The position numbers and the translations under genes are program-made. A DNA stretch of 34,635 nucleotides, taken from contig CAJXZZ010000027.1 of the NCBI GenBank assembly GCA_913065105.1, positions 1-34,635 of the forward strand. The letters are read 5' to 3'. Under the pieces are notes generated by a model. It searched no databases, had not been told where the DNA came from, and was given only the letters and a program-made list of their open reading frames with translations. Positions within the stretch are counted from its first letter, which is position 1; each line of letters begins with the position of its first letter. Source of the DNA: an uncultured Gammaproteobacteria bacterium. GTDB lineage: Bacteria; Pseudomonadota; Gammaproteobacteria; SZUA-229. Positions 1 through 34,635 of the stretch are shown here, piece after piece.

Positions 1-349
1 GCTGCACTCCACCCGCCCTTAATGCTTCGAGTTCTTTGTAGGTGTACAGATGCTGAGAAACAATTATGTTATCGAGTTTGATTTGCATCGAATCAAGTAC
101 AAAATTTGTATCGCCTGTAACAGAAACGAATAAAGAGACCTGGGTATTAGAAGGAAAGAGTAATTTCTCCTCAAGACGGGATAATTCTGACGTTAATTTC
201 AGCACATCTTTTTTAATATCCTGCACCTGTTCATCCAGTCCTTTAATCTGCTCACTGCTAACTTCAGAGGCATTAAGTGATACTGGCAGTAAACTTACGG
301 ATAGAAATATTGGGATAAAAAATTTAATAATCGATTTGTTCAGCATAGT
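1..349 (-). CDS. Partial CDS (5' end in window, 3' end off the window edge): secreted coiled-coil hypothetical protein
   Basis: Minus-strand ATG near 349 opens an ORF that runs past position 1: MLNKSIIKFFIPIFLSVSLLPVSLNA (signal peptide-like), then a charged coiled-coil-like segment. The plus-strand ORF 66..383 in the track is low-complexity and probably spurious. Confidence 0.5.
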
Positions 350-597
350 TGCCACTTATTTTTCCTGTCGGTTTCAGACATAACTAATATGTCACTTCAG
401 CTTTCATCAAATGAGTATATTAAAGAATGTCGAAAAGTCGACAAAAACACGTTAAAAGAAAATCTTTAAAAAACATGAGCTTATGCAGATAATGTAATGT
501 CATCGAAAAGTCTTTCCTAATATCAACAACTTATCTATACTCATCAGCCATTAAGCAATTTTCATCAACACTCCATTCATCGGAAAAGCTTCGTACT

Positions 598-957
598 ATG
601 GCAAAAACAGGTGCAACAGGGTTTACTCGTATTATTAACGCGGCAGGCTATTCCTGGCTGGGATTCAAAGCCGCCTACAAACATGAAGCAGCTTTTCGTC
701 AGGAACTCTGGTTGTGCATCATATTGACACCAGTCGCCCTCTATTTTGGTCAGGGTTACGCAGAAAAAGCAGTTTTGATTGCCAGCCTGGTCTTTATTTT
801 ACTTATCGAGATACTTAATTCAGCACTGGAAGCTGTGGTCGATCGCTTTGGTGATGAAATACACCCCCTTGCAGGACGCGCTAAGGATATGGGTTCAGCA
901 GCGGTGTTTCTAGCTTTTATTATTACTGGACTGGTATGGTTTTCGGTATTTATTTAA
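598..957 (+). CDS. dgkA: Diacylglycerol kinase (prokaryotic DgkA family), 119 aa integral membrane protein
   Basis: Size and sequence are typical of bacterial DgkA (…AAGYSWxGxKAAxxHEAAFRQE…), with three predicted hydrophobic helices. Confidence 0.88.
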   Translation: MAKTGATGFTRIINAAGYSWLGFKAAYKHEAAFRQELWLCIILTPVALYFGQGYAEKAVLIASLVFILLIEILNSALEAVVDRFGDEIHPLAGRAKDMGSAAVFLAFIITGLVWFSVFI

Positions 958-1449
958 ACACTGGGGTTTTAACCTCGGTCGTCATTTCGATGCCAACACG
1001 GATGTAGGTAGTAGAGCAATGCAGGAGCGGTTGCCGAGGAACGAAGCTACCATCTTGATAATCCAGCCCCGATAGTAAAATCATCCCGTAAGACAAACCG
1101 ATCTAAATTCATAAAACCGCGTATCGGAAACAAACGATTTATCTCAGTTCCATCACCATCCGCACCGGAAACCGCTGGTCGTACAAACAGACTTTTATCA
1201 TTCATATACACCACCGCAAAAACTAAGCAATTGCAGCACGGACATTAATAATGCACATTGTCCAACACACTGTTTAATATAAATTTATATTAAATTACAT
1301 AAAAATATTATAACGGCACCATATAAACCAACGCTAAAATTCAAGAAAAATTATTCAATTCGTAACAAACAAAATTTTATATCTATACTACTATTTTACT
1401 TGTACAAAAATTAAACACCTTATTAATATTCACCATTAAACAGATTATT

Positions 1450-2178
1450 ATGAAACTTAAACCACTACTTTATTTAATAGCACTAACATCATCCCTATCT
1501 GCCAACGCCGATACCTTATCCATTTCTGCCGGTGGCGGCGTGTGGAATACATCACCTAGCGGTAGTTTCCAGAAAACAAGCGATCCTGCTGCAGTTGATG
1601 TTAAAGATAACTTATTCTGGGGTGACGAATCGCAGGGTTATTTATTTGCGACGCTAGAACACCCTGTACCTATTATTCCCAATGTGAAATTAATGTACAC
1701 AAAAGTGGATCAGTCTGGTAGCGGCGACACAAGCTTCACTTTCGATGGTGACGTCTACAGTGGAACCGTAAGCAACGAATTCTCCATAGAAACCACCGAT
1801 TTGATCGCCTATTACGAAGTATTAGACAATGTTGTTAGTCTTGACCTTGGTTTAACTATCCGTAATTTAAAGATTGATTACACAATCAATGATAGTTCAA
1901 ACATAAAAGACTCCCTGGATGAAACCGTACCTATGTTATACGCACTGGTTGGCGGTTCACCCATCCCCGACCTAATCATTAGTGGCGAATTAAGTTACGT
2001 GGCATTTTCTGGCAGCAGCGTTTCAGACTTCACTGCAAAAATAGCTTATACCACGAACTTTTTCGTCGGCTTTGAAGCAGGTTATCGTCAACAGAAATAT
2101 GAGTTCGATGATGTTTCAGATACTGATGCCAAACTGGATTTTGATGGTGTGTTCGCTGGTGCTTACCTGAAGTTTTAA
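1450..2178 (+). CDS. Outer-membrane beta-barrel protein (signal peptide, C-terminal aromatic residue)
   Basis: N-terminal signal MKLKPLLYLIALTSSLSANA. Alternating hydrophobic beta-strand pattern. C-terminal …YLKF as in beta-barrel outer-membrane proteins. Preceded by a long AT-rich promoter-like region. Confidence 0.75.
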   Translation: MKLKPLLYLIALTSSLSANADTLSISAGGGVWNTSPSGSFQKTSDPAAVDVKDNLFWGDESQGYLFATLEHPVPIIPNVKLMYTKVDQSGSGDTSFTFDGDVYSGTVSNEFSIETTDLIAYYEVLDNVVSLDLGLTIRNLKIDYTINDSSNIKDSLDETVPMLYALVGGSPIPDLIISGELSYVAFSGSSVSDFTAKIAYTTNFFVGFEAGYRQQKYEFDDVSDTDAKLDFDGVFAGAYLKF

Positions 2179-2368
2179 CCATAGATTAGGATATACGACA
2201 TAGACATAGGTGGTACGATTCCAAGGATGGAATCGATAGCTTCGATTCGGGAACAGAGACCGAGAACAACCCTGAAGCCCAAGTCCAAATCGCCGAAAGA
2301 AATCTATAGATAGAATAATGCAGAATTGCTTATCGAGACACAAAGAATCCAGAGATTAAAAACAGCAA

Positions 2369-3508
2369 TTATTCATTGATCACTGGCAACGGTGATTGAT
2401 GTGACTGCAAAAACCATTTATCTGTCACCACATTCTTTGTAAACCATTGCGTTTTCATTAACTGTTTAGCAAAAAATCTTTTAACAAACATAGGCAACCG
2501 CTCCATCATATCCGGTGCCGGCAGGCGTTGCCCAAATCGTTGCTCCATCAATTCATTGTATGCCTGCAGTTTGTTCTTACTGAAGTCACCTTCACAGCAG
2601 CGTATAACATCTGCGGCCAGCACTGCAGATTCGACCGCCGGTCGAATGCCTTCACCACTCTGCGGATAAGCTAATCCGGCTGAGTCACCAATAAGCAAAA
2701 CATGATCAGCGACCATCTCTCTTACTGCATGGTTATACAACAAATAAGCATGGCCACTATATTTAGCTGTAATATCACTCGGAATTTTCCCTTCTGCAGA
2801 TAAATAGTCACAGAAGTCTTTTACATGGCTAGATAATTTACTTTTATCTTCACGACCTAAACCAATATTTAGATAGTCGCCTTTACGGAACACCCAGCCA
2901 TAACCCATAAGATCAGGCGTAAAAAATAATTCAGGGACTTCTTCTTTAATACTGCAATTTTGTTTTTGCTGCGCACTCATTTCAAACTCAGCTTCCTGCG
3001 CGACAACCGCAAGCTCGCTTACTCCTTTTGAATCAATGGCGCGTGCAACAGGACAATAATGACCACCCGCACCGATAACCAGTTTCGCTCTGTAGTTATC
3101 GTTAACTAACCAGCCGTCACTGGCTTTTTCCATTTTTTTAAAAGTTTCGTTTAGAATTAGCTCGGCACCGCAGCGCCGCAACAGATAATCATCAAACTCA
3201 ATACGACGAATACCGTAGCTCACAGGCTCCCCGGGATAATGAGATTCAACCAGTTGTTGGCCTATTTGGCCAATTTTAAATCCGCTGATTTTTTGTAATA
3301 CGCGGCCTTTTGCGTAATCGTCCAGATCAACATTCAACACACGCATGACTTCGGGCGTAACCCAGCCAGCACATATTTTTTGTCGTGGAAACGTAGTTTT
3401 ATCGAGTATAGCGATTTTTAAACCCGCACCCGATAAAGCGTAAGCAAGTGTAGAACCGGCTGGCCCGCCACCCACAATTAAGATGTCATAAAGCTGCATA
3501 TATTTCAT
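2369..3508 (-). CDS. FAD-dependent oxidoreductase, geranylgeranyl-reductase-like family
   Basis: N-terminal dinucleotide-binding motif ILIVGGGPAGSTLAYALSGAGLKIAILDK and a GD motif (LIGDSAG). Start overlaps the stop of the upstream cfa-like fragment (ATGA), suggesting translational coupling. Confidence 0.85.
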   Translation of the reverse strand: MKYMQLYDILIVGGGPAGSTLAYALSGAGLKIAILDKTTFPRQKICAGWVTPEVMRVLNVDLDDYAKGRVLQKISGFKIGQIGQQLVESHYPGEPVSYGIRRIEFDDYLLRRCGAELILNETFKKMEKASDGWLVNDNYRAKLVIGAGGHYCPVARAIDSKGVSELAVVAQEAEFEMSAQQKQNCSIKEEVPELFFTPDLMGYGWVFRKGDYLNIGLGREDKSKLSSHVKDFCDYLSAEGKIPSDITAKYSGHAYLLYNHAVREMVADHVLLIGDSAGLAYPQSGEGIRPAVESAVLAADVIRCCEGDFSKNKLQAYNELMEQRFGQRLPAPDMMERLPMFVKRFFAKQLMKTQWFTKNVVTDKWFLQSHQSPLPVINE

Positions 3509-4038
3509 TCCGTTTCTGATGAGACCACGCTTAATTTTGCTTTGCCAGCGGTTTTATTTGTGTTGGCATCATAAACATAATGACGCGACCGTGGGACATT
3601 GTTATTTTTAGCGTGACTGAATACTACCTGAAATAATTGCAAATGACCTGAGTTAAAAGCAGCAATCGAGCCGTAAAGATAAAGTCCCCAGGCTTTAACA
3701 AACTCCTCATCCATCATTTCCGTAATTTCAGATTTATGTTGTTCAAAACGCTGAGCCCAGATTTCAAGTGTGCGCGAATAATGTAACCGAAGATTCTCAA
3801 CGTCATATATAGCGATGTCGTTAGGCTCAAAAATATTCATCATCTGACTTAATGCAGGAGGACGCGCACCGGGGAAAATACGCCGTTCGATCCAGGCATT
3901 CATCGGCCCTTTAACCGTACGACCGATACAATGAATCAAACCTCTGCCATCAGATTTCAAACAACGATCGATGATCCCTCCCAGTTCCTGATAGTCGCGT
4001 ATAGCCACATGTTCTAACATGCCGACGGAAACAAACAC
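3505..4038 (-). pseudogene. N-terminally truncated cyclopropane-fatty-acyl-phospholipid synthase-like gene (C-terminal half only, SAM-binding motif I missing)
   Basis: Product matches the C-terminal half of Cfa-type methyltransferases (…VSVGMLEHV…, …LYLYGSIAAFNSGHLQLFQVVFSHA…). Only ~50 nt separate its first ATG from the upstream bcp stop, leaving no room for the ~170 aa N-terminal domain. A short direct repeat TTCTATATG/TTCTATATC lies in that gap. Confidence 0.7.
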
Positions 4039-4088
4039 TTTCTATATGTTCTATATCAATTGCTTAGCGATCAACCTACCCTGAGACA

Positions 4089-4556
4089 CTAAATTCCTTT
4101 CACCACATCAAGAACCGCTTGCGCATGACCATCGGCTACCACGTTATATTCAACAAACCGCACGATACCCTCTTTATCAATAATAAATGTAGAGCGGACT
4201 ATGCCCATCTTTTTCACACCATTCTTTTCTTTTTCTTGCCATACACCATACGCCTCGCAGAGTGCGCCATCAGTATCTGCAAGTAGCCCGACCTGCAAAC
4301 CAAACTTATTGATAAAATCTACGTGACTGGCACAATCATCCTTACTAACACCATAAACCACGGTATCATGCCGTGCAAATTCATCAATATATTGAGTGAA
4401 CTGATTCGCCTCGATGGTACAGCCTGGCGTATCGTCTTTAGGATAAAAATATAGAACAACATTTTTATTACCCTTGAAGCTTTCCAGCCGTACTTCAGCA
4501 CCCTTTTCATCTAAAACAGAAAAATCCGGCGCTATCTGCTGCTCACTTATCATAAG
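4089..4556 (-). CDS. bcp: Thiol peroxidase / peroxiredoxin Bcp
   Basis: Peroxiredoxin motif FYPKDDTPGCT with a resolving Cys further on. The track ORF extends to 4637, but the internal Met (MISEQQIAPDF…, ~155 aa) fits Bcp length. Confidence 0.88.
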   Translation of the reverse strand, partial: LMISEQQIAPDFSVLDEKGAEVRLESFKGNKNVVLYFYPKDDTPGCTIEANQFTQYIDEFARHDTVVYGVSKDDCASHVDFINKFGLQVGLLADTDGALCEAYGVWQEKEKNGVKKMGIVRSTFIIDKEGIVRFVEYNVVADGHAQAVLDVVKGI

Positions 4557-4624
4557 GACCTCGATAATCAATGTAAAAATAACCAGTATTATGTCATACG
4601 CATAAAAGGTTACAATGCGCGCCC

Positions 4625-6523
4625 ATGTTACAAGCAATTAATTTAGGCATACGACGCGGCACCAAGCTGTTGTTCGAAGAAACCAGTTTTCAGATTCATC
4701 CTGGGCAAAAAGTTGGTCTAACCGGTGCCAACGGTACCGGCAAATCCAGCCTGTTTTCACTGATCCTTAAACAGCTGCATGCTGATACCGGTGACTGCAT
4801 CTATCCAGATCATTGGGTAGTTGCCCACGTAGCACAGGAATTAGCCGACAGTAAGCAACAGGCTATTGAATTTGTACTGGATGGCGACATCGAATTACGC
4901 CAGATACAACAGGCGATCAGAACAGCCGAAGAAAACAATGATGGTATTAAGGTTGCCACATTACACACCCAATTAGACAATATCGATGGTTATACCGCCA
5001 ATTCGCGCGCCAGTCAGTTACTGGCTGGCCTGGGTTTTGTCGCCAGTGATGAGACGCGCTCCATCAACGAGTTTTCTGGTGGCTGGCAGATGCGGCTCAA
5101 TCTTGCCAAAGCGTTAATGTGCCGCTCTGATCTATTACTGCTTGATGAGCCAACCAATCACCTCGATCTAGACACTATTATCTGGCTTGAGTCCTGGCTG
5201 GCGGCCTATCGCGGAACCTTGTTACTGATCTCTCATGACCGTGATTTTTTAAATAATATCTGCACCCATATCGCTCATCTCGAACAACAAAGGATACAGC
5301 TCTACACCGGTAACTATTCTGCGTTTGAGCATATACGTGCAGAACGTCTGGCCAATCAACAATCACAGTACGTAAAACAGCAACGCAATATCGCGCACAT
5401 AGAATCATATATAACACGCTTTCGTGCTCAGGCAACAAAAGCCAAACAGGCACAGAGCCGACTTAAAGCCCTTGAACGCATGCAGACCATTGCCCCCGCA
5501 CATGTCGATTCGCCATTTCATTTTTCTTTATTCGAACCCGAAAAGATCCCGAATAGCCTGTTACATATGGAAGCAATCGACGCAGGTTATGGCGATACCC
5601 AGATACTAAAAAATGTCGACTTCCAGTTATTACCCGGCGACAGGATCGGATTGCTTGGTCCCAACGGCGCAGGGAAATCGACCTTAATTAAAGTACTGGC
5701 CAACCAGCTTAAAATTCAGAGTGGTGAATATCATCTGGCTAAAGAAACCAAAATCGGTTACTTCGCACAACATCAACTGGAACAGCTACATAACGACCAC
5801 ACACCTGTCGAACATCTTCAACAGATAGACAGCAAAGCACGTGAAGCTGATTTAAGAAATTATCTAGGCCGTTTTGGTTTTTCCAATGATATGGCATTAT
5901 CAAAAATACAGAATTTTTCCGGTGGGGAAAAATCACGTCTGGTACTGGCGATGATCATCTACCAGAAACCCAACCTGCTATTACTCGATGAACCAACCAA
6001 CCATCTTGACCTTGAAATGCGTGAAGCACTGGCAGAAGCATTACAGGAATTTTCAGGTGCTATGGTTATTGTTTCACATGACAGGCATTTACTTAATGCG
6101 ACCTGCGATCAACTACTTTTAGTCAGCCAGCAGAGCGTTAGCGAATTTCCCCTTAGCCTGGACGAGTACCCTAAATGGTTAAGCGAACATAATGCGTCGC
6201 TCACTAATAGTGCTACTGCATCAACTAAAAACATTAATAATCCAAACATATCAAACAAGGAAAGAAAAAAACTTGAAGCCGCACAAAGACAAAAAACGGC
6301 ACCTTTAAGAAAAAAAATAAAACAGTTAGAAGATACTCTGCAACGAGTCTCAGAAAAACAATCAGCACTTAACCAGCAACTCTCTGATAGTAATATCTAT
6401 GCTGAAGAAAACAAACAGAAACTCCAGCAACTACTTTTAGAAAAAGCCGAACTGGACAAAGCTCACGAAAACGCCGAGCTTGAGTGGCTTGATGCCAACG
6501 AGGAACTCGAAAAGTCGACCTGA
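4625..6523 (+). CDS. yheS: ABC-F family ATPase (two ABC domains plus C-terminal coiled coil), YheS-like
   Basis: Two Walker A motifs (GANGTGKSS, GPNGAGKST). Two ABC signatures (FSGGWQMRL, FSGGEKSRL). Two Walker B motifs (LLLLDEPTNHLD). Lys/Glu-rich coiled-coil C-terminus. No transmembrane domain. Close co-linearity with E. coli YheS as recalled from memory. Confidence 0.88.
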   Translation: MLQAINLGIRRGTKLLFEETSFQIHPGQKVGLTGANGTGKSSLFSLILKQLHADTGDCIYPDHWVVAHVAQELADSKQQAIEFVLDGDIELRQIQQAIRTAEENNDGIKVATLHTQLDNIDGYTANSRASQLLAGLGFVASDETRSINEFSGGWQMRLNLAKALMCRSDLLLLDEPTNHLDLDTIIWLESWLAAYRGTLLLISHDRDFLNNICTHIAHLEQQRIQLYTGNYSAFEHIRAERLANQQSQYVKQQRNIAHIESYITRFRAQATKAKQAQSRLKALERMQTIAPAHVDSPFHFSLFEPEKIPNSLLHMEAIDAGYGDTQILKNVDFQLLPGDRIGLLGPNGAGKSTLIKVLANQLKIQSGEYHLAKETKIGYFAQHQLEQLHNDHTPVEHLQQIDSKAREADLRNYLGRFGFSNDMALSKIQNFSGGEKSRLVLAMIIYQKPNLLLLDEPTNHLDLEMREALAEALQEFSGAMVIVSHDRHLLNATCDQLLLVSQQSVSEFPLSLDEYPKWLSEHNASLTNSATASTKNINNPNISNKERKKLEAAQRQKTAPLRKKIKQLEDTLQRVSEKQSALNQQLSDSNIYAEENKQKLQQLLLEKAELDKAHENAELEWLDANEELEKST

Positions 6524-6552
6524 CTCGCAAGCACCATTGTCAAAAATAAAAT

Positions 6553-6586
6553 AAAGGCTATGTGACGACATAGCCTTTATTTTTCT
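6553..6586. terminator. Bidirectional rho-independent terminator between convergent yheS and phoH
   Basis: AAAGGCTATGT-gacg-ACATAGCCTTT followed by ATTTTTCT. A-run on the left and T-run on the right. Confidence 0.7.
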
Positions 6587-6589
6587 GCC

Positions 6590-7408
6590 TTAAGCAAATT
6601 CTGTGCGATAACGTTTCATCTTATGTTCTGAGTCGTCATAACACATGATGATATCTTTAACGATATCACTACGAACAATGTCATGATATTCAAACTCATG
6701 AACATAAACGCCTTTTACGTTATGTGTACGCGTGATAGCGTCATACAAGCCAGAGTAGCAACGAATATCTGACTGGCTCAAGTCACCGCTAATAACCACG
6801 GTCGACTGCTCGCCAATCCGGGTCATAAACATTTTTATTTCTTCAGCCGTACAGTTCTGCGCCTCATCCAGCACTACGAATGCACGATTGAATGTTTTAC
6901 CGCGCATGTAAGCCAACGGCTCCATGGTGATATTGCCATTTTTTAATGCACACTCGATCACGCCTTTTCCTGCATTGCTTATCAAACAGGATTTAAACGC
7001 ACTAAAATATGGATCAAATTTTTCATCTAGCTTACCGGGTAAAAACCCCATGCTATTACCTGCCTCTACTGCTGGCCGAGTGAAAATAATTCGATCGATA
7101 TCGCCGGAAATCAGTGCTTGCGCTGCCATTGCCGCCGTACAGTAACTTTTACCGGTGCCCGCAGGACCTAATCCAAAAATCAATGTATGCGTTTTTATTG
7201 CCGCCATAAACATATCTTGTGACTTGTTTTTAGGCTGGATCGACTTGGGTTGCTTTGGTGGTGCGCTTGATGTTCGGGAGTGGAAAGGGGAGTATGAATC
7301 GTTATGTGGAGAGGAGTGGAAATCAATGACTACGTTATCCTCCGACAAGTAATCTAGTTGTTGTAATTTATTTTTTTGTCTTTTCGCTCGACCATTCTTT
7401 CTCGACAT
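6590..7408 (-). CDS. phoH: PhoH family ATPase (phosphate-starvation-inducible protein)
   Basis: P-loop GPAGTGKS and a DEAQN box. Basic N-terminal tail as in E. coli PhoH. Confidence 0.88.
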   Translation of the reverse strand: MSRKNGRAKRQKNKLQQLDYLSEDNVVIDFHSSPHNDSYSPFHSRTSSAPPKQPKSIQPKNKSQDMFMAAIKTHTLIFGLGPAGTGKSYCTAAMAAQALISGDIDRIIFTRPAVEAGNSMGFLPGKLDEKFDPYFSAFKSCLISNAGKGVIECALKNGNITMEPLAYMRGKTFNRAFVVLDEAQNCTAEEIKMFMTRIGEQSTVVISGDLSQSDIRCYSGLYDAITRTHNVKGVYVHEFEYHDIVRSDIVKDIIMCYDDSEHKMKRYRTEFA

Positions 7409-7641
7409 AGATACACCTCAGCCTCGGTAGTGGTTAATAAACTTGTTTAATAAATTAAATTTGAATTTCTATCAGTTTTTTTAATACCTGTTTTATTTGT
7501 TGTTACTATTAATACAACTTTATAATAAAAATGTAAACAATTTTTTTAGTTATTTTATAATTTATGTAATTTATAAACGCACATACACAAGTAAGGCATA
7601 CCAGCCTTACCCGATAAACTTTTTTATACTAGACTGAGCAC

Positions 7642-9090
7642 ATGGGCGAAGAAATACAATATAGCCATTTCAATAAATCAGATTATCAGCAATTTTCTTC
7701 ACATCTAAAAGAAGAGACAACATTGCTGAAGAACTGGTTTGATAAACATACGTTCTCTTCTTCCTCACTGATGGCAGGTTATGAGCTCGAAGCCTGGTTA
7801 ATTAATACAACGGGTAACCCTGTCGCAATAAATGATACCTTTCTTGAACAGGCAGACAATGCGTTATTAAGTCCTGAACTGGCAAAATTCAATATTGAGC
7901 TCAACGTTGAACCTGAACAATTATCCAATAAGGTTCTATCAATATTTGAACACAAGTTAGACGCGCTATGGCAACAATGCTCAACGACTGCCGCATCTCT
8001 TAACAGCAATATTCTCGGTATCGGTATCTTGCCGACCTTGCAGGACAGTGACCTCACGCTAGAGAACTTATCCCTGCTAGATCGATACAGAGCGCTCAAC
8101 GAACAAGTCTTAAGACAACGTAAGGGCGTTGAAATAGAATTAAACATTAACGGCTTAGACCACCTGCAGCTAAGTCATAAAGATGTAATGCTGGAAGCTG
8201 CGGCAACTTCACTACAGATCCATATACAGGTTCCACAGGATGTTGCCACACGTTATTACAATGCATCCGTTTTATTATCGGCACCGATGGTCGCCGTTAG
8301 TGCTAATTCGCCCTGTTTATTTGGTAAACGTCTGTGGCAGGAAACACGTATTCCTGTTTTCGAACAAGCCGTGCCTACCGGCGGTTATGGTGGTGCGTCC
8401 TCTGGTCCCGTACATCGGGTTGGTTTCGGCTCTGACTATGTACGCAATTCACTGTATGAATGTTTCCAGGAAAACCTTGAGCACTTTCCTGTTCTGCTAC
8501 CCGTGCATTACCAGAGCAAACTAGACGAGGTTCGGCACCTGCGCCTGCATAACGGTACCATCTGGCGGTGGAACCGGCCTTTGATCGGTTTTGATGAAGA
8601 CCAGACGCCACATTTACGCATCGAACATCGCGTCTGTGCCAGTGCGCCATCGACCATCGATAATATAGCCAACATCGCCTTCTATTACGGTCTGGTGCAT
8701 TATTATGCCACCACTGAAGAACCGCCTGAGTCTGTTATGCCTTTTACCGACGCAAAAAACAATTTCTACCGTGCTGCCCAGCTTGGACTAAAATATAAAA
8801 CCAGCTGGTTAAGCAAAAACACCGATACATTACAAAAGATCATCCTGGAGAAGCTGCTTATTCAGGCCGAAATGGGTTTATATAAATTAGGCATCGATCA
8901 GGCCGACAGTCAACGTTACCTCTCCGTTATCGAGCAGCGCGTAGAAAATAATAAAACCGGTAGTCAGTGGCAGCTGGATTTTCTTAATGCACATCAAAAC
9001 AATAGAACTAAGCTCACATTAAACTACCTAAGAAACCAGATAACCGGCAAGCCAGTACATGAATGGGATCTTGAGACGACACCATGTTAA
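7642..9090 (+). CDS. Glutamate--cysteine ligase family 2 (GCS2) / carboxylate-amine ligase-like protein, 482 aa
   Basis: N-terminal GYELEAWLI region and overall architecture resemble GCS2 / YbdK-type ATP-dependent carboxylate-amine ligases. Overlaps the downstream gene by 7 nt (operon). Long AT-rich upstream region 7409-7641. Confidence 0.65.
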   Translation: MGEEIQYSHFNKSDYQQFSSHLKEETTLLKNWFDKHTFSSSSLMAGYELEAWLINTTGNPVAINDTFLEQADNALLSPELAKFNIELNVEPEQLSNKVLSIFEHKLDALWQQCSTTAASLNSNILGIGILPTLQDSDLTLENLSLLDRYRALNEQVLRQRKGVEIELNINGLDHLQLSHKDVMLEAAATSLQIHIQVPQDVATRYYNASVLLSAPMVAVSANSPCLFGKRLWQETRIPVFEQAVPTGGYGGASSGPVHRVGFGSDYVRNSLYECFQENLEHFPVLLPVHYQSKLDEVRHLRLHNGTIWRWNRPLIGFDEDQTPHLRIEHRVCASAPSTIDNIANIAFYYGLVHYYATTEEPPESVMPFTDAKNNFYRAAQLGLKYKTSWLSKNTDTLQKIILEKLLIQAEMGLYKLGIDQADSQRYLSVIEQRVENNKTGSQWQLDFLNAHQNNRTKLTLNYLRNQITGKPVHEWDLETTPC

Positions 9091-10091
9091 ACGAAATGAC
9101 CCACATCCCTGATGCTTTTCTTAACGCGAAGGCAGAAGAGCTACACGATATATTAAAAGCACCCACACTATTTCATATAGAAGGTATTAACCCGCAACCA
9201 TTATTTATCTGTACCTTATTGCACGGCAATGAAACTACCGGTTTATATGCGATTCAACGCCTATTTAATAAATATAAAGACAAACCTTTACCCAGAGCAA
9301 TATCATTGTTTGTCGGTAATATCGCAGCAGCAAAAGAAGATCAACGGCGGCTCGACACACAGGATGATTACAATCGGATCTGGCCGGGTAGTCACCATAA
9401 CAACTCACCCGAAAAGGACATGATGCAGACAGTCAGCAATATCATGGAAAAGAAAAAACCCTTTGCCAGTATTGATATCCACAATAACACTGGCAAAAAC
9501 CCGCATTACGGCTGCATCAACATACTCAACCCACACGGACTCGTACTTGCCGCAAAATTCAGCAATATTGCAGTTTATTTTACCGATCCTAAAGGTGTAC
9601 AGTCATCGGCATTTTCCGATTTCTGCCCTGCTATTGTGCTTGAGTGCGGACAGGCGAGCGACAAGTCTGGAGAAGATCACGCTTTAGCCTATCTTGAGAC
9701 TATCTTACAGATGGATGATCTGGCATCTCATGAAAGCAATAACCTGAATCTTTATCACACTATCGCTCGTATCACGATTCCAAAAACAGTAAGCATAGGT
9801 GACAGTACCGATGATCATTCGTCCGATATCTACTTGAGCGCACTGCTGGAAGATAAAAATTTTCATCTTATCCAGCCGGGCACAGAATTTGCGGTAATCA
9901 ATTCCACAAAAGAAAAATTAATTGTTGTCAATAGTGAAAGCCACGAAGACATTACAGATGAATATTTTGAAAGAGATAATAACAAACTGATTTTTAAAAA
10001 ACCTGTCACGCTAGCGATGTACACCACCAGTGAAAAAGCGATAAGACAGGACTGTGTTTGTTATCTTATGGAAGAGCTCCGGATAGGATAA
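9084..10091 (+). CDS. Succinylglutamate desuccinylase / aspartoacylase (AstE/AspA) family zinc hydrolase
   Basis: HGNETTG zinc-binding motif near the N-terminus and a downstream conserved Glu/His region. 335 aa is typical of the family. Confidence 0.75.
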   Translation: MLNEMTHIPDAFLNAKAEELHDILKAPTLFHIEGINPQPLFICTLLHGNETTGLYAIQRLFNKYKDKPLPRAISLFVGNIAAAKEDQRRLDTQDDYNRIWPGSHHNNSPEKDMMQTVSNIMEKKKPFASIDIHNNTGKNPHYGCINILNPHGLVLAAKFSNIAVYFTDPKGVQSSAFSDFCPAIVLECGQASDKSGEDHALAYLETILQMDDLASHESNNLNLYHTIARITIPKTVSIGDSTDDHSSDIYLSALLEDKNFHLIQPGTEFAVINSTKEKLIVVNSESHEDITDEYFERDNNKLIFKKPVTLAMYTTSEKAIRQDCVCYLMEELRIG

Positions 10092-10106
10092 CTACTTTTT
10101 GGCTAA

Positions 10107-10595
10107 TTATTTAACGATTATTTCAAAAAAGACATCACCATTATCGATATCACGTGCCCCATACGTTTTGCCCTGTTTTTCAAAAAACCGATAATGGTAA
10201 GTTCGCACCCCATCGGTAGCGATAATCTCATCTTCTGACACTTTGAATTCAGGCTCACCTTCAAGCGGTGGTGCTCTCGCCAGTAATCTTGGATCAAGAA
10301 AATAACCGGGCTTAGCACTTTTCACTGCTTCTGATTTTCTACTTTCTGCACTTTTTGCATCGGATTTAGCACGTGTAGAATTGGAGACCGCGTCAGTTGC
10401 TATATCTCTAACCTCGATCTTATGCTGTTTTAATAATTCTATTAACTGCAGCCCCGTTAATTGCACATAATTATTTTCAACGAGCTCATCAACCGTTAAA
10501 AAATGCGCATCCTGTGCATTAACACTATTAAACAAGCCCGCAAATATTAACAATAGGGTAGCAACACCATGGTTTTTAAACTTGAATGACTGCAT
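10107..10595 (-). CDS. Secreted/periplasmic hypothetical protein
   Basis: Signal peptide …LLLIFAGLFNSVNA, Lys/Ser-rich linker and a C-terminal globular region. Directly downstream of the doxX-like gene on the same strand. Confidence 0.6.
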   Translation of the reverse strand: MQSFKFKNHGVATLLLIFAGLFNSVNAQDAHFLTVDELVENNYVQLTGLQLIELLKQHKIEVRDIATDAVSNSTRAKSDAKSAESRKSEAVKSAKPGYFLDPRLLARAPPLEGEPEFKVSEDEIIATDGVRTYHYRFFEKQGKTYGARDIDNGDVFFEIIVK

Positions 10596-10599
10596 CAGG

Positions 10600-11007
10600 T
10601 TAATCCTGTTTAAATGCCAGTTTCCCGCTACCTAAAAACATTATTGCAAGTGCCGATAACAGATAAAACATCTGCAATTCAACTGCCAGACCACCATGTT
10701 CTGTCAAACTAAATAAATCGCCACTATGCGCGAGCAATAATGCAACAACCATATTTACTACAATTAGGAGACCGCCAATTCTTGCCTGATAACCCACTAC
10801 CACCATTAGTGGTGCAACCACTTCACCAATATAGACGCCATAAGCGAAGAATGCCGGCAGACTATTAGCACTTAACATACCGCCAATAAAATCTAGCGAG
10901 CCAGGATGCATTATTTTTGCCACACCATGAAACAGCATTAATAAACCAACACACAATCTGAGAATCAGCTTGCCAGTATCTGGACTTAACGAAGATAAAT
11001 TCATCAC
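10600..11007 (-). CDS. DoxX family membrane protein
   Basis: Four hydrophobic helices in ~135 aa and a GxxKxxxP-like motif (FHGVAKIMHP), typical of DoxX. Confidence 0.8.
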   Translation of the reverse strand: MMNLSSLSPDTGKLILRLCVGLLMLFHGVAKIMHPGSLDFIGGMLSANSLPAFFAYGVYIGEVVAPLMVVVGYQARIGGLLIVVNMVVALLLAHSGDLFSLTEHGGLAVELQMFYLLSALAIMFLGSGKLAFKQD

Positions 11008-11101
11008 ACACCTCTTTTACGAAAAAGTAGTTACTCGATCGTCATCCACTTAAAATCAATATTAATATAATTACAAGTATAATTTTTGTTTCACCTGGGC
11101 T

Positions 11102-11623
11102 ATGCTTCAGCATAAGCACACAAAAATAATAATAAATAAATATACTATGAACAATATATCACTATTACTCCCGAAAAACCGTCGACCAGTATGGTCGCCA
11201 GTATTAAACACCACCGACGATAATCCAGGTAACGAATTCTCCGAATTTATAGAAATACCTCTGCTCGGAAAAATTACCGCCGGTAGCCCCATCGAGCGTG
11301 TTGAGGACGATGAACGTGTAAAAGTGCCTGCCAACATGGTGCGCAAAGATACCTATGCGTTAAAAGTGTCCGGCCATTCCATGATCGACGATAATATTCA
11401 AGATGGTGACATTGTCATCATTGAAAAGAGACAATCCGCCGAAAATGGACAGTCTGTTGTCGCGCTAATTAATAACGAGCAGGTCACGCTGAAAAAGTTT
11501 TATATCGAAGCTGACGGTATTCGTCTACAACCGGCTAATCCTGAGATGGACGCCATCCTGCTTAAAAATGAAGAAGTAGAAGTACTGGGTGTCGTAACAG
11601 GGGTTATTCGTCGATTTGAGTAA
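11102..11623 (+). CDS. LexA/UmuD-like S24 peptidase-family protein lacking a recognisable N-terminal DNA-binding domain
   Basis: Linker/cleavage region IPLLGKITAG|SP (Ala-Gly site). Ser-Lys dyad context (GHSMIDDNIQDGDIVIIEK … TLKKF). A more likely start is the internal Met (MNNISLL…, ~11147). No winged-helix segment upstream. Confidence 0.7.
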   Translation: MLQHKHTKIIINKYTMNNISLLLPKNRRPVWSPVLNTTDDNPGNEFSEFIEIPLLGKITAGSPIERVEDDERVKVPANMVRKDTYALKVSGHSMIDDNIQDGDIVIIEKRQSAENGQSVVALINNEQVTLKKFYIEADGIRLQPANPEMDAILLKNEEVEVLGVVTGVIRRFE

Positions 11624-11640
11624 ATAAAAAAATCCTATGA

Positions 11641-11677
11641 AAAGGGCTTGCTGATAATATCTCAAGCCCTTTTTTTA
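11641..11677 (+). terminator. Rho-independent terminator after the S24-family gene
   Basis: AAAGGGCTTG-ctgataatatct-CAAGCCCTTTTTTT. The track ORF 11648..11857 overlaps it and is probably spurious. Confidence 0.7.
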
Positions 11678-11861
11678 TGTGTTTTTAATACCCCCGCACA
11701 GCTGCTCTTCGGCAGAAAAGACTGTGTAAATCTTAGGGAGATAGTCATTGCATCTAATGGTAGAATTCGCCGTGTGTCGAAGTCGCCGCTAAAGTTGAAA
11801 CAAGTAACGCTTGCAGTCCGCCAGAAATATTCAACTAACTATTTGAATTTCAAGTGATTAT

Positions 11862-13541
11862 ATGAAAGTCCAGGTAAGTGAATTAATCGTTAAATATATG
11901 GAACGCCTCGGCATAGATACCATTTTCGGTATGCCAGGTGCTCATATTCTGCCGGTTTACGACAGCCTGTATAACTCATCAATTCAATCTGTTCTTGCCA
12001 AGCACGAACAGGGCGCCGCCTTCATGGCCTGTGGTTATGCCCGCGCTTCCGGCAAAATCAGTGCCTGTATTACCACTGCTGGACCAGGCGCAACAAATCT
12101 GGTCACCGGCATTGCTAATGCTTATGCCGACAAACAACCTATCCTTATCATCACAGGCGAGACCCCAACCTACATATTTGGTAAAGGCGGATTACAGGAA
12201 AGTTCTGGTGAAGGCGATAGTATAAATCAGTGCGCTTTGTTTGACAGCATTACTCGATATAACCGGGTTATCGAACGTACCGACTACCTGGAAAATGTGC
12301 TTAACCAGACATCAAAGATTCTATTGTCCGATAATTCAGGACCAGTTTTACTCAGCCTGCCCTTTAATGTGCAAAAAGAAATGGTCGAGCTTGATATCCT
12401 CGACAAGATTATTACGCGCAATAAACCAGCGACACATCTAAATGGATCGCAGCCGTCACCACAGATTCAACACTTTGTTGACCTGCTTAAAGACAGTAAT
12501 AAACCCGTCATTGTTTCCGGATATGGCTGCATTAAATCTGGCGCACAATCATTAGTCACAGAATTAAGCCAGTCATTAAACATCCCCGTCACTTCCAGCC
12601 TTAAAGGAAAAGGCACGATCAATGAATGCTCCGAATTATCGTTAGGTAGCTTAGGTGTAACGTCTAGTGGTTATGCGTTTGACTACATCGTTAAGCAGTC
12701 AGATCTGGTCATGGTCTTAGGCGCCAGTTTTAACGAACGCACCAGTTACCTGTGGAACGACAAATTACTTGGTGATAAAAATGTTATCCAGGTCGACATT
12801 AATGATGAACAATTAAATAAAGTTTACCAGGCTGACCTTACTATCCATGCTGATATCAAGCATACACTGAACAGCGTGATGAAAAAGGTAGAAGAACAGT
12901 CGCTAGATAAGAAACAGCTGGAAAATATCCATGATTTCAAAAACAGCTACGAAGACAAAGCCAACAAGGATGGCAACTCTATTTTTCAGGCCGAATTCTC
13001 TTTAGTTAAAGCTTTCTTTGAAAAAATGAATACACATTTTCCTGAAGGAATTTCGGTGTTTGATGACAACATAATTTTTGCACAGAACCTGCTTCAGGTT
13101 TCAACAAAAAATCGCTTTTATCCAAATTCCGGTGTTTCATCTTTAGGGCATGCCATACCTGCGGCTATTGGTGCACAGTTTTCTAAACAGACAACCATGT
13201 TTGCCATAATCGGGGACGGCGGCTTTCAGATGTGCTGCATGGAAATAATGACCGCGGTAAATTACGAAAAACCGTTGAACATAATATTGTTCAACAATGG
13301 CAGCATGGGACTGATTCGAAAAAATCAGGTGCAGAGTTACAATAATCGATTTATAGATTGCGACTTCAGTAATCCGGACTACAAAAAACTGGCTGATGCT
13401 TTTGGCATCAATCACGCTTTGATAGAAACAGATAACGACCTTGAGACACTATTTGAAAACACCGACTTTACCACGGGTATAAACCTTATCGAGATCATCA
13501 TCGATAAGGATGCTTTCCCTAATTACTCTTCAAGAAGATAA
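11862..13541 (+). CDS. Thiamine-pyrophosphate-dependent enzyme of the acetolactate-synthase-like family
   Basis: N-terminal Pyr domain (GMPGAHILPVYD, …TAGPGATNLVTGIANAYAD…). C-terminal TPP motif GDGGFQM…NNGSMGLIR. 559 aa. Confidence 0.85.
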   Translation: MKVQVSELIVKYMERLGIDTIFGMPGAHILPVYDSLYNSSIQSVLAKHEQGAAFMACGYARASGKISACITTAGPGATNLVTGIANAYADKQPILIITGETPTYIFGKGGLQESSGEGDSINQCALFDSITRYNRVIERTDYLENVLNQTSKILLSDNSGPVLLSLPFNVQKEMVELDILDKIITRNKPATHLNGSQPSPQIQHFVDLLKDSNKPVIVSGYGCIKSGAQSLVTELSQSLNIPVTSSLKGKGTINECSELSLGSLGVTSSGYAFDYIVKQSDLVMVLGASFNERTSYLWNDKLLGDKNVIQVDINDEQLNKVYQADLTIHADIKHTLNSVMKKVEEQSLDKKQLENIHDFKNSYEDKANKDGNSIFQAEFSLVKAFFEKMNTHFPEGISVFDDNIIFAQNLLQVSTKNRFYPNSGVSSLGHAIPAAIGAQFSKQTTMFAIIGDGGFQMCCMEIMTAVNYEKPLNIILFNNGSMGLIRKNQVQSYNNRFIDCDFSNPDYKKLADAFGINHALIETDNDLETLFENTDFTTGINLIEIIIDKDAFPNYSSRR

Positions 13542-13567
13542 CTCCTGGTAACAGAATATCCAGACCA

Positions 13568-15433
13568 ATGAAATCCGTAGAAAATACATCACTGCTTCAG
13601 CAAACCAGAAAAATTGCTGAAAGTACAAAGGTAAATACTGCTGAACTGGACAACCTGATCAAGCAGCTAACGCAATCCGCTGACGACAACGCGATCGATC
13701 GAGTCATCGCACTATACAATAAAACAATAATAAAATATGAGCAGGCCATCTGGCAGGATAATCCGTCAGATAAAGAGATTGAGCAATACCAGGATTCTTT
13801 TAGAGTATTAGAGAAGATCTATGAATTAAAATCTAACGATGAACGCTATAACTTCAAAATCGTTATTCCCATTGCTGATAGACCACAACATTTAAAACAA
13901 TGCCTGGATAGTTTATTAAAGCTTTGCCAGTGTTATCAGTATGGCGGTTACAAAAACAGTACCTATAGCAAGATATCCGTCTTGATCGCTGATGACTCAA
14001 GAGATGAAAAAAACATCCGACTACATGAACAATACTGTGCAGAATTTACAAAAGCAGGACTTTTAGTCGAGCATTTTGGACTAAAAGAGCAACTAGCCCT
14101 GGTTAACGCCGTTACCACAAGTCACGTGGCGTTAGATAATATTATCCCTGATACTGATGACATCAAGGACGCCTCCGATTTTTCGCATAAAGGCGCGTCT
14201 ATCATGCGCAATATTACTTATCTAAAACTGAATAACGAAATCAATAAAAATACTGACAGGGATAATACATTAATTTATTTCATCGATAGCGATCAGGAAT
14301 TTTGCGTCAATACCACACGATCAGATAACCAATATGCGATCAACTACTTTCATTATCTGAATGGTATATTTAAAACACAAAACATCTCTATCCTTACGGG
14401 AAAAGTTGTCGGCGATCCTCCCGTCTCCCCTTCTGTCATGGCGGGAAATTTTCAACAGGACATCAAAAACTTTCTAGATTCAATCGCAGGATCAAACCCT
14501 GTAGATGCGTGCCAGTTTCATCAACATCTGGAAAAGTGTGAAGATGATGCCTCATATCATGATATGGCCGATCTATTCGGCTTCTCAAACAAAAACAAAA
14601 CATTCGACTACCATTGCACACTGAAAAATAATCATACCAACGCCGAATGTTTACATGATTTTTCTAACAAGCTAAGTCACTTTTTTTATGGCGAGCATCC
14701 GACGAGAAAAACATACTTCAACTATGACGATGGATTCGCTAAAACAACCACTGCCAGGACCGTATATACAGGAAACTATATAATAAAACCTGACGCACTG
14801 GATTATTTCATTCCCTTTGCCACTCTGAAATTACGCATGGCGGGACCTGTTCTAGGTCGTGTCTTAAAGACTAGACTTCAACATCAGTTCGTGTCGGCTA
14901 ATTTACCTATGTTACATAATCGAACGGTTGCTTCGACTGGGGAATCCGAATTTCGACCAGGCGTGAAAAATAACACCAGCGGTATTGACCTGGGTAATGA
15001 ATTCATCCGTCAGTTCTATGGTGATGTTTTATTGTTTTCCATGGAAGAAATAACCAACGCAGGCATCACATTAAACGATACCAATAAAGAAATAATACAG
15101 ACTATCCTGAATCAAAAATACCAGACGATCAAACACAGCTACATCGAAAAACACTACACGATATTGCAGTTAAAAACACAGATCAGAAAATTGCTAAACG
15201 ATCAGAAACACTGGTGGCATAGATCATCAACTAAACCACTACTTGCTGAAAACACACTCACCAACTTCAACACTTTCCTGGACAATATTCAGAAAAACTT
15301 TGATGAGAATACTGACGCCTATCGCGAGATAACGCTAACAGAACATGCAGATAAACATTTGCAAAAACTTCTTCATGCTATCCTGCATTATCAGGCTGAC
15401 TTGATAAGCTGGAAAAAATTTCTCAACAGTTAA
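13568..15433 (+). CDS. Large (621 aa) hypothetical protein with a GT-A (family-2-like) glycosyltransferase-type core
   Basis: FKIVIPIADRPQHLKQCLDSLL resembles the GT2 N-terminal motif. LIADDSRDE and IYFIDSDQEF resemble DD/DxD motifs. Long uncharacterised C-terminal extension. Very AT-rich. Confidence 0.5.
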   Translation: MKSVENTSLLQQTRKIAESTKVNTAELDNLIKQLTQSADDNAIDRVIALYNKTIIKYEQAIWQDNPSDKEIEQYQDSFRVLEKIYELKSNDERYNFKIVIPIADRPQHLKQCLDSLLKLCQCYQYGGYKNSTYSKISVLIADDSRDEKNIRLHEQYCAEFTKAGLLVEHFGLKEQLALVNAVTTSHVALDNIIPDTDDIKDASDFSHKGASIMRNITYLKLNNEINKNTDRDNTLIYFIDSDQEFCVNTTRSDNQYAINYFHYLNGIFKTQNISILTGKVVGDPPVSPSVMAGNFQQDIKNFLDSIAGSNPVDACQFHQHLEKCEDDASYHDMADLFGFSNKNKTFDYHCTLKNNHTNAECLHDFSNKLSHFFYGEHPTRKTYFNYDDGFAKTTTARTVYTGNYIIKPDALDYFIPFATLKLRMAGPVLGRVLKTRLQHQFVSANLPMLHNRTVASTGESEFRPGVKNNTSGIDLGNEFIRQFYGDVLLFSMEEITNAGITLNDTNKEIIQTILNQKYQTIKHSYIEKHYTILQLKTQIRKLLNDQKHWWHRSSTKPLLAENTLTNFNTFLDNIQKNFDENTDAYREITLTEHADKHLQKLLHAILHYQADLISWKKFLNS

Positions 15434-15450
15434 AATCAACATAAAAACTA

Positions 15451-15981
15451 ATGAATATCTTCATCTTAAACTCCGGTCGCTGTGGCTCCACCACATTTAT
15501 TAAAGCTTGTGCTCACATAAAAAATTACACTAGTGCTCATGAATCCTTATTAACTGAAACCGGATCAAGACGTTTTAATTATCCTGAAAACCATATTGAA
15601 GCGGACAATCGGCTCTCCTGGTTGCTAGGGCGACTTGATGATATTTATGCAGACAATGCCTTTTATGTGCACCTACATCGTAACCCACAGGATACTGCAA
15701 ACAGCTTTTCTAAACGAATAGATTTTGGCATTCTAAAAGCTTACGAACAGGGAATATTACTGCATGAGCAGCATCTCAAATCGCCTCTCGATATAGCAAA
15801 CGATTATCTAGAAACGGTCGATAGCAATATAAAACTTTTTCTAAGAGATAAATCCAGAAAAATGGATATTTCGCTCGAAACCATACAAGCAGACTTCACT
15901 GGCTTCTGGAACAGGATTAACGCCCAGGGAAATCTGGACGACGCATTAGAAGAATGGAAGACAAACTACAACGCTTCCTGA
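15451..15981 (+). CDS. Sulfotransferase-like protein (Stf0-type PAPS-binding motif)
   Basis: N-terminal LNSGRCGSTTF resembles the Stf0/sulfotransferase 5'-PSB loop (RSGST). 176 aa is shorter than typical, so the assignment is tentative. Confidence 0.5.
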   Translation: MNIFILNSGRCGSTTFIKACAHIKNYTSAHESLLTETGSRRFNYPENHIEADNRLSWLLGRLDDIYADNAFYVHLHRNPQDTANSFSKRIDFGILKAYEQGILLHEQHLKSPLDIANDYLETVDSNIKLFLRDKSRKMDISLETIQADFTGFWNRINAQGNLDDALEEWKTNYNAS

Positions 15982-15990
15982 GAACTCCAT

Positions 15991-16614
15991 TCAGCCGCGT
16001 TTTAGTATAAAACAACCACGCTCATTCTCGATATATTCAGCCCGAAACTCAGGATATGCTGTTAGCCAACGCACGACTATTTCCTGCTCGTCGTCTCTCG
16101 CGGCATCATCCAGAAAAACAGCACATTCATCTGCGAGCTGGTCGTAGAGTAATGGCAATGCGGGGTATCGCGAATGTTCCTGTATGAACCCAGGCGGGCC
16201 ATCAATAACTAATAAGTCAATTTTAGAAACAGGGAAATTATACAGCTCATACCATTGAAAATTCTCATCGCCTATCTGGATGTTTTGTAAAGGAGCATGA
16301 ACAACCTCACAAAAACTAGACAAAGAAAAATCACCTAACTGTTGCTGCGTTTGATCAACAAACTGCTGACCATTCTCAAGACTATAAACATGACCATGCT
16401 GATTTAACTGACAACATCTTGATAACACCAGACTACTGGTTCCGCTACTGCACTCGACGATGGTCTTCGGTTTATTCTGTCTACAATAATCACTGATTAT
16501 TGTTAGAAAATCTGCCGCCGCAGACCAGTCTTTTGTAACAGGTAAAGCTTTTTCAAAACCGAGTGCTTTTTCCAGGTTCTGGTAAGAGGATTCTGATGAG
16601 GGATTATTTTTCAT
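15991..16614 (-). CDS. Class I SAM-dependent methyltransferase-like protein (O-methyltransferase-type fold)
   Basis: Motif I-like IVECSSGTSSLVL and post-I acidic LLVIDGPPG, resembling TylF/MycF and macrocin-O-MT-like enzymes. Convergent with the upstream three-gene cluster. Confidence 0.6.
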   Translation of the reverse strand: MKNNPSSESSYQNLEKALGFEKALPVTKDWSAAADFLTIISDYCRQNKPKTIVECSSGTSSLVLSRCCQLNQHGHVYSLENGQQFVDQTQQQLGDFSLSSFCEVVHAPLQNIQIGDENFQWYELYNFPVSKIDLLVIDGPPGFIQEHSRYPALPLLYDQLADECAVFLDDAARDDEQEIVVRWLTAYPEFRAEYIENERGCFILKRG

Positions 16615-16631
16615 AATAAATATTAAAAACT

Positions 16632-16657
16632 AAAAAGCAGCCAAACAGCTGCTTTTT
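16632..16657. terminator. Perfectly palindromic rho-independent terminator (bidirectional)
   Basis: AAAAAGCAGC-caaaca-GCTGCTTTTT. Confidence 0.65.
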
Positions 16658-16680
16658 AACTAACAAATCTACCGTATAAA

Positions 16681-16872
16681 TTACGCTTGATTCGTCATAT
16701 CCTGACCGCAACACATTGGTGATTTCACCTTACCATGACCATCAGGACATTTAGATACATGCACCTTGGTTCCATCATCAGTTGTAATCGTGTCGTGAAC
16801 CAGCTCTTTACCACATTCAGCACAAGTCATTGTACCGATACCCATACCACATACTTCGCATTTGTAAGCCAT
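16681..16872 (-). CDS. Desulforedoxin-like rubredoxin-type small Cys protein (63 aa) with an inserted CxxC/His segment
   Basis: YKCEVCG … CCGQDM matches the desulforedoxin Fe(Cys)4 signature (YKCELCG … CCGEDM). A ~30 aa insertion carries CAEC, KCPDGHG and an additional Cys. Confidence 0.6.
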   Translation of the reverse strand: MAYKCEVCGMGIGTMTCAECGKELVHDTITTDDGTKVHVSKCPDGHGKVKSPMCCGQDMTNQA

Positions 16873-17070
16873 TTGACACCACCTTTTTAATCACATAGTT
16901 TTTTTATCGCATGACTAGTTTATTTCAATGCATAAGGTGAGTAAACAATAATATTCTTATCACTAAAACACTATAGGGTTAACTGTTATCAAGCATCAAA
17001 TACTTGTTAAATATTTAAACTGGTTTTTAAATACCACTTGTTTTATGTGCTTATAATTTGGGTAATACCA

Positions 17071-18324
17071 TTAGATAAAATGAGATGCCACTTCTATAGA
17101 CAAAAACAATACGGTAGTAACAAAACCCAGAATAGGCATCCACACCGAAAACACTCTTACTCCCTCTGGTTTAGGTTCACGTCGTTTTATTTTTATCAAA
17201 GCAAGATTGACCAGAGCAAATACCGTTAATACAAGATAACTGGTCAATTCTGCCAACGTCACCATAGGTAACATCAAAGCAAAAAATATCATCAGAGCTA
17301 CGATCAATAATGTGCTGTTCAACGGTATTCGCGTTATCGGGTGAATAGTCTCCAGCCATCCCGGCATCCAGCCACGATTTGCCATACCATAGAGCATGCG
17401 TGATGCCATAATGATCTGTATCAAAACACCATTTATCACCGCAAAAATTCCTATCACACTGATAATTACTGGTGCCCTGCCCGTTGCAGCAGTATAAACA
17501 CTGGCCAGTGGCGCATCTGACAGTGATAGCTCGACAGGTGTCAGCACACTGACGGCAACCAGTGAGACCAGGCCATATAACAATGCCGAAATTATCACAC
17601 ACAATAATATTGCTATTGGCATAGTTCGCTGCGGATTCTTAACTTCTTCAGCAACGTTTACCATATCTTCAAAACCAATATACGCGTAGAAAGCCAGAAA
17701 AGCGCCCGAAAAAACACCAAACAGCATTCCTACCTGAAAAGTAGAACTCGAATCAAGCTCGTTACCATTGCCCATCCATTGATCGACAGACAATTGGCCC
17801 AGCTGCGGAAGCTGATCGATACCGACAAAAATAATAATTAGCAGGCCAGCAACTTCAGCCAGGGTCAGCAAAGCAGCGACGCGCACTGACTGACTGATTC
17901 CCCACGATGCCAGACCACCGAGTGTAAGCAACATCAGGGTAATCATCAGCCAGCGTGGCAGATCAAAAAATACCTGCATATAACCAGCAAAACCGTGCGC
18001 GATAGTAGCGGAAGAGACTATGCCTGCAAAAGTAATGAGCAAACCCACTAGCAGCGATAATTGCTTTACACCAAAACCTTCGTATACATATACCGCCTCG
18101 CCGGCACTGACCGGATAACGTGAAGAAAGCTCGGCATAACTAAAGGCAGAAATAGCAGCAATGATTGATGCGATAAAAAATGATAATGGCGCAAAGTAAC
18201 CCGCCTCAGCGGCTACCTTGCCAACAAGGACATATATCCCTGCACCCAGAATATTGCCCAGACCATAAAAGGTAATAAGTGAGAGCGAAATACTTCGCTT
18301 TAAGCTTGTTTTTTGATTTACCAT
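17071..18324 (-). CDS. APC-superfamily amino acid permease
   Basis: 12 predicted TM helices and the N-terminal GLGNILGAGIYVLVG motif, typical of APC transporters. Confidence 0.85.
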   Translation of the reverse strand: MVNQKTSLKRSISLSLITFYGLGNILGAGIYVLVGKVAAEAGYFAPLSFFIASIIAAISAFSYAELSSRYPVSAGEAVYVYEGFGVKQLSLLVGLLITFAGIVSSATIAHGFAGYMQVFFDLPRWLMITLMLLTLGGLASWGISQSVRVAALLTLAEVAGLLIIIFVGIDQLPQLGQLSVDQWMGNGNELDSSSTFQVGMLFGVFSGAFLAFYAYIGFEDMVNVAEEVKNPQRTMPIAILLCVIISALLYGLVSLVAVSVLTPVELSLSDAPLASVYTAATGRAPVIISVIGIFAVINGVLIQIIMASRMLYGMANRGWMPGWLETIHPITRIPLNSTLLIVALMIFFALMLPMVTLAELTSYLVLTVFALVNLALIKIKRREPKPEGVRVFSVWMPILGFVTTVLFLSIEVASHFI

Positions 18325-18458
18325 CGACTCTCAGTGTAACAAAAGCACGGGTAATACAGGAGTACCCGCAAGCACAGAAAAAGTGGGGTATATTTATTAA
18401 ACCGCATTTATTTTAAAATAAACCTGTCCATTTTTGCTTTTATATCGTTGTACTCTCC

Positions 18459-19802
18459 ATGAAAAAACCTGAACTGCTTTCACCCGCCGGATTGATCAAA
18501 AACATGCGTTACGCCTTTGCCTACGGCGCAGATGCCGTCTATGCAGGGCTACCGAGATACAGCCTCAGGGTTCGTAATAATGATTTCCGCCTGCCTAACC
18601 TGGAAGCCGGCATCAGCGAAGCACACGAGCTGGGCAAAAAGTTTTTTGTGGCGACCAACATCCTGCCACATACCGCAAAGATCAAAACCTTTATGGATGA
18701 TATGGAACCGATTATCGCGCTTAATCCAGACGCCCTGATCATGGCTGATCCCGGCCTGATCATGATGATTAAAGACAAATGGCCCGATATGCCCATCCAT
18801 CTGTCGGTACAGGCGAATACCTTAAATTCACCTTCGGTTAGATTCTGGCAATCTGCAGGTGTTGAACGCATTATCCTGTCGCGCGAATTATCACTCGATG
18901 AGATCGCCGAGATTCGTAACGACTGCCCGGACATAGAACTAGAAGTCTTCATCCATGGTTCATTATGCATTGCCTATTCCGGCCGTTGCCTGTTATCAGG
19001 CTACTTTAACCACCGCGACCCCAACCAGGGCACCTGTACCAATTCGTGTCGCTGGAATTACAAAGTTAAAAACAATGATGGTGATCAGAGCATCGAAAAC
19101 ACCGGCATATGGAAACCCGATACTGATGATGCCAGTGAGATAACCTCACAGCAGTTTTTACTGGAAGAAGAAGGTCGTCAGGGTGAATACATGCCCATCG
19201 AAGAAGATGAACATGGCACCTATATCATGAACTCCCGAGATCTGCGTGCCGTCGAGCACGTACACCGCCTGGTGGATATCGGCGTTGATTGCCTGAAGAT
19301 CGAAGGCCGCACCAAATCCTATTATTACACTGCCAGGGCAACGCAGATATATCGCCAGGCGATCGATGATGCCGTCAGTGGAAAAAGCTTTGACCCGCAT
19401 CTCATGACCGAACTGGAAAACCTCGCCCACCGCGGTTACACCGATGGTTTTTTCGAACGCCACGCACCACAGGAAATGCAACGCTACCGTGACAGCAGCT
19501 CGCGCAGCCAGAGACAGATTTTTTCAGGTGAAGTCGTCGAATTCGATAAACAAAATAAACGTATTCTGGTCGATATTAAAAACAAGATTACCATCGGTGA
19601 TGACATGGAGTTATTAACCGCCAGCGGTAATCATCAATTTACCCTGAAGAACATGACTGACCAGAGAGGCAACAATATCGATTGCGCGCCTGGCAGTGGC
19701 CACCACGCGTGGGTTGGCGTGGAAGATAATATTGATGAAGTCCGCCTGGGCCTGCTGTGCCGAACGCTGAGTGAAGAATCTGCTCGCATCGATATAGATT
19801 AG
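18459..19802 (+). CDS. yegQ: Peptidase U32 family protein, YegQ/TrhP-like (tRNA hydroxylation-associated)
   Basis: Near-colinear with E. coli YegQ (MxKPELLSPAGxLKNMRYAFAYGADAVYAG…, GSLCIAYSGRCLLSGY…NQGTCTNxCRW). Confidence 0.88.
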   Translation: MKKPELLSPAGLIKNMRYAFAYGADAVYAGLPRYSLRVRNNDFRLPNLEAGISEAHELGKKFFVATNILPHTAKIKTFMDDMEPIIALNPDALIMADPGLIMMIKDKWPDMPIHLSVQANTLNSPSVRFWQSAGVERIILSRELSLDEIAEIRNDCPDIELEVFIHGSLCIAYSGRCLLSGYFNHRDPNQGTCTNSCRWNYKVKNNDGDQSIENTGIWKPDTDDASEITSQQFLLEEEGRQGEYMPIEEDEHGTYIMNSRDLRAVEHVHRLVDIGVDCLKIEGRTKSYYYTARATQIYRQAIDDAVSGKSFDPHLMTELENLAHRGYTDGFFERHAPQEMQRYRDSSSRSQRQIFSGEVVEFDKQNKRILVDIKNKITIGDDMELLTASGNHQFTLKNMTDQRGNNIDCAPGSGHHAWVGVEDNIDEVRLGLLCRTLSEESARIDID

Positions 19803-19921
19803 CGTTTTTCAGCACAAAATAGAGCATTGCCTTTCAAACCGACTAAACTTTAAACCTTACAAACAGTAAGACGATGACTTAGTACCATTTAAGTTCACCG
19901 CTATTCCAAAGGTTTACAGAT

Positions 19922-20620
19922 ATGCAGGATGAAAATGAAGTTATTATTGCAGGCACTGCACTCGATGTGCACGCAGATAACTACGAAGAATTTGATCAGG
20001 ATATTGACCCTGACAAACTCGGCAATAAACTTATACAGACAAACACACTCAAGGGCACGGTTAGAGAATACCAGCTATACGCAGCCAGGCATTTACTGCT
20101 CAATTTTGTTGAAAAGAAAAAAGCAAAAGAAAAAAAATTTCGCGTTGACCTTGCCTGGTTATCGTCAGAGCCTGAGCACAAAAAAATCATTGTATGGAAA
20201 TGGTTATACGGCACTTTAGCTGCAGGCGCTTTGACCGGATTGTTCATCTTCCTTGCAATCACACAGGCTATCAAACTCAAATATTGCATCATTGCTGGCA
20301 TCCTCACATTAACGACAGCATTAATCTGCTATTTGATTTTCCTTTACCTGATGCGCGATGAATATATCTTCAAAAGCTACTTTGGCAATGCGAAACTATT
20401 TTTAATCGAAAACAAAAGGCCTGACCAACAGAAATTTGACGGTTACTTCATAAACTTACAACAAACTATAGAAGTAACTCAAACCAATATACCTGTTGCA
20501 GACAGGCTGCTTGGTGAACTAAAAATGTGCCGCCGTTTAAAAGATGAAGGCATAATCGATGACAAAAGTTATACCGATGCAAGAACTGCGATCTTTAAAC
20601 ACGAACAGTATAAAGCTTAA
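19922..20620 (+). CDS. Membrane protein with two central TM helices and a C-terminal SHOCT-like motif
   Basis: Hydrophobic segments LYGTLAAGALTGLFIFLAI and IIAGILTLTTALICYLIFLYL. C-terminal LLGELKMCRRLKDEGIIDDKSYTDARTAIF resembles a SHOCT domain. Confidence 0.55.
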   Translation: MQDENEVIIAGTALDVHADNYEEFDQDIDPDKLGNKLIQTNTLKGTVREYQLYAARHLLLNFVEKKKAKEKKFRVDLAWLSSEPEHKKIIVWKWLYGTLAAGALTGLFIFLAITQAIKLKYCIIAGILTLTTALICYLIFLYLMRDEYIFKSYFGNAKLFLIENKRPDQQKFDGYFINLQQTIEVTQTNIPVADRLLGELKMCRRLKDEGIIDDKSYTDARTAIFKHEQYKA

Positions 20621-20648
20621 ATTCTCGATTTATTTAAGCGGCCTTTCG

Positions 20649-20972
20649 TTAAAAATCTATCGCCAGGTAAAAGAATATAAACCGTCCCTGTTCAATATCA
20701 ATTTTTAATGTTGCGCCGTGATATAACGCGTAATCGATATAACCCGGTACCGCACTGTTAACATGGCATTCACTAGCATGTTGCGGCGATTCAAAATCAC
20801 GATCTCGGTCATACCAGGCCAGCAACATATGCTCACCGATTAATTTCTCGGCTTGTCCATTAGCAAGCGTCATCGCCTGCAGATAATCGTCCAGAGCTGG
20901 CTCCGGTGACAACTCAACAAGAGTTACGCCTGTATAATCTGGCGCCTGTGGCAGGTTACATTTAGATTCCAT
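20649..20972 (-). CDS. Hypothetical protein (107 aa)
   Basis: ORF with plausible start. No family recognised. Confidence 0.45.
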   Translation of the reverse strand: MESKCNLPQAPDYTGVTLVELSPEPALDDYLQAMTLANGQAEKLIGEHMLLAWYDRDRDFESPQHASECHVNSAVPGYIDYALYHGATLKIDIEQGRFIFFYLAIDF

Positions 20973-21225
20973 AGTTTTATACCGTCATAGTATGAATTGA
21001 TATTCGATCAGATAAGTCTCGATTGATTTTAATCCTTAACTTACTGCAAATATATCGCATTACCAGGAAAACCCATTCTTAACGAAGTAATCACATTCAT
21101 TCGAAATGAATCTCACAATAATTCTGACCTTTTTAATTTAAATCTTTAATTAGCCGATAACCATAGATTTTTAGAAAAAGGACTTCTATTCTCTTCCTAA
21201 TCAAATACTTATCAAGGAGCTTTAA

Positions 21226-22914
21226 ATGGAAATTGCAATCCTGTCGCTGGTAGTCGTTTTTGCCGCAATCTATCTTATTAAACACCCACTCAAAGAAAGA
21301 GCTGGTTTATCAGCTAGTACCTTCACCAAAATTACACAGGGCGCATTTGTAATGCTGGGGATCATCGGACTTTTATCTCGATCATTCCTCATTGTTGATG
21401 CAAACGAAGTCGGGCATTTAAAACGCATCTACCTTGCAGATAACTTACCACCGGGACAGATAATCGCACTACAAGGTGAAAAAGGTCCTCAGTCAGAAAT
21501 TATTGGACCGGGTTTTCATTTTCGCTGGTTAGTTAGAATTTTATACGACATTGAATATAGCTCTGTCATCGAAATCCGTGAAGGCCAATATGGTTTATTA
21601 CTGGCAAAAGATGGTGAGCCGTTAAAAGCCGAACAATTTCTCGCCGCTTCATGGAAACCAGACGACTCTAAAAACATGTTAAACGCAGATTACTTTTTAA
21701 CTGAAGGTAAAGGCCAGAAAGGCCCTCAGTTAGAAGTACTTCGTCCCGGTAAATACCGTATCAACCAGTATCTATTTTCTGTTGAACCCAAAAACGCACT
21801 TGATGTACCAACAGGTCATGTCGCGGTTATTCGTTCCAATGTGCAGACAACCGATGACTGTACCAGCACCGTTGATGTCGAAGGAGGTACAGGTGCAAAC
21901 GTTGCTACTCCTATCGTGCCTAAAGGATGTATTGGTGTCTGGGATGAGCCACTACCTCCCGGCCGATATTATTTAAATGAAAAAGCCTATGTCAGCACAA
22001 TCATTCCAACACGGTTACAAACCTGGTCGTACAAAGGGGGTTATACCCAACGGACCATACATTTAACCGTAGATAACAATGGAAAAATAAAACAGGAAGA
22101 ACAACAGCTTGAAATCACAGTACCAAAAGAAGCTGCCGATAAAGCTATTATTGTACGCGTAGAGGGCTGGACAGTACCGGTAGAAATGCGTGTTGTGGTG
22201 CAGGTACACCCCAAAGATGCACCAATTGTTGTGGCATCAATCGGTGACTTGCAACGCGTAGAAGATAATATTATTACGCCGGCGATCAGAGATATTCTTC
22301 GTAGTATCGGCGGTGATCCAAAACGTAAAGTTATGGATTTTGTTGAACGCCGTAACGAAATAACTGCTGAAGTCGAACAGGCAATCGCCATTGAAGGTCG
22401 CAAAGCAGGTGTCACCATTCAGGAAGTGCGTATGGGTGAACCAGCGATTCCGCCTGAATTGTTAGTCGCAACATTACGCCAACAATTAGCTACACAATTA
22501 AGAAGCACATACAAAGAGGAGCAAGAAGCACAGAAAGAACGTATCTCCGTAGAACGTGAACGTGCAACCGCAGATCAACAAAAAATTCTGGTCGCCGCTG
22601 AGATTGCTAAAAAAGCAGCCAGCTTTAGAAAAGACCAGTTGCGACTGGAAGGTGAAGGCGAAAGATTAAAACTCACCGAGATTGCTCGTGGTCAAAAAGA
22701 ACAGGCCGATGTTTTAGGTAAAGACCGCGCCCTGCAACTGCAAGCCTTAACGCTTGCACTAGATGCCGCCGTTCAAAACCCGGCAATCGTAAAGGTACCT
22801 ACTGTAATGGTTAGTGGACAAGGCAGTAGTTTGGAAGGTGCAGCAGCAATTTTAGGTGCATCAACTTTGGTCAATGGCATCTCTGGCTCTACAGCGAAAT
22901 CAAACAACAAATAA
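21226..22914 (+). CDS. SPFH/band-7 domain protein of the flotillin (YqiK-like) family
   Basis: N-terminal TM helix, then an SPFH-like region and a long Ala/Glu/Lys/Arg/Gln-rich coiled coil (…EQEAQKERISVERERATADQQKILVAAEIAKK…) typical of flotillin C-terminal repeats. 562 aa, as in E. coli YqiK. Confidence 0.7.
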   Translation: MEIAILSLVVVFAAIYLIKHPLKERAGLSASTFTKITQGAFVMLGIIGLLSRSFLIVDANEVGHLKRIYLADNLPPGQIIALQGEKGPQSEIIGPGFHFRWLVRILYDIEYSSVIEIREGQYGLLLAKDGEPLKAEQFLAASWKPDDSKNMLNADYFLTEGKGQKGPQLEVLRPGKYRINQYLFSVEPKNALDVPTGHVAVIRSNVQTTDDCTSTVDVEGGTGANVATPIVPKGCIGVWDEPLPPGRYYLNEKAYVSTIIPTRLQTWSYKGGYTQRTIHLTVDNNGKIKQEEQQLEITVPKEAADKAIIVRVEGWTVPVEMRVVVQVHPKDAPIVVASIGDLQRVEDNIITPAIRDILRSIGGDPKRKVMDFVERRNEITAEVEQAIAIEGRKAGVTIQEVRMGEPAIPPELLVATLRQQLATQLRSTYKEEQEAQKERISVERERATADQQKILVAAEIAKKAASFRKDQLRLEGEGERLKLTEIARGQKEQADVLGKDRALQLQALTLALDAAVQNPAIVKVPTVMVSGQGSSLEGAAAILGASTLVNGISGSTAKSNNK

Positions 22915-23028
22915 ACCTGCTTATACACCATTAATGATCAATCCCATTTTACAAGAAAGATTGTCAATTTCTGGAGTATGATGCATGTTGGAAGTAGTTC
23001 AACGTCAATAAAAACAAAAGAGGAAAAT

Positions 23029-23466
23029 ATGATGAACCTAATAAATCGAACTTTACAAATATTAGCAGTAGCACTGTTAGCAACACCCCTAAGCGCTTAT
23101 GCCGAATCATGGAGCTGTAGCCATGGCAACGACGTACGTGAAGTCCACATCGAACGTACCACTTCTTCCCCTGTACCATGTAACGTTGTTTACAAGAAAC
23201 AAACTGAAGGTGTTGAGGACCAGATACTCTGGAATGCAACCAGCGATGACAGTTACTGCGAAGAAAAAGCACAGGGTTTTATTGCCAAACTTGAATCCTG
23301 GGGATGGGTTTGTGCAGAAACCGTCAGTGATGAAGTAATAGAGGTTGTAGAAGAAGTTGAGGTTATAGAAGAAGTAGTAGTAGTAGAAGAAGAAGTAGTA
23401 GTAGAAGAAACAACCGCGACTGAAGCTGGCAATAATAGTACTGAAGAAGTTCCAGCAACTGAATAA
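23029..23466 (+). CDS. Secreted 4-Cys protein with a C-terminal acidic (Val/Glu) low-complexity tail
   Basis: Start at the internal MM (RBS AGGAAAA upstream; signal MMNLINRTLQILAVALLATPLSAYA). The tail VIEVVEEVEVIEEVVVVEEEVVVEE is encoded by GAA/GTA triplet repeats. Confidence 0.6.
   Translation: MMNLINRTLQILAVALLATPLSAYAESWSCSHGNDVREVHIERTTSSPVPCNVVYKKQTEGVEDQILWNATSDDSYCEEKAQGFIAKLESWGWVCAETVSDEVIEVVEEVEVIEEVVVVEEEVVVEETTATEAGNNSTEEVPATE
23335..23410 (+). repeat. In-frame GAA/GTA/GTT triplet low-complexity repeat within the CDS
   Basis: gaagtaatagaggttgtagaagaagttgaggttatagaagaagtagtagtagtagaagaagaagtagtagtagaagaa. It also generates the spurious antisense poly-Leu ORFs 23107..23478 and 23363..23578. 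Confidence 0.7.
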
Positions 23467-23720
23467 ACACTCCACCAAAGTTATCTGTTATACCTCGGGG
23501 CCTATCTGGTTTTAATGACAAGATCGGCCCCGTTATTCTAAAAGTTTCACTATTCTGTGATATCGAAGCTGATGCCAAAAGATCTAATTGCCTGAACCCC
23601 TAATCACGATAAGAAAAAACAAAACTACAGCTATTAGTATTTGTGCGGTATTCTTCAGTTTCAAAGAAATCGCGACTGCAAAACAGTGCTGCATAATATA
23701 AACAACCACCCGGAGTCCCT

Positions 23721-24515
23721 GTGTTAAATCATCACACTAAAATCCTGACAATCCTGTTCATTAGCCTTAATCTCTTACTCGGCTGTCAGGACGAAGCACC
23801 TCAAGCATCGGTTACAAAAACATCAGTAACACAGTCACCAGTAGCACCATCAGCTGAAAGCCCAGCTGGCATTACTTCAGGTACGGGGACGGTTATCGAA
23901 AGCATCGACGCCTCGGTCTACACCTATGTTCAGGCAGAGTTAAATGGTGAAAATATCTGGCTGGCTGGCCCAAAAACCACGATCACTCAAGGTAACTCCA
24001 TCGATGTAGACACCAGGGCGCCGATGCGAAACTTTCACAGTAAGGCATTAAACCGTGACTTCCCTGTTGTCTACTTCGTCGATCACTTCACAGGCGATGC
24101 CGTACAGAGCGTAGCAGTGGTGCCTACTACTTCTTCAGCTGACCTGCCGCCCGGTCACGCACCCATTAGTAATATTAGTACCATGCCCAGCACAGAGATC
24201 TCATTAAACCAGCCTGTTGAGCGTGCCGAAGGCGGTCACAGCATCGCCGAAATCATCACCAACAAAAATGCGCTCTCAGGCAAGCTAGTAAAAGTGCGCG
24301 GCAAGGTCACCAAATTTACCGGTGATGTCATGAAGAAAAACTGGATTCACATGATAGATGGTAGCGGTGATAATGACCTGACGGTAATTACCGATCAGGT
24401 CGTAACGGTTGACCAGATGATCGTTATCGAAGGTACTGTCTTACTCGACAAAGACTTTGGTCATGGTTATGTCTATGAGTTATTGATTGACGATGCCAAA
24501 GTAACTATAGAATAA
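23721..24515 (+). CDS. Lipoprotein with two internally related beta-rich (OB-fold/BOF-like?) domains
   Basis: Lipobox LLLGC after a hydrophobic signal. Two segments (GTVIESIDASVYTYVQAELNGENIWLAG… and GKLVKVRGKVTKF…WIHMIDGSGDNDLTV…) look related to each other and to YgiW/BOF-type domains. Low-confidence family call. Confidence 0.6.
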   Translation: MLNHHTKILTILFISLNLLLGCQDEAPQASVTKTSVTQSPVAPSAESPAGITSGTGTVIESIDASVYTYVQAELNGENIWLAGPKTTITQGNSIDVDTRAPMRNFHSKALNRDFPVVYFVDHFTGDAVQSVAVVPTTSSADLPPGHAPISNISTMPSTEISLNQPVERAEGGHSIAEIITNKNALSGKLVKVRGKVTKFTGDVMKKNWIHMIDGSGDNDLTVITDQVVTVDQMIVIEGTVLLDKDFGHGYVYELLIDDAKVTIE

Positions 24516-24553
24516 TGCTAGCCGCATCAAAACAGATAAATTCGGAGAATTAA

Positions 24554-24775
24554 ATGAGCAACGATCTAATGATACTGCCGGCAAATGAACCCGCCAATGT
24601 TCGCCTGATACGGATACCCGATGATTTTGAACAACACGAAGCCTACCGTTACGTGACAGGTTTGATCGCGAAAGCGGAAGAAGAGTCAGACTACACCTGG
24701 GATGATATTTTGGATTTACTGGAAGAAAGAGGTTTCGAAGCCGTTGAGTTCGTACTGGGCCCTTCACTGGATTGA
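24554..24775 (+). CDS. Small acidic hypothetical protein (73 aa)
   Basis: RBS-like GGAGAA 8 nt upstream of the ATG. No family recognised. Confidence 0.4.
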   Translation: MSNDLMILPANEPANVRLIRIPDDFEQHEAYRYVTGLIAKAEEESDYTWDDILDLLEERGFEAVEFVLGPSLD

Positions 24776-24784
24776 CACTTGCTG

Positions 24785-25474
24785 CTAATCGCTTTTTTCC
24801 AGCACGATATTTTTGATTGCCACATTAAATTTTGCGTGTGTATTATCGCCATCGGCCATTAACCACAAAGCCACCACATCCTGGGCTTGTTCGAACTGAA
24901 AAGTTGATTTTTGCCACCCTGAACCAGCGTCCGTACTCGCTAAAGAAATCATAGTGATTCGCTTGTTGTAGGGACCGACCCAGCGTTCACCCGGTGCATG
25001 TCTTGCACCTACGACCAGATATATCATCTCTTCCGAAGGAAACGTCAACAGTGCTCTAACCTGTTTCAACCAGGACGGCACGAACGGATTGATTGAATCA
25101 TCGTCTGATTTCAATAACAGCCCCAGCTTGAATACAGCATCATCGCCATTTCGCAGAAGTTCATGTTGTGGATCTCTTATCAATGGCCCACCTTCACTGC
25201 GCCACTCAAAACTCACCTTGTTAATAGCTTGTACAGTTTCAAACGGCTGCATCAAAATTGACGCACTGTTATCAACATCGATCTGCAACTGCTGCTTCTG
25301 ATAAGTGATGCGATTAGCTTTTATTCTTTTAAACTGAATATGCGTGAAATTATCAGCCTGTAATGAAATAACCTCTGCCGGTGTTGCAGCGAATAAAATG
25401 TTTGTTTGCAGAAATATAATCACCGCAAAGGGTACAGAGATATAACAGAGGTTTCTTTTTAGGACCATCATCAA
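24785..25474 (-). CDS. Secreted hypothetical protein (229 aa)
   Basis: Signal peptide …ISVPFAVIIFLQTNILFAATPA. No family recognised with confidence. Confidence 0.6.
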   Translation of the reverse strand: MMMVLKRNLCYISVPFAVIIFLQTNILFAATPAEVISLQADNFTHIQFKRIKANRITYQKQQLQIDVDNSASILMQPFETVQAINKVSFEWRSEGGPLIRDPQHELLRNGDDAVFKLGLLLKSDDDSINPFVPSWLKQVRALLTFPSEEMIYLVVGARHAPGERWVGPYNKRITMISLASTDAGSGWQKSTFQFEQAQDVVALWLMADGDNTHAKFNVAIKNIVLEKSD

Positions 25475-25631
25475 GCTTCGAAAATAAATAATGAACGCTT
25501 AGGCATAACAACAGGACTTAAGTTCGCTACGTTACTAAAGATAAAAGTCTTTATTTAAAGGAGCATGTCAGTGGTAAGTTCACCTTAGTGCGCTTATCAT
25601 ACATGGCATTAAAACACTAAGGCATGTAGCT

Positions 25632-26168
25632 GTGGCAATTAAACCGACCATCTATAAACTGAAGATTTCGTTATCCGATCTCAACAGAAACTATTACGAC
25701 ACACTCAACTTAACCCTTGCGTTGCATCCTTCTGAAACCGTCGAACGCATGATGGTTCGGGTTTTAGCCTATTGCCTCAACGCGCAGGAGCATCTGAGCT
25801 TTACCAAAGGGCTGAGCGCCATCGATGAACCAGACCTATGGGTGCGTACACTGGATGATCAAATTTCACTATGGATTGATATCGGCGAACCCGCTGTCGA
25901 TAGAATAAAAAAAGCTAGCCGACTTGCGCGAGCCGTTAAGGTTTATTGCTTTAATACAAAATCGGATGTCTGGTGGCAACAGGCGAAACAAAAAATCAAT
26001 CAGCTGAAGGCATCTATTTTTCGCTTTCAGTGGTTAGAGATTGAAGCACTGGCGGCATTGGTGCAGCGAACCATGGAGATTTCCGTCACCATTACCGGTG
26101 ACTCTGCCTATGTGGCGACTGAGCTCGGCGAGTGTGAAGTGAGCTGGGAAGTTTTACAGGAAGCATAA
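25632..26168 (+). CDS. yaeQ: YaeQ family protein
   Basis: GTG start. MAIKPTIYKLKISLSDLNRNYYDT…LTLALHPSETVERMMVRVLAY matches the conserved YaeQ N-terminus. 178 aa. Confidence 0.82.
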   Translation: MAIKPTIYKLKISLSDLNRNYYDTLNLTLALHPSETVERMMVRVLAYCLNAQEHLSFTKGLSAIDEPDLWVRTLDDQISLWIDIGEPAVDRIKKASRLARAVKVYCFNTKSDVWWQQAKQKINQLKASIFRFQWLEIEALAALVQRTMEISVTITGDSAYVATELGECEVSWEVLQEA

Positions 26169-26170
26169 TG

Positions 26171-26376
26171 AGCAGCTAACTGCTTTCACGCAAACCAAGA
26201 CCCTCAAACAGATCCTTTTTTTCATTGATGGCTTGTGTCATATGGTCACGAACAGCCAGCACGCGTGCTGTTCGTTTCAGATCGGGATGTAATAACACCC
26301 AGAGCCCAAGATTATAAGCAGGATCTGGATCACCATAACGTTCAAGCAGGATATTGAATGCCAGCCTCCGCAGGCA
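26171..26376 (-). pseudogene. C-terminal ~68-aa remnant of a LysR-family transcriptional regulator
   Basis: Minus-strand translation …LAFNILLERYGDPDPAYNLGLWVLLHPDLKRTARVLAVRDHMTQAINEKKDLFEGLGLRESS* resembles a LysR-type C-terminus. An in-frame TAA lies immediately upstream and no N-terminal HTH part is present. Confidence 0.5.
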
Positions 26377-26410
26377 TGACGATGTTTAAAAAGGTGATGA
26401 AGGGATTATT

Positions 26411-26490
26411 TTTTAACCTTTCCGTCGTATTGGTCATTATTTAATCCCTCCGTCACCTTTTAATACACCTGTCCGTCGTTATTGTTTGGT
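26411..26490. repeat. Two to three direct copies of a CCnTCCGTCGT(T)ATTG(TT)TGGTCAT-like motif at the junction between the LysR remnant and the CLCA-like gene
   Basis: cctttccgtcgtattggtcat … ccctccgtcacc … cctgtccgtcgttattgtttggtcat. The last copy encodes the CLCA-like gene's final codons and stop. Not palindromic, so not an attC. Confidence 0.45.
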
Positions 26491-28914
26491 CATAAGCTGC
26501 ATCTTTCTAGAACAGCAACAACGCCATATAAGAAATGCAACCACTATCAACACAATAAGAATAATAATGACTAACCATTGAATCAGTAGAATGTCTTTAT
26601 CTTGATCGTCATCAGCAGGCGTTGTTTTATGATCGTCTTCAGGCTCTGTTACTTTATCGTTGGGGTCGCTTACTCCCGCTGATATACGAACCTCCCGCAT
26701 AAAGCGAGGGCTCTTCTGGGTTACGTCACTGCTATGCCCTTCTTCCCCTAGGTGCCATTGATCAATATTTACCTTGAAATGGAATCCGTAGGCGCCTTTT
26801 TGCGCCGTGTTGGTATAAACACCGGTGAATATTCCATCGCCAGCCATGTCATCGCCATGGCCGCCGGCATCACGACCATTGTCATACAATTCTACTGTGT
26901 CTTTGGAACCGTCTGGCAATGTGACTATAGCGAGAATCTTTTCACCTTGCTTCGTCACAGTACCGCCGATGCTTCGACCAATCGCATAAACGTATATCTC
27001 CTCATTGGGTTTGACGCTCGGTTTGCGTAATGATGCGATAAAGTTATTGATCCTGTTATGAGTGTAGGCACGTGCCACAAAAGGTGTATTGCTGCCGCTT
27101 CGTGGGTCAATAATCATCTGCCAGTCACCGGCTTTGGGCGCAGTAATACGTGCATAAGCCCCCTGCGGAATTGGTCGAGTCTGATATGTATTACCGTCTG
27201 GATCCTTCAGAATCACAGTCGCCCCAGCCTTGGCATCTTCCCAAAGCACACTAAAACTCACAGCTTCTGAGCCCTTATCAACATAGATCGTTTTTGGGCT
27301 ATAGGAGCCAATCTTGGCAAAGTTTCCATAAACCGAATCAATACTTTGAAAACCAGTCATTCTCTCGTGAAAATCGACGAAGTTTTCTGGCAGCTTGGCA
27401 GCGTCTGCCGAATCGGCATTAAATCCACCAGTACCACTGGCTATTTCTGCGCATTGCGATTGCAAGCCGAAATCACCGCCTGTACATGTTACATACACGG
27501 GAATGCCAGACGTTAACAGGTCGGCCACTTTTGTCTGTAAATCAGCATCTGCAGTGGCTTGTGGTTCAGGCCTGTTGTTAAGTCCGTCTGTCATTAATAC
27601 GATATAGGTATTGGCAGTTACACCTCCTGCCGCTACGATCATATCCTTAGCCTTTTGTAATCCATCTCCAATATTGGTCCACCCACCGGTGCCAAGCCCA
27701 GTAACCGCATTGTTCCAGTTACTACGATTATTCCCAAGTGGGTTGACCGCAACATCGGCGTGCCCGCTTCCCGGATTAGCATTCGTGGAGTAAGAGACAA
27801 TACCAAGCTCGGTATTGTTTTCTGCAGTAGCAATAAAATCGCTGGCCGCAACCTGTAGTCGCTGCAATCGTGTCGGTGATTCCAAGTCCATACTTCCGGA
27901 TTCATCCAACACCAACACAACGCGCACAGCATCATTTGTAATGATAAAGTTTGAGGCATTAACGACGGCACCGTTAGCCGCCGGATCCGGAGCACCAGTC
28001 GGTTTTAGAAATGTTGTCGGCCAGGACCATACGACCTGATCCCAAACAGAGCGATTGGAGCGGCAAGAGGATTGTTCAGTCGTATTGAAGGGATCATGAA
28101 TTCCACCTGACAGGTCTGTTAGATCCGTCGAATCAGCTTGTCCCCAACAGAACTCAGTGCCATTTTGATCCATTAGGCTGGATTCGAGTCCAGTGGTCGG
28201 GTGGGGGCAATTTCCTATTGAGGCATCACAAAATGATCCAGGGCAATTTGCATCCGTTGCGCAGTTATTGCCAACATTTGCCCCCGCTGCGCATTGTTTT
28301 ATAACATTACCACAGCCCGGCTGCCGATCTTCATACTCGTCCCTCGCATCAAATACCAGATGAGTAAATTCGTGGGCGAGTATAATTCCCTGGTTAGCTG
28401 GATCAGTGATGTTATCAATGGACACCTCCATAAAACCGCCGGTTCTATAATGTCCGGAATTCGCTTGCCACCATGTGTAATTAGTACTGGGGTGGATAAC
28501 TAAATCCGCTTGATTGCTGCTGATCGCATTATTGTGAATCGTCGCGATACCAATCTCAGCTTGGCCATCGGAGGCATCAAACAAGGCGGCAGACGTTGAT
28601 GTGATGAGGTTTTGTATGGAAGTTATATCGGCTGCGGGTGCATCGTAGAGAATAGCAACAGTGATATTGAAAACATTGCGGTCAGCACAAGTTGACCCAG
28701 GGCATTGGGTATTTTGCTTGCAGTAATTGCCAGCATTGGTACCGGCCAAGCACACACGACGAAATACCGGGGCTGGACGATTTTCGATTTCGCCATTGAT
28801 GGTGGCAGCATGTGTTGCCCAGGCGCTTTCTGATGCAAATGAGCATATAAGAATGAAGAAACTACCTAGCAGACCAGGTAAAACTGAATACCGATACTTT
28901 TTTAACATTTTCAT
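26479..28914 (-). CDS. Secreted, C-terminally membrane-anchored CLCA-like zinc metalloprotease with vWA domain and Cys-rich repeats (~811 aa)
   Basis: Start at the internal M (AGGAGG 8 nt upstream; signal MKMLKKYRYSVLPGLLGSFFILICSFASESAWA). ILAHEFTHLVFDARDEYED gives HExxH-x7-E with the spacing of CLCA N-terminal hydrolases (HEWAHLRWGVFDEY). vWA MIDAS VVLVLDESGSMD…IVLMTDGLNN. Two Cys-rich segments. C-terminal acidic stretch, TM helix and a basic tail. Confidence 0.8.
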   Translation of the reverse strand: MKMLKKYRYSVLPGLLGSFFILICSFASESAWATHAATINGEIENRPAPVFRRVCLAGTNAGNYCKQNTQCPGSTCADRNVFNITVAILYDAPAADITSIQNLITSTSAALFDASDGQAEIGIATIHNNAISSNQADLVIHPSTNYTWWQANSGHYRTGGFMEVSIDNITDPANQGIILAHEFTHLVFDARDEYEDRQPGCGNVIKQCAAGANVGNNCATDANCPGSFCDASIGNCPHPTTGLESSLMDQNGTEFCWGQADSTDLTDLSGGIHDPFNTTEQSSCRSNRSVWDQVVWSWPTTFLKPTGAPDPAANGAVVNASNFIITNDAVRVVLVLDESGSMDLESPTRLQRLQVAASDFIATAENNTELGIVSYSTNANPGSGHADVAVNPLGNNRSNWNNAVTGLGTGGWTNIGDGLQKAKDMIVAAGGVTANTYIVLMTDGLNNRPEPQATADADLQTKVADLLTSGIPVYVTCTGGDFGLQSQCAEIASGTGGFNADSADAAKLPENFVDFHERMTGFQSIDSVYGNFAKIGSYSPKTIYVDKGSEAVSFSVLWEDAKAGATVILKDPDGNTYQTRPIPQGAYARITAPKAGDWQMIIDPRSGSNTPFVARAYTHNRINNFIASLRKPSVKPNEEIYVYAIGRSIGGTVTKQGEKILAIVTLPDGSKDTVELYDNGRDAGGHGDDMAGDGIFTGVYTNTAQKGAYGFHFKVNIDQWHLGEEGHSSDVTQKSPRFMREVRISAGVSDPNDKVTEPEDDHKTTPADDDQDKDILLIQWLVIIILIVLIVVAFLIWRCCCSRKMQLMTKQ

Positions 28915-28963
28915 AACTCTACCTCCTGGTGGTGAATTTGTTTTCATAGCCTCGTTGTATTGC

Positions 28964-29032
28964 ACTTAACGTTCGAGTTGAGGCGCGCTGGCGCGTTTTT
29001 TGCCTGCGTCACTCTCGAACGATTTGTTAAGC
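28964..29032 (-). mobile_element. attC-like site (a), ~69 bp, between the 4-TM cassette ORF and the CLCA-like gene
   Basis: In ORF sense: GCTTAAC (contains the ORF's TAA stop) … imperfect palindrome (gttcgag / ctcgaac arms) … GTTAAGT. Matches RYYYAAC … GTTRRRY. Confidence 0.6.
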
Positions 29033-29452
29033 GTCATGCTTAAGATAAACTCTTTGTAATATTTGTCGCACCAACTGCCTCATAATTTCAATTAGAACGA
29101 ATGCCGCGGTTACTACTTCAAACAGGATCGTCGAATTCATTGCTACCGTATGCTCTGATAATGGAGCAAGCACATAATGTCCAAGGCTGTCGACACCCAG
29201 CGCAGCATATATAGCCAAAATCAATAGGCCCACAATGTTATACCTGGAATTTGCAAGAATCCACCCGAATACTCCTACGATCGTCAGTCCGACCCAAGCG
29301 AAATATACACCTATACGCGTCCACGATGTTGGTAGGCTTGGATAATCCGAGAGGAACTCGGCATTGTGGACAAAATGTATAAGGCTTGCCGTCCCATAAA
29401 TGAGAAGTAAGATAAGAAGTATTTTCTGTGCTGGTCTACGCATCTTTAACAT
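29027..29452 (-). CDS. Cassette ORF: 4-TM small membrane protein (141 aa)
   Basis: Four hydrophobic helices. The ATG lies 10 nt after the GTTAGGC core of the upstream attC. Confidence 0.65.
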   Translation of the reverse strand: MLKMRRPAQKILLILLLIYGTASLIHFVHNAEFLSDYPSLPTSWTRIGVYFAWVGLTIVGVFGWILANSRYNIVGLLILAIYAALGVDSLGHYVLAPLSEHTVAMNSTILFEVVTAAFVLIEIMRQLVRQILQRVYLKHDA

Positions 29453-29461
29453 AGCTTCCGA

Positions 29462-29526
29462 CGCCTAACGTTTAAGTTAAGAGGCGCGACGCTTTTTCCG
29501 CGTCACGCTTAAACGCATTGTTATGC
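29462..29526 (-). mobile_element. attC-like site (b), ~64 bp
   Basis: In ORF sense: GCATAAC … aatgcgtttaagcgtgacgcgg aaaaa gcgtcgcgcctcttaacttaaac … GTTAGGC. Imperfect palindrome. Confidence 0.6.
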
Positions 29527-29532
29527 GCTTTT

Positions 29533-30012
29533 TTAGTGTTGATGTTCGTCACTTTTAATTTGGAGTGCGAAGGATGGAAATTTTTTTGTCGCATATATAC
29601 TATGACAACTTACGCAAGTTTCGCCCATTTTTGCAAAGTAAAAGCCAATTAACTCAGTTTTTTTCATTTCCGATGCATGAGATAGCATGCCTGAATAATA
29701 ATGAAATTTTTCATCTAGTTCTAAAAAACCCTTAGGTAACTTTGAATGCAGTTCATGCATTTGATTCTTGGACAGGTTTTGTCTTAGTACATAGCTGTTT
29801 TCCATTTTTTTTGCTATTGGCACTATGCTGCCCCACTGACCTGATATGTATGCATTCATAATTTCTTGCATGCCCAGGTTCAGTTGAACCATTTCTTTTG
29901 AAAACAATTGTTGTAACTCAGGTGATAGTGAAGAAACGCCAACATTATGATTATCGGCATGACAAATAGGCAATAAAATAAATAATGATAATGCAACTAC
30001 TAATTTTTTCAT
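29533..30012 (-). CDS. Cassette ORF: secreted protein with C-terminal CxxCH (cytochrome c'-like candidate)
   Basis: Signal peptide MKKLVVALSLFILLPICHA. Single heme-binding-type motif ETCVSCHSIY near the C-terminus, the arrangement of class II cytochromes c. Confidence 0.55.
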   Translation of the reverse strand: MKKLVVALSLFILLPICHADNHNVGVSSLSPELQQLFSKEMVQLNLGMQEIMNAYISGQWGSIVPIAKKMENSYVLRQNLSKNQMHELHSKLPKGFLELDEKFHYYSGMLSHASEMKKTELIGFYFAKMGETCVSCHSIYATKKFPSFALQIKSDEHQH

Positions 30013-30034
30013 TTTGTACTCGTTTTATTTATGT

Positions 30035-30097
30035 GTATAACGATTTGGGTAAGGCGCGCGACGCTTTTTCGCGACGCACTTGACCCGCTTGTTAGGC
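30035..30097 (-). mobile_element. attC-like site (c), ~63 bp
   Basis: In ORF sense: GCCTAAC (contains the TAA stop of the SnoaL-like ORF) … CGGGTcAAGTGCG…CGCGCCTTACCCA imperfect palindrome with an unpaired base … GTTATAC. Confidence 0.6.
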
Positions 30098-30493
30098 ATT
30101 TTTTTGCAATAGCTCGACACCATATGAATTATCAATTGCACATAGCCATTTTCCGTTGTCGTCTTTGACATATACATAGATGGCATCACGCTCTGTTGAA
30201 TATTCTGAATCAAGTTTCTCGGGAGATTTTACAAATGTTTTGGCAAGAACCAAAGCAGTATTACCAGCTTCGATTATAACCATTCCCCCTTGTGACACTT
30301 CTAAGCTGCCATTGAAATACTCAGATATTCTTTTATGCGCCTCTTTAATGTCACTACGACCATATGCTAAGAGGCCAGGTCTTACAACTAAGGTAGCCTC
30401 ATTTGTGTAAAACTTTGCCACTGCATCAAAGTCTTTATTATTGATAGCTTGGTCAGCTGCATGTATTTCTTGTTTTAATGCTTGATGGTTCAT
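30092..30493 (-). CDS. Cassette ORF: SnoaL-like / NTF2-fold protein (DUF4440-like), ~133 aa
   Basis: Start at MNHQALK (AAGGAGG RBS upstream); the track ORF extends further to 30538. Sequence pattern typical of small NTF2-like proteins. Confidence 0.7.
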   Translation of the reverse strand: MNHQALKQEIHAADQAINNKDFDAVAKFYTNEATLVVRPGLLAYGRSDIKEAHKRISEYFNGSLEVSQGGMVIIEAGNTALVLAKTFVKSPEKLDSEYSTERDAIYVYVKDDNGKWLCAIDNSYGVELLQKNA

Positions 30494-30536
30494 ATTGCCT
30501 CCTTTGGCTTTGGTTAAATACCCCGGAGGCAGAAAC

Positions 30537-30563
30537 AAAAAACCCGCCTCTAGGGCGGGTTTT
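30537..30563 (-). terminator. Strong intrinsic terminator hairpin ~45 nt upstream of the SnoaL-like start codon, in cassette sense
   Basis: Minus sense: AAAACCCGCC-ctaga-GGCGGGTTTTTTGTTT. Confidence 0.6.
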
Positions 30564-30579
30564 AGATACTAATCAGACA

Positions 30580-30645
30580 CTAGCAAACCCACCACTCTCT
30601 TCGAATGATAATAATTTGCTGTAAGGTGGCTGCTTGTCTTTTCAT
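30580..30645 (-). promoter_or_regulatory. Putative 21-codon leader ORF (MKRQAATLQQIIIIRREWWVC) ending 17 nt before the terminator; candidate Ile-sensing attenuator
   Basis: Four consecutive Ile codons (att att atc att), a stop, then the terminator. A TTGACA-like -35 lies upstream at ~30673. Confidence 0.3.
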
Positions 30646-30691
30646 AGTTTAAATACTGGATCATTGATGAAGATGTGTCAATACTTAATTT

Positions 30692-30754
30692 GCCTAAAGT
30701 TCGAGTTAAGTGGCCGTAGCGAAGCGAAGGTCACACTTGAATGACTTGTTAGGC
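30692..30754 (-). mobile_element. attC-like site (d), ~63 bp
   Basis: In ORF sense: GCCTAAC (TAA stop of the second 4-TM ORF inside) … imperfect palindrome with an unpaired base … TTTAGGC. Confidence 0.6.
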
Positions 30755-31144
30755 ATCTGGCTTGAAACCGTCGAATTTATTACTACGACATAACCACCAA
30801 AACCCAGCAAACAGAGCGAACCATACTACGGTTCGTAAAGACATAGCGCGAAGACTGTCAACAGCAATTGAGTTACCTTCTGTGTACAGAAAGAAGATTG
30901 CTGTCAGCACGATGAGATTGAGAACGAATATAGCAGCTGCCACATACATGCCTTGTTTGATGTTTCGCCATGCGATGATACCTGCTGCGACATACACAAT
31001 ACCCATTGCTGCGTTATAGATTAGCAGCGGTCGGAAAACGATGTATCCCGGATTTGACCCGAGAAGGACACGAGTGCCTGCAAAAATGGTTAAAAGACCA
31101 AATAATACAGCTACGGTTACCAATATGTTCTGGGTGATTTTCAT
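30749..31144 (-). CDS. Cassette ORF: 4-TM small membrane protein (131 aa), possibly paralogous to 29027..29452
   Basis: Similar size and topology and weak sequence resemblance to the other 4-TM cassette protein. Confidence 0.65.
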   Translation of the reverse strand: MKITQNILVTVAVLFGLLTIFAGTRVLLGSNPGYIVFRPLLIYNAAMGIVYVAAGIIAWRNIKQGMYVAAAIFVLNLIVLTAIFFLYTEGNSIAVDSLRAMSLRTVVWFALFAGFWWLCRSNKFDGFKPDA

Positions 31145-31182
31145 TTATCAAAGTATCTATTGAGCTTTCTATTCATTAAGGT

Positions 31183-31257
31183 GCCTAACGTCACGCATAA
31201 CCGGGAATTTGTTAAGCGAAGCGTAACAAATTATCCGCGTTAATGTACTTGTTTGGC
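31183..31257 (-). mobile_element. attC-like site (e), ~75 bp
   Basis: In ORF sense: GCCAAAC … CGGATAATTTGTTACGC tt CGCTTAACAAATTCCCG (17-bp inverted arms) … GTTAGGC. Confidence 0.6.
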
Positions 31258-31258
31258 A

Positions 31259-31813
31259 TTATTTTATGCCTTTAGTTGGATTGGATATTGTTGGTTTAAT
31301 ATAATTGTTTGTCCAGCACTTATTGAAATTAACTGTTGCCTCATGAAATGATGGTATATCTTTACCATACATAGAGAATGCAATTTTATTTGTACAGTGT
31401 CTTTTAGGTGCTCGACGATTTACGCCAAGCCTGATATTAATAATGCCTTCGCCTGTTTCCATTTTTGAAGGCTGCACACTATAGCTCATGCTTCTTACGC
31501 CATTATCTAATGTATATGCACTTAACCAAGTTTGGCTTTTATTGTATTTCCCGTCGTAAAAGTATTTTACCGCTAGCGTAATGTAACTATCATTTTGTTC
31601 GGTTACTTCCCAAGATATTATTCTTGTCTCGTCTGTTTTAGTGGCAGGTGTACTATTAATAAAAATCGGCTCTTTTAGCTTAATTATTTTTACATTATCA
31701 GTATCTGGTTTGGCATCACTATAATTTATAGAGCCATTACTATCTACCCACTGGTAAATTTCAGCCGAACAAATTGGCGTTATGAATATAAGTAGTAGAA
31801 GAAAATATTTCAT
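31259..31813 (-). CDS. Cassette ORF: secreted DUF4124-domain protein (184 aa)
   Basis: Signal peptide MKYFLLLLIFITPICSA followed by EIYQWVDSNGSINYSD (hallmark YxWVDxxGxxxYSD of DUF4124). Confidence 0.7.
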   Translation of the reverse strand: MKYFLLLLIFITPICSAEIYQWVDSNGSINYSDAKPDTDNVKIIKLKEPIFINSTPATKTDETRIISWEVTEQNDSYITLAVKYFYDGKYNKSQTWLSAYTLDNGVRSMSYSVQPSKMETGEGIINIRLGVNRRAPKRHCTNKIAFSMYGKDIPSFHEATVNFNKCWTNNYIKPTISNPTKGIK

Positions 31814-31823
31814 ATTTTTATTT

Positions 31824-31908
31824 ACCTAACATTTAAAATAAGGGGTCGCCGCTTTTTGGCGGACCCTGCCCGTTTACTTTGCGGACGATCTTGATTGACT
31901 TGTTATGT
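31824..31908 (-). mobile_element. attC-like site (f), ~85 bp
   Basis: In ORF sense: ACATAAC … GGGTCCGCC aaaaa GCGGCGACCCC palindrome … GTTAGGT, then 10 nt to the ATG of the DUF4124 ORF. Confidence 0.55.
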
Positions 31909-31935
31909 ATTTAATTTTTGTGATCATTCTTCGAA

Positions 31936-32131
31936 TCATTCTACGGGTAACTGCACTTTAGAAAACTCAAAATTTTGAAGCCCTTCAAGTTTGTAAGTAT
32001 TTACTAAATATAGATCCCTCTGTGCATCAACATCTGCAGCAATATCTAATACCACCTTGTCAACAGACTGATCCTTAGGCAGTTTCTTAGCGCATCCCTC
32101 TGTATAAATAGGCAATTCTCAATGTAGGCAT
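31936..32131 (-). other. Small cassette-like ORF, ~59 aa from a TTG start, or a 64-aa protein interrupted by a 1-nt frameshift after an upstream ATG
   Basis: Minus-sense atgcctacattgaga(a)ttgcct… Frame a: MPTLRIAYLYRGMR*. Frame c: …(L)PIYTEGCAKKLPKDQSVDKVVLDIAADVDAQRDLYLVNTYKLEGLQNFEFSKVQLPVE*. Removing one A would fuse the two. Confidence 0.3.
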
Positions 32132-32286
32132 TTTTTTGTTTTAATTAGATAGCTTAATCTTCAGCCATCTTAGCAACCGCTCCCACCATGATAAAGGTGG
32201 TTCTGGTTGAGTAAATTCTGTTACCCAGATAATTCGCCGGAAAAATGCATCATCAATATTTGATTTTACGGTGCCGTAGAATTAAT

Positions 32287-32500
32287 AGCGGGCAGGCTCG
32301 ATTTTTTAAAGAATAATTGGGGTCAGAGTCGATTTATTCTATCAAAAGCAGCGATTAAATTAATTGGGGTCAGAGAACAATTGTTTCTAATATAGGTTTG
32401 TATCTAATCAAAGTGGGCAGGTCTTGATCCGTGCGTTAATAAAAATCGGGGTCAAGTCTTGAATTGTGAATTTAGTTTTATTGAGTGGGTCTCAGATCCC
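32287..32500. repeat. Cluster of five or six imperfect direct repeats containing GGGGTCAG / GGGCAGG (e.g. AATTGGGGTCAGAGTCGATTT, AATTGGGGTCAGAGAACAATTG, AATCGGGGTCAAGTCTTGAATTG)
   Basis: Copies at ~32287, 32315, 32362, 32413, 32445, 32484. No ORF of at least 60 aa on either strand. Confidence 0.5.
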
Positions 32501-32526
32501 TCTTTATTTAAAATGGAAAAGATAAA

Positions 32527-32787
32527 GTGATTAAACTGTTTGAAAGTATTGCGAAAATAATTCGGTTTGTTAAGACCCTTGTTTACGTGTTCATAACAAT
32601 GTTATTGCTGACTGCGATGTTTGGCTACTCGTATTTATCAGTTTATCTTATGTCCTTTGTCTTAATTGGAATTATGTTGGGTGTAGGATTTTTGATTATA
32701 GATTATATGTTTTCCCCAAGAGTAGGCGTTAACGGTGAAACGCTCCCGAGCAGAGTGAGGTCCAGCGCTGCTTCGAGTATTGATTAA
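32527..32787 (+). CDS. Small two-TM membrane protein (86 aa, GTG start)
   Basis: Two long hydrophobic helices. No family recognised. Confidence 0.45.
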   Translation: MIKLFESIAKIIRFVKTLVYVFITMLLLTAMFGYSYLSVYLMSFVLIGIMLGVGFLIIDYMFSPRVGVNGETLPSRVRSSAASSID

Positions 32788-32805
32788 AGGGGTCAGACCC
32801 CTTTT
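32786..32805. terminator. Perfect palindrome AAAGGGGTC-a-GACCCCTTTT (terminator-like; member of the GGGGTCAG repeat family)
   Basis: 20-bp palindrome immediately after the small membrane ORF stop. The track ORF 32780..33766 (TTG start) reads through it, so the true start of the next gene is downstream. Confidence 0.5.
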
Positions 32806-32877
32806 CAACTTCACGGCCATTGGGTGGATGTGGAAATACCCCGATCATTTGAGACAAAGCGCTTCAGGCGGTAACGA

Positions 32878-33766
32878 CATGTCTGGCAGACTACATTATT
32901 TTTTCTCATCGTTTTTTCTATGCCTTTGCATTAATTCTGCCAATGCAGATACGTTGATGCCCTTTGCTGATGCTCATATTCATTACAATTGGGATCACGC
33001 TGAAATCATTTCCGTGCAAGCGGTCGTCGAGAAACTGAAGAAAGAAAAGGTAGGTCTTACTCTGGTGTCCAGCACCCCCAGCCATTTGGCGCTTGAGCTT
33101 AGGCAGGCCGGAGGCGATTGGGTCATTCCCTTTTTTAGCCCCTATATCCATGAGTTAGGTAAGCGCGATTGGTATCTCGATAAGTCGGTTGTTAAAAAAG
33201 CGGCGGAAGGATTAGATCAGGGGCTTTATTTTGGCGTTGGAGAAATCCATTTTATGGCCGGGTTTCTGCCCAGGCCGGACAATGTCGTTTTTCTCCAGCT
33301 TATGGACTTGGCCAGGCAACATAATGTGCCGGCGCTTATTCACGTAGACGCGGCCGATGAAAGCTATTTTCTCGGTATCTGCAAAGCCCACTCGGCGGTA
33401 AAAATGATCTTCGCTCATGCGGGTGGAAATCTTAAGCCGCATCACATCAGATCTGTTCTTGAGCAGTGCCCTAATGTTTGGGTCGACTTTGCTGCACGGG
33501 ATGATTGGCGTTATGGTGGTTTGACTGACGGCAAGGGCATTTTGTTGCCAGCATGGAAGCGATTAGTGTTGGATTTTTCGGGTCGCTTTATTACCGGTAC
33601 CGACCCGGTATGGCAGGTGACGCGCACTCAGAGTTGGGATGAGCCCGATGATGGCTGGGATCACTACAAACAGTTGCACCAGTACCATCAAACGTGGCTG
33701 GCAGATTTGCCCGATGAGGTGCACAAAAAAATTGCCTGGGATAATGTCAGGCAACTCATTAATTAA
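32878..33766 (+). CDS. Secreted amidohydrolase-2 (TIM-barrel metal-dependent hydrolase) family protein
   Basis: Start at MSGRLHYFFSSFFLCLCINSANA (signal). FADAHIHY, HVDAAD, FAHAGG, VDFAARDD and TGTDP resemble the metal ligands of amidohydrolase_2 proteins. Confidence 0.7.
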
Positions 33767-33847
33767 TTGGGGTCTATTTTCTTGGTATTGTAAGCCTCTG
33801 TCGAAGTTTAGCTTTCAATTTAATAATAGTGGTAGAAGGTTGTAAGT

Positions 33848-34111
33848 ATGAATGATAAACGTAAGCATGAAAGGGTTCCGTTTACGACGGATATAAAAAT
33901 ATCCCACCCGACTATTGGCGAGAAAATCGTTAAAACTAAGGATGTTTCTGATAGTGGTGTTTTTATACTTGTTGAGCCAACTGAAATGCCGCCAATCGGT
34001 GAAGTTGTTGAAGGCCAGGTTCAGGGAGGGGAGGGTGAGATGCCAGTGTTGAAAATGAGAATCGTAAGAGTGGTAGGTGATGGCTTGGGTTTGCAGTTTG
34101 TGGATGTTTAG
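33848..34111 (+). CDS. PilZ-domain protein (c-di-GMP binding), 87 aa
   Basis: RKHERVPF (RxxxR) and DVSDSGVFI (DxSxxG) motifs. Confidence 0.75.
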   Translation: MNDKRKHERVPFTTDIKISHPTIGEKIVKTKDVSDSGVFILVEPTEMPPIGEVVEGQVQGGEGEMPVLKMRIVRVVGDGLGLQFVDV

Positions 34112-34126
34112 AAATTAATGAAAATT

Positions 34127-34148
34127 AAAGGGGTCAGCCCCCTTTTTA
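34127..34148. terminator. Terminator-like palindrome AAAGGGGTCAGCCCCCTTTTT (GGGGTCAG family)
   Basis: Follows the PilZ-gene stop. Similar copies at 32786 and 33759 (TTAATTAATTGGGGTCT). Confidence 0.4.
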
Positions 34149-34159
34149 AAGCATATTTA

Positions 34160-34635
34160 ATGATGACCGGGAAAGCTGCGTGTGTAAGATTTATAGGAAT
34201 GCCGTTGCTTGTGTTGTGCGCGGTTTTTTTATCAGGCTGCGGTGAGAGCCTCTCTCCGGAAGATCAGGTGCGAAAATATTTGGCTACTGTAGTGGCAGCC
34301 GTTGAGGCGCGTGATGTGTTGGCTGTTCGAGAAGTTGTTTCTGATAACTATAAGGATGATGCTAGCAGGACGAGGCGAGATTTGTTGAGGTTGGTTACGG
34401 GATATTTTTTACGCCACAAAAATATCTACCTTTTTAGTCAGGTGGACGAGATTAATTTTCCAGAGGTGGGTCAGTCGAGGGTAAAAATATTCGTTGCCAT
34501 GGCAGGCTCACCAATGACAGGCGCTGAGGCATTGCTTGATTTTAAAGCCGATCTTTATGAGTTTGATTTAACCTTGCAGCAAGAGGGTGGCGTGTGGCAT
34601 CTGACGAAGGCACGCTGGCAGTGGGCTGCCATTGA
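34160..34635 (+). CDS. Partial CDS (runs off the window's 3' end): lipoprotein
   Basis: MMTGKAACVRFIGMPLLVLCAVFLSGCGE… with an LSGC lipobox. No stop before the window end. Confidence 0.55.
   Translation, partial: MMTGKAACVRFIGMPLLVLCAVFLSGCGESLSPEDQVRKYLATVVAAVEARDVLAVREVVSDNYKDDASRTRRDLLRLVTGYFLRHKNIYLFSQVDEINFPEVGQSRVKIFVAMAGSPMTGAEALLDFKADLYEFDLTLQQEGGVWHLTKARWQWAAI

Follow-up and report, generated by a model that had tools for sequence, protein, structure and literature searches.

Based on the window (the 34,635-nucleotide stretch of DNA analysed here) and its comparison with 80 other genomes of sulfur- and iron-oxidising Gamma- and Betaproteobacteria, among them symbionts of tubeworms and lucinids, we find that four neighbouring genes form a real module that is widely conserved in sulfur-oxidising bacteria and animal symbionts. 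Its invariant core comprises a predicted thiamine-diphosphate (TPP) enzyme of the ALS superfamily and a putative GT-A-fold glycosyltransferase-like protein of 621 aa, to which a sulfotransferase-like protein and a methyltransferase are added as a lineage-specific accessory pair. The product of the module is probably a sulfated, methylated sugar compound. The locus is organised as follows.

About 11641-11680, + strand: intrinsic terminator of the preceding S24-peptidase gene (hairpin GGGCUUG...CAAGCCC, then U7)
11723..11780, + strand: conserved non-coding block AAATCTTAGGGAGATAGTCAnnnnCATCTAATGGTAgAATTCGCCGT, containing an extended -10-like TGgTAGAAT
11862-13541, + strand: TPP-enzyme gene, 559 aa
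13568-15433, + strand: GT-A-like gene, 621 aa
15451-15981, + strand: sulfotransferase-like gene, 176 aa
15991-16614, - strand: methyltransferase gene, 207 aa, convergent on the other three genes

Gene arrangement and conservation

The first three genes are separated by gaps of 26 nt (TPP enzyme to 621-aa protein) and 17 nt (621- to 176-aa protein), and the stop codon of the 176-aa gene lies 9 nt from that of the methyltransferase gene converging on it; four reading frames arranged in this manner behind a terminator are what the initial annotation had described. Its label of the cluster as AT-rich is unsupported, since the GC (0.39-0.42) and GC3 (0.37-0.44) of the cluster genes resemble the window (GC 0.42) and the flanking genes, i.e. 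the cluster is no compositional island. The 5' boundary of the unit is the S24-peptidase terminator, the hairpin of which (dG -18 kcal/mol, z = -5.05) was equalled by none of 200 shuffles. The block at 11723..11780 is conserved in 13 related loci according to nhmmer, as also seen in the alignment, and its 29-nt core is present as one copy in the window against zero expected, and as one copy per locus at the same position in nine loci. The block matches no Rfam family and probably combines a putative promoter of the operon with an operator.

Across genomes, the TPP gene lies directly upstream of a 621 homologue in 68 of the 69 assessable loci, and the median gaps are short (13 nt from TPP to 621 and -4 nt from 621 to 176), hence the arrangement is far from chance and the co-conservation expected in the initial annotation is confirmed by the genome-neighbourhood comparison. 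The pairing spans Gamma- and Betaproteobacteria, with 621 identities as low as about 40%, and the two proteins constitute an obligate pair, probably with translational coupling. The four genes are, however, not a fixed set: the core is maintained, but the 176-aa gene follows 621 in only 37 of 67 loci, while 21 loci have a PaaK/F390-type ligase in place of the sulfotransferase and methyltransferase, and 9 carry neither third gene. Sulfotransferase and ligase never occur together. A methyltransferase gene accompanies the 176-aa gene in 27 loci; loci lacking the latter never have one.

The glycosyltransferase-like protein and the proposed pathway

The 621-aa protein is soluble and, as judged from its AF2 model (pLDDT 81.8, pTM 0.83), resembles a glycosyltransferase of the GT-A fold, although a highly divergent one. 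Foldseek against the PDB returns GT-A glycosyltransferases at almost all top ranks (best 7sp9, E 3.9e-5), including hyaluronan and chitin synthases, GlfT2 and RmlT, as well as mannosylglycerate and mannosyl-3-phosphoglycerate synthases. The predicted Rossmann-like core, at about residues 95-310, is similar to that of GT2-type GT-A enzymes (7sp9, PmHS2 8viw, GlfT2 4fix and mannosylglycerate synthase 2bo7), with IVIPxADRP in beta1, the acidic LIADDS and the DXD motif FIDSDQEF (D240-S-D242) in the order typical of GT-A glycosyltransferases. Model, structural matches and DXD motif bear out the GT-A fold that had been suggested earlier. In contrast to GT2-type enzymes, the protein has helical extensions of about 85 aa at the N-terminus (about 1-85) and about 145 aa at the C-terminus (a bundle at about 476-620), a Cys/His-rich insert modelled with low confidence (about 315-361), no predicted TM segment and no Pfam or NCBIfam family at threshold, with Pfam GT2 scoring 14.2 versus the required 23.3 bits. 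A profile-profile match to a GT2 domain is weak (probability 7%) and covers the first beta-alpha-beta unit only. The classical QxxRW motif of GT2 enzymes is missing, and the invariant E478-F-x-R481-Q482 may take its place. None of the 2084 homologues is characterised.

We tentatively propose that the four genes encode a cytoplasmic four-enzyme pathway building a decorated sugar conjugate, and infer all of its chemical steps from superfamily membership. With ThDP as cofactor, the ALS-like enzyme would decarboxylate a 2-keto acid, of which pyruvate is the probable one, and join the resulting activated aldehyde to an anionic acceptor that bears a carbonyl; its pocket has the invariant basic residues K108, R292, R486 and K487 and is devoid of the ALS Trp. 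The 621-aa protein would glycosylate this product, with the NDP-sugar held via the DXD/metal site, or alternatively transfer a sugar already modified by the TPP enzyme. The 176-aa enzyme would then move sulfate from PAPS to a hydroxyl, and the methyltransferase would O-methylate a hydroxyl or carboxyl. In Betaproteobacteria, the PaaK/F390-synthetase-type adenylating enzyme would replace sulfation and methylation at the same stage. The product would be a decorated glycoside or glycan with a 2-keto-acid-derived unit, and the sulfated and/or methylated glycoconjugate suggested in the initial annotation is a reasonable candidate.

A soluble, anionic product of the cytoplasm, either a small glycoside or a short glycan, is in our view more likely than an exported surface polymer, because all four proteins encoded by the cluster in the window are soluble, because no transporter, flippase, exporter, lipid-carrier transferase or keto-sugar-forming dehydratase is conserved beside the module in the 80 loci, and because the TPP enzyme is strongly conserved (53-91% identity). 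The carboxylate-activating, adenylate-forming type of the alternative third enzyme and the recovery of mannosylglycerate and mannosyl-3-phosphoglycerate synthases with the 621-aa model point in the same direction.

Alternatively, although this is rather unlikely, the module may serve a surface glycan with branched sugars. A YerE-like TPP enzyme would attach an acyl or hydroxyalkyl branch derived from a 2-keto acid to an NDP-keto-sugar that general sugar-nucleotide metabolism supplies, 621 would transfer the sugar to LPS, capsule or another envelope glycan, and the sulfotransferase and methyltransferase would cap or decorate it, in a manner resembling chain-terminating modifications. ThDP enzymes of the ALS superfamily (YerE, ErwE and JanthE) are the known route to C-branched sugars and act with glycosyltransferases for unusual sugars (PMC12247030), so that a functional analogy is possible, and the invariant basic residues of the TPP-enzyme pocket (K108, R292, R486 and K487) would suit a nucleotide- or phosphate-bearing acceptor. 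A UDP-sugar-dehydrogenase-like gene adjoins the module in 4 loci.

Relatives of the 176-aa domain also occur in contexts that speak for glycan chemistry, as in the pathway favoured above and in a surface glycan alike. Among the best representatives carrying the full domain, 50 of 136 are extended by more than 100 aa, and the scanned fusions contain glycosyltransferase domains in 13 of 20 cases and methyltransferases in 3 of 20. The fused partners include GT2, GT4 and GT25 domains, one GT2 domain resembling heparosan and chondroitin synthases. Homologues are also found in glycan loci, where ABC transporters of the Wzm/Wzt-like type, glycosyltransferases and FkbM methyltransferases surround them, and annotated plasmids carry neighbourhoods of glycosyltransferase, 176-aa protein and methyltransferase. 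These ABC exporters and polymerase-like GT2 fusions, and likewise the processive synthases among the top structural matches of 621, are no less compatible with a surface glycan than with a small molecule. Against it, the TPP enzyme is just 24% identical to JanthE (174 bits), a weaker match than those to BbmA or AHAS, and its gene lies outside any deoxy-sugar or O-antigen gene cluster in the window, unlike the YerE-like setting. In addition, the genes for keto-sugar formation, lipid-carrier transfer and export named above are lacking as conserved neighbours, and the module is located in housekeeping chromosomal contexts, with a conservation unusually high for surface-glycan genes.

The accessory pair

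The 176-aa protein is predicted to be a minimal sulfotransferase-like protein of the sulfotransferase/P-loop fold. Its AF2 model (pLDDT 87.9) has the P-loop-like alpha/beta fold of PAPS sulfotransferases (OLS/CurM 4gox/4gbm, SgdX2 8y9p, Stf0 1tex, TPST and cytosolic SULTs). The sulfotransferase 5'-PSB pattern is (K/R)-x-G-(S/T)-T, and the spacing of the 3'-PB motif is known from SULTs. By motif reading, both PAPS-binding motifs are in register: GRCGSTT at residues 9-15 forms a 5'-PSB-like loop and R77-N-P-Q-D-T-A-N-S85-F a 3'-PB-like motif, in the order and spacing of sulfotransferases. H48-I-E50 is invariant, making H48 and E50 candidate catalytic residues. Unlike typical sulfotransferases (250-300 aa), the protein is far smaller and lacks the C-terminal GxxGxxK region.

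A P-loop phosphotransferase, which together with the methyltransferase would phosphorylate and methylate the product in a WbdD-like fashion, is an improbable reading of this protein, even though Foldseek mixes sulfotransferases (4gox, 3uan, TPST and Stf0) with NMP and shikimate kinases that score similarly. The top E-values (2e-4 to 6e-4) belong to UMP-CMP, shikimate and adenylate kinases, and profile searches of the PDB yield no significant sulfotransferase match. The highest TM-scores are nevertheless those of sulfotransferases (4gox 0.65, TMq; 3uan 0.59), and the Walker-A lysine (GK[ST]) is absent, with the two motifs instead agreeing with 5'-PSB and 3'-PB. Pfam Sulfotransfer_3, reached by the window protein at E = 0.077 only, is matched by 16 of 61 diverse relatives (best 3e-5) and Sulfotransfer_4 by 12 of 61, with no kinase family among the matches of these 61. 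The repeated pairing of relatives with methyltransferases recalls WbdD, the kinase-methyltransferase that caps the E. coli O9a O-antigen: in the window, as in the fusions and the plasmid loci, a small group-transfer enzyme of P-loop fold is accompanied by a methyltransferase and a glycosyltransferase. In contrast to the WbdD type, the motifs suggest transfer of sulfate rather than phosphate, and the window module has no linked coiled-coil ruler or ABC exporter. The sulfotransferase fold put forward in the initial annotation is therefore upheld by the motifs, the structural matches and the Pfam-bridging relatives, but the term 'Stf0-like' is too specific, because the Stf0 family of Pfam is not matched and OLS/CurM-type domains are structurally closest.

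The 207-aa partner is assigned by its sequence as a class-I SAM-dependent methyltransferase of the Methyltransf_24 family (Pfam PF13578, 29.6 bits, over the 26.3 cutoff).

The thiamine-diphosphate enzyme

The 559-aa protein is, from its profile matches, a predicted member of the ALS superfamily, with Pfam TPP_enzyme_N, M and C at E-values of 7e-38, 1e-33 and 2e-31. It is very improbable that it represents an additional acetohydroxyacid synthase isozyme serving branched-chain amino-acid synthesis whose adjacency to 621 is without functional meaning: acetolactate synthase large-subunit models are the top NCBIfam matches, and yeast, plant and E. coli AHAS score strongly in the PDB search, but every ALS equivalog cutoff is widely missed (376 versus 538 bits for the top model, acolac_lg, and by more for the others), no regulatory small-subunit gene lies beside the TPP gene in the window, invariant IRKN replaces the AHAS motif VTQW, and the pairing with the GT-A protein recurs in two proteobacterial classes with reading frames overlapping or nearly so. 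Thus, the earlier designation as ALS-like holds at the superfamily level but not specifically, the acceptor-specificity Trp of ALS being replaced. The best PDB match by HMMER is BbmA (8x3x, 274 bits), followed by yeast AHAS (238 bits). With BbmA and the AHAS/ALS large subunits (IlvB/IlvG/IlvI; yeast Ilv2, PDB 1jsc) the protein shares the three-domain ThDP architecture, a KHEQG segment with the catalytic Glu and the cofactor motif GDG...NN; it also keeps, as SFNER, the last Arg of RFDDR in AHAS, and the segment FGKGxLQES is common to the TPP enzyme and BbmA.

Organization and conservation of the module

The TPP (ThDP) enzyme and the GT-A-like 621-aa protein form an obligate pair, to which either a sulfotransferase-like enzyme together with a methyltransferase, or else an adenylating enzyme, is added in a lineage-specific manner. 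In the window, the four reading frames occupy the positions assigned in the initial annotation:

11862-13541, + strand, TPP-enzyme ORF, 559 aa
13568-15433, + strand, 621-aa protein ORF
15451-15981, + strand, 176-aa protein ORF
15991-16614, - strand, methyltransferase ORF, 207 aa

The co-directional genes are separated by 26 nt (TPP/621) and 17 nt (621/176), as previously noted, with 9 nt between the convergent stop codons of the 176-aa and methyltransferase genes. The terminator reported 5' of the cluster is also real, consisting of a GC hairpin followed by U7 at the end of the S24-peptidase gene, and is a strong intrinsic terminator (dG -18 kcal/mol, z = -5). The description of the cluster as AT-rich, however, does not hold, as its GC content is 0.39-0.42 vs. 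0.42 for the window, and GC3 is similar to that of the flanking genes. In view of this flank-like composition and of the synteny with flanking genes that is kept in relatives, a horizontally acquired island was rejected. An anti-phage defence system was likewise rejected, with zero PADLOC matches.

With one genome scanned per species, 531 genomes were found to encode relatives of the 621-aa protein, and the best 80 were examined. These belong to Thiotrichaceae, Sedimenticolaceae (including the Escarpia and Lamellibrachia tubeworm endosymbionts), Ca. Thiodiazotropha (lucinid symbionts), Thiohalomonadaceae, Sulfuricella, Gallionellaceae, Rhodocyclaceae, Hydrogenophilales and a few others. The TPP gene is positioned immediately 5' of the 621 gene in 68 of 69 assessable loci. 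The third gene encodes a sulfotransferase in 37 loci and an adenylating enzyme of the PaaK/F390-synthetase superfamily in 21, while nine loci have neither and none has both. Spacing is tight throughout, with median gaps of 13 nt (TPP-621), -4 nt (621-176) and 0 nt (621-ligase). The methyltransferase gene accompanies the sulfotransferase gene in 27 loci and is found without it in none. In Betaproteobacteria and some of the Gammaproteobacteria, the position of the sulfotransferase gene is occupied by the gene for the adenylating enzyme (~430 aa, below all NCBIfam cutoffs), as in the following homologous loci:

~1.7-3.1 kb 3' of the 621 start, adenylating-enzyme gene: L024, L026, L032, L034-L037, L047, L050, L054, L058, L061, L069, L070, L072, L073, L075, L079, L082

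No further gene families are conserved around the module in the 80 loci; the S24-peptidase, DoxX, GCS2-like and AstE-like genes were rejected as members, being conserved in close relatives only. Literature searches returned no description of this gene combination.

Upstream of the operon, a single non-coding block is conserved:

11723-11780, + strand, non-coding block of ~55 nt, 100-150 nt 5' of the TPP start codon

It is present in one copy per locus and kept in relatives whose 621 proteins are merely 52-62% identical. The block includes an extended -10-like TGgTAGAAT and a GGGAGATAG(N6-7)CATCTA element, and matches zero Rfam families. It is probably a promoter combined with an operator for some regulator. 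A riboswitch or leader RNA 5' of the TPP gene was rejected, as there is no Rfam match, the conserved block is promoter/operator-like and the remaining leader is not conserved.

The TPP enzyme and the 621-aa protein

The TPP enzyme contains the Pfam ThDP-enzyme N, M and C domains (E 7e-38, 1e-33 and 2e-31), and both KHEQG, with the catalytic Glu, and GDGGFQ...NNG, the GDG...NN motif, are seen in alignments. In these respects the earlier assignment as ALS-like stands, but not in others: the acceptor Trp is replaced, no small-subunit gene is adjacent and the enzyme falls below every NCBIfam equivalog cutoff (best 376.5 bits vs. 538.35; all 25 models listed were missed). Acetolactate synthase (TIGR00118 and related), glyoxylate carboligase, pyruvate oxidase and Xsc are among the equivalogs missed by a wide margin. 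A regulatory small subunit (ilvN/ilvH) is not adjacent, the neighbours being the S24 peptidase and the 621 gene, and the same is true in related loci. Among solved structures, BbmA (8x3x, 274 bits) is nearest, followed by yeast AHAS (238 bits); literature searches on the BbmA reaction and CsmA yielded nothing useful.

Across 65 family members, SFNERT is invariant, and FGKGGLQESSGEG and LIRKNQ (L484-Q489) are invariant or nearly so. SFNERT is the counterpart of AHAS RFDDR and retains its last Arg. LIRKNQ corresponds to AHAS VTQWQ, with the ALS segment G-M-V-x-Q-W-Q aligning to G-L-I-R-K-N-Q, whereby the acceptor-specificity Trp is gone and two basic residues are gained. These conserved segments, with the Trp replaced and two basic residues added, point to carboligase or decarboxylase activity in which the acceptor or substrate is anionic and differs from that of ALS. 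Assignment to the YerE-like sugar-branching subclass was rejected in view of 24% identity (174 bits) to JanthE, the sole YerE-like sequence compared (taken from the supplement of PMC12188165), and of BbmA and AHAS being the strongest PDB matches.

For the 621-aa protein, profile methods give little. All 2084 homologues are uncharacterised and lack precomputed Pfam domains. Plasmids were found to carry no 621 homologue. The protein scores 14.2 bits against Pfam Glycos_transf_2, below the gathering threshold of 23.3, and sub-threshold matches to the same model occur in 11 of 47 homologues (best E 0.0025). Alignment of the family to the canonical GT2 domain using hhalign detected a weak N-terminal match only (probability 7%), and a PDB profile search gave nothing significant.

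The AlphaFold2 model, built from 47 homologues and of high confidence (pLDDT 81.8, pTM 0.83), agrees with the earlier GT-A-like reading. Almost all leading Foldseek matches in the PDB are GT-A glycosyltransferases with a probability of about 1.0, the best being Chlorella hyaluronan synthase (E 3.9e-5), alongside mannosylglycerate synthase, PcManGT, GlfT2, chitin synthases, RmlT and PmHS2, the last with the lowest rmsd among the matches listed (4.1 Å over 193 columns). Three motifs, IVIPxADRP, LIADDS and FIDSDQEF, are invariant and follow in the expected order. The DXD (F238-I-D240-S-D242), located after model strand 234-238, is invariant in the 47 homologues. Long helical extensions are found at the N- and C-termini, in addition to a Cys/His-rich insert of low model confidence, and there is no TM segment. 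The most fitting description of the protein is that it has a GT-A fold which present family models do not cover.

The 176-aa protein and its family

Structural comparison of the 176-aa protein (AF2 model, pLDDT 87.9) yields mixed Foldseek matches, with NMP/shikimate kinases at equal or better E-values than sulfotransferases. The top TM-scores belong to sulfotransferases, namely the OLS ST 4gox (TMq 0.65) and 3-OST (0.59), and TPST, Stf0 and SgdX2 are matched as well. The more specific designation as Stf0-like is not upheld, with no Stf0 Pfam match and 1tex merely as Foldseek hit 18 (TMq 0.52).

The 5'-PSB and 3'-PB motifs of PAPS-dependent sulfotransferases are defined from established SULT/TPST structures. 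The loop G9-R10-C-G12-S-T-T fits the 5'-PSB pattern (K/R)-x-G-(S/T)-T, and R77-N-P-Q-D-T-A-N-S85-F fits the 3'-PB motif R...S in order and spacing; the Walker-A Lys is absent. When 1.84 billion representatives were searched with a profile, 922 relatives (clusters at 50% identity) were retrieved. In this wide family G9, R10, E31, I49 and E50 are invariant, and G12, H30, H48, R77 and S85 are conserved in at least 90%. The window protein itself reaches only E 0.077 against Sulfotransfer_3. Among 61 diverse standalone relatives, Sulfotransfer_3 is matched by 16 (best 3e-5) and Sulfotransfer_4 by 12 (best 1.4e-4), with kinase-family Pfam matches in none. PDB profile searches with the family gave nothing significant, the OLS and CurM sulfotransferases appearing only at E ~2-3. 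From the motifs, the family conservation and the Sulfotransfer_3/_4 matches without kinase matches, the 176-aa protein is probably a minimal, divergent member of the sulfotransferase superfamily.

The domain also occurs in larger proteins, as 50 of the 136 best representatives carrying it in full are extended by over 100 aa. Scanning 20 extended (multi-domain) proteins revealed glycosyltransferase domains in 13 (GT2, GT4, GT25, GT-D, rhamnosyltransferase), methyltransferases in three and TPR with a lipid-A-acyltransferase-like domain in two; in all 20, the 176-domain was without a Pfam match of its own. FkbM methyltransferases are among the fused partners of P0250-P0390, which are relatives of the protein encoded at 15451-15981. 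One fused GT2 domain is closest to the heparosan synthase PmHS2 (E 3e-23) and also resembles chondroitin synthase, a hint that bacteria may make sulfated polymers of a glycosaminoglycan-like kind. Such fusions suggest that sulfated glycans may be commoner in bacteria than recognised.

Plasmid-borne homologues are found in comparable surroundings. On a plasmid of Pseudanabaena PCC 7367, a 57%-identical homologue is located amid glycosyltransferases, two FkbM methyltransferases and a Wzm/Wzt-like ABC transporter, and a Streptomonospora phage-plasmid has the order methyltransferase, glycosyltransferase, 176-aa homologue, FkbM methyltransferase. The annotated homologues in two plasmid glycan loci, L084:9001-9687 and L085:7989-8540, are labelled 'hypothetical protein'. 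This trio of glycosyltransferase, 176-domain and methyltransferase recurs across phyla, supporting a sugar-decorating role of the domain. The methyltransferase of the window passes Pfam Methyltransf_24 (29.6 bits vs. a gathering threshold of 26.3, E 1.3e-6).

Proposed pathway and neighbouring features

The enzyme superfamilies of the module are known, their combination is not, and we classify it as a putative glyco-conjugate biosynthetic operon. In the first step of the pathway, the TPP enzyme would use ThDP to decarboxylate a 2-keto acid and join the product to an anionic carbonyl compound. The 621-aa protein would then transfer a glycosyl group from an NDP-sugar, followed by putative O-sulfation from PAPS and O-methylation from SAM. 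Our tentative preference for the product is a small glycoside or short glycan made in the cytoplasm, based on the lack of linked exporter or lipid-carrier machinery, the high enzyme conservation and the carboxylate-activating type of the alternative third enzyme.

The main alternative, a YerE-like branched sugar bound for a surface glycan, is rather unlikely; it gains from the glycan-related settings in which members of the 176-aa family occur and from the structural matches of the 621-aa protein to polymerase-like enzymes, but the TPP enzyme is little similar to YerE-like enzymes and keto-sugar genes are absent, no sugar-nucleotide dehydratase or related gene being conserved around the module in the 80 loci. 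That the 176-aa protein is instead a kinase, as its kinase-like Foldseek matches could indicate, is improbable, since the missing Walker-A Lys, the 5'-PSB-type loop and the 3'-PB spacing favour the sulfotransferase class. A coincidental AHAS isozyme, against which the replaced acceptor Trp of the TPP enzyme speaks, is very improbable.

The 621-aa family comprises ~2000 sequence clusters in at least 531 species-level genomes and the 176-aa family ~920 clusters at 50% identity. In neither was a characterised member found, nor a model in Pfam or NCBIfam, and both are likely new, the one as a glycosyltransferase and the other as a sulfotransferase family. Strict conservation of the module extends over S/Fe oxidisers of environmental importance and chemosynthetic animal symbionts. 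If a sulfated, methylated glycoside is made, it would be a metabolite class new to these organisms, which might serve as an osmolyte, as a signal, or as a sink or carrier tied to APS/PAPS metabolism, and would entail a new ThDP-enzyme specificity along with the new glycosyltransferase family.

A more far-reaching reading is possible but doubtful: the TPP-621 pair would form the core of a widely conserved and so far unrecognised metabolic pathway of chemolithoautotrophic S/Fe oxidisers, including tubeworm and lucinid-clam symbionts. Its product would be a new class of soluble metabolite, a glycosylated acyloin or hydroxy-keto acid that is sulfated and methylated in Gammaproteobacteria and adenylated or acyl-activated in Betaproteobacteria. 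On this reading the 621-aa protein would found a glycosyltransferase family and the 176-aa protein a minimal sulfotransferase family, both of them new, and the latter family would also make sulfated bacterial glycans via heparosan-synthase-like fusions. The module is tractable, with cultured carriers (Sedimenticola, Sulfuricella) and all four proteins of the window being soluble.

Several other features of the window were recorded:

2369-4038, - strand, two ORFs, one of 177 aa matching only the C-terminal half of the cyclopropane-fatty-acid-synthase (CMAS) family and, directly 3' of it, a 379-aa FAD-binding oxidoreductase-like ORF (4-nt overlap)
7642-10091, + strand, 482-aa glutamate-cysteine-ligase-family-2-like and 335-aa AstE/aspartoacylase-like deacylase genes (7-nt overlap)
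11102-11623, + strand, S24 peptidase whose C-terminal domain is of the LexA/UmuD type, without a recognisable DNA-binding domain
16628-16661, terminator-like hairpin between the methyltransferase gene and the next ORF
16681-16872, - strand, 63-aa Cys-rich ORF (CxxC...CxxC...C...CC) without a family match
18459-19802, + strand, U32-family protein, equivalog-level tRNA uridine(34) hydroxylase TrhP (722 bits vs. a cutoff of 534)
30539-30618, - strand, Rfam Pseudomonas sRNA P9 (RF00624), full length (47.8 bits vs. a gathering threshold of 43)

The TrhP gene is unrelated to the module. The S24-peptidase gene is divergent from the DoxX gene, has no adjacent umuC-like gene and lies directly 5' of the operon in close relatives only. 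The GCS2-like/AstE-like pair, both below NCBIfam cutoffs, is kept in close relatives at 78-90% identity, and the Cys-rich ORF adjoins the methyltransferase gene also in the homologous loci L001-L003. In the flank of L003 that corresponds to the region of the 177-aa ORF, a 454-aa CMAS-family gene is called that adjoins a peroxiredoxin gene, and the 177-aa ORF of the window may be a truncated or frameshifted gene.

Follow-up and report, generated by a model that had tools for sequence, protein, structure and literature searches.

A stretch of about 3 kb in the chromosome of an uncultured gammaproteobacterium is, with high confidence, an integron cassette array made up of five complete cassettes and one truncated upstream unit, all on the minus strand. 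Operationally, and as far as the contig shows, it is a CALIN. This term denotes clusters in which two or more attC sites share a strand, with spacings below 4 kb, and in which no integron-integrase lies within 4 kb (Cury et al. 2016, PMC4889954). The array is real but ordinary, CALINs being familiar from environmental Gammaproteobacteria. The window analyzed here is a complete contig of 34,635 bp, whose relevant features are collected in Table 1; the population is represented in JGI samples 3300011257 and 3300011260. The initial annotation, which had proposed a cassette array with six attC-like sites, is borne out both by the attC architecture and by the occurrence of the cassettes as discrete units elsewhere.

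Table 1 Features of the cassette array, in window coordinates
Feature	Position	Strand	Description
Non-cassette VWA gene			After S1
S1	28964..29032	-	R'' GCTTAAC, R' GTTAAGT; 76 bits with model R1; last site of the array
Cassette 1	28970..29468	-	141-aa membrane protein (29027-29452) and S1
S2	29463..29526	-	R'' GCATAAC, R' GTTAGGC
Cassette 2	29469..30040	-	159-aa secreted CxxCH protein (29533-30012) and S2
S3	30035..30097	-	R'' GCCTAAC, R' GTTATAC
Cassette 3	30041..30697	-	133-aa DUF4440 protein (30092-30493) and S3
Cassette 3, upstream parts		-	Promoter-like TTGACA; Ile-rich leader ORF 30580-30645; P9-family RNA with terminator 30539-30618
S4	30692..30754	-	R'' GCCTAAC, R' TTTAGGC; T replaces crossover G at 30698
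Cassette 4	30698..31188	-	131-aa membrane protein (30749-31144) and S4
S5	31183..31257	-	R'' GCCAAAC, R' GTTAGGC
Cassette 5	31189..31829	-	184-aa DUF4124 secreted protein (31259-31813) and S5
S6	31824..31908	-	R'' ACATAAC, R' GTTAGGT
Upstream remnant	31909..32137	-	59-aa ORF (31936-32115) and 14-nt R''-like fragment AAAAAAATGCCTAC (32124-32137)

Architecture of the attC sites

In every cassette a single gene precedes an attC of its own, and the six sites lie about 0.5-0.66 kb apart on the minus strand, which places them within the two-site, same-strand, 4-kb definition of a CALIN. The attC top strand is the minus strand of the window, which is also the coding strand of the ORFs. All six imperfect palindromes, 63-85 nt in length, were recovered where they had been noted before, and all have the R''/L''/L'/R' layout, with base changes that compensate one another. 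As for the boundary cores, originally read as RYYYAAC and GTTRRRY throughout, R' does begin with GTT in five of the six sites, but S4 has lost the crossover G; the same position reads GTTATCT in the ~99% identical loci L066 and L067. The R'' core agrees exactly with RYYYAAC in four sites and departs from it by a single mismatch in S5 and S6. S1 is identical in L057, a contig of the same species.

When the R- and L-box pairs of the six sites are considered together, 87.5% of the cells are paired, compared with 19-45% for partners displaced by 1-3 columns; changes on both sides are present in half of the pairs (8/16), and the observed covariation score was reached by none of 500 shuffles. For the L box taken separately, 89% of the cells are paired, with compensatory changes in six of the nine pairs. 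The unpaired extra bases described earlier are likewise present and, like those of canonical attC sites, lie on the 5' (R''-L'') arm of the minus strand, at alignment columns 18 and 22; column 18 is a C in four of the six sites, corresponding to a G on the bottom strand. Extrahelical bases on this arm set the strand polarity of attC. Folding of the plus strands as single-stranded DNA gave z-scores of -1.5 to -3.6, the weakest being those of S2 and S6 (-1.5).

At the upstream end, the sixth small unit of the initial annotation is present as an ORF, but a second site bounding it is not recognizable beyond the 14-nt R''-like remnant; a search of 31900-34635 with filters off, using a covariance model trained solely on the six window sites (R1), returned no match. 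Neither an attI nor an upstream attC is recognizable there.

Cassette contents

The assignment of cargo to the DUF4440 and DUF4124 families was confirmed. The secreted CxxCH protein is present as claimed, but resembles cytochrome c' only weakly, the match being below threshold (E 0.03), and the supposed relationship between the 141- and 131-aa membrane proteins is not detectable by BLASTP (E 2.3). The 141-aa protein of cassette 1 belongs to a cluster of 11 members at 90% identity or more. The TAA within the core serves as the stop codon in three of the five ORFs (141, 133/148 and 131 aa) instead of the four proposed, and the start codons lie 10, 22, 198, 38 and 10 nt from the upstream cores. 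PADLOC gave zero matches to anti-phage defence systems. On inspection of the cores, the complementarity of R'' with the TTRRRY at the 5' end of its own cassette is perfect in cassettes 3 and 4 and uninformative in the others.

Mobility of the cassettes

Judging from their sequence relatives, cassettes 2, 3, 4, and 5 are mobile: each recurs in further contigs from metagenomes, at 89-99% nucleotide identity and with other neighbors, as a discrete unit of gene plus attC bounded by the crossover points. Cassette 4 (30695-31190) is ~99% identical in L066 and L067, where it has other attCs upstream and a different cassette (Imm33/DUF2314) downstream, and it is 92-97% identical in L056 and L059-L065. 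The locus is far from invariant: the same cassette 4 has three upstream and two downstream neighbors across the metagenomes, with junctions at R' cores. The whole of cassette 3 (30037-30697) is 96.4% identical in L070-L073, again with the R' cores as the junctions, cassette 5 (31186-31832) is 90.9% identical in L055, where it stands as a lone cassette, and cassette 2 (29495-30035) is 89.5% identical in L058 in another context. Cassette 1 was seen in the same context only, in L057. This contig, from a 99.6% identical strain, had been considered as a divergence at the S2 core, but its remainder consists of Ns, so it is uninformative on variation.

Where the junctions are readable, homology breaks off in most cases at G|TT, the crossover point within the R' core. 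IntI recognizes the folded bottom strand of attC by its R and L boxes and its extrahelical bases; cleavage is at AA|C (top-strand G|TT). The coincidence of the junctions between genomes with G|TT lends indirect support to IntI recombination of the folded bottom strand. By analogy to integron biology in general, it is presumed that the plus strand of the array sites (the attC bottom strand) would fold into a hairpin and serve as the IntI substrate, and that its cleavage would excise single cassettes as circles, which could then be re-inserted. The G-to-T change in R' of S4 should prevent cleavage at this site and make a single unit of cassettes 4 and 3. Expression of the cassettes would have to rely on read-through or on cassette-borne promoters.

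Absence of an integrase gene from the contig and possible origins of the array

As had been claimed, no intI gene or fragment is present anywhere in the 34,635-bp contig: it was found neither by Pfam searches of all ORFs of at least 100 aa nor by six-frame tblastn with IntI1 and the IntI of the related metagenome-assembled genome (MAG) L004, both covering the whole contig. A complete integron would carry intI and attI beside the first cassette; IntI similarity is absent at that position, which is occupied by REP-like repeats, a gene for an 86-aa membrane protein, and an amidohydrolase gene. The IntI-free flanks extend over 29 kb on the left of the array and 2.7 kb on the right, the expected attI side, where the contig ends. 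Since the window is the whole contig, the statement that the integrase is missing holds for the contig and not for the genome, and the CALIN label likewise holds as far as the contig shows, the 2.7 kb on the attI side being shorter than the 4 kb of the rule and intI being possible just past the contig end or in another part of the genome. Neither a Pc promoter nor an attI was identified, and promoter-like matches are not enriched over shuffled sequence (17 against 12.4 +/- 3.7). With no intI or recognizable attI on the contig, any present mobility must come from an IntI that is encoded elsewhere and acts in trans.

With somewhat less than an even chance, a rearrangement may have separated the array from the other half of a complete integron, or an IntI encoded elsewhere in the same genome may have placed its cassettes at a secondary site; in either case it would still be actively serviced. 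Cassette neighbors differ between ~99% identical contigs, pointing to recent IntI activity in the population, and lone cassettes are found at non-att sites in the relatives L055 and L070-L073; moreover, about half of CALINs occur in genomes or replicons encoding IntI (Cury et al., PMC4889954). However, the inactivating change in S4 and the truncated-looking upstream end point to some decay, and the analysis covered one contig of the genome.

It is doubtful, although worth weighing, that the array is a decayed sedentary chromosomal integron, which lost intI and attI by deletion in situ beside the amidohydrolase gene without the cassettes having moved in. The truncation suggested by the R''-like stub at 32124-32137 would fit such a history. 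So would L004, a Thiotrichaceae MAG whose complete integron, with intI and a minus-strand array whose relative orientation matches that in the window, is found 7 kb upstream of the amidohydrolase ortholog (58% identity), as well as the attC-like sites or cassette 4 homologue found less than ~1 kb from the amidohydrolase in the distant relatives L001, L020, L021, L025, L032, and L033. Several of these attC matches are, however, borderline (E 0.008-0.12), the window lacks counterparts of the genes that separate intI from the amidohydrolase gene in L004, and an intI pseudogene fragment is not detectable in it. Moreover, the closest relatives, L012, L013, and L015 (77-85% identity), have different, rearranged neighborhoods without intI. 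Scans of genome and metagenome contigs for the amidohydrolase returned only relatives of at most 68% identity, without synteny. In L012 and L015, arrays of small genes that precede the amidohydrolase gene resemble cassette arrays, but a single attC was found in them (L015:1316-1405), and their repeat (GGGGTCAGAG...) forms one arm of a REP-like palindrome instead of an attC.

Specificity of the sites and comparison with known systems

Over the 34.6-kb window, model R1 finds the six sites only, the next-best hits having E values of 0.6-1.5. Applied to 22 kb of R100/In2, it has the attC of aadA1 as its sole match (46.8 bits, E 8.5e-9), on the correct strand and directly after aadA1, and in L004 it also matches two sites flanking the gene for a 337-aa IntI, which shows 47% identity to IntI1 and contains the IntI-specific insertion. 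In ~0.65 Mb of other loci, the matches lie in cassette-like contexts only.

These results bear on the extremely improbable reading of the palindromes as REP-like elements of a generic kind or as intrinsic terminators that separate genes. Although they are intergenic hairpins after stop codons, and a simple scan marks S2, S5, and S6 as containing short hairpins that resemble terminators (on the plus, that is, the non-coding, strand only), this reading is effectively refuted by the lack of further copies in the window beyond the 3-kb array, the conserved RYYYAAC/GTTRRRY cores and asymmetric arms with bulged bases, the strong match of the model to the aadA1 attC, the between-genome homology breakpoints at the palindrome cores, and a true REP-like family nearby (GGGGTCAGAG...) that is quite unlike the array palindromes.

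The aadA1 attC (the 59-base element of the class 1 integron In2 in R100/Tn21) has nearly the same layout, GYCTAAC-AAnTC-nTTCAAG...CTTAAC-TCnAnC-GTTAG, and both its spacers (5 and 6 nt) and its L'' pattern nnT[C]AAG[N] match those of the array sites; it also begins at the stop codon of its cassette gene and, at 60 nt, is similar in length to the array sites (63-85 nt). It differs in the sequence of the central loop. In contrast to In2, the cassettes described here lie on the chromosome of an uncultured gammaproteobacterium and carry no resistance genes. The sedentary chromosomal integrons of environmental Gammaproteobacteria, such as that of L004, share the same attC family, small promoterless cassettes of unknown function, and the same orientation relative to the neighboring amidohydrolase gene, whereas the present array is short and devoid of intI and attI. 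Compared with CALINs, nothing essential differs: all six sites share a strand with spacings below 4 kb, intI is absent from the visible flanks, the number of sites is close to the average of five (Cury et al. 2016, PMC4889954), and the cargo is of unknown function without resistance genes, the particulars here being the missing crossover G of S4, the truncated upstream end, and the 2.7 kb of attI-side flank that is visible.

With hundreds of CALINs already on record, this further one changes little by itself. It does provide a clean sequence-level example, from an uncultured marine or sediment gammaproteobacterial community, of the same cassettes shuffled between contexts at ~99% identity with G|TT junctions, which suggests that integrase-less arrays exchange cassettes with the surrounding community.

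Putative leader region of cassette 3

Cassette 3 contains a P9-family RNA that resembles an Ile-codon leader-peptide attenuator, and the cassette appears to bring its own promoter, leader, and terminator. For the function of P9, the literature yielded nothing beyond the original listing. We speculate, as a tentative and on balance unlikely proposal, that the array is a live cassette reservoir serviced in trans, in which cassette 3 would regulate itself by means of its own promoter, a translated leader peptide encoded with a run of Ile codons, and a P9-family terminator; the Rfam family "Pseudomonas sRNA P9" would then be an Ile-sensing transcription attenuator that travels in integron cassettes and insulates downstream cassettes from read-through. 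The P9 leader in cassette 3 offers a small lead for work on cassette expression.

Identity of the array

The six imperfect palindromes (S1–S6, 63–85 nt) within 28964–31908 of the window make up a real array of integron cassettes on a contig that lacks an integrase; arrays of this type are well known. They set apart five complete minus-strand ORFs (141, 159, 133/148, 131 and 184 aa), where the initial annotation had placed them; of the sixth unit proposed there, the small ORF (59 aa, upstream of S6) is present and the upstream boundary is absent. On the minus strand each site is composed of R'', a 5-nt spacer (mostly AAGnn) and an L'' arm nnT[C]AAG[N], followed by the matching L' arm, a 6-nt spacer and R'. 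Some details have to be amended: RYYYAAC/GTTRRRY boundaries had been claimed for all sites, but R' of S4 is TTTAGGC; the TAA in the core is the stop codon in three, not four, of the five complete ORFs; and the two membrane proteins regarded as related have no detectable relationship.

Positions of the attC sites, cassettes and other features (boxes read on the minus strand)
Feature	Position	R''	R'
S1	28964-29032	GCTTAAC	GTTAAGT
S2	29463-29526	GCATAAC	GTTAGGC
S3	30035-30097	GCCTAAC	GTTATAC
S4	30692-30754	GCCTAAC	TTTAGGC
S5	31183-31257	GCCAAAC	GTTAGGC
S6	31824-31908	ACATAAC	GTTAGGT
Cassette 2	29495-30035		
Cassette 3	30037-30697		
Cassette 4	30695-31190		
Cassette 5	31186-31832		
P9 match (minus strand)	within 30539-30681		
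Ile-run ORF	30580-30645		
TTGACA -35 box (minus strand)	30676-30681		
AATTGGGGTCAGAG repeats	32290-32500		
Amidohydrolase neighbourhood	32775-34111		
LysR-like fragment (minus strand)	26180-26375		

The assignment as attC sites is supported by a reciprocal test, in which a covariance model trained on the window sites alone (R1) was run against known attC sites. R1 detected the aadA1 attC on the correct strand (46.8 bits, E 8.5e-9) as its sole match across 22 kb taken from two class 1 integron regions. The 60-nt aadA1 attC occurs at ≥99% identity in 1,962 plasmid records, R100 included (100% among the matches listed), and lies directly after aadA1 in R100. In a Thiotrichaceae MAG (L004), R1 also matched a site adjoining a genuine integron integrase, and a broadened model, R2, picked up the second attC of this integron. 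The L004 integrase shares 47% identity with IntI1 across 321 residues and has the insertion specific to IntI proteins; the IntI1 query itself matches the protein annotated on R100 at 100%.

An R-box and L-box structure of 16 pairs, counted on the six-site alignment, gave standard pairs in 87.5% of cells, against 19–45% when the 3' partner was slid by 1–3 columns; both-sided changes occurred in 8 of the 16 pairs, and none of 500 shuffles reached the observed covariation score. The polarity of attC sites is set by asymmetric unpaired bases on one arm; in S1–S6 every such base is on the 5' arm in the minus strand, which is therefore the attC top strand, the same as the ORF strand. Folding of the plus (bottom) strands as single-stranded DNA gives modest z-scores (−1.5 to −3.6), consistent with this reading. 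A dispersed REP element can be dismissed, since R1 found no copy beyond S1–S6 in the 34.6-kb window.

Absence of an integrase from the contig and possible origins of the array

The absence of an integrase, noted initially for the window, holds for the contig: PF00589 was not found in Pfam scans of every ORF of at least 100 aa, and six-frame tblastn with IntI1 and the L004 integrase gave a best E of 0.06. Because the cassettes lie on the minus strand, attI and intI are expected just right of the array, where there are instead REP-like repeats and genes for an 86-aa membrane protein, an amidohydrolase and a PilZ protein; R1 with filters off found no further attC there. As far as the contig shows, the array is a CALIN as defined by Cury et al. 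(two or more attC sites <4 kb apart, no nearby intI; PMC4889954); on the right (attI) side, the contig, which is the entire window, covers 2.7 kb of the 4 kb to which the rule applies.

Two origins are conceivable. The array may be split or at a secondary site, serviced by an IntI encoded elsewhere, as favoured by the evidence of recent shuffling described below. Alternatively, a chromosomal integron may have lost intI in situ: the complete integron of L004 lies 7 kb from the orthologous amidohydrolase gene, in the orientation seen in the window, and attC-like sites or a cassette 4 homologue adjoin this gene in several distant relatives, although no intI fragment is left in the window and the closest relatives are rearranged.

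Cassette mobility

Comparison with other contigs showed cassettes of the array in differing contexts. Exact-sequence look-ups found relatives of the cassette proteins at ≥90% identity on other contigs, and the nucleotide homology blocks shared are single cassettes, the pattern expected of IntI-mediated excision and insertion. Cassette 4 is ~99% identical in L066 and L067, flanked in each by a different attC upstream and by another cassette (Imm33/DUF2314) downstream; divergence starts at G|TTAGGC on the upstream side and at the R' core on the downstream side. This near-identity across different contexts indicates that the shuffling is recent. Cassette 4 also occurs at 92–97% identity in L056 and L059–L065. 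Cassette 3 is 96.4% identical in L070–L073, as a lone cassette in another neighbourhood, and 91.8% identical in L069, with a different attC; cassette 5 is 90.9% identical in L055, alone and bounded at cores, and cassette 2 is 89.5% identical in L058.

By established integron biology, the bottom strands of the sites would fold and be cut at AA|C by IntI supplied in trans, and the cassettes would leave as circles and re-insert elsewhere. The crossover G of S4 is T at 30698 (G in the copies of L066 and L067), so that S4 should be inactive and cassettes 4 and 3 fused. No Pc promoter was identified on the contig and promoter-like matches are not enriched in the window, so expression would depend on read-through or cassette-borne signals.

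In L059 (10396-11448) and L060–L065, the match to cassette 4 breaks off at the R'' core (GCCTAAC). In L059, the cassette-4 ORF is followed after ~0.3 kb by a gene for an IS110-family transposase (PF02371), an arrangement that brings to mind the IS1111-attC group, for which attC sites are the target.

Putative leader in cassette 3, and flanking regions

Cassette 3 contains a match to Rfam P9 ('Pseudomonas sRNA P9', RF00624; 47.8 bits, gathering score 43), whose 3' end is a strong terminator, 45 nt before the DUF4440 gene. Just upstream lie a TTGACA -35 box and a short ORF whose codons include an Ile run (MKRQAATLQQIIIIRREWWVC*). The element is also present at L070:9873-9955 and L069:10051-10132; homologous copies differ in this run by 3-nt indels, and L069 has a diverged copy in a second cassette that is unrelated. 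In PAO1, 44 nt separate P9 from the 405-bp gene that follows it on the same strand (PMC1524904). The element has more the look of a leader-peptide attenuator than of a trans-acting sRNA.

A second repeat family, AATTGGGGTCAGAG(AACAATTGTTTCTAATAT...), has several copies in the stretch from the array to the 86-aa gene. The family also occurs in L012 (600-8900), L015 (580-6650), L050, L031 and L004, and in the closest relatives it comes after many of the small same-strand genes situated upstream of the amidohydrolase gene. In full copies (L050, L031) a palindromic hairpin of ~55 nt precedes a T-run, so that the family probably represents REP-like elements or terminators specific to the lineage and not recombination sites.

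In the closest MAG, L012 (amidohydrolase 85% identical), ~8.3 kb of small genes separate the 86-aa gene from the amidohydrolase gene, and the PilZ gene is on the opposite side of the latter; judged by such comparison, this neighbourhood is a plasticity hot spot. Further left, a C-terminal fragment, LysR-like by eye only, lies between a VWA gene and yaeQ; in the same-species contig L057, the nearby 25831-26176 is replaced and 21239-22930, the region of an SPFH/Band 7 gene, is missing.
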